A DNA stretch of 64,000 bases from Penicillus capitatus (GCA_965649825.1 OZ287696.1:1460081-1524080); one strand, 5' to 3'; positions 1-64,000 are shown, counted from the stretch's first letter. Notes: generated by a model not told the origin, from the sequence alone. Numbers and translations are program-made.

Positions 1-257
1 GACGCCCGGAACGAAATTTTTCGTCACCAAAGCGTCTTCTTTGCCACGGGCGATAAATATCCCTTCGAAGCGATGGGGCTCTATGATCACTTTGGCTCCG
101 CCCTTCATTCCACCACCGCGTCCCCTTCCTCTCCCGCGGCCGCCACCGCGTCCACCGCCTCGACCTCCTATCGTATGTATCAGAGAACTCAAGGATTTAC
201 GGATCGACAACCACCGCGCCCGTTTCGACCTCCTCGTCCGCGACCACGCGACTGCAT
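1..257 (-). CDS. FBL: Fibrillarin (rRNA 2'-O-methyltransferase), 5' part; runs off the window edge
   Basis: The minus strand reads [15 protein letters not shown], then an intron, then a GAR-rich stretch and [37 protein letters not shown], the conserved fibrillarin N-terminus. Confidence 0.92.
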
Positions 258-377
258 GATGCACTGGGTGAGACAAAACAAGCAGAACAGGATACTCGAT
301 GTGCGTACGACAGTCAATCTTGTTGTACAACGTCCGACGAGAATCGTGTCATCTACAAGGCTATTTATTATCATCTC

Positions 378-1704
378 CTAGCCTCGTGGCGACGGAGGAA
401 GAATGAAATGCGCACAAGGCGTTGCTGGAAGGCCATTCGTCACGACAGAAATCGAGGGAACATGATAAAGCTGACCCAAAACGAACTCGCCATTCACAGC
501 CACCTGCAAATTGTGTGATCCAGATCGCGAGTAGAAGGCATCCGACACAGCTGCAGAAAGATCGTCATTCGGATGCGAGACAAACGACTTCGATTCCTCC
601 ACTGCTATAGACAGAGAAGGAGGCGTCGACGTCAGCAACGGTGATGCACTTGCCACTGAGGGATCTTTTCTCTCTAGAAACAAAGAGATGCTGCCTCTCG
701 AAAGAATGTTGAAGAGCTTACGGCTTGAACACTCGTCTCTGCTATCGTCTTCGACGGTCTGATGCGTCAGACTCTGAGGAACTGTGATTCTCGGTTTAGC
801 TCCTTTGCGGAACTCTGTCAGAGCTGGGTAGATGTTCTCGAACGCCTGATAAATATCTTCCCTTGTCCGTGCGCCGGTCAAGCCAACCTAAATGGCACGT
901 GTTCGAAAGCGGGGTCAGAGAGAGACTGTGAAGCGCGGTACTTTGCCGGAGACAAAGATCAGTAGGACGACTTTCGGCACTTTCATTTTGTAGATCAGCC
1001 CTGGGAAGAGTTCAGGCTCGTAGCGAGAAAAGAGCCTGTGCTTGAAGTTAAGTCCTTCGAGACTGATTGGAAACTGTACGTCGCATGAGCCAACGATATT
1101 CTGAATACGAAAGTTCTGAAAGGTCACATTATATCCTAACTTGGAAACGATCTTGGCAAACTTGCGTGAGGCTAATCGAGAGTCTTGTTCACTTCTTGCT
1201 CCGGTGCACACCATATTCCCTACATCCTTTGAAATTGCTACCGAAGGAGAGAAGAGCGCCGAAGACCTGATGAGAATATGAGGGCCGTCGTCTTAGGTTT
1301 GCGAATGCGCATGATGACAGCGGCTAGACGTTTGGGATTAAACTCCGCATTCCGTGCGTGCTGGGCAATGCGTTTGAGATCCAATGCACATCCCAAAGCA
1401 GAGGTCGAGACAACGTTCTGCATGACAGACCGTTATCGATTTGGCAAAGAGTGAGCGGACTGACATGGAGGACGGGCACAATGCCTGAGGGGTGTATCGA
1501 CAAATCGACTTCAGCAGCGCAGTTCGTCGCAAGAACCGACGATGCTGGCGTTCTCGAATGACATGATGGCGCCACAGGCGTGTTCCTTGAGATGGTCGGA
1601 CACAAAGCAAGCAAACCGGATGTCTCTGTACCCGTCAAATCCGTCAACACGCGTTGATAAGCGCTATCCATCCCGACAGCGACACCTAATCGGATATCTC
1701 CCAT
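378..1704 (-). CDS. TBP: TATA-binding protein, divergent, with C-terminal extension; multi-exon, start codon uncertain
   Basis: Exons encode [135 protein letters not shown]. Confidence 0.9.
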
Positions 1705-2017
1705 CGAACACGGGCGCGCTGGTCGGTACGTGGTACTTGGTTTGACCTGTTAGCACGATGATAAGAAATACCGGCCGGTTCGATTCGAGGACAGGAAGAC
1801 GTTCTCGCTCTTTCGTCGCCCCGCGGTGATGTCTGTGCTTTTTCTAATCGCCGACGAATGGCGCCGCGTCCCAGTCACAGACAACAACAACGCACGACGA
1901 CAAACGACCCGATTTCTCAGGCAAATGTGTCCAATGCCTCGACTCTACGCAAAGGAGATGACGAATGCAAAAGGACCAAACCGTCCGTACGGATGCATCG
2001 GCGAATAACAGTGTTTC

Positions 2018-4261
2018 TCACGCGGAAGTCGCTGATCTCGCAGAGTCCCATGATCGAAAGACGTGGAGACGCGAACAGATGGTCGTCATTGCGTCGGAAG
2101 GACCCTTACTGACGAGCAAACCGTGAACTTCCAAACCGAGGTCGACCTGTACCCTCTCCAAGCTGTCCATAACGGCACGGTCTGGCATCGCCATTTCGCC
2201 GTCGGTGACGATCAGAATATCAGCCTGAGCCCATTCTTTCTTCTGGACACGCTCAATGCTGAGCTCCAGTGCTCTTGTGACATCGGTGCCACCTTCGAAG
2301 GAGTGCTCCAGGAAATCGAGAAGCCGGATGAGAGATGGCTGATCGACAGACAGCTCCAGCTCTCTGATATCTGTAAAACTGCTGAATGCATAGAGATAGC
2401 ATCCTCTGCACTGTCGATGAGCAGAACGGAGACATTCCAAGACCAATGCCTTCGCCACCGTTTCCCGAACTCCCTGATGATTTCATGGAACTCCAAGCAA
2501 ACGGGAAGGTATTGTGTACTCGCATGGATCCAGATGTGTCGAGGCAAACGATGATGGGACCCTGTTCGGCAGCTGGGCGATACTCTAGATGACGCAGCAC
2601 GCGAGATGGCTCGTCTTCCAACCAACCTGGAGCACAGATATGACGGCATCGTTTATGGACATGTGGATCTGCTTTGCCGGACCGGATCGTTCGTAGCTCA
2701 GGAGATTGCGTTCGGCACGCCTGACCAGATGCAACAGCCTCGCGCCTCTGGCCACACGACGATGCTTCTCGTCCTTTCCTTTGTTCTGGTTGCTCTTCGA
2801 CCATCCTTTCGCCATCAGAACGGATTCTGACGGCAACATCCGACTCAAATCTCCTGATCGGCACAGTCCTGACGTCTCTTCTGGTTGAAGCGACGAACGG
2901 ATGACGCCAGGTGGACATCCCGTCTTCGAAACCTATGGCTGTCGTTATCCACAGAAAGTGTATCTGGTGATTGGATGCTTGTCATGCCTGTGCTGGTGCT
3001 TTGCGTTTTGGTCCACGTCCTCCGGAACGTCCGAGATCGCGAACAAGATCGCGCAGCTCTTTTAGATCTTCCAGTTTACGACGCAGTCGTTCCATTTCTT
3101 GCCATCCACTGCGTTTCCAGACACCACTGGACTGATCAAATCCCTTCTCTTCATCTAAGAGCTCATCCAGATCCTGAAAAGCGTTCTTCGCCTTTTGCAG
3201 GCTGTCCATCACGGGAGTCATTTCCTCTTCAAACTTTGAAACAATATCTTCCGCCACGCTCTCCATGTCTGCTCTCCGTTTCTCCAACTGCTCGTCGTTA
3301 GGTCGAGATTCATTGGACTCAAGTTCGACATCGAATGATGATCGATTTTCGTCTCCTTCTTCTTGACCTTCTGTACCCTATAGATTCAACCGTGCACAAA
3401 GCGATCTGTTTATGTACGGTTAGGTATACTTGTGATCTTTGTGCCTGTCCATTGGATGGGTTTTCCGATGATGATTGCGGGTCGGAAATGCTGTTTTGTG
3501 TGGAATCGATCGGACTCTTCGGTGGTGGTGTTTTGGATGCATTCTCGTTCTCCTTCTCCAACATCGCCGCTTCGAATTCGTGTGCGAGTTCGACCATCTG
3601 TCTGAGAAGAGAGTTTAGGAGTTTCGGATACCTTCTCGTGAAATTGAGCATCTCAATCTTCTGCAACGTTTCCTAAGTTTTCCATTCCGTGTTTCATTTT
3701 TCGCCTTTCAAGGTGCAGCATACAGAGAACTTGATTGAGAAAGGCTCAGCTGGCCATGTAATCTCGTCTGCATGTGGTAGAAGTCTGTCAAACAAACAGA
3801 AATGATGTCTCTAAGCCGCCATGCAGGTTTAAGCGTGCCCTTTCTCCAGTGCATGTTTCCATTTCGCCAGGCTCGCGACACGTGTTGCATAATGAAAGTA
3901 GTCGTTCGTTCCTGGCAAATCACGAATCTGCTGAAGAAGATCATCACCCAACTCCCTTTCAAATCCCACACCAAAGGCACTACGCCAGTGTGACCATCCA
4001 GCTGCCAAGTGTTGTCACTTGCTTGTCATAAAGAAGTTTCTCAAATGGGGTATGCGATTCATCCTGGTGTCGATCATTTGACGACCCGCTTCCTTCGGCG
4101 TTCCACAGGTGACATGTGATACCGAGATCGCGCACAGGCAGATCGCGTCGTCGTCGTTGTTTCAGCCTTGGCCATTCCCGTATCCTTGTTAGATGTCCGT
4201 AGCTGATATGTCGTGGTGGGAAGGGAGAAGTTAGCGGTACCGGGCACCGAATACGTGTCAT
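2018..4261 (-). CDS. VWA-domain protein (ViaA/CoxE-like), multi-exon, possible organellar transit peptide
   Basis: MIDAS motif PIIVCLDTSGSM, plus GGTD and ILIVTDGE in the C-terminal exons, an upstream helical region and an Arg-rich N-terminus. Confidence 0.7.
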
Positions 4262-4306
4262 TTGTCATCATCATCAAAGCGACCGTCGATTTCGCTTAAA
4301 GGAAAG

Positions 4307-5190
4307 ATGGCGACGCAGATCCGAGAGTTCAGCGGTCTCAAAGCCACCGGCGTAAAGCACATCTTCGTCCGCAGCTGCGTGACTGTCTTTCTCGTGTAGA
4401 TCGCCTCACCTGTGCACAGGAATGGCCTCCTGTCCGTGAACCCTAGCTACACAACCCGAACCAAAAGAACGCCCTTCGTTGTGCAGTCCTTCAAGAAGGC
4501 ACGCAAAAAGAAACAGGTGCGACGTGTCTTTGTACGGAAGACAGACCACTGAGGCGACTGTTTGACACAGCTGGTGCTGCTGGAAGACGTAGACAAGCTT
4601 GGAAAGAAAGGAGAGCTTGTGACAGTGGCGGCGGGCTACTGGCGCAATTACTTGGCGCCATTTCGCAAAGCCAAAGCAGCGACTCCCGATATCTTGGCGT
4701 CCGTCTTCTATCGACATCTCGACCACATGATCCATCTGTTCTGCTTAGTGCCATCCAAGCAGAGAAAGACGAAGAAGAGCGCCGCGTTACTGAGGCATGT
4801 CCCTCTCTTTTACCATGCACAAACAAACACCCTGTCTGTTCAGATCAAAAACCAAGCAAAGCGATTGGCCGTGGCATTGAAGACGATCGGAAAGTTCATT
4901 ATCAAGAAAAAGGCTGGCGAAGGCGACACGATTTTTGGCAGGTCTGTTTTTGACAGGGTTAGACTATCCGCGAAGGCAGTTGATCTTGTGTTCTGTTCAG
5001 TGTGACGTCGATGGACGTCGTCAATGCGGTATATCAACAAACAGGCCAGACGCTGGAGAAACGCGACCTGCAGATGCCCCCGATGCGTACTCTCGGTTCC
5101 TACAACGTATCGATCCGACTGCACCCCGAAGTCGTCGGCACTTTCAAAGTGATCGTCGCCCAAGAGAAGAATGTATCTGGACGCAAATGA
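4307..5190 (+). CDS. RPL9: Plastid 50S ribosomal protein L9, multi-exon
   Basis: [30 protein letters not shown] (L9 N-domain) and IFG/SVTSMDV...[22 protein letters not shown] (C-domain), with a transit-peptide-like N-terminus. One intron is GC-AG (4795-4843). Confidence 0.9.
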
Positions 5191-5259
5191 AAAGACAGCT
5201 CCGTTCTTTCCCGCCAAATCACCTGCCCTATTGCCGTTCTTCGCGTTTGTAACGCAACG

Positions 5260-5703
5260 ATGTTTGATATACGTCGTGCAGGTCAAATCTGTCTCGCAGC
5301 GTCAACGTTGTGTTTTGCCTTATCCATTCTCTTTCTCTCTCTCGATTTTCGTCCTGGATGTTCGTGCACCGACTGGGAGGTCTGTTGTATGAAGAACGTC
5401 GATATCTGCGGAGAAGAAAAGTGCCTGTGCGAAGACGTTCTGCTCTACCGCGAAGACGAAGGCGATGAGGATACCTCTTATTGTGCAAACCAGACCGTGA
5501 TACCTTCCCTCTCGCCCGCATTCTGGCTCGGCTACGCATTTGTTGTGCTGTTTGTATTGCTTCTGAAAGCTGGAATTGCTTTTCATATTGTCGCCTGCTG
5601 TCAAGCTGGTCAGGTGACGCGTCCCGTTTATGCCGTTACTGTGACACCAATGTCCAAGAAGCCTGGAGTCAAGGACGGAGAAAAGAATTCTCTTTTGATT
5701 TGA
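5260..5703 (+). CDS. Small membrane protein with 8-Cys ectodomain (orphan family member 1)
   Basis: Single-exon 147 aa ORF: hydrophobic N-terminus, CxC-x5-CC-x6-C-x4-CxC-x17-C, TM helix, short tail. Confidence 0.65.
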   Translation: MFDIRRAGQICLAASTLCFALSILFLSLDFRPGCSCTDWEVCCMKNVDICGEEKCLCEDVLLYREDEGDEDTSYCANQTVIPSLSPAFWLGYAFVVLFVLLLKAGIAFHIVACCQAGQVTRPVYAVTVTPMSKKPGVKDGEKNSLLI

Positions 5704-6501
5704 AGATTTGGGGAGTAGAAGGATGGTTGGTATTGGGTTAACAAATTTGTCGCCGTCATGCCCATTAAGTCTTGCTAAGCTCAATTCTGGACTCCTATCC
5801 ACAAGGGTCTAATGACAGGCATTCACGTTGTGTTGACAAGAGTTTCTTTGCGGATGATGTTTATGTTTGTAAGGAATAATGGTCGGTGGCAGAGACGATG
5901 GTCGAACGCACCGATGATGTGACGTTCCGATGTGGAAGCGGCGTCGATGGTGGGAGACAGCATTTTGCCTGGAGAAGGTCTCTAACATCTCCTTCTCTGT
6001 GTTTTTTTCCGGCTTCTGCATCTTCTGCCTAGAAGTCACCAAGAACTGCATCTATGCTGATTCGTGGCTCTTCTCGCCGAGGCGGATACTAATAACGACG
6101 ATACAGTATATATACAAGCTCGTCGTCACATAATTCGCCTTTTCAATGCTGTCAGCTACAGAATGTGAGGCTAAGAGTAAAGCGACCGGCATTCTAGAAG
6201 GTGCGAAGGATTTCGGACCACGTCATTGTCGTGGCCATCATTCCGAGGATTCCACGCAAACCAAAACGATTCCACTGATGCTCTTCTCGTGCTGTCTGCG
6301 TGGATGCTCCGTGCCTGGTCAAACATGGCATCCGGAGGAATCCTTCCGTTTGCTGATCTTGCTTAAGGGTCGTTACAAGATCATAACATTTACTGTGCCG
6401 CGTCACTTAACCAATCATCCATTATTTTCGCGGCCTAGCCAAGTGGTTGGTCTTTCTCCATCCATCATTCCTTTGCGCAGAAGCTCGTTTTCTCGCTGGA
6501 A

Positions 6502-6963
6502 ATGCCGACCATCTGCGGCGAAGATGTTCATTCTCCAGCGGGGTTCTCAAGACTCTTGGCCTTGATTTCTCTGCTTTTTCTCGTTGTCGTCGCAGTGCTT
6601 CCTGTAGCGGGTCCTACCAAGAAAGCCGACTGCGAGTGCAGCAAAGAGGAATGTTGCAGGGAAGACGAAAGCACGTCAGACTGCAGCAAAGACCAGTGTC
6701 TCTGCCAAACGGCATCCTACATAGACTCGCCGACAAAGAAATTCTGCAAGGACAAAGAAACCGTGCCCACCGTTGCCACTCTGGTCGCATTCGCAGCCTG
6801 CTGCTTCCTTGGCTTCGGTTCCTTTATCGCTTGCTCCCTTGTTGGCTGCTACAGTTTGCTGTCGCGGAGCAGAAGACTGGAGACTGTTCAGGGATCTGTA
6901 CCGATCGTCATCGTCCCTGCCGAACATCCACATGTTCTTTGCGCAGAGATGGCTCGAACATGA
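6502..6963 (+). CDS. Small membrane protein with 8-Cys ectodomain (orphan family member 2)
   Basis: Single-exon 153 aa ORF: hydrophobic segment, CxC-x4-CC-x8-C-x4-CxC-x13-C, TM helix, tail. Confidence 0.65.
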   Translation: MPTICGEDVHSPAGFSRLLALISLLFLVVVAVLPVAGPTKKADCECSKEECCREDESTSDCSKDQCLCQTASYIDSPTKKFCKDKETVPTVATLVAFAACCFLGFGSFIACSLVGCYSLLSRSRRLETVQGSVPIVIVPAEHPHVLCAEMART

Positions 6964-8087
6964 CTGATTATTCGCCTAGGACGCAATCACACATGATGTG
7001 AACGAGGCTCCTGGTGCCTATCGAATAAAACAATGATTCATTGAAATGTATGAAATTGATGCACACATTGTGGGTTCCACGAACAAGAAGCAATTTTTGA
7101 AGTAGCGGATCCTCCCGGTCACCTCTCGGTAACCTTCACTACGTGTAATCCTTGCAACGTCGTTACCTAGCGGCTTCAAAGATTGCCTCATAGACAGCGT
7201 GATCGTTCTCTCTCTCCACCTAGCAAGTGGACTGACTGACTGCTTTGTAATGAACAGTCATTCTGGAAAATGGTGAAAAGACGTTTGCATTCATGTGTGG
7301 CCGAGCGCATCCGTCAAAGACAAAGACAGTAGAGAAGTTCTATCTGTCTGCAGAGGGAGGCGTTGGCACAGGGTGGTCAACGCTGAACAGTCAGTCAGCG
7401 TCGCAGAAACATGACTATGTCAACGTTGATTAGAGGCCCCAGGGAATTCCAGTCAAGAATTCGTGCGATTGACGGCGAAGCGCTGCAGACGTCGCGAATG
7501 TTTGATTCCCTCCAAACTGCATTCAGCCGACTGAACACGAACATAAACGTGCTGGACCACATGTAAATCATGTCAAAATACAAAAGGCTGACTGTCTTTT
7601 GTTGATTTGTGTAATCGACTCGGCTCACTGCATTTGGCCTTAGATGCCGACTTCAGTGATGTCGACAGCAACGACGATACTGCTAATGACGGCAGCAATG
7701 ACGATCTTGTCGACATTGGAAGCATGGCGACCTCGGCCGTGACAGCAGAGAAAATGATGGGACGGCCGAAGGCGAAAGCGTACCTGCGAATGACTGACAA
7801 AGGCGGCGGGCTTCGCGAGACAAACCAGCAAGCTGCGTTCTGATTGGCGACGCACATGAGGCTTTGACGCGATTGGCGTTTGACCACGTCTTTTGATGCA
7901 TTTTGCATCATCGGACAACTAACAATAAACCCCATCCCATCAATGTGGCGTTTCACTTGTAACGTGCTTTCCGTCATCAACAAACACGGAACTTCTCCCC
8001 CATACCCATGAACTTGCCATCCACCCTCATGCGAACAAAGTCTTACAAACCGTTATCGCGAGAGGAACACGCCCACAGCGCCTTGCT

Positions 8088-10202
8088 ATGGTGTGGCCTC
8101 TCAGAGACCATTTGGCAGACCTCCTGATTCACGACCGCGGACACTACTATGTGCTCGCCGCACTGCGAAGCCTCGAAAGTCACGACGCATCCGTGCTTCT
8201 GACTTTCTTGGCAAACAAAGTCGACGAGATGATAGAAGTTGACGCCGGCTACGGCATCAAGAGCCTTCTGTTGATTATTGAGTACTTCCCCATCACACAC
8301 TTGGGTTTCGTCCTCGATACCATCGTCAATGATGCTCTCGCCTATGCTTGCAAAAAGCGAGGGTTTCAAATCATTGAGAAGCTTCTCATGAAAGGCGAAG
8401 AAGTCTACGACCATACGTGGTTTCTGCTGAATGAGCTGATCATGAACCACGACAGAATCGTGATACTGTGCTGCGACCCGCTCGGGTGCCGCACGCTCAC
8501 GGCGTTTCTCGCAATGGGCAGCGCCGGTCAAAAGTTTCACATGGTCGATCGTCTTATGCCATACGTAGCACCCTTTTCATGCAGTCCCTCTGGCAGCTAC
8601 GTAGCCGAAGGCATCGTTCGCGCAACATTACCAGAACGACAATTTCAACTGACGTTCGCTATTGTGCGAGCTGAACCAGAATTCGGCTACAGCCATCCCC
8701 TCGTCATGATGGCTGACATTCCATGCGCAAACTTCGTGATTGAGTGCATGCTTGAAGTCTACCAAGGCGATGCGCTTTACCACTTGCGTGTTGTCCTTAA
8801 CTCCATCAGAGACCGTATTCTTGCATCGGAAGTCGGTTCCATTCTGTGGCAACGCCTTGCGAACCGTTTCACGATGCCTGAGACGAATGAAATTCCTTAT
8901 GTCCCACCACCTCCCGTTCCAGCTGAGATGGGAGTCAATGTCCTTCCTTTTGTCCCACCCAACATCTTCCCGGTCAGGGCTCGTGGCGAAAGAGAGCCCT
9001 TGCGAATCCGACCTGATTTCCCGAGTGTCGCGGAACAGGACGTCCGCGTCTACATGCGTGGAAATCTTGCCTACGTGGAAGACCCCCTTGTGCAATGGTT
9101 CAATGTCATGACTATCCGAGCCGATTCGTCGGACTACAGATTGTCAGCATTCAGGGGTCACTTTTTGGCTCTCGCACTCGATAGGTCCGGGGGCCAATTC
9201 ATCCAGGGCAGACTGAATCCCGAAGTCGAGGGTAACCCTAACCTTGGCTTAGCCACATACGAAGAAATCAGTGACGTCATCAACGAGATCCTTCCCTATT
9301 TTTATCTGTGTTGCAAGAACCTCTACGCAACGCATGTCGTACAGGAGCTGTTCAAGTGTGGGCCCGAGGGCCTGCGCATGGCAATGTTCGAGAACCTCCT
9401 GCCAATCATGCGTCATTTCATTCGTGCAGAGAACGCATGTCATGTTGTCGCTGCTGCTATGAGATCGTGCAGCGATGACTGTGCTTGGCACATCGTTGAT
9501 CATCTTGTGTCCAATGTCCTATCTGGAGTGAAAAATAAGTACAATGCGGTTGTGCTGAGAGCGGCCGTCGAGCTCTATGGCCTCGGCGAATTGCCGTTCA
9601 TCGGAAATACGGTCGTCGAGAACATCGTCGATATAGCCTGCCACAAAACAGGTGGACCATTCGTGCAGTTCTTGCTCGACCTTCCGACAGCAGACCCTGA
9701 GTCCTTGGCGGCGAAGCAAGCAATAATGTCGGCTTTGACTTTCAATGCCGCCGGACTCGTACCCATCATTCGTGATAGATCTGGCAACTATACCATTCAA
9801 AAGATCCTTGCCTACGGGAACGCAGAAATGCGTACCCATGTCTTCCAGGCTGTCAGGGATGATTCCTTCGCAGACCTCTCTGACCTGCCCACTAGCACTG
9901 TTGTTATGCAGAAGCTGTTCGAAACAATAACAGAGGAACAGCAACTCGCCCTCGTGCAGGACTTGGCAAATGCGCCTGTCTTGGAGGAACCCTTCATGCT
10001 TGGAGACGTTCCTCTCGCCAACTGCCCTTTCGTTCGTATGGCCAGTGGCGTGTTCTCCAGACACGTCGTCGCCATTATGTGCGGACATAGCATTGGTGCT
10101 GCACGCGAAGCGCTTGCTGCTTTGATTGGACAGCATAACGACGACCTTCAGCGCACCCTCTCTGCTGAAGTTGTCGCCGATTTTCTGGCAAACCTCAATT
10201 GA
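8088..10202 (+). CDS. Divergent Pumilio/PUF-repeat protein with two repeat modules, intronless
   Basis: 704 aa ORF with ~36 aa helical repeats such as IIRDRSGNYTIQKIL, CKNLYATHVVQELF, CCDPLGCRTL and ADIPCANFVIECML, in two blocks separated by a Pro-rich linker. Confidence 0.7.
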   Translation: MVWPLRDHLADLLIHDRGHYYVLAALRSLESHDASVLLTFLANKVDEMIEVDAGYGIKSLLLIIEYFPITHLGFVLDTIVNDALAYACKKRGFQIIEKLLMKGEEVYDHTWFLLNELIMNHDRIVILCCDPLGCRTLTAFLAMGSAGQKFHMVDRLMPYVAPFSCSPSGSYVAEGIVRATLPERQFQLTFAIVRAEPEFGYSHPLVMMADIPCANFVIECMLEVYQGDALYHLRVVLNSIRDRILASEVGSILWQRLANRFTMPETNEIPYVPPPPVPAEMGVNVLPFVPPNIFPVRARGEREPLRIRPDFPSVAEQDVRVYMRGNLAYVEDPLVQWFNVMTIRADSSDYRLSAFRGHFLALALDRSGGQFIQGRLNPEVEGNPNLGLATYEEISDVINEILPYFYLCCKNLYATHVVQELFKCGPEGLRMAMFENLLPIMRHFIRAENACHVVAAAMRSCSDDCAWHIVDHLVSNVLSGVKNKYNAVVLRAAVELYGLGELPFIGNTVVENIVDIACHKTGGPFVQFLLDLPTADPESLAAKQAIMSALTFNAAGLVPIIRDRSGNYTIQKILAYGNAEMRTHVFQAVRDDSFADLSDLPTSTVVMQKLFETITEEQQLALVQDLANAPVLEEPFMLGDVPLANCPFVRMASGVFSRHVVAIMCGHSIGAAREALAALIGQHNDDLQRTLSAEVVADFLANLN

Positions 10203-10343
10203 ATTCGTATCCATCCATGAGCATTTTTCGGTACCGCTGGTTCATTCAACTGCCGCAATCCGTGGCAGCAGCCATCCCTATCTGGTGAGCATGACGTGAC
10301 GGACACAAAGGCTTCCGCCGTACAGCGTGCCTCGTGCGCAAGA

Positions 10344-10745
10344 ATGAAGCGGATCACCGTCGCTCTTTGCTTGAGTCCGTTGTCATTGTTCTTCGCATTC
10401 CTTTGTGGCATTGCCGGACGACAGACAGAAAAGGACAAGTGCACGTGTTCCGAAATCTGGTGCTGTCGAGTGGCCACGCGCGAAGAGTGTCCCTCGGCTC
10501 GGTGTTTCTGTGAAGACCGTCAGAGCGAAGACGGACATACCAGCTGTTCTGACGGAGAACCAGAGTGGATTGGCTATATCTTAACCGGATTCCGTATCAG
10601 CTTGGCTGTATTCTGCCTGTCCACTTTTGCTATTGTTTTCTATTATTTTTGGCGGGGATTCGCCAAACGTCGAACTTCAGCTAAATCGAAGCACAGTGAG
10701 ATGGGAACGAGCGAACTTAGACTCTTTTCTCACAGTGACCCGTGA
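10344..10745 (+). CDS. Small membrane protein with 8-Cys ectodomain (orphan family member 3)
   Basis: First ATG at 10344 (MKRITVALCLSPLSLFFAFLCGIAG, signal-like), then CxC-x4-CC-x7-C-x4-CxC-x11-C, a TM helix and a basic tail. Confidence 0.65.
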   Translation: MKRITVALCLSPLSLFFAFLCGIAGRQTEKDKCTCSEIWCCRVATREECPSARCFCEDRQSEDGHTSCSDGEPEWIGYILTGFRISLAVFCLSTFAIVFYYFWRGFAKRRTSAKSKHSEMGTSELRLFSHSDP

Positions 10746-11005
10746 TGCTTCGCGGTGGAACGTTTGCGAGGAGGGTCTCGCTAATTGGCTCCATTTACCT
10801 GCTTCCGGCAGCAAAGCACTTTTCTTCTCCTCAATTGTGCTTAGGAAGCCTTATCTGGCGCATGTCACCAGTGGCAAAGTACACCTCAGCGATTGGAGAA
10901 GCATTGACTTGATATTCGGAACTGCAGGATATTTATTCCGTGTAACTGATAGTGTTAAGGTGATTCTGCGGATGCAGTCTTCCTGTTAAGAGTGCTTATT
11001 CCGTG

Positions 11006-11630
11006 TGTAAAAGAATGGCGCGATTCTGACAGAACGCTGATGGGACGGCCATGTAATAAGTGGCATTACTGGCACTAAGTGTTTGTCGCGTCTTTGGCTG
11101 TGCGACGTAACCGTCGCTGCTGAGTCGCACTGACTAGGAAATGAGGCGTAGTGACTGGGCGTGAGTTCTTATGAAGTTCACATTGAACTTCATGGAACGT
11201 TCTAGAACTTCACCAGGAACTCACTCTTGAAGTTCAGCTGATTTTCCTGTCGTCACATCGGGGTCGGAGTATTTAAGCAAGGTTTCGACGCATAAAACAT
11301 CTTTCGATTGACACTTAAGTTCCTTTGGTACTGGTGAATCACATACACTCTGTTTACATCTTCTCAAAACATTCGCTGTCTACTTCTCAGTTGTAACAAG
11401 TTGTCTCTTGGCTGCAACCTCTGAACTCCCCAAAACGTCGCTAACCCCTCAAGAACCGCTCATCACTCATTCCATTTCCAAGACTTCCGCTGCGCTTGTG
11501 AAATGAGTCATTCCGGAGACGTCGAAGGCCCGGTCCTGCCGAGTGTGCCGCCACCACCCGTCCACAAAGTAAGGGCGGAAGACATCGTGACGGAGGTCGG
11601 CAAGAAGGCCGGGAAAGATGAATCTTCACA
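11006..11630 (+). repeat. 5' LTR (625 bp)
   Basis: Runs TGTAAAAGAATGG...GAATCTTCACA; no mismatch with the 3' copy seen by eye. Confidence 0.97.
11161..11236 (+). promoter_or_regulatory. LTR U3 enhancer cluster: heat-shock element plus GAA/TTC palindromes
   Basis: gGAAc-gTTCt-aGAAc at 11194-11208, perfect inverted repeat ATGAAGTTCA-CAT-TGAACTTCAT at 11171-11193, and TATA-like TATTTAAG at 11270-11277. Confidence 0.55.
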
Positions 11631-14580
11631 TGGTTTCGGAGCTGGGTCGAGTCGCGACGTTCAGAGAACCGCTTCAGAGATTCTAGCCGACCCAGAGCAG
11701 CAACGACTCGCCGAAGAAGCCCGGAGAAGAGCGCTGGAGCACGGCCCGCATCCACGACCTCGGGCCAGACCAGCGCCCGTGCCCGAAGGGAGAGGCCCTC
11801 GTATGGAAGAGCTTGCTATTGGCGCTACCATCCTCTGCGTCTTCGGCATCTTCTGGGATTGGGCATGGGGCAGCACCCTGCGTACCGCGGCATTCATTGC
11901 ACTAGTCGTCCTCCTCACGTGCGCTTACAAGTATGACTGGTTCGCACGTTTGGGGAAGTGGCTGTCGGAAAACGCCACGAAAGCGTACAACGCGCTGCAA
12001 GACCTCGGGAGGGATGAGCTGCCAGAACGACCTGACGAAGGTCCCTCCGAAGGAGACAACCCAAGGCCCCGAGGACGGCGGAAGACAAGCACGATTCTCT
12101 GGATTACCTTTTTCGTGTACCTATGCCTCTTTCCAGTCATGCATGTGGCCGCCATCCGGATGTTCGGCATGCCATATACGATGGAGGAACGCATTGAGCG
12201 CCAGTTCTCTGCGTTCGCAACTAAAGTCGAAGACCTCGCGAATTGCCCCCTGGGCGAGCGACTGGTAAAGACCTGGATGCCCACATTGTATGGCTGGCGC
12301 ACAGAGTGTCAACCGCTCATCTTCGACCTAGACGAAAAGGTCCTGCACGCCGCGTTCCAGGAAGCCGCCAAGGAGATCTACGCTGGATACCTGGGAGTGA
12401 GCCCGCGTATGTATCGGAATCGATCACTGGTGGACATAGCCAACGATGCCCTCGAATTCTCCAGGCGTTGGGGAGAGAAGGCCGAACGACGCGGACAACT
12501 CGCCAGGGAACAGATGGACAAGCTGAAAGAACACTATGAGCAAGCCCTGACGAGAATGCACCGGCGGCGGGTGACGGGCTCAGCCTGGCACCACAAGTTT
12601 ACACTGGCACCCCCGTCTTCAGCTGAGGCTGGAACCACGTCCTTCCTCACGGGGACAACCCGCGCCGTCAACCAGATCAATCTCAGCATCCTACAAATGG
12701 CTCGACAAATGACGGACGAAGCTGACGAAAGAGGATGGGAAGTACTCCAAGTCATCGACCGAGCTATCGCTAGGGCAGCACAGGACGGCGTGAACGCAAT
12801 CAAGGGGCAACTGCAGGGTGAGCTGGGGGCAGTCCGAGAACTCATGCCAACCGTTCTTGAGCAAACCAGGAAGCTTGCGGCAAGCGCAGATATGATAACC
12901 ACCTTTACTCGCTCGGTCCAGGCGCCACCTACAAGAACGTGGGGCGCATGGGCTGCAGGATGGTATGGGTTTGTCGTGAGCCCAGCGCACTGGGCGGTGG
13001 GTCTGCTTCGGTTCGTCATAAGTCCAAACATGGTCGATGGCCTCCAGGCCCTCCTCAGCATTAGGGCCGCCGGAAGCAACCAAAACCTCGGACTGATCCT
13101 GCTCGTGCTGGCCTTGGTAGGGATTCTCATGACGTTGGCTTTGATCGCCACCGTGGTCAAGAGGATCGCAGACGGAGTTCATTCGGTCGTCGACCTCGGA
13201 CAGGACACTATGCGCAGCATTTACAGCCTGACGTGGGGCACTGCTGCAGTCCTTTACTTCCCCTTCTGGGTCGCTTACTGGCTCATTGTCCAGCCACTGC
13301 TCTTTATCGGAAGCTTCATCTCCCAACAGCGAGCACAACCAATCCCGGTACCGCCACCACAAAGACCTCGCAGGGCTCGGACAGCTGCTGCTCATCAAAG
13401 CCAGCAGAGGGAACAACAGCGAGGCGGACAGCAGCCAGCGACGCAGCCAGCACCACAAAGTGCGGCACCCCGTCAGGAAGCCAACATGGCACCACCGCCA
13501 GCACCTCCAGCGGCACCACGTCAGGAAGCCAACATGGCAGCACCGCCACCGGCACCACCAGCGGCCCCCTCCCCCACCGTCCCGCAAGGAACCCACGAAA
13601 GAAGAGGTCAAGGAAGAGGCCACCAAGGGCGTGGGAGAGGTCAAGGACGCCGAGGACGCGGCCGAGGACGCGGTCGAGGGCACGGAGGCAGGGGAACGGG
13701 ATACAACTCGGATGAAGGGCAGCCACGACAAGCTGCTAGACCCTTTATCGCATGGGAAGACCGACCAGCCAGTGACGGGGAAGCAGACGAACTCCCGCAG
13801 GCCCCGCATCCGGTCGTTCTCCAAGGCCTGGGAAGTATCGAAAGCATACTGGATCGACTCCATCGCGTAGAAGAGCGACAGGCAGCCGCCGCAAGAGGAC
13901 AACCCCCGCCCATGATCAGGCCGACAATGCCCAGACCCCCCTCTCCCGGACCATCAAGAACGCCACGAATGGGTAGGCCCGCCGTACCGGCGATACAGGC
14001 CTCGCGGCTTCCACCACCAAGACGATGCGCAAACTGCAATGCCCGAGATCATGCAACCGGAGAATGCCCACACTTCTGGCAGCAAGTGGTGCACGTCCCG
14101 GAAGAACAGCAACGAGCGCCAGACGAGGGACCAAGCGACAGGCCACCAGTGGCAGCGGTATGGGACGCCGCCACAAGTAGTGACCCATCGCGTCTCTACT
14201 ACGTACGCGCCAAGCTGGCCGAGGGGGCTAGTCCAGTCCAGATGCTTGTGGATTCAGGCTCCTCCGTATGCGTGATGCCCACGGAGCGCTGCATACAAGG
14301 CGGTTGGGAGATACAACCCCTCCCTGAGCCCATGGAAGTCCAAGCATTCAACGGTGTGACAACTCAGGTTCGAGGCCGAGTGGGCCTCCCAGTGGACATC
14401 GGCGGAGAGACAAGACAAGTGCCGTTTCTCGTGGTAGACGGGCCCGAGCACCCAATCGTCGGCGTGAACGCTCTGCGAGATTTCGGCTGGAGTTTGGATT
14501 TCGCGGGAAACCGGCTCGTGGCCCCGGACGGGCGCTCAGTTATGTGCGCGGCAGTACGGGCAGCGCACCACCCAAACTGA
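11503..14580 (+). CDS. Retroelement ORF1: polytopic membrane protein + CCHC zinc knuckle + retropepsin protease (gag-pro position)
   Basis: 1025 aa. About six hydrophobic segments, Pro/Arg-Gly-rich regions, CANCNARDHATGEC (CX2CX4HX4C) and the protease motif MLVDSGSS. The ATG lies inside the 5' LTR. Confidence 0.9.
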   Translation: MSHSGDVEGPVLPSVPPPPVHKVRAEDIVTEVGKKAGKDESSHGFGAGSSRDVQRTASEILADPEQQRLAEEARRRALEHGPHPRPRARPAPVPEGRGPRMEELAIGATILCVFGIFWDWAWGSTLRTAAFIALVVLLTCAYKYDWFARLGKWLSENATKAYNALQDLGRDELPERPDEGPSEGDNPRPRGRRKTSTILWITFFVYLCLFPVMHVAAIRMFGMPYTMEERIERQFSAFATKVEDLANCPLGERLVKTWMPTLYGWRTECQPLIFDLDEKVLHAAFQEAAKEIYAGYLGVSPRMYRNRSLVDIANDALEFSRRWGEKAERRGQLAREQMDKLKEHYEQALTRMHRRRVTGSAWHHKFTLAPPSSAEAGTTSFLTGTTRAVNQINLSILQMARQMTDEADERGWEVLQVIDRAIARAAQDGVNAIKGQLQGELGAVRELMPTVLEQTRKLAASADMITTFTRSVQAPPTRTWGAWAAGWYGFVVSPAHWAVGLLRFVISPNMVDGLQALLSIRAAGSNQNLGLILLVLALVGILMTLALIATVVKRIADGVHSVVDLGQDTMRSIYSLTWGTAAVLYFPFWVAYWLIVQPLLFIGSFISQQRAQPIPVPPPQRPRRARTAAAHQSQQREQQRGGQQPATQPAPQSAAPRQEANMAPPPAPPAAPRQEANMAAPPPAPPAAPSPTVPQGTHERRGQGRGHQGRGRGQGRRGRGRGRGRGHGGRGTGYNSDEGQPRQAARPFIAWEDRPASDGEADELPQAPHPVVLQGLGSIESILDRLHRVEERQAAAARGQPPPMIRPTMPRPPSPGPSRTPRMGRPAVPAIQASRLPPPRRCANCNARDHATGECPHFWQQVVHVPEEQQRAPDEGPSDRPPVAAVWDAATSSDPSRLYYVRAKLAEGASPVQMLVDSGSSVCVMPTERCIQGGWEIQPLPEPMEVQAFNGVTTQVRGRVGLPVDIGGETRQVPFLVVDGPEHPIVGVNALRDFGWSLDFAGNRLVAPDGRSVMCAAVRAAHHPN
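11631..11642 (+). promoter_or_regulatory. Primer-binding site (tRNA-iMet-like)
   Basis: TGGTTTCGGAGC directly follows the LTR end and differs at 2 positions from the plant-type iMet PBS TGGTATCAGAGC. Confidence 0.7.
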
Positions 14581-14611
14581 CTGCCCCCTCCAAAAGCCAC
14601 GGGAGGGGCGG
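14571..14611 (+). promoter_or_regulatory. -1 ribosomal frameshift signal (slippery heptamer + stem-loop)
   Basis: C CCA AAC immediately before the ORF1 TGA, then a 7 nt spacer and stem CCCCTCC (14585-14591) / GGAGGGG (14602-14608). The -1 frame continues as PKLTAPSKSH in pol. Confidence 0.8.
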
Positions 14612-17405
14612 CACTGTTCGCGTGCACCAGCAATGGGAGATCAAGGACGGAACGGGAATCTCAGTCACTCCAAAGGGAGTCCAGCTGCAAAGTGGAAAGC
14701 CAAGATTCTTGCCGCCAAAGACTTGGGAACGCTGGTACCTCCCGTGGAAGCTAGAAGTAGAAGGCGGCGTCACCATAGCTAGCTGTTTTCAGCGACCCGA
14801 GGTTCTGTCTGGAGTAGTAGTAACCTCTGGAGGAATGGTACGATGTGAGGTCTACAATACGTCAGAAAGAGTGATTCGAGTCACTCCGACCACGCCCCTC
14901 GTTTCTTTGCACGGACACAGCAGCATTGAGGTAGTCCGGCTAGCCAAGATCGGCTCAGTCGCCGTTGACACCCTTGCCGAGTCCCTGCGAAACGAGCTAG
15001 CGCGTCGTTTTCCTGACGTCAGCGACCTAAGCCGGCACCCTATCGTGCCCGCCATGGAGCCCCTTCGAGTCAGAGCCGACGAAGTCTGCTGGACCCCACC
15101 TAGAGAGCAAGGATTGCGCACATCATACAAGACAGAGCAAGTCGCCGACCGACGTAAGATAGCCGAACAGCTCGAGCACTATGTGCGGCGCGGCTATCTG
15201 CGACCGGTCTCCATGAGTGAGCGAGTGGCCTTGAGCCCCCTGTACCCCATCCCCAAAAAGGATGGCAGCTACAGGTTCACCAACGACTTTCGTTGGCTGA
15301 ATGCTCACTTTAAGAAGCATGGAATGACCCAGATCGACGTCTGGCGGCGACTATGGGATGTGGATCCAGCCTGGCGATACTTCGCCAAGCTGGACCTCAA
15401 GGACGGCTTTTTTGCAATCCCGGTATGCCCAGAGCTGCAGACTGCGTTCGCGTTCACCTGGCAGGACCGCCGTTACGCCTGGAAGCGCCTGCCGCAGGGA
15501 TGGTCATGGAGTCCGATCCTCTTCGCGGAGCGGGTAGCAGAGATTGTACAGGGGCTCGGCGCGGTGCAGTATGCCGACGACCTCCTTGTCGGTGGTACCA
15601 CCCCAGAAGAACTCTGTGACCGCGTCCGCAGCATTTTTGCTCGCTTCCAGGAGTTCGGTCTCAAGGTGAATCTGGCCAAGACGGAGCTTCTGCTGACAAA
15701 GGTCAGATTTCTGGGGATGGAGCTGTCGCACGGGTCATGGACGCTCACGGACTACTTCCGTAGCCGCTGGGCGCAGCTCGGAGAGGTGACGCACTGGAAA
15801 GATCTTGAGCGCCTCGTCGGAGTACTCTCTTATCTGAGGCGAACCATCGTGGATCTCGAGAGACTCATAACCCCTCTCCGTCAGCTGCTTGCGGAAGCTA
15901 AGGCAAGAAAGCAGAACGATGAATGGTGGAACCAAGCCCGACAGAAAGTCTGGGAAGTGCTGCTACGAGCACTCGACCGACAAGTACTGCTCGAACTGCC
16001 CGGTCTCCAGACAACACAGTACATCCTCGAGACAGACTGGTCAGGTGAGCACGCAGGGTACCTGCTATGGGCCAAGGGGTCCCACCACGAACACCTCGTC
16101 GACCTTGGAAGCAAGAGCGTGCCAGAGACGACCTCTTCGTTTCTCGGCGAACTCAAGGCGATCGTGTGGGCCTGCCAGACAACGAAGCCGCTACGAGGCG
16201 ACCTCCCCCTGCTCATCCGAACGGACAATCAGGCCGTCGCCGAGCAACTGGCTACGACCACGCCGAGTCTCAAGGACAAACGTGTCATGCGCCTGCTGGG
16301 GTGGCTCCTAGGAAATGAAAACTTCACCGTGGAATTCGTCCCCGGGGCCGAGAACCGGGGCGCAGACCTCTTGTCCAGGCCTCGTAAGGGAAAGGGTGTG
16401 GCCAAAGTGTTCCAGACGGAGACAGGTCCGACGCGGAATCAGTTGGAGCAGATCAAAAAAGCCCATCGAGGACATTTCAACTGGCAGACGACGCTGCGAA
16501 ATCTCAAGTCAGCAGGCGCGGATTGGCCTGGGATGCGGGCACAGGTGCGACGATTCGTCCAAGACTGCAGGCAGTGTCAAGGCTACGGCCGACCCGTCCA
16601 GAAACCGGTCTGGGGCTCATGGGACTGTCCCCGCCCCAACGATACGGTCTTTTGCGACTTTCTTGGGCCACTACGCTGGGAGAAAGGGGAAGACGACGTA
16701 CACGTATTCCTCATGATCGACGGGTTCAGCCGCTACGTCATTCTCACCGCCTCAGCAGGGCCAACGGCCGAGGCAGCAAAGGCGGGCCTGCGCAAATGGA
16801 GATACCGCTTCGGGTCACCTCGCCGATTGGTGAGTGACCAAGGCGCCGCCTTCGTCTCCATTGACTTTGAGGAATACTGCAGCCGGCACCGTGTGGAGAT
16901 GGCACTATCCCCGGCCTACGCCCACTGGAGTAACGGAATGGCCGAGCGAGCCATCGGCACCATCCTGGGTCGAATCCGAAGAGAAGGCCCGAGCGCACCA
17001 TGGCCGTCGCTCCTCCAGCGAGTCGAAGCGGCGTATAATGAATCATGGCACTCGGCGCTGGGGTACGCTCCAACTCTTATCATGACGGGAAAGCGACCCG
17101 ACGGCACCCAGCTCCCGGAGGCAGAGCTCGAAAGGATAAGAGAAAGAGCCTGGAGACGCTCGGACGACCAACGGCGGAAGCGAAAGGCAAGGCACGAGCG
17201 AAGCGTCCCAACGAGGCGAGAACTGCGAGTCGGAGACGAGGTGGCCCTCCAAGTGCAGCGCCCTGAAAACAAGCTTGCGCCGCAATGGCACTTTGGCTGG
17301 CGCATACACAGGATGCTGACTCCGCACCTCGTCGAAGTCGAGACCCTGGACGGCAAGACGCGCAAGTCCTGTCACGCGCATCAGCTGCGGTTGCTGCGCG
17401 GATAA
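14571..17405 (+). CDS. pol: Retroelement ORF2/pol: dUTPase-like domain, reverse transcriptase, RNase H, integrase
   Basis: RT: LDLKDGFF, LPQGW, YADD. RNase H: ETDWSG, ELKAIV, RTDNQA, ADLLSR. Integrase: HRGH..CRQC, FCDFLGP, VSDQG, SNGMAER. No stops. Confidence 0.95.
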   Translation, partial: PKLTAPSKSHGRGGTVRVHQQWEIKDGTGISVTPKGVQLQSGKPRFLPPKTWERWYLPWKLEVEGGVTIASCFQRPEVLSGVVVTSGGMVRCEVYNTSERVIRVTPTTPLVSLHGHSSIEVVRLAKIGSVAVDTLAESLRNELARRFPDVSDLSRHPIVPAMEPLRVRADEVCWTPPREQGLRTSYKTEQVADRRKIAEQLEHYVRRGYLRPVSMSERVALSPLYPIPKKDGSYRFTNDFRWLNAHFKKHGMTQIDVWRRLWDVDPAWRYFAKLDLKDGFFAIPVCPELQTAFAFTWQDRRYAWKRLPQGWSWSPILFAERVAEIVQGLGAVQYADDLLVGGTTPEELCDRVRSIFARFQEFGLKVNLAKTELLLTKVRFLGMELSHGSWTLTDYFRSRWAQLGEVTHWKDLERLVGVLSYLRRTIVDLERLITPLRQLLAEAKARKQNDEWWNQARQKVWEVLLRALDRQVLLELPGLQTTQYILETDWSGEHAGYLLWAKGSHHEHLVDLGSKSVPETTSSFLGELKAIVWACQTTKPLRGDLPLLIRTDNQAVAEQLATTTPSLKDKRVMRLLGWLLGNENFTVEFVPGAENRGADLLSRPRKGKGVAKVFQTETGPTRNQLEQIKKAHRGHFNWQTTLRNLKSAGADWPGMRAQVRRFVQDCRQCQGYGRPVQKPVWGSWDCPRPNDTVFCDFLGPLRWEKGEDDVHVFLMIDGFSRYVILTASAGPTAEAAKAGLRKWRYRFGSPRRLVSDQGAAFVSIDFEEYCSRHRVEMALSPAYAHWSNGMAERAIGTILGRIRREGPSAPWPSLLQRVEAAYNESWHSALGYAPTLIMTGKRPDGTQLPEAELERIRERAWRRSDDQRRKRKARHERSVPTRRELRVGDEVALQVQRPENKLAPQWHFGWRIHRMLTPHLVEVETLDGKTRKSCHAHQLRLLRG

Positions 17406-17634
17406 GACGCCAGGTGGCGGCGCTCAGCGGTTACTGGCGGATAGTTCAGAATCCTATGGAATTCGCAACGGTTGGCGACGGGTATGCATTTACGCAGAAG
17501 AGTTCTCGGTGGTTGGGTGTCAGCTTCCCCCAGCGGGGCGAAGCTCCCGACGGATGCCGTGAACTTCGAGTAAACCATAGGATAACCACCAGTCAGAGCG
17601 CGCTCTGGACACGCGTCCCTGGAGGTTACGTGGG

Positions 17635-17642
17635 TATAAAAG
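17635..17642 (+). promoter_or_regulatory. Candidate internal TATA box for ORF3
   Basis: TATAAAAG 44 nt upstream of the ORF3 ATG, preceded by the 14 bp palindrome CAGAGCGCGCTCTG (17594-17607). Confidence 0.5.
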
Positions 17643-17678
17643 GACCGTCCGCACCGGGATTTCACCATTCGCTCGCAC

Positions 17679-18674
17679 ATGTCTTTTGTCTTGTTCAGCT
17701 TCTTCGCGCTTGTTCTTGCCGTCATCCTGGTCGCTACTTCGTGGACTGCGGTGGCGCAGGAGTTTTGCATTGGCTTCACAGTGTTTTTGGCGTTTTGCCT
17801 CCTCGAAGCTTTGGTCACATTCACCATGAAGAGAGAGCGAAGCTCGTCAACCTCGGGAGAGGACCTGACGCAACTCACCAGCCTCCGCCGCGTGGCCCCG
17901 GCCTCCTCCTCGGAGAGCCTGACGCCCGCAGCGGAGCATAGCATGGCGGAAGTTAGGGAGCGCTGTCGTTCCCTGACTCTGGCCGACCTAATCGCTGAGA
18001 TTGACAGGCGCCTCGAGGAGGGGGCCGGGACCACACGGACGGTGATGGAGGCCCCCACGAACACGACTCAACCGAGGAACGAGGCACCGCAACAAGGCCA
18101 ACGCGGAAGAAGCCGCGGGAGGCAAGGGGCAAGCTCCTCCCGACAAGGAAGGGGAAACCCTCCACCGCCCCCTCCACCGCCCGGGCGAAGGCCCCCTAGG
18201 CCAGCCTCTCCCCGAGACGTCCCGCCAGTGCCCGCTCTCTCGCGTCGGAACCCTGGACCACGCTACATCGTCGCGGGGGAGCTCGGGGAACTCGCTCTTC
18301 CACACCGATTCCTCGTGGATCCCCAGCTCCCCGGGCACGTGGTGGGACGGAGGACGGCAGAACTCCTCGGCCTTCGCATTCGCCCCGTCCACGGACCGCC
18401 CCCACCTGGATTTGGGTTTACGGCAGAGGTGGTACGGGAAGACGGCGGGACAAGCGAAGTAATCGGACATGCATCGGCTCGGGTGAAGATCGGGTACGAG
18501 TTCCACATTCTGGATTTTATGGTGGTGGCCGACAGAGTGGAGACGAAGCTGGGACCGGAGGTGATGCGCCCCTTCCGCCTTCGAGGCGACCGAGTCAATC
18601 GCGTACTCTACCAATCCGAGACCTCTCGGATCGGAATCCCGGATCCACGAACGGAACGCAACGTCGCCCCCTAG
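17679..18674 (+). CDS. Retroelement ORF3: membrane-anchored protein with degenerate retropepsin-like domain
   Basis: 331 aa. Two N-terminal hydrophobic helices, Arg/Gly- and Pro-rich regions, and a C-terminal domain that aligns by eye to the ORF1 protease but has FLVDPQ instead of MLVDSG. Confidence 0.8.
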   Translation: MSFVLFSFFALVLAVILVATSWTAVAQEFCIGFTVFLAFCLLEALVTFTMKRERSSSTSGEDLTQLTSLRRVAPASSSESLTPAAEHSMAEVRERCRSLTLADLIAEIDRRLEEGAGTTRTVMEAPTNTTQPRNEAPQQGQRGRSRGRQGASSSRQGRGNPPPPPPPPGRRPPRPASPRDVPPVPALSRRNPGPRYIVAGELGELALPHRFLVDPQLPGHVVGRRTAELLGLRIRPVHGPPPPGFGFTAEVVREDGGTSEVIGHASARVKIGYEFHILDFMVVADRVETKLGPEVMRPFRLRGDRVNRVLYQSETSRIGIPDPRTERNVAP

Positions 18675-18801
18675 GGGCCATCGCTCTTCTACTGTTTTGT
18701 TGCTAGGTTTAGGCATTGGGTGGGTTTTCTTTCGCTTCGTTGGCTTGCACAAAAACGCAAGCCACATCGGAGTTCACGCAACGGGAATGCGGGTGCGCCC
18801 A

Positions 18802-19426
18802 TGTAAAAGAATGGCGCGATTCTGACAGAACGCTGATGGGACGGCCATGTAATAAGTGGCATTACTGGCACTAAGTGTTTGTCGCGTCTTTGGCTGTGCG
18901 ACGTAACCGTCGCTGCTGAGTCGCACTGACTAGGAAATGAGGCGTAGTGACTGGGCGTGAGTTCTTATGAAGTTCACATTGAACTTCATGGAACGTTCTA
19001 GAACTTCACCAGGAACTCACTCTTGAAGTTCAGCTGATTTTCCTGTCGTCACATCGGGGTCGGAGTATTTAAGCAAGGTTTCGACGCATAAAACATCTTT
19101 CGATTGACACTTAAGTTCCTTTGGTACTGGTGAATCACATACACTCTGTTTACATCTTCTCAAAACATTCGCTGTCTACTTCTCAGTTGTAACAAGTTGT
19201 CTCTTGGCTGCAACCTCTGAACTCCCCAAAACGTCGCTAACCCCTCAAGAACCGCTCATCACTCATTCCATTTCCAAGACTTCCGCTGCGCTTGTGAAAT
19301 GAGTCATTCCGGAGACGTCGAAGGCCCGGTCCTGCCGAGTGTGCCGCCACCACCCGTCCACAAAGTAAGGGCGGAAGACATCGTGACGGAGGTCGGCAAG
19401 AAGGCCGGGAAAGATGAATCTTCACA
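18802..19426 (+). repeat. 3' LTR (625 bp)
   Basis: Copy of 11006-11630, followed by TSD CCGTG. Confidence 0.97.
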
Positions 19427-21171
19427 CCGTGTTTACAGTCTCAATCGCTTGTCCATATTTGCGCGGTTTTTTTTTCACTTCGAAGTGTGAGTTGCATAAG
19501 CCTTAAAACCGAAGCATTCATTTGCCAGTTGTGTTGTGCAGCGAGTGACCCATGCATGCGATGCCATCATTCTTGCGATGATGACACACAACCTATGAAA
19601 AGTCTGTTCCGACAAATTCAGTCAGGGAATAATACGTTGGCAAACCAGAGTGTATGAAAGATTTGCCACAAAACATCTGTTTCATTAAACAACTTTCCCA
19701 CTGAAGGTGAACAAAGCGATAGACCTGCGATCGTTTTCTGTGAAAAGATATTCGCTCACAGAGCCACAGAGTTAGCCAGCTCATGATCATGGGCAACGAA
19801 GAAGTAGAAGCCGTCAAGACTGCCGAAGTTAAGAAAAAAAACAACGGCTGTAGCACGGATCGTCTTTGAAAGCGACCTTGAAGCAGGTCAAGGAGAACAG
19901 CCTCGCCAAGTCGAAAAGAGAAACGAACACGGTCTTGGTTTCTGAAATGTGGGAGTGTTACAAAGCGGTACTTCCAGAAAGGTATCGCAAAGTCGATCTC
20001 GACTGTCGCATTCCGTGTTACGTCAACCGGCATGTTTTTCCTGAAGCGCGTCTGTCGCGCCACGAAGAACTACGACATGACGCTCATGCGATAACGTACG
20101 TAATTGCCGTCCGTTGATCGGACACAGGAACGATCGACGTTGCTCGACAGTGCTGGTCCACAGACAAAGACGTGCGGGTTACAAAGCCGAAGGACGCTTG
20201 GCTTAAAAACTGAGTCATCGTCACGTCACGGCGAAAGAGACGTTTGAGTTTTCATCACCCCCGCATGATAGTGTCGGAAAGTATCAGAACAGAGATTTAC
20301 AAAGACGAAGAACCGTTCATCAGCAACGGCCATATATCAACAAATTGAGGCGACTCATTCATCTAAGTCAAATCAAAATGACACCTACACGACAGAGTTA
20401 TTTCAGTTTCCGCTGACGCAGTTCATAGTCACGCAGTTTGACATTTTTCTCATATAACCGACGACGATAATCATTGGACCGGCATGTTAAGAGGGTGAAT
20501 TCTTTTGCTTGCTCATCCAACCACTAGTGAATAGCACAAAGACCTGTTTTGCTTTCCTGAGTTCTTTTTGACCGATATCTGCTCGTATAACACTGAAGTC
20601 GACTAGAAAACGCATAACACCAAGGATCGGTCTGTCGGAGAACGACGTAATATCTTTCGCTTTTGGCATAAAAACAAGTTCTGCCAGGTTTGCTATTCGC
20701 CCCTACGTGCATACAGGCTCTCTATATTCTTTCGTCACAGCAGAAAACATGCAAGTTACTTTATCGCATAAGCATCAGTGGCAGCAGAACCGCGTGACTG
20801 TTTCGGTACAATATGCCGTGTCGGAATCTGAAAGAGCGCTGTCGTTGTAGAGAACTACTCTGAGTGAGCCTCTTTTCAAGGTTTTGCGGAGAATACCTCC
20901 TACAAGTGAGGAATTTGACCGACGTACATAGACGGACATAGTGATCTGACGGCTAAGTCACATCACCTCTGCGCCTCACTGAGGGTGTTTTGTGCAGGAA
21001 CTGCAGAGAAGGAACGAAGGGACCCGTGGAACATAAACACTACTACCACGGCGAGGAACGTGAAAGTGCGGATCTCGCCTCCAGTCGAAAACGGAAGAGG
21101 GAGAGTTGTTGGATGCGTCAAATGGTTTCGCCGTCGAAATTTGAAGAGACCGAACGCTGATGTTGACTCGA

Positions 21172-23447
21172 ATGGCGGACTCAGCTACCCCAGAAGGCGT
21201 GTCTCGTCAACACAGTCCTTCTTTCGCCAACCCGACGCGGAGGTTGTGCCTCTGTCTGGTCGCTCTTCTTTGAACGCATCATTATCGCCCGTTTCATCAA
21301 ATGCATTCCCTCGCAGATCATCGGTCACAACACGTACGCTAAGCGCACCATGCCTCGGTAGGACTGTTTTGCCCAATTGAATGATGATGACAAGCAACTA
21401 ACTGTGCAGAAGAAGGTGACGCTGAAAGAAACCGTTTTCAATCTCTCGAGTGGACCGACCAGAACAAAAAAACGTCGAACGATGTCGCAAGAAGAACAGG
21501 GTACGATTGCATCGATTTTGTGTTTCTTGAGCAATGAACAGTCGCAGGAGTGCTCGTGTGTCGACCGGCCTTTTCACCGGCGATCCCCAGATTGATGAAC
21601 CGAATGCCGACACTACTGACAACGCATCGCTTTCTTTTGATAAGGTGACTCTTCTGAGCAAAACCGCCGTTTTCGCGGGAAGGTGGGCAAAAAACCTCAC
21701 TGTGCTTTCGTCACACGCCAGTGTGTTTAGATATCGAATCGAAAAGGCGTGCGAAGAATTGAAAGATATAGCCTGTTTCCAGGCCATCGATTGCAGGACA
21801 AAAGAACCCGTTTTCCTAAAATTCTACGGAGACACATTTGATCTCCATCAATACATTAAATTCCACCGTTCTCTGAACACTGCATATGCCTATGAGTAAC
21901 ACCGTCTCCAGCGATGTTGTATGATTTGCAGCCATTACCATCTAGATTGCTGGATGTTGTTGACAGTGGAGAAGGATACCCTCCATGTTTGGTGTTTGAA
22001 AGAGGCGACCGAACACTGAACGATCTCAAAATAGGTGAATTTGCCCTTCGCAAAACGACCGGAATCGTTTACGAAGTAACACTGGTATCTTCTGTGGCAT
22101 CGTTTGCTGAATACAAATTCTTCAGATTCTCGAAGCTCTGCACGGAATTCACAGAAGCTCGGTCACACACTGTAACTTAAATCCATCTAACGTCATGTTT
22201 TTTCCAAGAACCCTCTCCTGGAAGCTCGTTCACATGGAAGAAGCATTCTGTGCGGGAAAGCTTCCAGCCATCAGCGCCACGAATCCAATTTATTCCCCTC
22301 CTGAGCTGCGACGAGCAAAACAAGAAGGTCTACTGCATCTCCAGATGGATCCAAGCGCTGACATATGGTCATTTGGAGTAATGTCCTTCGAATTGCTGAC
22401 AGGTGTCGCTCTGAGTTATTTCAAAACAGTCTTCAAATTCTCTCGCATTCAAGGGAAGGAATTTGAGGATGATGTGACTGTGTGTGACTATTTGGCGGAA
22501 CTCTTCCAAAGCAGCTACGAAGAAGCGAGATCAGCTTTTAACTTGACGCGAAATGCAGTTGATTTCCTAAGGAAAACTCTTTGCTGTGATCGAACGAAAC
22601 GACCGTCAGCAGAGGAACTTCTCTCGCACGATCTACTACGTCATTTACGAGGCTCCACTGAGACAGCGCCACAAATGAACGAGGTGTGCTTTCTGCTCAG
22701 TGATGTGACCTGTCTCAAGATCATGAACAGGTCAACACAAGCAGTTCTTCGCTGAATCAAATTGCGTGTCTCTACGCTGACAGATTCCACATTGAAGCGA
22801 AGCCAGAGACATTTCTCAAGAGAAGTAACCCACAAAAACGGTTCCATGAAAGAGAAGCGAAAGAAGCCCCCACCGAAAGAGACGATCTGCTGGGCGACAA
22901 GCCTTCCTATGTGCTGAAAACAAAAAAGTGCTTTCGTTTGAGACTTTACATCACTTTTGGCGAAGGCTCAGTATTGCCAACAGACGACATCCAATCCGTC
23001 CGAATCAAGATGAAGGATAATGATAGCCCAGTTGAAGTGCCATACGAAGTGGTGTCATCCGATACAAGGCAAAAAGAGATCATCGCTCTAGTGGATCCTG
23101 CGACGATCAATTCTACCGCTCTCATGACAGCTTCTCGTGTTTATGGAAGTCTAGAGGAGAAATACGAAAAAATGGAGGTGTTCGTGGACTTCATTCTGAA
23201 CGACTCGGGCGGCGTAACTCAGAGAAAGGGTCACGATCTCTATTTGCTGATGGTCAATTCAAGTATCGCACTAATGTACTATGACCATAAAACATGGCTT
23301 TATGACCAGTTTACAAAATTACCAAAGGCTGCTAGGAGTTTGTCAGACGCTATGGTTGGGTTTTTCTTCAAGTCTGGCAAGTTTATAGTTTATCTTTCCC
23401 CTCTGTTCGCATCGGCGTGTTTATTGCGTTGTTGCTGTTGCGCATAG
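21172..23447 (+). CDS. Protein-kinase-fold protein, probable pseudokinase; multi-exon, boundaries uncertain
   Basis: VFLKFY (beta3 Lys), LVFERG hinge, THCNLNPSNV (catalytic loop lacking Asp), KLVHME in place of DFG, YSPPE and ADIWSFGV. Confidence 0.65.
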
Positions 23448-24923
23448 CAACGAAACGTGTTCCCACATCGATGCCGATTCGATCTTATCGCAGTTTGTTC
23501 TTCTATTCCTTTCTTTTCTATGAATTCGGTGGGGAAACGCATGAACATGATAACAGTTAATCATGTTGACGTTTTTTGGTTAGCAGAACACTTTGAATCT
23601 GTAGAATTTATTCACCACGCGTTCATCTTCGTCGCATTCGGCGCGTTATCCTTCGTCGTTGGAGCGTTTGGAAAAGATGTAGTACAACGTCAGCAATCGA
23701 TACCGACCAGTCCAAGGGTTTCTTGTCAACTAGTTTCTCAGGAAAGTTTGTGAGATCACCATACAGCTGTCACAATAAGTAAAAAGAGTAATCGATTGTG
23801 AGGCATAGCACATCGACGGGCGGTTATGCAGAGTCTGATTCGTATCTCCTCGTCCACTATCGGCGTATGACAGCAGGACAAGCATCAATCTTTGAACCAG
23901 CGTCGACGCACTTTCCAAGTCTCGTCGGACAAGAAAGAGCAACGTTTGTTGCAGATTTTCTCAGGTAAGTGCGTTCGGTAAGGTATCTGTCAGTAGAGAT
24001 TACTTCGCGTGACAGACAGCGCACTCATTATCGCAGCAGAGAAAGTCGCTTTGGACTGAATCGCTTGCGCGCTTTATAAAACCCACGCATTGCAAACGGA
24101 TAGTTTGTTTAAATCAACAAAAGAGTGAATCTATGTGCACAAGTCAGAATGAGATGACAGTCCTGACACAATTGCGGTTCTCTCTCACTCTTCCGATCAA
24201 ATACGTCATGAATCGCAAAAACAGGAATATCGTCCAATCTCAGCCCGGACAGAATCCAGATTTTCTTCCGAGGCCCTTTCTCGCCGTACGTCTGAGGTGG
24301 TCCCTTAATGACTGGCAGATCGGCATCGGCTGTGCCTTTCAGTCGAACGGGGTGAATTGAAGGTCGATATTCCACCGATATCCAGAACGCCTCGTATAGC
24401 CTCTTGGCGACTTAGTGTCTCGTTTGCTCTCTCTTTGAATGTCGACAGGAGGGAATCATCGCTTCTCTGTCCATACGTCCTCAGAATGATGATGAAATTC
24501 ACCTTCTAACAGCGCGCACTCTGTACGTGGAGCGCAAGGGGATGGACAGATAAACCTGAAAAGGTAGCGTGTACCACTGGACCGTGGAAAATGCGTTGTC
24601 TCAGCCAATGCAACGTCTTGAAACCATAAGACGTCGACCTTCAGATCCTATGTAGTTTACTCCACCTGAAAAAGATCTATTCCATCATTAACACAAGACC
24701 ATCAGGAGTATGTGCATTTCTGTGACATCCAGCACGGACGTAAGGTTTCGTATGCCGCTGACAGAACACTCTACCTGAATAACGAGTGTTCTGTACGACG
24801 ATGTTTTTGAAGTATGATGTCTATTTCATTTGCGTCGTTAGTGGGAACTCATTGTATCTTGCGTCGTCGCTTTAGACAAGAAAACCGCCTCTTGTCTCCG
24901 AGAAATCGACGACGCCCGAACAA

Positions 24924-27900
24924 ATGTCTGCAGATGACGTCGCCGAGGATCAGCTCATCAGCAACATACTTGCTGTCACGTTGCGACCCACGAACGACAG
25001 CAGTCTTTACTTTCTTGCCACCCTTGCGGCTGTCTTTTCTCCAACCTCTCTGTCTTTCGGAACAGATGGTATGTTCTTTTAGGAGATGGAATCTATAAGT
25101 GGAACTCAGGTCCTGTTGCGGCGTGAAATCGTCGACCGCGTTCTTGTCGCCCGATTGATAGATGAACCTCCATCAGAATACGTTTTCTCTCCCTTTCAAT
25201 ACCTCCTACACTGCTATGCAAACGTCTATCAACAAGCTCGTTCTCTACCGAGCAGATATCGTAATGCCCAGCTACTGCAGCGCCTGAATGCAACAGTAGT
25301 GGACATCAAAGACCTAATACTGAGCTACGCGGCACTGGTCTTCATGCCAGATGTCATTCCAGCGGTAAGAACTGCTTGTTTCTGTAGAAGTCCTCGTATG
25401 GCGCATCGTAGAAAAACATGCAAACGGGTTTGCAGCTCTTGGCTTCACTGGAAGCTGTGACAGAGCCTAAGGCGGGTATCGAACCTATGCCGGCCTTGTT
25501 TCTTGAAGAATTTGCAAACCGACAGAACTCTGATCTGCTACAGGAGCTCCTTAAACCCATCTGTCCGTACACATCCCTCTCTGCAGCCTGTGATGTGTAG
25601 CGTGTTCATCAGGTCACAAAATGGGAATCTCGATGCTGAAGACGTCGCTGGGTGGTGACCATAGCAAGCCCCTGCACATACTGAAATCCCTTTTGGACGT
25701 TCCAAAACTGGCAACAGCGATAACCCAGTTGCCCATGTTCCTCAGTCCACACGACAATGGCTACAAGTTTGAGATGGGCACTCTCCTCGGTACCCTTCTC
25801 TCAGTGAGTGCTCTACCAGATCGTGCCAATCAAATGCGACCCGATATCGGTCGAGAGTTTTTTGAAAACCACGAGAATCTTGGGATGAGAGATCTGCACC
25901 AGTCGATCACTTCGCTCAGGAGATCATCCAACCAATTCACGGATGATCTTCATTCCCTTTTCAGAACGCTGCTGAAAAAAGACACACGATCGCAGACGGT
26001 TCAATGGCTGATACATGCCATTGAGAGCAACAACGCTCGATCTCAAATGAATCCAGCACAATTGACCATTTCTTCCAATGGCTTCTGCCTGAATCTCTGC
26101 AATCTGTTGGTGAAGCTATGCGAACCCTTCGTGGATCCGCACAGTGGCAAAGCATGGCCGCATGTGACACTTGATTACGTGCTGAATAACGATCGCCTGA
26201 GTTTCCAGGATGAGACAAGGCTGGCGATGGCATCCTCCGAAGCAGAAGAGCTGCAGAAGAAAGGAACGGGAGAGCAATCGGGACATCCGCCGCCCTACCA
26301 CTTTATCTGCGAATGCTTCTTCATGACACTCAAGGCGCTGCACCTGGGCACTGTGAAGCTCATCAACGGCCTCGGCAATCTCATGCGTCATATCCGTAAC
26401 ATTCGAACCGAGATAGCAGAACTGGAAACTGCACTCCAAGCAGAACAGAACCCAATTCGTCGAACGCAGGCCGAACGCGAGCTCACTCGATACAAAGCCA
26501 TCCAGGAACACCTGGAGAGAGAGCGCCTGTGCATGGAAGCCATTCTGTGTGACGACTTTCTGCTGACGCAAATAAACACGTTCTACCAGCTCGTGCTGGT
26601 CTGGATGACACGACTGATGTACCTTCAAGTGTCCGATTCTTTTCAAGTCCCTCTTCCTGGTCCTGTCCATCCCAGCTTCGCTGCAGTGCCCGAGTACTTC
26701 CTCGAAGATCTTGTGGATGTTCTGATCCATACAGGACATCAGGCGCCGCAGGTTTTTCAATCTGTCCGCCTGCAGGAGACCGTCATCTTTTTCATGGCCA
26801 TGATGGGAAGCCCGCACTACGTTACCAATCCTTATCTCAGAGGGAAGCTGGTAGAAGTGCTGCACGCGTGTCTGCCCGAGTCTCTGAAACACCATCCCAC
26901 CATGCGACGGCGTTCGGATCTCTTGGCGTTTGTATTTGAAGACCATCCGACCATTCTTCGTCACTTGGTTCCCTGTTTGCTGCAACTCTACGTCGATATC
27001 GAGTCCACTGGACGACATGCACAGTTCTATGAGAAATTCGAAACCCGAACGTACATTACGGAGTTACTGGAGTATGTGTGGAACATCAAAGAGCATAATG
27101 AAGCTTGGAAGGCAGTGGCAGAAAAGGATGGCGGCCGCGGTCTGTATCTTCTATTCTGCAACATGCTCGTCAATGACTCAATCTTCCTCTTGGACGATAG
27201 TTTGAAGAAACTGGAAGAGATCCGAAGAATCGAGACCCGCATGGCGAATCCTGAAGAATGGAATCGCCTTACTCCAGAAGAGAGGCAGCAAGAGGAACGC
27301 GATCTGAGTCACCACGGTTCCCTCTCGATCATAGAGTCCGTGCATAAACTGAGGAAAGATGGATGTGTGTGACAGGTGGAGTTCTAAGGAACCTCTTCCA
27401 CTACGCCAAGGGATGCATCAACCATCTCCTTCGTGTCACACGTGAGACGCAGAAGACTTTCCTGTTGCCGGAAATGGTCGAACGCGTCGCTTCGATGTTG
27501 AATTACTTCCTCAAGTACATCACGGGCCCAGAGAGGAAGAAACTGAAGACCAAGAATCCAGAGGAGTACAACTTCGACCCCAAGAAGCTCCTCACCGGAA
27601 TACTGGAAATCTATCTCCAGCTGGAGCGCGCCGACGACGAACACGTCTTCGCACGGGCCGTCTCTTCGGATGGACGGTCCTACCGAGATGAAATGTTCGG
27701 CGAGGCGTTGGCTGTGGTGGAGAGGCATGCACTCATGGAGGCGGACAGGGTCCAACTCATCCGTCGCTTCGCTCAAGCCTGCCACGATGCCGCACTGCAC
27801 GGAGCTCGGGAGGAAGAGATCCTTGGCGAAGTGCCTGACGAGTTCCTGGATCCGATTCAGTTCACCCTTATGCGCGATCCGGTGACACTGCCGACTTCAG

Positions 27901-28061
27901 GGCAGACGCTTGATCGGACGACTATTGCCCGCCATCTTCTGTCCGATCCAAAAGACCCTTTCAACCGCGAGCCGCTGACAGTCGAGATGCTCAAGCCCAA
28001 TGACGATCTCAGAAGTCGCATCGAGGAGTGGCTCAGAGAGCAGAAATCGGCAACGGAATGA
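24924..28061 (+). CDS. UFD2: Ubiquitin conjugation factor E4 (Ufd2/UBE4), multi-exon
   Basis: Ufd2 core (YHFICECFFMT, VTNPYLRGKLVEVL, QFYEKFETR) and C-terminal U-box (VPDEFLDPIQFTLMRDPVTLPTSG...DPFNREPL). Confidence 0.93.
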
Positions 28062-28184
28062 AGAACGACAGACAGTACATTGCGTATGTAGATTTAGACA
28101 TTGCGTTGCTCGCATCGGTACGCGATCATCGAAGGTGTGCGTCCCCACAGCCGAACGCGTTGTCGAACCGACCTTCGAGCAGAA

Positions 28185-30915
28185 ATGTCGTCCACAGCAG
28201 GAAGAGCTGCCAGTGTGCTGCGGGATGGCGTCGTTTACAGTGGGAGTGCCATCGTGAACGGCGTCAATGCCATCACTCCGCACTTCGCCGGCGCTGTTGA
28301 TATCCTTGTCGTCCGTCAACCGGACGGCTCTCTCAGGAGCACCCCGTTCTACGGTAAGGCCGCCTGCCCGCTGCTGACGCTCCTGATGTCCTCTGCAGTT
28401 AGGTTTGGAAAGTACTCGTCCCTTCGTGCTAAGGACAGAGCGGTACGCATCTTTATCAACGGTAAGCGCCCCCAGAAAAGGCAGATGCGAGTGAGATGAT
28501 GGAGTGAGACAGGGTCCGACACCAGCCTCGAAATGCACCTGGGCAGCTACGGCCAAGCATACTTCATCACAGAGTCTTTAGAAGTGTGCAACGGTGTGCA
28601 TTCATACTGTCACGTCATGTATTGCATTGCATCTGTGCTGCTGTGATCAGTTTCGGATCAGGAGGCGGGTGTCGACTACGGTGGAATGATATCTTCACCG
28701 AGTGGCTACTCATCAAACGATGAAGAGGAGGATGCACCGTATGCCAATACGCAAATGCTGGAAGCAGTTCGCACGGAAGTCTCTGCGCTGCACAAAAAAG
28801 AGGCGAAGATAACATCTGCAGGTATCTGCCCGTTGCTGTGCCTTTCCATAGAGAACATGTATCTCAGATCCTGTAGCTGAGTGTAGTTCCTGGAAAAGGA
28901 TCGAAGACACATCGCTGCCTGTTTCGCCCTTCAGATTTCGAAAAAACGATTCCGCTTTGAAGAGAAAAGCCACAGAGCGATCTTTCTCAGACAACGAAGA
29001 TGCGTTGAATGAAAACGATGAAGAATCGAAGAGAGCACCGCATCACGGTTTGCAGAGGGTCGTGGTCGAGGAGAAAATAACGTCATCTCTCCTCAGTGTG
29101 CGAAGCTGCCCTTCATTCAAGACTGCCATGGAAGGAGATCTGAATCTCGACGAAGGACCTCACGGAGATGGACATTCTCATCAGACACCCGAAGATGCTG
29201 TGACACAGGATGCAGAGTATTTCTCGCCAGCGGGATCTCTCGAGAACAGTTCGAATCAGAACAACGACGCTCTGGTGTGTCCGGATCCGGAATCGCATTT
29301 CACTTCGGCGTTCAGTCATGGCGCAGCAGAGAGAGGCGAAATGGGAGATCTCGAAAACGTATCGCAGTCACTCGTGGGCTTGAATGACGGATACGATGGC
29401 GACACCGAGACGGCTAAGTTTGCAAAGGAATCGAACTTGTCGCCTTTCCCCGTTGCGGACTCCCTGAGCGCATCGATCCTTCGAGGACTCGAGATATCTC
29501 TGTGTGGGCATTTGCTGAAGCGTGATATGCCGTCTGCTGCAGCTCAGTCGATTTTCGAAGCGCACCGAGTTCTGAGAGAAGATTTTCAAGAGAAGGGCAT
29601 CCAGATCGCACAGGACTCACGTTTGATCTGCCGTGTGGATGGAGTGCTTTATCCTTGGTCGATGGTCGTGCCAATGGTGCTGGGTATGTTGGCGTTTGAC
29701 GGCAGATGGGATCATATGCTGCAAGCACGTCACAGTCTTGGTACGAGCGATTCGTATGCCAAAGAAACGGCGTCTGACGAACGGCCATCGAGCGGCTGGA
29801 GTCTGTGGCCATTCCGCGGACGATCGGCCAAAACAACGGCAGAAGAACAGCCGGGCGAAACAGAAAGCACAGATCAGCGGCGGATGACCAGGAAGAAAGT
29901 TCTATCTCCCACACCCGAGCAGCTGGCATCTTTAAATCTAGAAGACGGGCAAAACGTGATTTCCTACCGTCTGGGGGATAACGTCCAGCAGGAAGCTTAC
30001 ATCTACGTCATCAGCTGGAGCTCACGACTCGTCATCTCAGACATCGATGGCACCGTCACACGATCAGACATCCTTGGACACTTGCTGCCACCCATTGGCG
30101 TTGACTGGACCCATTCCGGCGTCGCCCATCTCTTCTCGAACATCAAAGCCAATGGCTACGAAGTAGAGCGAGACCTGTTCCGATGATCGTATTCGCGATC
30201 CGTGTGCCTTAGATTATGTTCTTGAGTTCCAGGGCGATTGCACAGGCCAACATTACCAGAGACTTCCTGCATCGTCTGGAACAGGAAGGTGTGAAGATGC
30301 CTGTGGGACCAGTGATCATTTCGCCGCACGGTCTGTTGCCCTCCCTCTATCGAGAAATGATCCTACGTCGACCACACGACTTCAAGATTGGATGCCTGCA
30401 GGTATGCATACAAAGCATCTGCTGACAAGTGTCCATCCCTTCGATGCCAGGATGTACGTAAACTGTTTCCCGATCAGTGGAATCCCTTCTATGCCGGATT
30501 CGGCAATCGGGAAACAGATGTCATCAGCTACGAAGAGTCAGGAGTGCCGCCAAGTCGAATCTTCACCATCAATTCACGCGGCCTTATCATTCGTGGCACA
30601 TCGACGAGCATCCAGACCTCGACGTGGTCTTCACTTCAAGGTGAAATGTCGATGATGATGCAGCAGCATTCTTTGTTCTAATACAGCATGGCTGCAGGAA
30701 TCAATGAGCTCGTGAACGAAGTTTTCCCTTTCTACAATGAAGGTTTGGGCGCCGAGCTTCAGAGGGAGGAATACAACGAGTTTCAGCACTGGCGGATCTG
30801 TGATTTGTTTGCGTTTGCCGACGATCCGGAATTGGCAGATTTGATGTCGTTTCAGTCAGCACACTCCCTGAGCTTTTCAGCAAGAGGCCATAGTGGACCT
30901 TCCTTAAATGACTGA
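28185..30915 (+). CDS. PAH: Lipin / phosphatidate phosphatase (PAH), multi-exon
   Basis: NLIP domain ([26 protein letters not shown]) and CLIP catalytic motif [12 protein letters not shown], then [15 protein letters not shown]. Confidence 0.92.
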
Positions 30916-31041
30916 CAGACAGTATCATGCATATTGTTAATGCAGATATTCACATGTAAGATGATTCCTGATCAAACAAAAGAAAAGACAAACATCAAGG
31001 ATCCTTTAAAGAACAATGCCTTAGAAATAGGTCAATCAGTC

Positions 31042-34000
31042 TTAGTCAGAAGTTTCAAAGTCGTCAAGGACTTGACGTGTGTCAAGGTAACGCTCAAGAA
31101 GCAAATCTGTGCTGCCAACAATGGCCACAAGTTCGCCCGTCTCTCTCGTGTTCTTCAAAATGGACGTGTAACTCTTTTCCCCGGAAGCTTCGATCAGTAC
31201 AGAGCGTAGACGCGCAATGTATCCACTGTCAGCTTCTCCTTGCGTCAAGATGACATCTGTTGGCGTCAGGCCGAAGTTACAGGTTTTAAAGGAATTGAGC
31301 TCTTGGCACTCGCGTTTGTGCGAACAGATGAGTTGCAGTCCATCTGTGAGTTCTTCATCTTCCAGGACAGTGCTGTCTGTCAAAGCAATGCCCCCTTCGT
31401 TCTGTTTTAGGCATTCAATGGCACCGGCAGGTCCATAGTAATCGTCATCGAGTCCACATTCGTCTTCGCATGCTTCGCAGAGCGTTTCTGTTGCATCGGC
31501 GGCGCTTTGGTCGTGCGGCGCACAGATTTTCCCAAAGAAACTGTTGGCGCTCTCGACAGCTTTGCTCGGCTCTTCTGTATCTTCCTCTACTGTAGAGAAG
31601 AACCCTTGTTTCACCATGACACTGACAGGAGTCTCCCATCCAGAATCGCTCCCATAAAAGGGAAAGCACGCAGATTTGCCTTCGAAGTCGGTGATATAGA
31701 TTTTCTCTGCACACGTCTCCGATTCCACGACGGCCACACTGTAAACAACCGTTTCCTTCTGCTTACCAATCGCTTCGGCGGCGACCATGGCGAGGTTATA
31801 AGATTCGAATCCTTCGACAGCTTCTCTGGGAGAAGCGGACATGAACTGAGAAGTGCCTTTCTGCACGGACGCGTAGCACTCTTCAATAGAGTCTTCCCGA
31901 CGACAGTCCCACAAATAGCTTGACTCAATCTCCTCATAGATTTTCAGATTCTGCATCACAGTGACTTTAGAGAACAAACACGTCGTAGAGTGTATCACAC
32001 CTCTAAGCATGCGTCGAGTTGATCTTCAGTGAAAGCGCAGAAGGTTGCCAGGTTGCCGGGATTGAATCTCTTCTCCCCTTCGATGAGACGATCGAAAGCA
32101 CTGAGTGCTTCATCTGTCTCTTCTGTGATGTAGCCTGTCCAGCCGCCATCGATCACTTCCAATCCTTCTGCAGAAATCGAAAATGGAAAGTCGTTGATGA
32201 AGCCGCGTGCTTTGTTGAAGAAACGAGGTATGTCGGCGGCATTGCCGATACCATTCTTCACCACTCTTCCAACATCCCATAGAGAACCCGTCTCACCGAG
32301 AGCGGGAGAACCGATGAGGGCATGACTCGGAGCCAAAGCTAAATGGCAGCTTTCGTATTCGTCGATATCGGCACAGCCTCCATCTCTGCACAAGAGTTTG
32401 AAATCTGATGCCGGTTTGGTGGCCCAGGCACGGAAGACTTCATCGACGTTTCCATCACTTGCATAATCTCCCACAGTGCTGTGCTTCACAAAGGCAACAT
32501 CTCCAGCTTCTTCCATGAGACATCGGAAGGCGCCGTCGTAATCATAGTACTGATCATTGGTTAAGCAATTCCCTTTGCATCCCGAGCAGAGATTGTCCCA
32601 TAAGCTACCGGATCCATCTTTCGTGTTGCGCGGCCCGTTTCCGCTGATGCGAGGTGCACATGTCGTTTCAAAGAAGTTGGCGACGAGCTCAGCATCGTCT
32701 TCGATGGTTCCTCTGCGCCTCGTGCCGTTGAAGGCCTCCACTTGAGAATAGAGGACGCCGACCGGAATTCTCCACCCGGCCATCTTGCGGTATCCCGTGT
32801 GACAGGAACGCATGCCTTCTAGATCGGCCAGCGTTACTTCATCCTCGCAGAAATCGGCGTTCACAACGGCGACACCATAGTAGTTACCCTCTCCTCCAAT
32901 CTCGCCAACCTCTCGGACAAGAGGGACGAGACCAAAGGCGTGATGCGCTCGATAGGCATCGCCGCCGTCTAGGGACGTCAGATGGGCCTCGCCTTCGTAC
33001 AACATGCGCATGCAAGTCTCGGCCGTTTCTCCGACGACGCACTCAAAATTGATGCCGGTGATATCGGCTGCATTGAAAATGCGACTGCACTCGGCGCTGT
33101 CTGTGGAGCCCGCCATGAAAGGAATACAGACAATGACCTCTGTTCCTTTCGGCGCAGCAAGTTTCTCCAGCCCTGCGTAGGCGGATGCAGCTGTTCCGAG
33201 CAAATCTTCGACGTCATCTTCGAGTTCCACGAATTTTTCCACGCCACTGCTGAAGATGTGGTTTTCTGGATTCGAATCTTCATCCAGCACAATATCCGTA
33301 AAGTCTTCCATTTCCGTTAGATTCATGATGGCAGACTTCAAGCGCGTCGCATAGCTGGGAACATTACGTACGATCACCGAACGGGCGAGGACGGCTCCCA
33401 AGTTGCAGTCCTCGTATTCATCGATTTCGACGCAGCTCGGAGTCTTTGGACAAATCAGTCTATGATCATGTTCGTGTCCTTCATGATCGTGTTCGTGTTC
33501 TTCTTCATCATCATGATCGTGTTCATCATCTTCTTCTTCATCATGTTCGTGTTCTTCTTCTTCATCCTCTTCTTCGTGATCTTTGTCGAGGTCTTTGAGA
33601 ATTTCCGTGTGTTTCATAAAAGCGACCTCTCCCACTCCTTCTTCAAGGCATTCGTGTACACCATTGTCGCCATAGTAAGGACCCTTTTCCGAACAGGATC
33701 CCTTACATGCCTGACAAAGGGGAGGCCACTCCTCTGGGGAGCCACGTCGTTTGCGTTGTGGTCCAGTCTTGTCCGCATTGGGTACGCACATCTCTCCAAA
33801 GAACGCGGCTGCTGTCTCGGCGTCGTTCTCGACCAGGGGCTCATCGTCCTGTGGATCCATGATCTCTAGAGATGCCATGTATCCGATAGGAATTTCCCAT
33901 CCAGCTTCGTCGCCATAACTTGGGTGACACGTCGTTTTGCCTTTGAGATCGACCAGAACGGCATCTTCGTTCTCATCACAGAATTCTTTGTTCACAACTG

Positions 34001-35660
34001 CGACGGAATAGAAATCGCGTCCGTCTCCCATTTCACCCTCTTCAGCCAGAATGGCAGTGAGACCAAACGATGTGTATGCAGCGTAGACATCCCGTCCTCG
34101 TGCGGTCATCCAATCGGCGTCTCCGTCAGCTATGGCCCTTGCACAGCTGTATGTCGTATCTTGCTGCAGACAACCCCACTCCATCTCCGGAATCAGCTCA
34201 TTCGCAATAACCGCCATCTAAGAACCACTCTTTACAGAAGATCTCTGCCCCTATTATACAAACCTTTTCGCATAAGCTGAGCTCGTCCTTGGACGTCGCA
34301 CAGTAAATGGCCCTTTTATCATTTCCCTTGGCGTTTATCACAAGATCATCAAAGGCTGTCCAACAAATCCGCATCAGTCGTGATCTCAATGTAGACAACT
34401 GGGCTCACCGCGGAAGACATGTAGTGACTCTTCTGGCAAGTAACCTTCCATGCCATTCTCAACAGCTTGCAATCCTATCGTACCGTCAGACCACAGAAAA
34501 TTCGGTGTCAAGCCGCGCGATTCATCGAGGAAATCCGTGTCGTTGGCAGCTTCCATAATGGCGGCTTGTATAGCAAGTCCTGTCTCTTCATCATCGCCTC
34601 CAACTCCCAAATCTTTGCTCGTGACCAAAGCATGCCCAGGAGCTAAGGCGAGATAGCATTCTTCAAACTCCCCAACTTCCATGCAGCCGCCGCCGGGGCA
34701 GAGCAGTCGGAATTCGTCCATCTCCTTGTCTGACCAAGCGCGATTGACTTCATCCTCCGCCCCGTCGAGTGCATACTCCAGAACAGTCGAGTGCTTGACG
34801 AAGGCAACATCTCCCTGTCCCTCCACCAAGCAACGAAAAGCGCCAGAATAGTCATAATATTGATCATTCGTTGTACAGTCTCCTTTACAGGCAGAACAGA
34901 GTTCATCCTCCCACAGCGCCCCTTTGCCGTCTTCTGTATTGACTGGACCGTTTTGACTCGTTCGTGGAGCGCATGTTTCATCAAAGAAGGCCGCGACAAG
35001 CTCGGCATCGTCCTCGACGTCTGGATCCGATGGTGAAGTATTGAAAGCCTCGACGTTTAGCAGCAGAGTGCCCACAGGAGTTTTCCAACCGGCCTGCCAC
35101 GACAGAGCATTCAGGTGGCGATCGCGCCATGATGGACTGCTTACAGATTTTCGGTATCCTGTATGACACGAACGCATGCCTTCCAAATCGTCCAACGTTG
35201 TCGAGGAATCGCAGAATTCCTAAGACCACTACATCTGTGCCAGAAATGCCGCTGTCTGTTCTTACCCTGTTCACGACAGCCACGGCATAGTAAGTGCCTC
35301 CAGGAACGCTGCCTGCTGATTTTTCCACAATCAGCGGTTGGATCTCGTAATCTCTGTTGGCGCTGATAACATCCGAGCCGTCCAAGGTTGTCAGGTGCGC
35401 GTCGCCACTTTCGAGTTGTTCGACACACTAAGGGTCGCATCTTTGAAAGAGACGGTTTTGGAGAAATTTACTTCTGCGACGCCGCCGCCTTCGACACATT
35501 CGAAAGTCAAGTCATCCGTATTTGCCAATCCCACAGCTTTGGTGCATTTGTCGAGGAACGACCCGCTTTCGCCGTCTTCATAAGGAACGCAGATCTTGAC
35601 AGTTAAGGACGACACGGAGGAAAATCCCAGACACAAAACAAGCACGCTTATCCAGTGCAT
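31042..35660 (-). CDS. Secreted four-lobed transferrin-like protein, multi-exon
   Basis: Signal peptide MHWISVLVLCLGFSSVSS and four transferrin lobes with Y.VAVV, SCHTG/TCHP, GAFRCL and DVAFVKH-type motifs. Confidence 0.88.
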
Positions 35661-35889
35661 CCTGTGAAGTATTAGGGCGGAATGCGTCATACGTGGTGTG
35701 GAACAAGCGAAAAATCTTCAACAAAAAGCAATGTGCGATCTTCGATTTTGCTTTTGACTGTCGGGCACACGCCAAGCGCGTGGTATACACGTTGCATTAA
35801 GCCGAAGCGTGTAACCAATAGTAACGTTCCATTATGAGAAGATAATGAGAACGGTCCCTTGCACTGCCCTTTCTGACTTTAGATTTCTC

Positions 35890-36646
35890 TGACAGACGGG
35901 CGCCGTTCGGGGCCAAGCTCTTACTGAATGAACAACACAGCTGCAACAGTCGCAGCAGTATGGGTATTGTTATGCAAGAGATCATGACGTACGATGACTC
36001 AGACACCATCATCTCGGGAGGATTCCGCAATGCTTCTCAGAATGATGGGCCTCCTACGACGTTAGGAGAAGGCCAAGATCAACAAATATACTTCCAGGCA
36101 AACGTGGTCCGAGACACGACGCACTCTGTCAATGGCGCCCCAGAGGGTGCACGTGACATGTATCTCGTCGATCATAGCACAGACATCGGTTGTTTTTAAT
36201 CGACTGGTCGTATCCATGACCCGTTTCGTAAAACTGAGAGAATCTACTGGATTCCGGGTGCCAAAAGTGTTGGTGCTGCATGGCAAGCTTGGATGCGCTC
36301 TTGGCGATTTGCCTCTTATGATGCTTTCCCTCTGGGCGGGCCTCATTCGGTTAGGGGTGTCAATCTTGGCGAGTTGGGTACCTCTCGCCATTTTCTGGAA
36401 GCAGCCGCGGAGTTGAGATTGCCAACGCCCTTCATTAATCAGCAGATGTATGCCTTTGCAGAAGGTGCATGGGCTCTAAATTCGTCAAAGGATGTCCCTG
36501 GAAATCCGACAGTCTATTACCGAAAGCCAGGTTCTGGAGTAACATATGGAGCAGGACTGAAGGTAGGCCCAGCTAGACTCGAATACTCGAGAGATACGAA
36601 CCTGGGAAAGGGATCGCTCATGATCAACGTCGGTGAAAGATCTTGA
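35890..36646 (+). pseudogene. Toc75-like (Omp85) fragment, 5'-truncated, two frameshifts
   Basis: GIVMQEI..DGPPTTL..FQANVVRD, FNR..VLVLHG..GDLP and SYDAFPLGGPHSVRG..PARLEY..GERS match the Toc75 barrel C-half. Frames change near 36195 and 36313 with no room for introns. Confidence 0.75.
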
Positions 36647-37079
36647 ACTTGCAAAATTGTTTTGCATATACACAGTAATGCACCGCACACCTGGACTCTC
36701 ATTTCGTACGTACGGCGAATCATCTGAACGAATGCGCGCTTTCCTTGTCTTCACAGCGTTTTCACAAACACAGTGAGAGAAATGCAAATCTGTGTGCAGC
36801 ATTTTTACGGCTAAATGATCACTCCGCCTCGACTGTGACCGCCGATTGATCAGTCGATCGTGACGATCGAAATCGAAGCACATTTTTAAACTACACATGT
36901 TCATTGTTGTAACAAAGAATACTAACCAACGCTCTCTTTTCTGATATTCACAAACCTCATAGGGGGATTGACGGGGAACGTCTGACGAAGGGTGACGCGG
37001 TCGCGCAGACACGCGTCGGCGAAAGGGAGAGACAGTGTCGAGCCAATGCAAAAACTGTGTACACGGTGCGTCGAGTCAG

Positions 37080-38075
37080 TTAAATACCCTCGGCGCCGCG
37101 GACCGCTGTCACGACTGGTGTACGACAGCGTGTCTGGTCCGCGAGGCCAAGCCGTTAGCGACCTCCCGTCAGGTTCGGATTTTTTTCTGACCACGGTTTT
37201 TGGTCGGTCCCGGCTTACACCGTATCCTTCTGGTTTGTGGGTTACCCGCAAGCGGAATGCAGTCCTCGACGACGCAGCAGGCTGTCGACGGTCAGAACGA
37301 AGACGTGCGGGGATGTTTGTACGTGCGGTTGAAGATGGCTGACGTCGAAACGGACGAGGCGAGAAAGGTGACGCCGAGTCAGGGTCGCCAACAACTTAGT
37401 GAAGAAAGATCCCCCTGAGGCTAGGATAAGTCCTCTCTCCCGCTGCGGGAGGCAAAAAATGGCAGCCGCCGTAGCGAAACAGTTATCCGAAAAGCGAAAG
37501 TTGACCCAACGATGGAAGCAATTGACCAAGACTAATCACAGAGTTCTAAGTGACCTGGCCGAGTTGTGTTGTTCGTTTTACGCTCAAGATTCGCCGAAGT
37601 TTTGATGTTTTCTAACCGTTGCGCAGCGAAGACCCTTGGATGAAGTTTGCAGCTCAAGGCCTGTCGTGCAGCTTGTCACTTGAAGCAGAATCTATCGCAT
37701 AGTCATAATCGAAGGGGGTTCTTACACGAGTTCCCCGTCCGCTGGATCGAGATCACCCTGAATCCCGAAGGGGCTACTTGCAAGAGCAGCCCGCGCCCCT
37801 ACGTAGAACTCGGTGCTGACGTCCACATAGCGTTACCGCCGTCTAGGGATTTATCTGGGTAGGCCCTAACGGACTGAGCTGCGGAGCACAGCTCCTCCGT
37901 CGTCATGGGAACCGCCCAGACGCTATGATATGGTCAGTTCTTTGCCCGAATGCATTAACCTACGCGGTAGCGCTGCGTAACGCGGCCTGAGAAATCGTAT
38001 GGTACGCAGGTCCCATAGGAGAATCCTGTCACAGGGGACTCGCACCGAGCACAACCGACCAGACATTCCATTCCG
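37080..38075. other. Hairpin-dense GC-rich segment without recognisable protein; candidate structured RNA
   Basis: Many nested complementary pairs seen by eye (see findings). No recognisable ORF product. Confidence 0.4.
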
Positions 38076-38953
38076 TTCAGGACCCTATATTATTCCGTAT
38101 TTGTTACTTGCATTTTCCTCTGTTCACGTGTTGCCAAATTTCGTATACCAGTTGGATCTAAAACAAGAGGTTTTATCCTCCAGATTATGTTTGATTGTGC
38201 GAAAGACCACAGAACAGTCCATCGTATCTCAGTCCTAAATGCCTATGGCGAACGGACTTTAAGCATTCATTTACACACACGACGATGACGACGACCCATT
38301 GACCCACTGATCGACGACCGACCGACCCCATATATATGTTCATCAGCGTCGCCGTCGTTGTTTGGCGTATACACAGACACCGTTGACAACTACTTCTCGC
38401 CTGATGATCTGCGTTCGGCGTGGCAATATTTACAACAGCGATTGCAAGATGCCAGTGTACTTCGAGACTCTCATGGAGTCGTCTTGGATGGATCAAACTC
38501 ATGATAATGAAGGATCAATGAGCAAAGCATCTCACTTTGCCATAGCGGTTATACATCGCACACTACTGTATTACTCATACACAAAGAAGCTGTATCATTC
38601 AAATTGCGCCTCCGGCATTGACTCCATAAAATGACCACCTCACAGAACATCATTGTAATAAATGCTTGTCGCAGAAAATACCTGTCAGCCGCAGAGGGAC
38701 AGATGCATCCTGCAAAAAATCCTCATTGCGGAATGATTCGATGATGGATAGGCAGACAAACAAACAAGCAAACGAACAAACAAACAAACACATTATGAAA
38801 GAGTCGAACGACACCGACCCGTTTGATCTCAAGAGTCAAAGAATAACACTAACCATTGGCGTCAAACACTTTCGAAACGATCGATGTGAAAAGGCTAACA
38901 AAGAGAGATGGATGCGTCTGATGTCCTGCTATAGCTGCGGATTCTAAACTTGA

Positions 38954-40376
38954 TTAGAGATTTGGAACACGTGCCTCGTCAATGATTCTTTCTATCTCCT
39001 TCTTGCTCTGCAGCACAGATCAGAGAGATCATGAGGCAGTCAGTCCCTCGACAACAATAGACGCACTTGAAGCTTCGTTCCCCTACGAAGTCTGAGGCCC
39101 TTGTTCATGTCAAGTGCTCCTGATGGAAGATCCTTCGTGAACCAGGGGTGTTGTGCGACATCTTCAAGTGACATTCTCTGTTTCGGATGGGTCAAAAGAC
39201 CACGAATCAAATCCTTGCAATCGGCACTGATGGGTGTGTCGGCAGGGAAAGTGAATTGGCATTTTGTTGTCCTCGCAAGTACTGTTCTCAAAGGATCTGC
39301 TTCGTGGCGGTCTTCGGGATGACAAAAAGGGTATGACTGAAACAACATGGCATAGAGAAAGATGCCGCACTGCCATGCATCAAGTCCCTAAATGCGGCAC
39401 AGATCTGCAGTAGAGGGGATGTTTGGGTCGATAGAGAGCCGTACTTTAAACGAAGTGCATGTCTGCAAGGTTCTGTTATCAATCAATTCAGGGGCGAGGT
39501 ACGCCGGGCTTCCTTTTGGCTTCAAAAGTGCCTCGGCGTCTTGGTACCCGAGACGCTAACACGCACAGACGCTCCATTAGTTAGGTGCCGTTGGGGAACG
39601 GTTCATCGAACCTTGCTGTAGCGAAAAGCATTGATTTTCATAAGAGGCCACTTACTGTTATCCAACAAGGCATCTTCCAATGTGATTTCCCGGCACACAA
39701 TACCCTTCGTCACAACGACACCTATCAGATTCCCTGATGTGACAGGCATCGTCTTCTTGCTCACCATCTTGTGGCAATGATCAAGTGCTATGATGAGTTG
39801 CTGAAAAATCCACCTGGCTTGGACTTCATTAATCCCGTGATTTCTCACGTATTCGAGGAGATCTCCTCCTGCCGCATATTCCATCACCACGCACAAGTGC
39901 GTCGATGTTAGAAAGATCTGAACGTCCGTCCATCAACAATCGACAGAGAGTGCATTCAGAAAAGAGGATACCTCTTTAAAAGCGACAACGTGCTGATGCA
40001 AGAGTCCCATGTGGTTGAGTATGCCACATTTCATGTCATCGTCTATCTGTAACGCACATCGCCATGTCGGATAGCGCCGAACCGGACGTATTCGATTACA
40101 ATACCTTCGCTCCGCGTTTGATGTACTTAATCGCGACTTTCTCTCCCGTCAAGATATCTTTGCATAATTTGATGCACCCCTTGGAATCGGAGAGCAAAAC
40201 ATGAATCTAAAACATAACCTTCTCAGTCGAGAACACGTCTCGACGCTGCCTGGAAAAGGCGAGCGCGACAAAGCGAAGCGCTCGCGCGGCGGCGCATGTC
40301 GGTTAGTACATAAACAAGGCATCGATACGGTACACGATGCAAGCCCTACTTCTTCATATCTCTCTTCTCCTTTCAT
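38954..40376 (-). CDS. SnRK2-like kinase-fold protein, probable pseudokinase; multi-exon, start uncertain
   Basis: VAIKYIKRG, LCVVMEYAAGGDL, IVCREITLEDALLD, KINAFRYSK, GSPAYLAPE, DAWQCG and C-terminal QSKKEIERIIDEA. Confidence 0.8.
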
Positions 40377-40485
40377 TGCAGACGTCGAGCCTCCGATTTC
40401 CGTTTCTACCGTTGTTGTCGGCAACATCGCCATCTCCGACGCAAAAGAACCACTTGACCGGAGCGTGTGTCGCGACGCGGGCGCA

Positions 40486-41643
40486 ATGCAACACGATGAC
40501 CTGCCGGTTCCCTTAATGTACATTTTCTGCGAGATGGACAGCTACGCGCAGTTTCTGCAGCGTCTCGTTTCGTTCAACGCCGTGCAATGGGTGATGCACC
40601 GTGTCAAGATATCGCCGCTCACCGTCGCGCGTTGCGGCTGGGAAGCTCGTCGATTTAACGTCCTCTTCTGTGAGGTCTGCCAACAGCAATTCCACTTCTA
40701 CCGCAAATCCATTTCAACTGATCCGGATCAACTGCAACTGCGACAGGTCGAAGACTTCTTGCAGCGCCAGCACGACAACCACTGCATCTGGCGCGTCAAC
40801 ATCGATCCCTCGACTTTTGAGCACCTTCAGTTGTTTCAGACTGAAAAGACGTCAAGAGATTTCTTATCCCGATTCGATGCTCTGAATGTGCTCTGGGATC
40901 TCCCGCTGTTGAAGGAGCCGACGTTGGACAATGGACGACAGAATGCACTGGAATCGCTCTTTGAATTCCTGTACAGCCGACATGTGCAGTCCCTTGACGC
41001 GGAACTCTTGACTCAGTTTGACCAAGACTTGAAAAGAAGGGTACGCTGTCAGATGCTCTTGGCTTTGCTGGGGTGGAATCTGAAATGGGTGCCGAAATTT
41101 GTGTACCGTTTGAACACAAACGGCCTGCCACGATTCACGGAGGGACGAGAGAACGATCCGACCACGTCTGGCATTGCCTATGGCCGGCAGTGTTTTCTGA
41201 AATGCCCACTCTGCCAAGGAACAATGGGACTCTGGAGCTGCGATACATTCTCGGACGTAACGCACAGAGACTTTCTGCGACTCCATCAGCGGCATTGCAT
41301 TGCCTCAACTCCATCGCTCGATTTGTCAAGTACTGTTCGGAAAGGCCAGAAGACAAGAGAGGAAAAGGAATCTTCAGCTGTCCGTTTTGCTATCGCCGAC
41401 AAACCTGTCTTTGGGATGAAGCGTTTTGCCAGAGTAGCGTCCTCGACGATGAATGATCTCGAGGAAAGTCGCCAAAAGAAGCGGTTCAAAGCAGAAGATA
41501 ACGAGGCGCGGGAGTCAGACGCGTTTTCCATGTGCTATTCTGTGACGACTGGGAAACAGGTCGATCCTGTCAAAGGGCATCGATACTTCTGTCCATACAG
41601 ATTCGAATGGCAATCTCTATTGAAGACATTTACGGGATCTTGA
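40486..41643 (+). CDS. C3HC zinc-finger protein (NIPA/ZC3HC1-like); start approximate
   Basis: LQRLVSF...ARCGW, CEVC...HDNHCIW, second module CPLC...HRYFCPY. Confidence 0.75.
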   Translation: MQHDDLPVPLMYIFCEMDSYAQFLQRLVSFNAVQWVMHRVKISPLTVARCGWEARRFNVLFCEVCQQQFHFYRKSISTDPDQLQLRQVEDFLQRQHDNHCIWRVNIDPSTFEHLQLFQTEKTSRDFLSRFDALNVLWDLPLLKEPTLDNGRQNALESLFEFLYSRHVQSLDAELLTQFDQDLKRRVRCQMLLALLGWNLKWVPKFVYRLNTNGLPRFTEGRENDPTTSGIAYGRQCFLKCPLCQGTMGLWSCDTFSDVTHRDFLRLHQRHCIASTPSLDLSSTVRKGQKTREEKESSAVRFAIADKPVFGMKRFARVASSTMNDLEESRQKKRFKAEDNEARESDAFSMCYSVTTGKQVDPVKGHRYFCPYRFEWQSLLKTFTGS

Positions 41644-41647
41644 ACTT

Positions 41648-42640
41648 TCAAAAGACATGTGTTTTCTCAAATCTCGTCAGCGCTTCCCGTAGAATTACTT
41701 TCGTTTCGGCATCGCAGAAACAGTAATCAACTTCCGCCGCCATAAGATCGTAAACGCCTTTCTCACTTAATCCAAGTATCTCGACTGCCAAGAGGACTTC
41801 TCGGCTCAACGTCGTAGAGAACACTCCTGGATCATCGGTACAGATAACCACTGGATGTCCTTCTCGATAGAGACGGATCAGATGGTGTTCTTTGAGATCT
41901 GTGACCGTCTGACTGATCAGATTACTCGTCAGACAGATCTCCACAGGAATTTTGAACGTCTTCATCGATGCATCGACATCCGGTGGTAGGATGCACGCGT
42001 GTCCCAATCGATCTGGACGAAAGTACACCAATCTTCGCGCCTCTGCTGGATCCACCACTTCGCCAGCATGAAAGGTGAGCTTCAGTCCAGCACTCCGAGC
42101 GATGGATAGAGATTCCTTCCAGTCCTCGAACTGTCCCAGCAAGGGATCGCCTGAGAGGTCGATCCCTACGATCCCTTGTGACTGAAGACGACATGCCAAT
42201 TGGACCGTTTCCATTGCTTCTTTACCGGATTCGCGTCGATCGATCGATAAAAGCAGTCGGACGATGATCGTTGCATCGGGATGCTGTCGATAGAAGGCAT
42301 GACGTCCTGCTAGAACGGCCTCCATGTAGGTCTCTTTTGTGACGCCCGTTTCTGCTCGTATCTTTGGAGTTGTCCTGAGTTCCACGTAGATCACGTTCTC
42401 TTTTGCGAAATCTTCAATTGCCTCACGAGTGATCCGTTCCACATGCCGCAGATGCGTCGTCACGGCATGGATTTGAGCGAAACGCGCGAACCACTGATCA
42501 AGATTACGAGGGGATGGGTCGCTGAGATCGGCCTTCTCTTGGCAGAGTTCACGAAGCGTCGATTCGCGAACGCAGCCGTTGATATGCGCATGTAGTTCGA
42601 TTTTTGGCAGTTGGTGGACGAAGGCTTCTATTGATGTCAT
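41648..42640 (-). CDS. ADAL: Adenosine deaminase-like protein (ADAL/MAPDA family), single exon
   Basis: LPKIELHAHING, YVELRTTP, GIDLSG, FHAGE, RLGHA, VEICLTSN, ICTDDPGVF. Confidence 0.9.
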   Translation of the reverse strand: MTSIEAFVHQLPKIELHAHINGCVRESTLRELCQEKADLSDPSPRNLDQWFARFAQIHAVTTHLRHVERITREAIEDFAKENVIYVELRTTPKIRAETGVTKETYMEAVLAGRHAFYRQHPDATIIVRLLLSIDRRESGKEAMETVQLACRLQSQGIVGIDLSGDPLLGQFEDWKESLSIARSAGLKLTFHAGEVVDPAEARRLVYFRPDRLGHACILPPDVDASMKTFKIPVEICLTSNLISQTVTDLKEHHLIRLYREGHPVVICTDDPGVFSTTLSREVLLAVEILGLSEKGVYDLMAAEVDYCFCDAETKVILREALTRFEKTHVF

Positions 42641-43986
42641 GTCGATGATGAGCACGGCGTTATTCCAGCCCACACGACACCCTCGTTGGTGGCAGAGATC
42701 CGCCCCACGCACCCGACGATTGCGTATCGTCATCGGAAAAGCGTCAGACAGTGAACCCGAACGGAGAAAGCGTGACACGAACAAGAAACGACAACGCTAT
42801 CCCGGGCCAAACTTGAGCTTTTTCAACCCGTTCCTCGCATGGCAGAAACCCACACTGGAGGAAATGATCCCGGAAGAGGATCACGGATGGGGAAAGGAGA
42901 CAATCGAACCAGACTGGACAGATGCCGATGACGAGGAGGACGATGAGGATGACGAGATCGATCCTCGTCCACGACAGTGAGATCGGCACATCTTCTGCAC
43001 GAACGTGTTACTGGATGGGTGTCAGAGGACCGAACAACACGCCCAGGGATACGTGGTTGAATCCTGTGACAGGATTCAGCGGAATCTTCGATCGCGTGCG
43101 ATTCGATGATGCGACAGTGGAGGAGAGGATCTCCGCAGAAGCCAGAGCAAATCAGAGAGAATCCGGTCAGGCTGTTCGGGCTGTAGGTAACTCTTGTTTT
43201 TGTCAATCCTCGCGCCTCGTATGTGTTGTTTAGGAATCATGATCGTCGTCCCGTTGCTCGTCGGCTATCTTGTCAGTCGCGGTGTGGCGAGTCCAGTCTT
43301 TCACATCGTGGAATCTTACAATGCCGAAGCCTTTGCCCCGACGCCCAAGCAGAAAGTTGAAGGGGCACATCGCCTGCAAGTCGAGGAAATGCGTTTGCGT
43401 CTAGAAGAGACCGTCGGCCACATTCTGCCCATCTCTGAGATCGATCTCTTCGTGCATTTGTCCTGGGAGGCTGGAGAACTCGCGAAGGAGATGCAAGAAA
43501 AGAACAAACAGGCGTTGGTGAACGCCGTTTCCGATTCCGTCTCGGGAGTCGTGTTTTTCATTCTCCTGGCTTATATGGAGAAAGGACGACGCGTGATCTT
43601 TGACACGACGAATCGTATCCTCAGCGGATTCAGCGAAACTGCCAAGGTGAATGCAGGAAGACGTCAAACTGCTATGTGCTTACAGGAAACTGCCGTAGGC
43701 GTTCCTGATCATTCTGATTGCCGATATCCTTTTGGGATACCATTCGGAGGAGGGATGGGTGGCGCTTATTAACACTGTATCGACACACTATGGCGTTGAG
43801 CCCGACGTAACGCCTCCATGCAGATCTCCTTCTTTGATTCTGTTTGTGTAGGAGACAAAATCTACGTTGTTTGTTTCAATCGTGCCCGTTTTCCTGGACG
43901 CTTGTTTCAAGGTATGGGTCTTCAGGGGACTCAATCGCAAATCCCCTTCGACAGCTGTCGCGCTGCGTACCATGAATCGTCACTGA
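42639..43986 (+). CDS. Nuclear-encoded CemA/Ycf10-like plastid envelope protein, multi-exon
   Basis: Transit-peptide-like N-terminus, TM segments, [25 protein letters not shown] and [19 protein letters not shown] motifs of the CemA family. Confidence 0.8.
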
Positions 43987-44179
43987 CACGACAAGAGTAC
44001 AAAGCAGCAGACATGTGAACAGATTCGCCGCGATTCTCTTGGTTGGAGGTCGATGTCATTTTGGGGCTTCGAACACACAAACAATGATGTCATGTGTGTG
44101 TCATTGGTATTTAACGCACGTGCGAAAAAACGAACGCATTTGTTGAAAACACGTTTGTTATATTGTTCCTGTATTCACA

Positions 44180-45057
44180 ATGGCGAATTCCGAGTCTGCC
44201 GATTTGATGTCGATTGGTCATCACTGTGCCGTGCCAGGCTGCGGCCAAATCGATTTCTTGCCGTTTCGTTGCGACTGTTGTCACAAAACCTTCTGCCTTG
44301 AGCATCGCACGTACGAAGCGCACAACTGCCAAAATGCCAGCTCCAAGCAAACGGAGATCGTTGTCTGTCCTCTCTGTGCTCTGGCCATCAAGCTTCGCCA
44401 AGGGGAAAATGCCAACCACGCGTTTGAGAGGCATCAGCGAGAGGGATGTGACACACAGAACTATGCCCGTGTGCACAAGAAACGGACCTGTCCTGTGGAC
44501 AAGTGTCGGGAAAAGTTGACGACGCTTAACAGCTATACGTGCAAAGAATGTGGCACTGAGATCTGTCTAAAGCATCGACTTCCATCCGATCACAAATGCA
44601 AAGAGATTCAAGGTATCGCCGGATCTGCCGGATCGATGCGTCGTTCATTGTGGATGATGCTGTTTAGCTGCAAAAAGGATGGAGAGGCAACAGCAATGGA
44701 GTATGTTTTCGACCAAATCTCCTGCCACAAATAGGACAGCACAGACAGGCGTTTCTTCATCGAAGCAACATAAAGTGTGATGCTGTGCTGAGGCAACATG
44801 CTAAAAGAGTGAGATCTGTGCAGGATACAGGGATGGAACGGAGAGAAGTGTATCAACAACGGGGTGCCCACTTTCCAAATGTTCGCCAATTACTTCAGCA
44901 GACTGAGAGATATCATCCTCGAGAGGGTAGCAGCAGTGGCAGTGCTATGGAGCGGTGTCCCTATTGCAGCCGGCAGTTTGCCGATGCTGTTCAACTTGTG
45001 GAGCACGTCGAGAGTCGATCGTGTCGAGAATCCAAGCGAACATGTGCCATATCTTAA
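44180..45057 (+). CDS. AN1-type zinc-finger protein (ZFAND2/AIRAP-like) with C2H2 finger and CaaX-like end
   Basis: IGHHC..GCGQIDFLPFRCDCCHKTFCLEHRTYEAHNC, a second AN1 finger, CPYCSRQF..LVEHVE, and terminal CAIS. Confidence 0.85.
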
Positions 45058-45357
45058 GATGCACCTACTTCGTGCATTTACAAGAAGGAATGTGCTAGTC
45101 ATATCATAATGCCGTTCAGGAATAGCAGCTCATATAAACAACCTGTAACGGACTTCTTGATCCTTCTGTCGACCTTTTGCACAAGCAACTCTGGGATGGT
45201 ATGGGAAACGCCTGCGTCTCTCAATTGGATCGTTTTCTGAATGCCTAAAGTCTGACGACTGTAGCTTGATACGTGAGAGGTTTATGTTCAAAAAGAGGGA
45301 AGAGGATGGATAATGATAGAAGGGCCAAAAAAGCTAATGGATAGATAGTGAAGCAGA

Positions 45358-46623
45358 TTAATGGATGGCAACGTTCTTCAGATCCACGCGCCGGACGAAA
45401 GGATGAAAGCCTCCGACGTAGAGTTGATCTTCCCTCTCGAGGACAGAAGTCGTGAGGCCGTAAACTTGACCAGGATCGTGGAAACTTCTCAAAAACTGCC
45501 CGTTTCCATCGACCTACATCACATAATGTTTCCGCCATTCTTAAGCCATCTCCACGCACCTGAATAACAATGCTATGACGAACGATGAATTTTTCTCGCA
45601 TGGCGGCAGGCACATATAAAATAGCCCATCTCAGTAAACGGTATCGGAACACGGGTTCTCGAAATTTATTCACTCGAAAATATATGACAACCCAGTATGT
45701 GCCATTGGACCCTCTGCCCAGGCCATCACCCCCTCCCGGTAGACTTGGAATAAAGGAGTCGACGGATCCTGCCAATGGTCCCTTCAGCCAATAGCGTCGT
45801 GTCCTGAATGCCGATCCATCCGAGACCAGCACAAAGCTCTCATCGTGGGCCAAAACCACGCCATTGGCGAACGTCAAGTTGCCGATGAGTGTCTCCAGTG
45901 CCCCGTTGGACGGTGTGTACTTCAGCAGACGTCCCTCAGCGATACCGCTACCGACAGCTATATAACTCGTCGGTAAAATGTTCTCCGGGCTTGTGGGCGA
46001 GAACGAAGAGGCATCGGCGATGAAGATCTCGTCTTTGGAAGAAATGCTAATGGCATCGCAGAAAAAGATGATGGAGGAAGAGAAGACGATTTCGTACGTT
46101 CTCTTCTCCATATCCACTTTCCCAAAACCCTAAACGGCATTTGGTTCACGATGTCCGACAACGCGTCGATATGACCAAAATGCTGTCGCAGAAAAACAAT
46201 GTTCCTTTGGAGTCAAAGGCTCCGGATAAGGGACGACCACCATCCGTTTTGATAAATAATTCAGGATCCTCAAATCCCTTTCCCTTAGCTACCGCTTTGA
46301 AGATTCCTGTCTCAGTAAACATGTACATCGACCCATTGGCATCGAATATCACCGTCTCTACGGCATTGGATTAAGACAATGGAAACGGTAGATCAGAGGA
46401 GCAGTGGAGGACCTGGGCAGACGACTTGGTTTTCGAAGAGACGTTCACTATCTTCGAGAATAGTGTTCACGGCGAGCGGTCCTTCTAGCGATGCGATTTG
46501 GCCTATAAAGGGATTAAGGACGACCGATTTCGACTGGAAAGGCGCCGGAAGAGGCATAGGTGCGAAGAACGACACGGTCGCCAAAGCGACGGCGGCGGCT
46601 GCAACGAAGAACGGCAGCATCAT
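45358..46623 (-). CDS. Strictosidine synthase-like / APMAP family beta-propeller, multi-exon
   Basis: N-terminal TM, GGRPLSG..FD, GRLLKY.P, LTFANGV, SFVLVSD, YWLKGP, PGGGDGL. Confidence 0.85.
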
Positions 46624-47504
46624 CGTGACGCGTATCGAATTGAAGGATCATTTGCATGGAAGCTCTACATACCATCCCTCACCTCTCTCCCCAGTAAACG
46701 CGCACTCCTCTGTACGTCTTCCTGTGCGCCATACATACGTCTTCTAGCAAGAACTGGAAACGGTTTGAAAAAAGAAGATACGTCGACAGCTTCCGAAATC
46801 GAAAGCACACCCTATTGGTGTTCTATTCAAAGTCCTGTCAGCTCTGCAGTCGACTGAGGCCCGCTATCGAAGAAGTGCATGCTCCATAGATCATTGACTT
46901 GTGTGACGGCGATGTCCTGGGATCCAGATTGAAACGCGTGAGGAGAAGTGGCTGAATGTCGCGCCGGTGTGCGCAGATGATCAGACAGAATGGGCACCCG
47001 AGGTGACATCGACGCACTGCCTGGATGCGTAAACCTTGTCTGCAGATGCTGCATTACGATGTGACCATCGTTCCTTGTTTTGTCATGCTCCAGCCAAACG
47101 GTATGTGACCTATAATATATGATCACTCTATTAGACGGAAATGCTTATGTGCGTTGTGGTTTGAGGGAATGCGGCGATGAGAAGCGGCGTCCCGGTCGAT
47201 GTGCCGCGCTGCATGCGCACGCTGCAGTACTTAGTGTCAAAGTTTAGAAATGGATGGCTGGAGTGAAAGCCGAGACATCGATCGTGCTTTGTCGCTCCGG
47301 GGTTCCACCTTAGATGCTGTCTGTTCGAACGGATTCCTTGACAATCGTTTTCTTGACTCGAGTCACATTTTTGTTGCTCCGATCCCGACGCTTTGATCGT
47401 TAGGTGCGCTCTTTGAGCTTGTGTCTCGAGACTTCCGACATGAAACGCGACGGGAATCTCGCGCCAAACCATTCGCGTGTGCTGAGACGGATACCTCTCG
47501 CGAG

Positions 47505-49555
47505 ATGGCGAACACGTATCGCAAAACGACGACGTTCAGGTTGCCACGCATTCGAACGAAAGACGAGCTCTTCAAAGTGCTCCCGTCATCTTCCGATATG
47601 CGATTGTACAATCGTCTGCTCTCTTCAGACATCGCCCGAGATCGCTCAGTACTTTGGTGCGTCTCCCTGCGGCGACGAGGGCTTCAGCATTCCGTCGGCA
47701 CGCGGTCCGACAACGCCCGGCTCGCCATTCCCACGTCGACATGGCCAGGGACCGGCATCTCCTCGAGTCCTTGAGGACGAGACGAGCGAAGAGGATAACG
47801 CTCTTGCAGACCTTGAAGAGGCTAAGAAAGAACGGCAGCTTTTGATGCAGTCGATCGCGCAGTTCAAGGCGCCTGGTACCATGGCCGGAGGGGATGCCCA
47901 GGAAAACGATATCCGTCAGCTGTCAAAGGTCCGTCCTCATGCACTCTTCCAAACCAAATGCATACCGTGTTCTTCTATCGACAGGAGTTGGAACTCAAGA
48001 AGCACAAGCTCAATGAGCTCCGTCGAGAAGCGCAAGGAAAAGAGAGGGAGCTCTCGCAGTTGAAGAGCACTTCGGCGGATTGCAAGAAATTGATGCTGTC
48101 TAACAAGGAGTGCCTGCTTGAGTACATAGATCATCTAAACGGAGAGACGCGTGGGGTGAAAGAGGATTTGGTTGAAGTGGAGGCAAAGAATCAACTCTAC
48201 ACGCTGCTCGGCGAGAGAACGCGGTCGTGTTCGTTTCTTCGCACGATGATGAGTCGACGCCTTGTCTTGTGGATCTAGGCAGGAACACATGGCGTCTGAG
48301 CAGAGGGTGCGCCGATCAAGGGAACTGCGTAAGGATCTCAGAGACGACGTCGGTGCACTGTCCCGAGGATTCCATACGACATGTTCCCTCAAGGACGAGA
48401 CCGAAAAGCAGCTCTCCAAGCTCAAGAAGATGCATCAAGAAGTATTTGCCAAATGTCTTTGCCTGTTCTTAACGATCGCCGAATTCAGATTCAGAAAGAT
48501 TGGCAGCGGAAACTGAAGGATCGCCGAAAGGAAGTTCGGACAATCCGGCGTGCTCAGGGGCGGGAGAGGGAGCGGGAGGAGAAACGCCTGAAGAGGCGGC
48601 AGGAGAAAGAGGAGGCCGAAACCGAACGTCGAGTCGAAAAGGAACGCGAGCGCATGGCGATGGAGGAAAGGGTGAAGGAGCTCGCTCCAAAGATACAGGC
48701 AATGGAGGCGATATGGAATCGGTTGTGTTCCGTCGCAAGAGCATCGACATGCGAAGACGTCATCACTTACTGGCGAGGTGATTCCAAATGCGTGCATTCA
48801 ACCGAGGAGACCGCAATGGAGTGGCAGATTTGAAAGAGAAAGAGAGTTCCATGGAGACACTGGTGATGGCAAAGGAGGCAGAGGAGACGAAAGCGCAAGA
48901 GAAGTTGGCTGAATTGGAAGGACAACGAACGCGGTGCCTCGAAGCCAGTCGATCGGTCGACGAAGAAGGGCCAAAAGCGGTCGACCGAGGTGACGCCGAA
49001 ACGATGCCTGTCGATGGCGTCGCGTCGAAAATGCTGCTGGAGACTGAGGCGCTGAACGTTCGTGTCAAACAAGGACTCGAGGCTCTGCTGCAGCGAGCTG
49101 GCGAAATTGACGGACGCGTCGACGCCGAAGCTGTTGTCGAGGAATCGTTGGCGGCGCTCTTCGATGGGACGGAAAAGACGATCGCGCAGTTACAAGCAAA
49201 AGCAGCCAGTAAAGAGAGTGCATCCACCGACCGTGCTGCTTTCTCTTTGCTGATGTTGACTGGCCTCATACGTTCCTGCTTGACAGGGGACGATGGCGAG
49301 GCTCAAAAGAATCATGACATCAAGACCAGCTCGCGTTCTTTTGAGAGATCGTATCACGGGACAAGGCGAAAGAATGTCGATGTCGGAAAGCTCGTGGGGC
49401 ATGTCGATGAATCCTCTCCTGCTGGATATCGAAAGGGCGACGTCGACGGTGACGAGAGCAACGGTGGCGAATCTGGCGTCGTCGAACGAAGTTTTCTCAA
49501 AACGCGCAGCGTGCGCTTCATGATGCGTCACAACAGACAGCGCAACGATGCGTAA
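47505..49555 (+). CDS. Coiled-coil protein resembling outer dynein arm docking complex subunit DC1 (ODA3/CCDC151-like), multi-exon
   Basis: Long coiled coils with ELELKKHKLNEL, LYTLLGERTR/QEH and IQAMEAIWNRL segments that I recall from chlorophyte ODA3-like proteins; recognition is from memory. Confidence 0.55.
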
Positions 49556-49836
49556 GGCATCAAAGGCAGACAAATCGGAGCGCGATCTCAAACAGAGTCA
49601 CAATAGCTGACTAGTCCGCCAGATGACGAGACGACTATGTGGTTCGTTGTCGAACAAAAGCTCACCGTCGTGTAACCATCCTTTGCTTAAGTCTTGACAT
49701 CTTTGTCGTCAGATGATTGGCACCTGTGCTTTGATGACCCTAAGATCAAACCGAATGCTTTTCCGATGGCAGATGAGATCATCGCAGCAGACAACGGTAT
49801 GCTATGGTCCGGCTGAAAGCGACGTCGGTAGACGGC

Positions 49837-52381
49837 ATGTTTACCTTCCAGCCTCCTCTACGCACTCGCGTCGCGATCTCATCGCCGTTGCACTTGTGGC
49901 GACGCGGCTATTCGCTAAAACAGGTCTTCGAAGTGGACTCGTCTAGGATGAAGGGCTTTTGATCTAAACCCTGTTTCTGCAGAGTCGAATGGCGCCTCCT
50001 TCTCTTTCCGGCTGTCAAGCCTCATCAGGAAGGGTCGTTGTCGTCGAGTCTCCTGCCAAAGCAGTCAAGATTCAACAGTACTTAGGAAAAGACTACCAGG
50101 TACGCCGCCTCCGTCAAAACCTTACCCTTGGAATGGCAGAAGATGGTAGGTATTGGCTTCTTTGGGTCACGTGTGTGACATATCTCCCAAATCGGGAGCA
50201 ATAGATGTCAAAAAAGGATTCGCAGTGGACTGGGAGATGAGCGAAACAGGCCAAAAACGTGTCGGAGAGATTTCTGGTGCATTGAAGGATGCCTCACATC
50301 TCATCCTGGCAACCGATCCCGATAGAGAAGGAGAGGCGATTTCGTGGCATGTCGTGGAGCAGCTGAAGTCGCTGGGATCGCTTCAGCAGATCACCGTTGA
50401 ACGCATCACCTTCAATCAAATCTCAGAAGACGCCGTGATGGAGGCTCTCGCACATCCTAGAACTGTCCAGTCACTGTTACGTCGATAGCGCATGAGTGAA
50501 TGGTGCTCTAGATCGATCAGAGTTTGGTGGATGCGTACATGGCTCGAAGAGTCATCGATCATCTCATGGGATTCTCGGTGTCGTCTGTTTTGTGGAGGAA
50601 ATTGCGTGGAGCACGATCGGCAGGTGATCGCCTTGAGATCTGAGGTTCTGAATTTCGACGGCGTGCTTTTGGTTGAAAGGAAGAGTGCAGTCTCCTTGTT
50701 TAAAGCTTATGTGTGAGAGAGAAGACGAGATTCTCAAGTTCCGATCGAAGGACTACTGGTCTGTCGATGCTGTTCTGGAAACGGAGAATGACATTTCTTT
50801 TACAGCATCTTTGACACACCTGCATAAAAGTCCGCTGCGAAAATTCGCGCTCTCCACTCGAGAGAAGGCAGAAGAGGCCCTGTTGCTTGCAAAACAGTCG
50901 AAGCTAGTGGTGAAGAGTCTTCAAGAGAAGACATCAAAGGAGCGTCCCCAACCACCCTATCGAACATCCACCCTGCAACAGGATGCCGTACGGAGACTGC
51001 GTTGGACATCCAAGAAGACAATGAACGTGGCTCAAAGCCTCTACGAAGGACGCAACAACACAGGTTTGACTTTGACGCAAACGCTGATGAACGTACATTC
51101 CACTAGACTTCTGTGCTCAGGGAACGGTGGCCTGATCACTTATATGCGAACAGATGGTGTTGCTATCTCTTCAGACGTCACGTCAAAAGTCCGAGAGGTG
51201 ATACGGCAACGATGGGGTACGGATTACGTGCCAAAGTCGACCAGGGTTCACACGTCAAAGGTCCAAAACGCTCAGGAAGCACACGAAGCGATCCGTCCGA
51301 CCCAAGTGCACCTCGCGACTCAGGATCTCCCGAAGACATTGACAGCTGACGAACGAAAGCTCTATGAGCTGATTTGGAACCGCACGATCGCCTCACAGAT
51401 GTCCGACGCTCAGTACTGTCAGGTCAGACAAAAGATCTGGCACGCTATCTTAGTATCAATGAATGGTTTTAGAAAAGCGCTGTCATAGCAGACACCGAAA
51501 AACAGACACAGTGGAAGAGCACTGCGAGGATCGTCACCTTCGAAGGCTACACAGCTGTTTACCAAAAAGCGATCGCCGATGAAGACGAGACGGCATCGGA
51601 AAAGACGAAGGTCTCTGCCCAACAGTTTCATGCTCTGGCGAGGCTCAGTGAAGGACTCAGAATGACATCTGTGCAGCCTTCTTTGCACAAACATACAACT
51701 AAAGCGCCAGCGCGGTACAATGAAGCCAGCATTGTCAAGTCCATGGAGGCATTGGGGATCGGAAGGCCATCAACATTCGCCACCATTACGGCACTCCTTC
51801 AGGCAAGGCTGTTCATTATGTACTGTTATCGTCTATGGATTTCAGTAGACTCGAGGATACGTCCGAAAGACGAAACAGACATTCTTTCCTCAGCCGCTCG
51901 GGCGAGTCTTGTCTGTGTATTTGGACCATCAGTTCCAGCCCTTCGTCGATTATCAGTTTACAGCCACGATGGAGAACAGGCTTGACGATATCGCCTCAGG
52001 GAAAGAGAGGTGGAAGAATGTCGCACAGGAATTCTGGGACACCCTGCAGCCTTCCATCGAAGAAGTAACCGAACGGTCGATTCCCAAACGCATTCAACGG
52101 CATTTCACATTCAGGCCATGAAAGTGGAAGTGCGTGAGATCATCGACTATGTGAATGCTCAGATCTTGCAGAGTGTTTTTCTGCCTTACGTCACAGAGAA
52201 GAAGTCATTGGATACTCTACAGAAATGCCCTGCATGCGAAAAAGGCCATCTGGTTATTAAGTTCTCTAAGTATGGGCCGTTCTTGGGCTGCGATCAGTAC
52301 AGCACAGCAAAGTGTACCTACGTGTGCAGCTTTAGTAAACTCGGAAAAGAGGAAGAGACAAAAATAACGCTGAGAAAGTGA
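49837..52381 (+). CDS. topA: Bacterial-type (type IA) DNA topoisomerase I, organelle-targeted; multi-exon, start uncertain
   Basis: VVVVESPAKA, ATDPDREGEAI, LITYMRTD (catalytic Tyr), QEAHEAIRPT, GIGRPST and one Zn ribbon (CPAC..YGPFLGC..C). Confidence 0.9.
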
Positions 52382-52401
52382 TCCTGTTGATCCGCCTCAT
52401 G

Positions 52402-53280
52402 TCAACACTCCCAATGTGACGGTGCCATGTTCGATGGCGTCTCTCCAGACGCATCCTCTATATCCCATCGCGCACCGTTCGCCACCAAAAGTCGAGCAAT
52501 CTGCAGAGGCTGTCGTTCTGTGTCAAGCACGGACAGAAGAACCTCTTGGTGTTCACAGAGCGAGGCATAATGCAGAGGTGTCATCTGTTCATTATCCTGA
52601 CTGTTGACATCGACGATCTGCATTTGGAGAAGCGCACGGACGGCATCGACATGACCGCCGTCTGTTGCCCAATGCAACACATTCCTCAATTCATCATCGA
52701 CCACATCCATCTGTTTTCCTTCAGCTTTGAGTGCCTCTTTCCATCGATCTCCATCCATGTCACACGCCACTAGTAGATCCAATGCCTTCTTGCTCTGTAC
52801 ACATGACTTGATAGAGCATCCTCGAGTGGGAGTACGGCACACGACTTCACTGGTTTCGTGGGCTGAAGCAGATGCGTCGTCCAGATGGTCGACTGCCAAT
52901 CGGCTGAAGACGGGCCCTGTTCCCTGATGGCCTTTTTCTTCGGTCGTTGTCGCCCAGTCAGGAGACGTCTCGGTCACTAATTCGATATACTGCCTCTTTG
53001 CTTCCTCCTGCGACAGAGCACTCACACTTTTCCACGCATTCCTTCACAGATCACTCTTTGCTATGCATCTATCTATTATCTGTCACGTCACTCGCCATTT
53101 GGATCGCTGCTTTGGATGAAAGAGTGAGGGTTGGGGTTCCTGGACAGAACCAAATAGAGCCTGTTTGTAGAGTCCATAGAGCTTGAGTTTGATCGCATCT
53201 CCTGCAAAGGTCTCCTCGCCGAGGCGAATGGATTCTTCGACGTAATCGGCAGCGGCCTGAAATGCATCCGGTTCTGTCAT
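52402..53280 (-). CDS. ACBP: Acyl-CoA-binding protein with ankyrin repeats, multi-exon
   Basis: FQAAADYV, LKLYGLYKQA, KW.AW, then ankyrin repeats LHWATDGGH and TPLHYA. Confidence 0.88.
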
Positions 53281-54816
53281 GTCAAAGGGAATGGGTCGAA
53301 TGTCGTCTGGCAAGAAGACCTCCACACGTCACGCCTTCTCACTGACAGAGCAACTCACAGAGCCATCCCTCAATGGCATTCGTAGAGAGTCGCGTCACAA
53401 ACGCGAGACCCGCAGCGAGGTCGCCGAATCGATGCCGGCAGAAATGTGCCACTCGATCTACGACGAAGCCAAACGCCAACGCGAAGAGATTGAGCACGAC
53501 CACGTCGACGGCTCATTGCCAAAGGGATCAGACCTGTTGGCCAAATCCGTCAGAACAGCCCTGGCAAAGTAAGGACCATTTCTGAAACGCAACGAAGTTT
53601 TGTGCTTCTCACTCTTTTGTGTGACAGAATAGAGAGTGACGAGGAGATGGAAGAAGACATCTACGAAATGGAAGATATGGAAATGGTCTCTGAAGAGGAG
53701 CAGCGTGCCGTTTCCCTTTTCACAACACCCTCTGCTCAACAGCGGCCATTTGGCGAAGTCGTCTTCGAAAAAATCGAACAGCTGAAGAAGCATCACAAGT
53801 GCTCACGACCTTGATGCTCCCGATCATTGATTGCATTCTTGATGTGACAGGAAGAAGAAGGGAGAGAGCACGGTGCACGGGATGGACAGGGATGTTGTGA
53901 AGATGTATGAGGGAGTTGGAGATCTAATGAGTCGATACAAGACTGGCAAGATCACCCGTGCCTTCCACTTTGTGCCCAATCTGACGAATTGGGAAGAGGT
54001 GATCTACTTGACGCGACCTGACAAATGGTCGCCTCATGCCTATCGCGCCGCCACAAAAATCTTTATCAACAGCAATCCAAGAATGGCCCAGCGATACATG
54101 AATCGCATTCTGTTGCCACATCTTCGACAGGTGACATCCAAACGCTCTCTCTTCTGAACGACCGGTCTCATCTGAGTAACCCGTCCAAGGAAATTGACAC
54201 GAAGCAACGTTTGCATCTTGCTCTGTACGAAGCGCTGAAGTATACGAGTCACACGCCGGGTGCCTTTTATAAGGGCATCATTATCCCTCTTTGCCGCTCA
54301 GGTACATTTCTATAGATGTAGAGGGGTCGATGGTGATGGCCGACGTGTGTAGGGACGTGTTCCGTCCGTGAGGCGGTGATCTTTTCGAGTGTGATCAAAC
54401 GAATGTCTCTTCCTGTGCATCACTCGGCAGCAGCGTTGTTGTGTTTGGCAGAGATGGAGTACTCAGGACCCACCAGTTTCTTCATCCAGACGCTGCTGAG
54501 CAAGAAATATGCAATGCCGTTCAAAGCACTGGATGGTCTTGTGGAGCACTTTATGCGATTTGAATTGGAGGACCGCGAATTACCGACCATCTGGCATCAG
54601 AGTCTACTCATGTTCATCCAAAGCTACAAGCAACATCTCAAACAAGACGATTTGAGAGACCTCAGGCGCCTCATCAAGAAACAGCACCATTACCAAATCT
54701 CCCCCATCCTTTACAAAGAGATCGATGCTGTCATGGTATCGAATCGATGACCTTCTCTCTATGGTGCTCACTTACCGATGGTACAGGACACCGAAGATGC
54801 CCTCATGGTGGACTAG
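53279..54816 (+). CDS. BYSL: Bystin (ENP1/BYSL), multi-exon
   Basis: YKTGKITRAF, WSPHA..ATKIF, LYEALK...PGAFYKGII, AEMEYSG, KKYAMP, LPTIWHQSLL. Confidence 0.92.
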
Positions 54817-54974
54817 GGCTTCTAAGCGAGCTAACGGATGATAACCAAGTGCAGAGGACTTTGGGAATGTGGAGAGGAGATCTGCGTTCAGGCAGATAAC
54901 ACAGTTTGCCGTACAGTGACTGATCGTATCTCTACAAACTGACCCGAACACATAACTTCATCGTTCTCATCTGC

Positions 54975-56061
<1,087 letters not shown>

Positions 56062-56130
56062 TTAAATATCGATCAAAGAATATCGATTTGCCGACGTTAC
56101 CCAACGCCATTCTTGAATCTTTGTTTCTCC

Positions 56131-59100
56131 ATGAATCCTCGCGAGCTCGAGATCATTGCCGTCAAGGAGGACGACGCATGTTGCGGCACACAAACGTGTT
56201 CGCACACAAGCATCGAGCACGGTAATCATACTGGATGGCTCAGAGACGGCAAAGTAAGCCGGTCCAATTCTTCGCACAATGCCAAACCGCACTGTGACGC
56301 ACAGCTTTTTTGCCGGGCCCACGACTCCGAGGCTCTCTTCGAGTGCGCTTTGGACTTGGACACGAGCACGCGTTGTGAGGTCGTCGATATAGCCGGTGGT
56401 CATATTCACGGACCTGAATGCGGACACGAGATGGTGACAGACCGCCGACCGTCTGTAACCGAAAACGCTTCGTCTGCTGTTGTAGGTTCCGCATGGAGAC
56501 CATGTCGACTTTCTTGTCGGTTCTCGTTTACACCATGTCATCGACCAACCTCAACACTGCTGTGATAAAAAGTGCCTTGGAGGGGTGGTGAACTCGACCG
56601 TAGTGGATCATGGATTCGTTCGTGTGCGACGCAGACACAGTCAAGAAAGTCTGGACGATCTTGAACTGGTGCGGATGGCTTGTTCTGGCTGTCAGATAAC
56701 GCCTCGATCTTTTGGCAAATGCCGGATGTCGTTGTAGGCTCCTTTGCTCGAAAACAGAACAGAGACAGATATTTTCGCAGCAGGTATCTGCTGCCCATCT
56801 GAAATCCACGTCATCCAACACATTCTCAAGGCATTGCCAGGCATGAAAGGGGTGGTCTTGACAAATCGTGATGTTCATCAGTGCATGTACGCAGGTGTTA
56901 TGTCTGTTAATGTGACAGTAATGACGAAGATGGTTCGAATCACACATGATCCGGCAAAAGTGTCTCCGGCTGTCTTGGTCTCTGCACTGAACGGTGCTGG
57001 ATTGCAAGCCAAATTAGGCAAGCGAGAATCGTCATCAGGTATACCTCGGGGGGTCACTAGGTCATCCGTCGCCGATGCCAAGCCTCTTGTGGAAATCACA
57101 CATGAGGTGGAACGAGAAAGGTTATGGCGTAAAATGAATGTGCAGATCTTAACCAGCGTTGAGTGTCTTCTAGCATCCGCTCTCAATTTTTCAAGGATCT
57201 GATAGACTCTGTTCCAATGTAGGCACAGAGAAAACACCTTTGCAGAAGAATGTGATCCTCTCTGGGATTCTCTTGGCCGTTTCACTCCTTTCGTTTGTTT
57301 CTCCTTCGATGGAGTGGCTCGAGTATGCTGCCTTGCCAGCTGTGGTGGTGGGATGTCCTTTGATTCTCATCCGTGCCTGCGGATCGTTGCGTCGACTGAT
57401 AATCGACATTAACATACTGTTGGTGATCAGCTGCATGGGGGCCATTGCCTTGAAAGAATACCACGAAGCTGCTGCCCTCGTTTTCCTCTTTAGCTTCTCT
57501 CAGTGGCTCGAAGACCGCTCCATGGGAAAAGCTCGCATTTCCATTTCTGGCCTCAAGGAACTTCAGCCAGAGTTCGCCATCTCGGCGTACAATAGCGAAT
57601 ATATCCCAGTGGAGAAGATCGAGGTGGATGATATGTTGATCGTGCGTCCAGGAGATCGCGTGCCAGTGGATGGTCGAGTCATCTCTGGTGCATCTGCTGT
57701 CGACGAGAGTTTTTTGACGGGTGAATCGAAACCTGTCTACAAAAAAGAAGGAGATGCTCTCTTGAGCGGCAGCATCAACAGTGGCGGTGGCTCACTCAGG
57801 ATGTATGCCACGTCTCGGGTAACCGACAGCACGGTGGCGCAATTGGCCAGGAACGTCGAGGAAACGGCAATGCAGCGATCGCCGATGGAGCGCACTGTCG
57901 AGGTTTTTGCCAAAATCTACACACCTGCCGTGATTCTTTCGGCGGCGACCGTTGCAATGATCCCACTCATGGCCCCGACTTCCGACTGGTCTAAATGGTT
58001 CAAGATATCTCTTGTGCTGTTAGTCACATCATGCCCGTGTGCTCTGGTCATCAGTACTCCTGTCACGACTGTCTGTGGCATCGCCAGAGCTGCACAAAAA
58101 GTAAGCGTTCATCTATTGCCGACGGCAATGGTCTGACGCTCTCTGTCCAGTCCATTCTTATCAAAGGAGGAACAGCACTTGAAACGCTTGGACGACTTAA
58201 AGCCATCACATTTGACAAGACAGGAACACTGACGGAGGGTAATTTTGACGTCGTGGAAGTGCGGACATTTGATGAGATGTCGGAGAAACAGATGATGAAT
58301 TGGGCGGCTTCGATCGAAGTCCATTCTGGCCATCCCCTCGCTGCTGCGATCGTCGGATCTGCTGCTGCCAGTGGATACCACTATGGGTAATTCCCTTCAT
58401 CTTGGCCTCTTTGCAAGAATGCTCCTGTCTCAGGACCCAAGCCATTTCCGTCGAGAACATTCCTGGCCGAGGCATAAAAGGCGTTCGAGATAGCTCTCAG
58501 TTACTGGCAGGAAACTGGAAGATGATGCTGGAGCATGGTGTTGCTTTTGGCAGCGAAATGGATGGAATTGAGCAAGAAGTCGCGGAGAGAGGCCAGAAAG
58601 CCTGTTTTATCGCTGTAAACCAGAAGCTCATGGGCGTCATTATCGTTGCAGATCGCGTGAGGCCTGATGCCGAATCGGCACTGTCTTCTCTGAAGCGTAT
58701 GCAATTACATCTGGGGGTACTGACTGGAGATGGTCCGGTTTCGGCGGCATTTATTGCAAAGGCTGTCAAAGTGAACGAGGAATTCGTGCATTCCGAACTT
58801 GTCCCTGAAGAGAAGTCTGGCCTCTTGCAGCACTATCGACAGCGTTTTGGCCCAGTGGCCCACGTCGGAGATGGCGTCAATGATTCGTTGGCACTCTCCG
58901 CGGCTGACGTTGGCATTGCTATGGGCATCGGAGGGAGCACAATGGCCGTAGAGGCTGCCGATGTCGCTTTCTTTTCGAATAACATATCGTCCATTAACAC
59001 AGCAATCAGGATAAGTCACAAAGTACGGACGATCATCATCGAGAACATCATACTTTCTGTCTCCATCAAAGTGGCCGTTATTCTTTTGGCATTTCTATGG

Positions 59101-59457
59101 GACGCACATTTGTGGTGTGCCGTCGCTGCCGATGTCGGCAGTGCCTTGCTCGTCATTTTTAATGGCCTGCGCCTCCTTTCATTTGAGAAGATCAGAGATG
59201 GCGCAGACCAAGAAAACCCTGCTTGCTATGCGAAGCGGGAACAGACAGAGGCGCATATTCACAGGCAACCGAAAAGCAGCGGCGATTTAAGGAAAGACAT
59301 GGAGAGACACATCGAAATGTCAGCGGTGCAGCGAAAAGGCCAGCGTTCTTCTGCCAAATCTGGCTGCTGCACACACAGTCCTTCCTCAAGCCACTCAAAA
59401 GCACAACTATCCAAATGCAGCACGGGAGAGACATCGTGCTGTGGACAGAAACACTAA
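56131..59457 (+). CDS. P1B-2 heavy-metal (Zn/Cd) ATPase with His/Cys-rich N- and C-terminal extensions, multi-exon
   Basis: GICCPSE HMA domain, TGES, SCPCALVIS, FDKTGTLT, HP, VGDGVND, and a CC/His tail. Confidence 0.92.
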
Positions 59458-59717
59458 ATGCTCGCTGCTATCATTGTTTCATTTCTAGATTCATTCGTTT
59501 ACCTTGTGGGGGAACTCTTTGATGTGGATTTATGACATGCGTTCTTTGAATTGATTCGCTGTGTTTTGCCTGTCACATCATACAGCAGACCATTGCGATT
59601 GTATTACCGACCGCCCTCATCGATTGGCGATACCCTGTGATGGGCAGCAGGTAGACCACCGCTTCGCAGAACGCAGACTTCGATAATGTGGCATGTGGAC
59701 GGCGTTACAGTTGTGTG

Positions 59718-60972
59718 ATGTTTCCTCACGCGCCTCAGTCGGACGTTGTCTTGGCCTCTCACAAAGTAAAGGCCAGAAATATTCAGCGGAACTTCGCAGT
59801 ACCGTCCAGGACCGGAGCTACGAGGCGCAGATCGTTTCAGCCGTCGAGGACGCCATTCAGCAACTCCTCTCACGACGAACGGTCCAGCGATTCAAACGGT
59901 TTGCTCCGTTTACCGTCATAACCTAATAACTGGCTTCCTGCAGAGAGATTCAATTCTTGGGCGAACTTCTGTATAATCTGCTCACAACAGGACGTGGGTT
60001 GCAGTCCTTGGGCGAAGAATACTGTGCTATCCATCAAGTGACAGGTGAGACCAATGATTAGTGAGAAGGCCACGCGAAATTTCGGTTGGCTGGTCGGTTG
60101 GTTGTTAGTGACGGGACATTTGCCGCCGAAATGGCAACGTGGGCTCTTTGTCTTGTGCAAAGTGGTGGTGCCTTATGTCATCGATCACTTATCCAAGCAA
60201 CAGATCCTCGTGCATCTCATGCCTCGACATCCGAGACCATCTGATCCTGGACCATCCAACATTCACTCTATGGACATGGAAGCGCAGCAACCGAGCGACA
60301 TATATGTATTCCTTGCCTCATCTTACCAACAGCTGCGCCATTGGTGCCTACGCCACTCCGAAAATATTCAGTGAGCACGATCAAGTCATGCATGCGTTGT
60401 GTGAGAGGATGGATGTTTGGCTGGACAGGAGAGGCATGGAATGGATGTCGAAGGCTCAAATGGTCTTCTTCTACGTTTCTGGCTCTTACTATCTCATGAG
60501 CCACCGAGTGGCCAGAATTAAGCTCTTCAATCTCGAAGGGGTCTACCACACGTAACCGTCGCTCCTGTCGGTTGAGTACCTACTCTATGGTGTGCATGTC
60601 GTGTTCAGGGTTCCACAGTTCTATCTGTTAGGAATCCTGCTCCTGTTGCAGTTTCCCATGGCACTGATGGACAGCCGTGGTGTGGTGTATTCGAGAGAGC
60701 CACCCTCAACCCTTCCCATTCCCATGCTGGATGTCAACGGCGACGCCCTCATTGATGTCGATCACAGCGGCGGGCAGTGCGAGGAAGACAGTCGTGCTAC
60801 GAAGTGCCCTCTGTGTTTGGATAACTGCGTCCATGCCACCAGTCTCCCCTGTGGCCATGTCTTTTGCTGGAAATGCATCTCGGAATGGGTGCAAGAAAAG
60901 GAAAAGTGTCCGATCTGTCGAACGACGACGGCGCTTCCATCTCTTCTGCCAATTTACCAGGCAGATTTCTAA
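59718..60972 (+). CDS. PEX10: Peroxisome biogenesis RING protein PEX10, multi-exon
   Basis: MFPHAPQSDVV, QSLGEEYC, FYVSGSYYLMSHRVA and a C3HC4 RING (CPLC..PCGHVFCWKC..CPICR). Confidence 0.9.
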
Positions 60973-61056
60973 AATCGCCAAAATTTACAGGATAGCGAGA
61001 AAAGAGACAATGCCATGAACAGATCGATCAATCGATCCACAAAGATCACAGTATTA

Positions 61057-61578
61057 TTAGTCCTCCTTGCACTCATGCGTCGCTGCGGCGTGGTTTAGAC
61101 GACTCGCGTGTCGCATGGCAGAGATGCGGGGAGAAGTGCTCGGGGATGCGAACTCCTGTGCCTTTTCAAGCGCCAGGATGGCCCCTCTCTGCAAGACACC
61201 GTATGCCTTATCCCTCCAGAGACAAGATTTTTGATCCAGCCATTGCTGTGCCTCTTCCACGGCGGCATCGATCTCGGACTCATGTTTGTTTAGATAAGCA
61301 GACAGAAATCGCTCGTAGATGATCTGCGCGCCTTGCGTTTGCGGATGCCATAGATAGAGAGCGAAGAAGATTTTGAAGAGACGGTAGAAGGGTATCCAGA
61401 AGAGAAGGATGTCCGTCTGGAATTCGATCGTTGTGCAAAAGGCCAGAACACACCAGTAGATGATCCAGTGTCGAGATTCTTCCTGGTGTCCATACTGTAA
61501 TGCTTTGTGCGTAAGATAGGCGGGCCAGAGGTACGCCACACCATTCTTGACCGCATGTAATGCGAATCCGATCGCCAT
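61057..61578 (-). CDS. HVA22/TB2-DP1 (REEP-like) protein
   Basis: YLWPAYLTHKAL, HWIIYW, WIPFY..KIFFALYLWHPQTQGAQIIYERFL. Confidence 0.88.
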   Translation of the reverse strand: MAIGFALHAVKNGVAYLWPAYLTHKALQYGHQEESRHWIIYWCVLAFCTTIEFQTDILLFWIPFYRLFKIFFALYLWHPQTQGAQIIYERFLSAYLNKHESEIDAAVEEAQQWLDQKSCLWRDKAYGVLQRGAILALEKAQEFASPSTSPRISAMRHASRLNHAAATHECKED

Positions 61579-62357
61579 GATATCGATCGCCTCGATGCAC
61601 AGCTGTGATTTAATGACAGAACCGATGAAGCTGCACAGAAGCTGCCCTGATGTCTTGTTCCGAGGTAGATTGGGTGCAGCAGCAGTCTACAGTATCCTTG
61701 AAGCGATCGACCGTAGAGACCAAGAGGTAACGCGATGTCGACGTCAGATTGATGTATTAAAGCGCATCGGTCCAAGCGGCATTTCGACCATCAGTCGTTT
61801 GGCCTTTCGCAATTATTGAGCGGAAAACAACCCACAAATAAACTCAAAACAACGAAGCCCCTTTTTAGTGAGTCGGAAGACGAAACTCGCCAAGAATCCT
61901 TTTTACCCCGAAGAATCCGGAGGAGAATCTAAAGCTGCAAAGCGTTCACAACTTCTGAGCAAACTGTGTCTGTTATCTGCTCCTCCCAGCCCACAGCGAA
62001 AGCCACGACCCTAACTTGTTTCACTTCCCTCAAGTAAGCTTTTTTAGAGTGAAATTTTTCGATAGAGACGGCGCCGGCAGGAAACGTGCTTGCGGTTACG
62101 CCCGCGGACACTAAACGAACTCTACGCCAGTCGTTTGTGGCCATATTGTTTGACGATTGTCCTTTTGTTTTCCCCCAGAGCATCAAAGGCCTTGCGACGT
62201 CTATCTGCTCTTCCTTGTCAAGGTGTGCTATACCGAAACGATTTCGAAGCTGCCGTCGCGGCTCGTCTCGCAACTGGTGACGTGTGCTGAGTCTATCTGT
62301 GTGGTGCTGGTGCTGTAGACCTAAAGTTCCAAGGAATTTTTGGGTTAACCTTTGACG

Positions 62358-64000
62358 ATGCAAAGCGCAGACTTGCAAGCCTGTCTCGGTTTTCTACAGG
62401 CGATACATTTTAGCGCCAAAGTAGCCAATGTCAATAAAGAAGTATGCCAAAGTCTCTCGCGTGTCATCGGGCGCATCCGCCCCTGTCTGGAAGAAGTTGA
62501 CATGGCCGAGCCAGAAAACGGCGAACAGCATCATTCTTCGCTGCGTAATGCCAAACCGACCCATCTTCCGTATGGGACGCCAATTTGGGTTTCGCGATGA
62601 TTCTAGGTATGATAGAAACCTCTCTCGAGAGCATTCATGTGGCCATTGGACGGTTCTCCACTATGGGATACTTGCAGTCCGTATTGGAGGCTCAAGCCAT
62701 GTGCGATAACTTCTCCAGGAGTCGGGATTCCATGATCGAGGCACTCGAAGACTTGGCACATAGTCGGAATACAGTAGGCTGGCTCCTTCTTCTACCCAAC
62801 GGCTCTCATGTCCTGTGATGATGTCAGTGCTCGACGAAAGACTGGCGGGATGATGTACAACGTATCTGTGAACTGCTGAAAGGTCTGCGTTTTGAGGACT
62901 GCGATCATCTGCGAATTGCAAAGAGTGTACATCACACTTCGCGGCAGATCATCGACGGAGATATTTCCCTCAAAAACGGGCAAGTGATCATCAGAAGCCA
63001 GCTGCTGGCCACGCGGAACATCGGTCCCAAGGCCATGCAAGAAGAAATACAAGGATTGGAAAGAGAGCTGTCTAGAGCTAGAGTAGAAAAAGAAGAACAC
63101 GAAGTGGAAGAACTCCACACGGTTGGCTCCTGTCCCATCAACCTCGATCTCCTTCACGATCTCTCTCTGTGTGTCTCTGTAGATTATACGTGCGCTGAAA
63201 CAGAGTTCCACTGACTCTGAACAAGATTCCCGACCGCAACCACCTGTCGAGTACTTGTGCCCAATATCGCAGCGCATAATGAAGGATCCCGTCGTTTTGG
63301 TGGAGACTGGGCAGACCTACGACAGGAAATACATCGAAGAGTGGTTCGGTCGAGGAAATAGAACGTGCCCAGCAACGAAGCAATCCGTTACAGAACTTAA
63401 CTTGACAACTAACTATGCCCTGAAAAGCCTCGCGGGTTCATGGCTGGATGTCAATTGGGGAGGCATAGATGATGATGGTGATGACGGTGACGGTGGGGAT
63501 AGTATCATCTTTCATCGAAGCGATGAACCCGCTGAGGCCAGCGATCCAAAGAAAGCCACGACGTCTGTCGATGATGCTAAGGCACAGGTTAAGGGTGCCA
63601 TGAACGTTGACGGTTACCCGACAACGATTCACTGCGGATACAGCAGAGTCGATGCGCCGTGCGTCAGCCAGGTACTAATGTCAGCTGCTTCTTCGGTTGA
63701 CTCGACATCATTAATCGCGAAGAAGGGTATTGAAAGTTGTGGCGCGTCAAGGGAGTCGTACAGCGGAAAGAATCAGCTTTATTCCTCGCAGAAAGAAGAT
63801 CATAAGGAAGCTAAAGCAAAGTGCGTTGAAGGTATCCATTCGAAGAAACAAGACATGCAAACCGCAAACGTAGTAAACCCTCTCGCCGCAGCAACGGCTA
63901 CTAACACATCTTTCAACTTGGGTAAGTTGCTTGAAACGGGCCGCCCTGTTCACAGTGGAATGGTCTTAGGAGCATTGAGGGGTGACGCGCGACACGGCGT
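62358..64000 (+). CDS. Plant-type U-box E3 ligase (PUB-like); runs off the window edge
   Basis: N-terminal helical domain and U-box PPVEYLCPISQRIMKDPVVLVETGQTYDRKYIEEWFGRGNRTCPAT...NYALKSL. Confidence 0.85.

Follow-up and report, generated by a model that had tools for sequence, protein, structure and literature searches.

A gypsy-like LTR retroelement whose gag-position ORF is predicted to encode a membrane protein fused to nucleocapsid and protease

According to the ICTV profile of the Metaviridae, gag comprises capsid and nucleocapsid, and env, if any, lies downstream of the integrase (PMC7879559). The stretch of DNA analyzed here (64,000 nt, referred to as the window) contains an LTR retroelement in which the ORF in the gag position had been described, from the sequence alone, as a polytopic membrane protein fused to nucleocapsid (NC) and protease (PR). 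This raised the question of whether such an element may work on membranes in place of a capsid shell.

We found that the focal LTR retroelement is complete (11006-19426 of the window) and that its ORF1, pol and ORF3 are all intact. The focal locus is an autonomous gypsy-like LTR retroelement that was inserted very recently. Its borders and its first and last ORFs are:

11001-11005, plus strand: target-site duplication, 5' copy (CCGTG; the same 5 bases border both LTRs)
11006-11630, plus strand: 5' LTR (625 bp, TG..CA ends; 100% identical to 18802-19426)
11503-14580, plus strand: ORF1 (1025 aa, intact), comprising membrane module, linker, NC and PR
11631-11648, plus strand: primer-binding-site position TGGTTTCGGAGCTGGGTC, within ORF1 and directly abutting the LTR end
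17679-18674, plus strand: ORF3 (331 aa, intact)
18802-19426, plus strand: 3' LTR (625 bp, TG..CA ends)
19427-19431, plus strand: target-site duplication CCGTG, 3' copy

The ORF1 start lies within the 5' LTR, 128 nt upstream of the LTR end, and the frame continues through the candidate primer-binding site. A TATA-like motif (TATTTAAG) was found in the 5' LTR near 11271, and the ORF1 start is the first AUG 3' of this motif; in the ATG map of the 5' LTR, no ATG was present from 11195 to 11502, a stretch of about 310 nt upstream of the ORF1 start. The translation of the candidate primer-binding site, HGFGA, recurs in six elements (the focal element, L001, L002, L003, L008 and L012). In Ty1 (Pseudoviridae), too, the gag ORF has its start in the 5' LTR and spans the primer-binding site; unlike the focal element, Ty1 shows the domain order of copia, and its Gag is a normal one that forms a capsid. 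At the position of the polypurine tract, the 20 bases upstream of 18802 are only partly purine-rich (GGGAATGCGGGTG...). The 64-kb window contained no tRNA gene, and no cognate tRNA was matched to the candidate primer-binding site TGGTTTCGGAGCTGGGTC. The host is an intron-poor microbial eukaryote.

We then analyzed ORF1, in which the following parts were distinguished:

11812-11931, plus strand: hydrophobic hairpin, aa 104-143 (hydropathy; missing from the L002 family)
12091-12156, plus strand: anchor helix, aa 197-218, with the basic cluster PRPRGRRK just upstream
12157-12948, plus strand: predicted luminal or external helical domain, aa 219-482 (hydropathy, low-confidence models)
12949-13323, plus strand: conserved membrane core, aa 483-607 (hydropathy, alignment across elements)
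13324-14007, plus strand: low-complexity Pro/Ala/Gln and RG-repeat linker, aa 608-835
14026-14067, plus strand: CCHC zinc knuckle (nucleocapsid), aa 842-855, C-x2-C-x4-H-x4-C
14191-14508, plus strand: retropepsin, aa 897-1002 (Pfam), with the active-site DSG at aa 917

The sequence-only reading had counted about six hydrophobic helices in this ORF. Using a Kyte-Doolittle threshold of at least 1.6 in a 19-aa window, we found five hydrophobic segments (aa 104-122, 123-142, 195-223, 523-559 and 583-607), and a weaker, Trp-rich segment at aa 483-505 brings the number to that count. In 300 shuffles of ORF1 the mean number of segments was 0.54 and the maximum was 4, and the hydropathy peak of 3.08 in aa 523-559 compares with a shuffle maximum of 2.47. 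The membrane core consists of the Trp-rich pre-TM segment, the strongest TM helix (aa 529-552), which is followed by K/R, and a second hydrophobic helix (aa 583-607). These results supported the view that the gag-position ORF combines, in a single protein, a predicted integral membrane part with NC and PR.

The orientation of this protein was deduced from hydropathy and flanking charges, which suggest that aa 219-482 lie in the lumen or outside and that the NC-PR tail is cytosolic. Because hydrophobic helices bracket the helical domain and a conserved Cys pair lies inside it, the domain would be on the non-cytosolic side. The pair, C248 and C269, flanks a predicted beta-hairpin, and the domain also has N-x-S/T sequons at N306 and N393. 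The layout of hydropathy, charge and Cys residues fits a pattern of signal/anchor, ectodomain, TM helix and cytoplasmic tail, as far as hydropathy-based assignment goes. The span count is approximate, and one or three spans may follow the helical domain; with an even number there, NC-PR would end up on the wrong membrane side. The domain of about 250 aa had been called helical or coiled-coil. Its helical character was retained in two low-confidence models: model 1 predicted a helix of 58 aa and a pair of 34+62 aa, and model 2 made this pair a single helix of 100 aa. As to a coiled coil, the crude heptad score of the focal ORF1 (0.72) did not exceed the 95th percentile of shuffles (0.73); the score was higher in L001 and L006.

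The C-terminal part of ORF1 agreed with the earlier description of Pro-rich and RG-rich stretches, one CCHC knuckle at about aa 842 and a DSG retropepsin at aa 917, as judged by motif and Pfam searches. The linker has, over aa 611-835, residue fractions of 0.19 for P, 0.15 for R and 0.12 for G, and contains a 48-nt tandem duplication (13462-13557); in a PDB sequence search its RG stretch gave only low-complexity matches, to the tails of S10 and SmD1. The Cys and His residues of the knuckle are invariant across three family members, and Pfam zf-CCHC was at threshold in the relatives L004 and L007 and was not reported for the focal ORF1. The protease was recognized by PF13975 (aa 911-992, 33.5 bits, cut-off 28.2) and PF13650 (30.1 bits, cut-off 24.3), and matched the PDB entry 'retroviral-like aspartic protease 1' with an E value of 1.6e-4.

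The end of ORF1 is followed by pol in the -1 frame, as the sequence-only reading had it:

14544-17405, plus strand: pol frame, intact, -1 relative to ORF1
14571-14577, plus strand: -1 slippery heptamer C CCA AAC, abutting the ORF1 stop (14578-14580)
14581-14611, plus strand: GC-rich stem-loop, putative frameshift stimulator, beginning 3-6 nt past the slippery site
15249-15725, plus strand: RT (Pfam RVT_1, 1.8e-25)
15927-16376, plus strand: RNase H (Pfam RNase H-like)
16431-17402, plus strand: integrase zinc, core and C-terminal parts (Integrase_H2C2 2.9e-8, rve 1.7e-12)

The same arrangement was found in relatives of the element. Of the 11 elements, the ten whose nucleotides were read (all but L010) carry CCCAAAC or AAAAAAC close to or at the ORF1 stop. 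The eight elements checked for frame all have an open pol that is -1 relative to ORF1, and among the eight that were folded, most have a predicted hairpin at the same post-heptamer position, its sequence differing from element to element. The heptamer, the hairpin and the -1 pol frame have the design of a programmed -1 ribosomal frameshift site, which could yield ORF1-Pol chains. The Pfam domain order is PR, RT, RNase H, IN, and the PDB matches of pol are the RTs of foamy virus, Ty3 and MLV and the IN of PFV.

A search for relatives, which the sequence-only reading had proposed, returned ten related elements from several metagenomes with the same layout; the membrane module, the knuckle, the protease and the -1 pol are common to all. 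The membrane core could be aligned over the 11 elements and the mosaic protein P0048. In this 12-sequence alignment, the TM helix carries an Asn in 8 sequences, and the second core helix has a loosely conserved (L/S)P-hydrophobic motif. A signal-like or anchor segment equivalent to aa 197-218 is present in L001, L003, L004, L006, L007, L008 and L013. We found no published description of a layout in which a membrane module takes the place of the capsid, in line with the earlier reading, which knew of no described lineage with this layout.

The sequence-only reading had also noted no capsid or major-homology-region signature, and none was found by Pfam, PDB profile search, phmmer or Foldseek. 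Pfam detected no capsid or gag family in the focal ORF1, and no gag or CA family at E values up to 10 in six members; PDB sequence and profile searches of the focal ORF1 yielded no significant capsid match. When ORF1 was searched with phmmer against 1.84 billion representative proteins, the only matches were ORF1s of sister elements, and no host homologue of the module was found. The comparison of the helical domain with capsid and fusogen folds, proposed in the same reading, gave no Foldseek match and no significant PDB profile match, for models of low confidence. The two models, built on three-row alignments, had mean pLDDT values of 48 and 50; they contained helices 58-100 aa long and no capsid-like bundle, and Foldseek found no capsid-like or other match for them, with nothing at E < 0.1 in PDB and BFVD. 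Since the models are of low confidence, aa 219-482 of the long-ORF1 family may still form a very divergent capsid fold. The best argument for a capsid-less state is comparative, and comes from three relatives with short ORF1s: L008 with 437 aa, L010 with no more than 475 aa and L013 with 538 aa. In none of these does any unassigned soluble part exceed about 110 aa, and they leave no room for a capsid domain. No recognizable gag was present in any relative locus fetched.

We consider it somewhat probable that ORF1 encodes a membrane-anchored Gag substitute with NC-PR(-Pol) as its cytosolic tail, and that a membrane-bound compartment replaces the capsid shell. The ORF1 protein would enter the ER or a secretory membrane, with aa 219-482 facing the lumen or the outside and the linker-NC-PR(-Pol) tail facing the cytosol, and clustering of the membrane modules would gather the tails. 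NC and the RG tract would bind the element RNA and its tRNA primer, the slippery site and the hairpin would send a fraction of the chains on into RT-RNase H-IN, and the protease would dimerize and then cut. Reverse transcription would take place in a membrane-bounded or membrane-attached compartment in place of a capsid shell. We infer that packaging on or in membranes, vesicles or spherules or in enveloped particles, as suggested by the sequence-only reading, would be topologically coherent; the compartment may be intracellular or may be released as an enveloped particle, between which the sequence does not discriminate. We know of no LTR element shown by experiment to function in the absence of a capsid shell.

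The released form can be taken further, to an enveloped, capsid-less retrovirus-like agent in which aa 219-482 would be a true envelope or fusion ectodomain. Such an agent would bud away from the cytosol and enter other cells, with NC, RNA and Pol on the inner tails of its particles. Its topology would be the same as in the membrane-anchored model, with the ectodomain outward on the bud, and the Cys-bracketed hairpin, the very long predicted helices and the Trp-rich segment adjoining the TM helix are consistent with it. Influenza HA2, in its long-helix region, is among the top PDB profile matches, at non-significant E values of 0.02-0.5. Envelope genes are often fast-evolving and swapped as cassettes; the membrane module is likewise fast-evolving in comparison with NC-PR (identities with L001 of 52% and 86%, respectively), it has been exchanged as a cassette between sister families, and the pol lineage is scattered across unrelated metagenomes. 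However, the ectodomain has no significant similarity to a known envelope protein or fusogen by sequence or fold (Pfam, PDB profile, Foldseek), so that the Env-Gag fusion of the sequence-only reading is not supported, the heptad signal of the focal ORF1 does not exceed that of shuffles, and neither a cleavage site nor a fusion peptide was identifiable in ORF1. Moreover, a search of the IMG/VR viral contigs returned no relative, and the copies seen are chromosomal insertions with target-site duplications. We judge an infectious agent of this kind unlikely. On the other hand, the same region could be a highly diverged cytosolic capsid domain of an ordinary Gag, tethered by hydrophobic segments that substitute for the matrix domain. 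Gypsy-type capsids often escape sequence detection, the region is helical throughout, with a length close to that of CA-NTD and CA-CTD combined, and the models are too low in confidence to decide against this explanation. It is nevertheless improbable, because the predicted helices are 58-100 aa long, as opposed to the short helices of capsid domains, the bracketing hydrophobic helices and the conserved Cys pair point to the non-cytosolic side, and Pfam found no gag family in the six members searched. In L007, L008, L010, L012 and L013 the equivalent region is at most about 100 aa, while the membrane core, NC and PR are kept.

An equally improbable explanation sees in the membrane module an accessory or captured component, with a possible role in targeting, host interaction or regulation, rather than a scaffold; the capsid function would come in trans from other elements or be unneeded through another replication route. 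The capture of extra ORFs by LTR elements is known (PMC5408684, PMC7264820), and several families (L001, L002 and L004) coexist in one assembly, ERZ26696514. The module, however, is in frame with NC-PR in all 11 elements, which come from different samples and span a range of pol identity between 86% and 29%, and the lack of both a recognizable gag at the fetched loci and a host homologue also argues against this explanation. Finally, ORF1 could be soluble, with its hydrophobic helices buried and no membrane span, given that the membrane call is based on hydropathy. This is very improbable in view of aa 529-552, a stretch of 24 aa without charged, polar-amide or Pro residues, and of the hydropathy peak above that of every shuffle; hydrophobic segments are found at comparable positions in all relatives, and the short relatives have signal-peptide-like N-termini.

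A broader form of the membrane-anchored reading is more tentative, and we regard it as rather doubtful: a deep clade of elements in marine and other microbial eukaryotes may have dropped the capsid, with a membrane glycoprotein-like module building the compartment or particle and NC-PR-polymerase as its tail. If true, this would be a clade without the capsid protein that unites all Ortervirales, one that reached the form of an enveloped retrovirus-like agent independently and with no capsid.

The focal element resembles Ty3/gypsy (Metaviridae, Ortervirales) in its LTRs with TG..CA ends, 5-bp target-site duplication, primer-binding-site position starting with TGG, PR-RT-RNase H-IN order, CCHC knuckle and retropepsin, and its pol matches Ty3 Gag-Pol with an E value of 1.7e-26. 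Unlike Ty3/gypsy, it has no detectable capsid, and a predicted polytopic membrane module lies upstream of NC in the same frame. Among solved structures, those nearest to the focal pol come from foamy viruses, namely PR-RT with an E value of 1e-35 and the PFV integrase with 4e-19; Ty3 ranks behind them, in a PDB ranking that is not a phylogeny. Foamy-virus budding needs the envelope glycoprotein and not Gag alone (PMC7828637). Unlike the focal element, foamy viruses have a capsid-forming Gag without a CCHC knuckle and a separate env. Bunyaviruses have no matrix or capsid shell, and the zinc-finger cytoplasmic tails of their Gn contact the ribonucleoprotein and drive budding. The likeness of these tails to ORF1 is a functional analogy only, as no sequence or fold relationship was found by PDB profile search or Foldseek, and bunyaviruses, unlike the focal element, are RNA viruses without reverse transcription.

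Gypsy-like elements that carry env (errantiviruses, Athila/Tat, Odin and others) are also LTR elements encoding a membrane protein. Their env is a separate post-pol ORF and their gag a normal capsid-NC, whereas in the focal element the gag-position ORF itself encodes the large predicted membrane protein. The focal ORF3 occupies the post-pol position of env, and contains two hydrophobic helices in aa 1-51 and an RG/Pro-rich linker. Compared with the env of these elements, ORF3 is small and is not recognizable as an envelope protein; the domain at its C-terminus (about 18255-18590) is a paralogue of the element's own protease in which DPQ replaces DSG. The MDG1-group elements of Drosophila encode, besides gag and pol, a small transmembrane protein, sORF2 (PMC11952523). 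By its description sORF2 is a possible analogue of ORF3; it is short and FAST-like, whereas ORF3 has 331 aa and a degenerate protease domain.

ORF1 lies within a complete LTR retroelement, the features of which are as follows.

Features of the element (window coordinates; amino acid positions refer to ORF1)
11006-19426, + strand: complete LTR retroelement, 8421 bp, enclosing ORF1
11006-11630 and 18802-19426, + strand: 5' LTR and 3' LTR, 625 bp each, 100% identical, TG..CA ends
11503-14580, + strand: ORF1, intact, 1025 aa
ORF1 aa 104-122, 123-142, 195-223, 523-559 (peak 3.08) and 583-607, + strand: hydrophobic segments (Kyte-Doolittle)
ORF1 aa 483-505, + strand: weaker Trp-rich segment
ORF1 aa 611-835, + strand: Pro/Ala/Gln-rich linker with RG repeats
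ORF1 aa 842-855, + strand: CCHC knuckle C-x2-C-x4-H-x4-C, Cys and His invariant in the family
ORF1, DSG at aa 917, + strand: retropepsin, above two Pfam cut-offs
14544-17405, + strand: pol, intact, -1 frame
17679-18674, + strand: ORF3, intact, 331 aa

The 5-bp duplication CCGTG flanks the element on both sides, and the G+C content is about 0.60 in the element vs about 0.50 in the flanks. Neither a second copy nor a solo LTR of the element was found within the 64-kb window, and no tRNA gene was found there. The neighbouring genes are eukaryotic and nearly without introns (PUF, Ufd2 core, transferrin, lipin, adenosine deaminase and NuBaID). The transferrin-domain protein (739 aa; Pfam 2e-91) is encoded by a host gene at 31995-34217 on the minus strand; the host genome has few introns and about 50% G+C. 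A long ORF of 403 aa (12691-13902, minus strand) runs antisense to ORF1 in the GC-rich element. Another ORF (17285-17941, plus strand, 218 aa) was rejected as a gene, since it overlaps the end of pol and the start of ORF3, has no family match, and has no counterpart among the called genes of the relatives. Both ORFs are probably by-products of composition.

Hydrophobic segments were defined by a Kyte-Doolittle score of at least 1.6 in a 19-aa window. In 300 shuffles of ORF1, the top peak was 2.47 vs 3.08 observed, and the number of segments averaged 0.54 with a maximum of 4, vs 5 observed. Residues 529-552 contain no charged, polar-amide or Pro residues. The sequence-only reading had reported such membrane-type segments in the gag position, followed by a CCHC knuckle near aa 842 and an intact DSG retropepsin at aa 917, and all of these were recovered. 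Among PDB entries, 'retroviral-like aspartic protease 1' was a further match for the protease. The RG stretch matches the tails of S10 and SmD1 in the PDB search by low complexity only. The Pro-rich linker also carries a 48-nt tandem duplication (window 13462-13557, copies 88% identical), which encodes the unit A-A-P-R-Q-E-A-N-M-A... twice.

Searching with pol, we found a lineage whose identities range between 86% and about 29%; some of its members have a dUTPase inside pol. The loci of ten relatives from other samples were compared (L001, L002, L003, L004, L006, L007, L008, L010, L012 and L013). L001, L002 and L004 are from one shared assembly, other than that of the window, and the compared 300-nt LTR stretches are identical in each; L003 is from Logan, and L006 is from a JGI marine sample. 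The locus search with the pol alignment matched two metagenome loci and found no locus in IMG/VR. In the gag position, all ten relatives encode strongly hydrophobic segments and, after them, a protease; in eight of the ten a CCHC knuckle lies between the two (none was detected in L010 and L012). The layout, for which the sequence-only reading knew of no described lineage, is thus not a one-off. Except for L012 ORF1, which is split over two frames by one break, all ORF1s read were open.

The membrane core (ORF1 aa 483-607) could be aligned across all elements. It opens with a Trp/Phe-rich segment, in many cases closed by DP or SP, and continues into a TM helix in which 8 of the 12 aligned sequences share an Asn. 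A short loop then leads to a second helix, where an (L/S)P-hydrophobic motif is loosely conserved. Between the first anchor and the core, the helical domain measures about 260 aa in the family of the window vs only about 100 aa in L007, L008 and L013. P0048, a mosaic ORF1 protein found by phmmer, is 64% identical to the L002 family vs 22% to the window in its N-terminal membrane half, and 91% identical to the window vs about 47-51% to L002 in its NC-PR part. These mosaic identities indicate that the membrane module has been swapped between sister families as a cassette.

We then considered where ORF1 starts. Its ATG, at 11503, is still inside the 5' LTR, 128 nt upstream of the LTR end. A TATTTAAG motif occurs in the LTR near 11271, and no ATG is present between 11195 and 11502; 11503 would therefore be the first AUG of a transcript beginning after this TATA-like motif. 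From there, ORF1 reads through the primer-binding site (PBS) position at 11631-11648 (TGGTTTCGGAGC...), directly 3' of the CA of the LTR. The HGFGA peptide translated from the PBS position recurs in the ORF1s of L001, L002 and L003 and is near-identical in L008 and L012, although the ORF1s of these elements are otherwise only 20-30% identical. Its recurrence indicates that the whole clade maintains an open frame through U5 and the PBS. Ty1 gag shares this property. In L004, no Met is found close to the anchor helix, and the N-terminal extension therefore belongs to the protein in that element. On this ground, and because 11503 is the first ATG past the TATA-like motif, a start at Met101 was rejected.

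Pfam analysis of pol found RVT_1, RNase H-like, Integrase_H2C2 and rve domains in gypsy order. The nearest solved structures to pol were foamy-virus PR-RT (1e-35), Ty3 Gag-Pol (2e-26), MLV-type RT and PFV integrase. The two foamy-virus structures came ahead of Ty3, in what is a ranking of structure matches and not a phylogeny.

At its 3' end, ORF1 reads ...C CCA AAC TGA, and pol is open in the -1 frame only, both in the window and in the seven relatives checked. CCCAAAC or AAAAAAC was found at the ORF1 stop (3 nt upstream of the stop in L004), and the slippery-site design of L012 and L013 is alike. ORF1 ends at the slippery site in all nine relatives whose nucleotides were read, and the L010 protein terminates in the same ...KN peptide. 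Of the eight elements folded, most have a GC-rich hairpin, with its own sequence in each, that starts 3-8 nt downstream of the slippery site; L013 folds differently. The whole-segment z-scores of 72-nt stretches ranged from -0.4 (window) to -5.1. The ORF1/pol junction is, in design, a predicted canonical -1 frameshift site, in keeping with the -1 frameshift of the sequence-only reading.

No capsid was found in ORF1, in agreement with the earlier observation. The protease was the sole Pfam family in the protein, and when six family members were searched at E up to 10, they had no family in common and no gag family match. A profile of the membrane-plus-helical region gave nothing significant against all PDB sequences. 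The best of the non-significant hits were HscB (0.008) and, at 0.02-0.5, the long-helix part of influenza HA2; hits of this sort are what helical, coiled-coil-like composition yields. Homology to HA2 was rejected, since the E-values were not significant and the likeness is typical of such composition. Using phmmer with aa 100-620 against 1.84 billion representative proteins, we found only ORF1 itself and two sister-element ORF1s, and word-indexed homologue searches with aa 100-620 and with the six-member alignment returned no match. Since there were no host homologues among the 1.84 billion representatives, a captured host gene was also rejected as the origin of the membrane module.

Two AlphaFold2 models were built from three-row alignments (mean pLDDT 48 and 50). 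At this low confidence, both models predict a helix, then a beta-hairpin bracketed by the conserved C248 and C269, and a short helical region; these are followed by helices of 58 aa and of 34+62 or 100 aa. Foldseek comparison of both models with the PDB and BFVD gave no match below E 0.1 and neither a capsid nor a fusogen, but models of this confidence give the result little weight. The crude heptad score of the window ORF1 was not above that of shuffles, so the coiled-coil character ascribed to the helical domain by the sequence-only reading was not borne out.

A basic cluster, PRPRGRRK, precedes the ORF1 helix 197-218; K/R residues follow the TM segment 529-552, and R/Q/P-rich sequence follows 583-607. 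The 219-482 domain holds a conserved Cys pair and two N-x-S/T sequons. These features fit a topology in which the N-terminus would be cytosolic, the 219-482 domain luminal or outside, and the linker-NC-PR(-Pol) tail cytosolic, on the side on which RNA is present. Such a topology requires one or three spans within aa 483-607. Judged from its coding sequence, the recently active element joins a membrane protein, NC and PR in a single polypeptide, which would be extendable by -1 frameshift into RT-RNase H-IN.

We lean towards a membrane module that serves as a replication scaffold in place of a capsid. The module would substitute for the capsid by concentrating NC, RNA, primer, protease and polymerase; the protease would be activated after clustering, and reverse transcription would proceed in a compartment attached to or enclosed by a membrane. 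If budding is directed away from the cytosol, internal spherules, intraluminal vesicles and released enveloped particles would all have the same topology. A released, fusogenic enveloped particle would fit this topology, and we regard it as unlikely. That the hydrophobic segments do not span membranes is the least credible alternative, as both their peak and their count lie beyond all 300 shuffles.

A hidden, membrane-tethered capsid might be sought in the long helical domain of the window's family. The short ORF1s of L008 (437 aa), L010 (at most 475 aa) and L013 (538 aa), which have signal-peptide-like N-termini, have a longest unassigned soluble stretch of about 110 aa, and therefore no room for a two-domain capsid protein. 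We consider such a capsid quite improbable. An accessory membrane module, with the capsid supplied in trans, would keep a capsid in the replication cycle; given a module present in every relative compared, we find it just as improbable. The interpretation in the sequence-only reading is borne out in part: the anatomy, the frameshift design and a lineage-wide conservation stand, whereas the capsid-less state and the membrane mechanism are inferred.

A capsid-nucleocapsid Gag is regarded as the structural hallmark that LTR retroelements and retroviruses have in common, and the ICTV profile describes gag as capsid plus nucleocapsid and places env after integrase (PMC7879559). In its LTRs, pol order, NC and PR, the window element resembles gypsy elements. 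However, when the ICTV capsid criterion (PMC7879559) was applied, no capsid was found, and the element is therefore not filed as a canonical Ty3/gypsy member. While Env-bearing gypsy-like elements have a normal gag and a separate env, the window element has a membrane module in the gag position. Foamy viruses, which provide the nearest pol structures, have a capsid-forming Gag, whereas none was detected in the window element. Bunyavirus Gn tails carry zinc fingers, and their likeness to the ORF1 NC tail may be one of functional analogy only. In the literature searched, which did not extend to subscription-only papers, we found no account of NC-PR fused to a transmembrane protein in the gag position.

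A conserved, recently active lineage thus keeps NC, PR, RT, RNase H and IN, with an integral membrane module where the capsid belongs and a protein family that has no relatives outside these elements among the 1.84 billion representatives. If the proposed scaffold is true, reverse transcription and integration would be organised without a protein shell, and the lineage would provide a natural example of membrane-scaffolded retroelement replication. It would also offer a new angle on the gain and exchange of envelopes and structural modules in this virus order.

ORF3 begins with two hydrophobic helices, followed by an RG/Pro-rich linker. Its C-terminal domain (~18255-18590) is paralogous to the retropepsin of the element (BLASTP 28-29% identity, E 4e-5), with DPQ in place of DSG, and is conserved in L001-L003. 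ORF3 would in effect be a membrane-anchored pseudo-protease.

L007 belongs to the dUTPase lineage, a sister lineage (~44% pol identity) in which a dUTPase/DCD domain lies inside pol (P0017-P0040; L007:7001-10345). In this lineage, ORF1 has five CCHC knuckles, and ORF3 is an acidic, soluble protein of 516 aa with no family match. The contigs of L007 and L008 were assembled as tandem or 'circular' repeats with units of 9210 bp and 6624 bp, respectively, which could stem from multi-copy elements that were collapsed or from circular forms of DNA in the samples.
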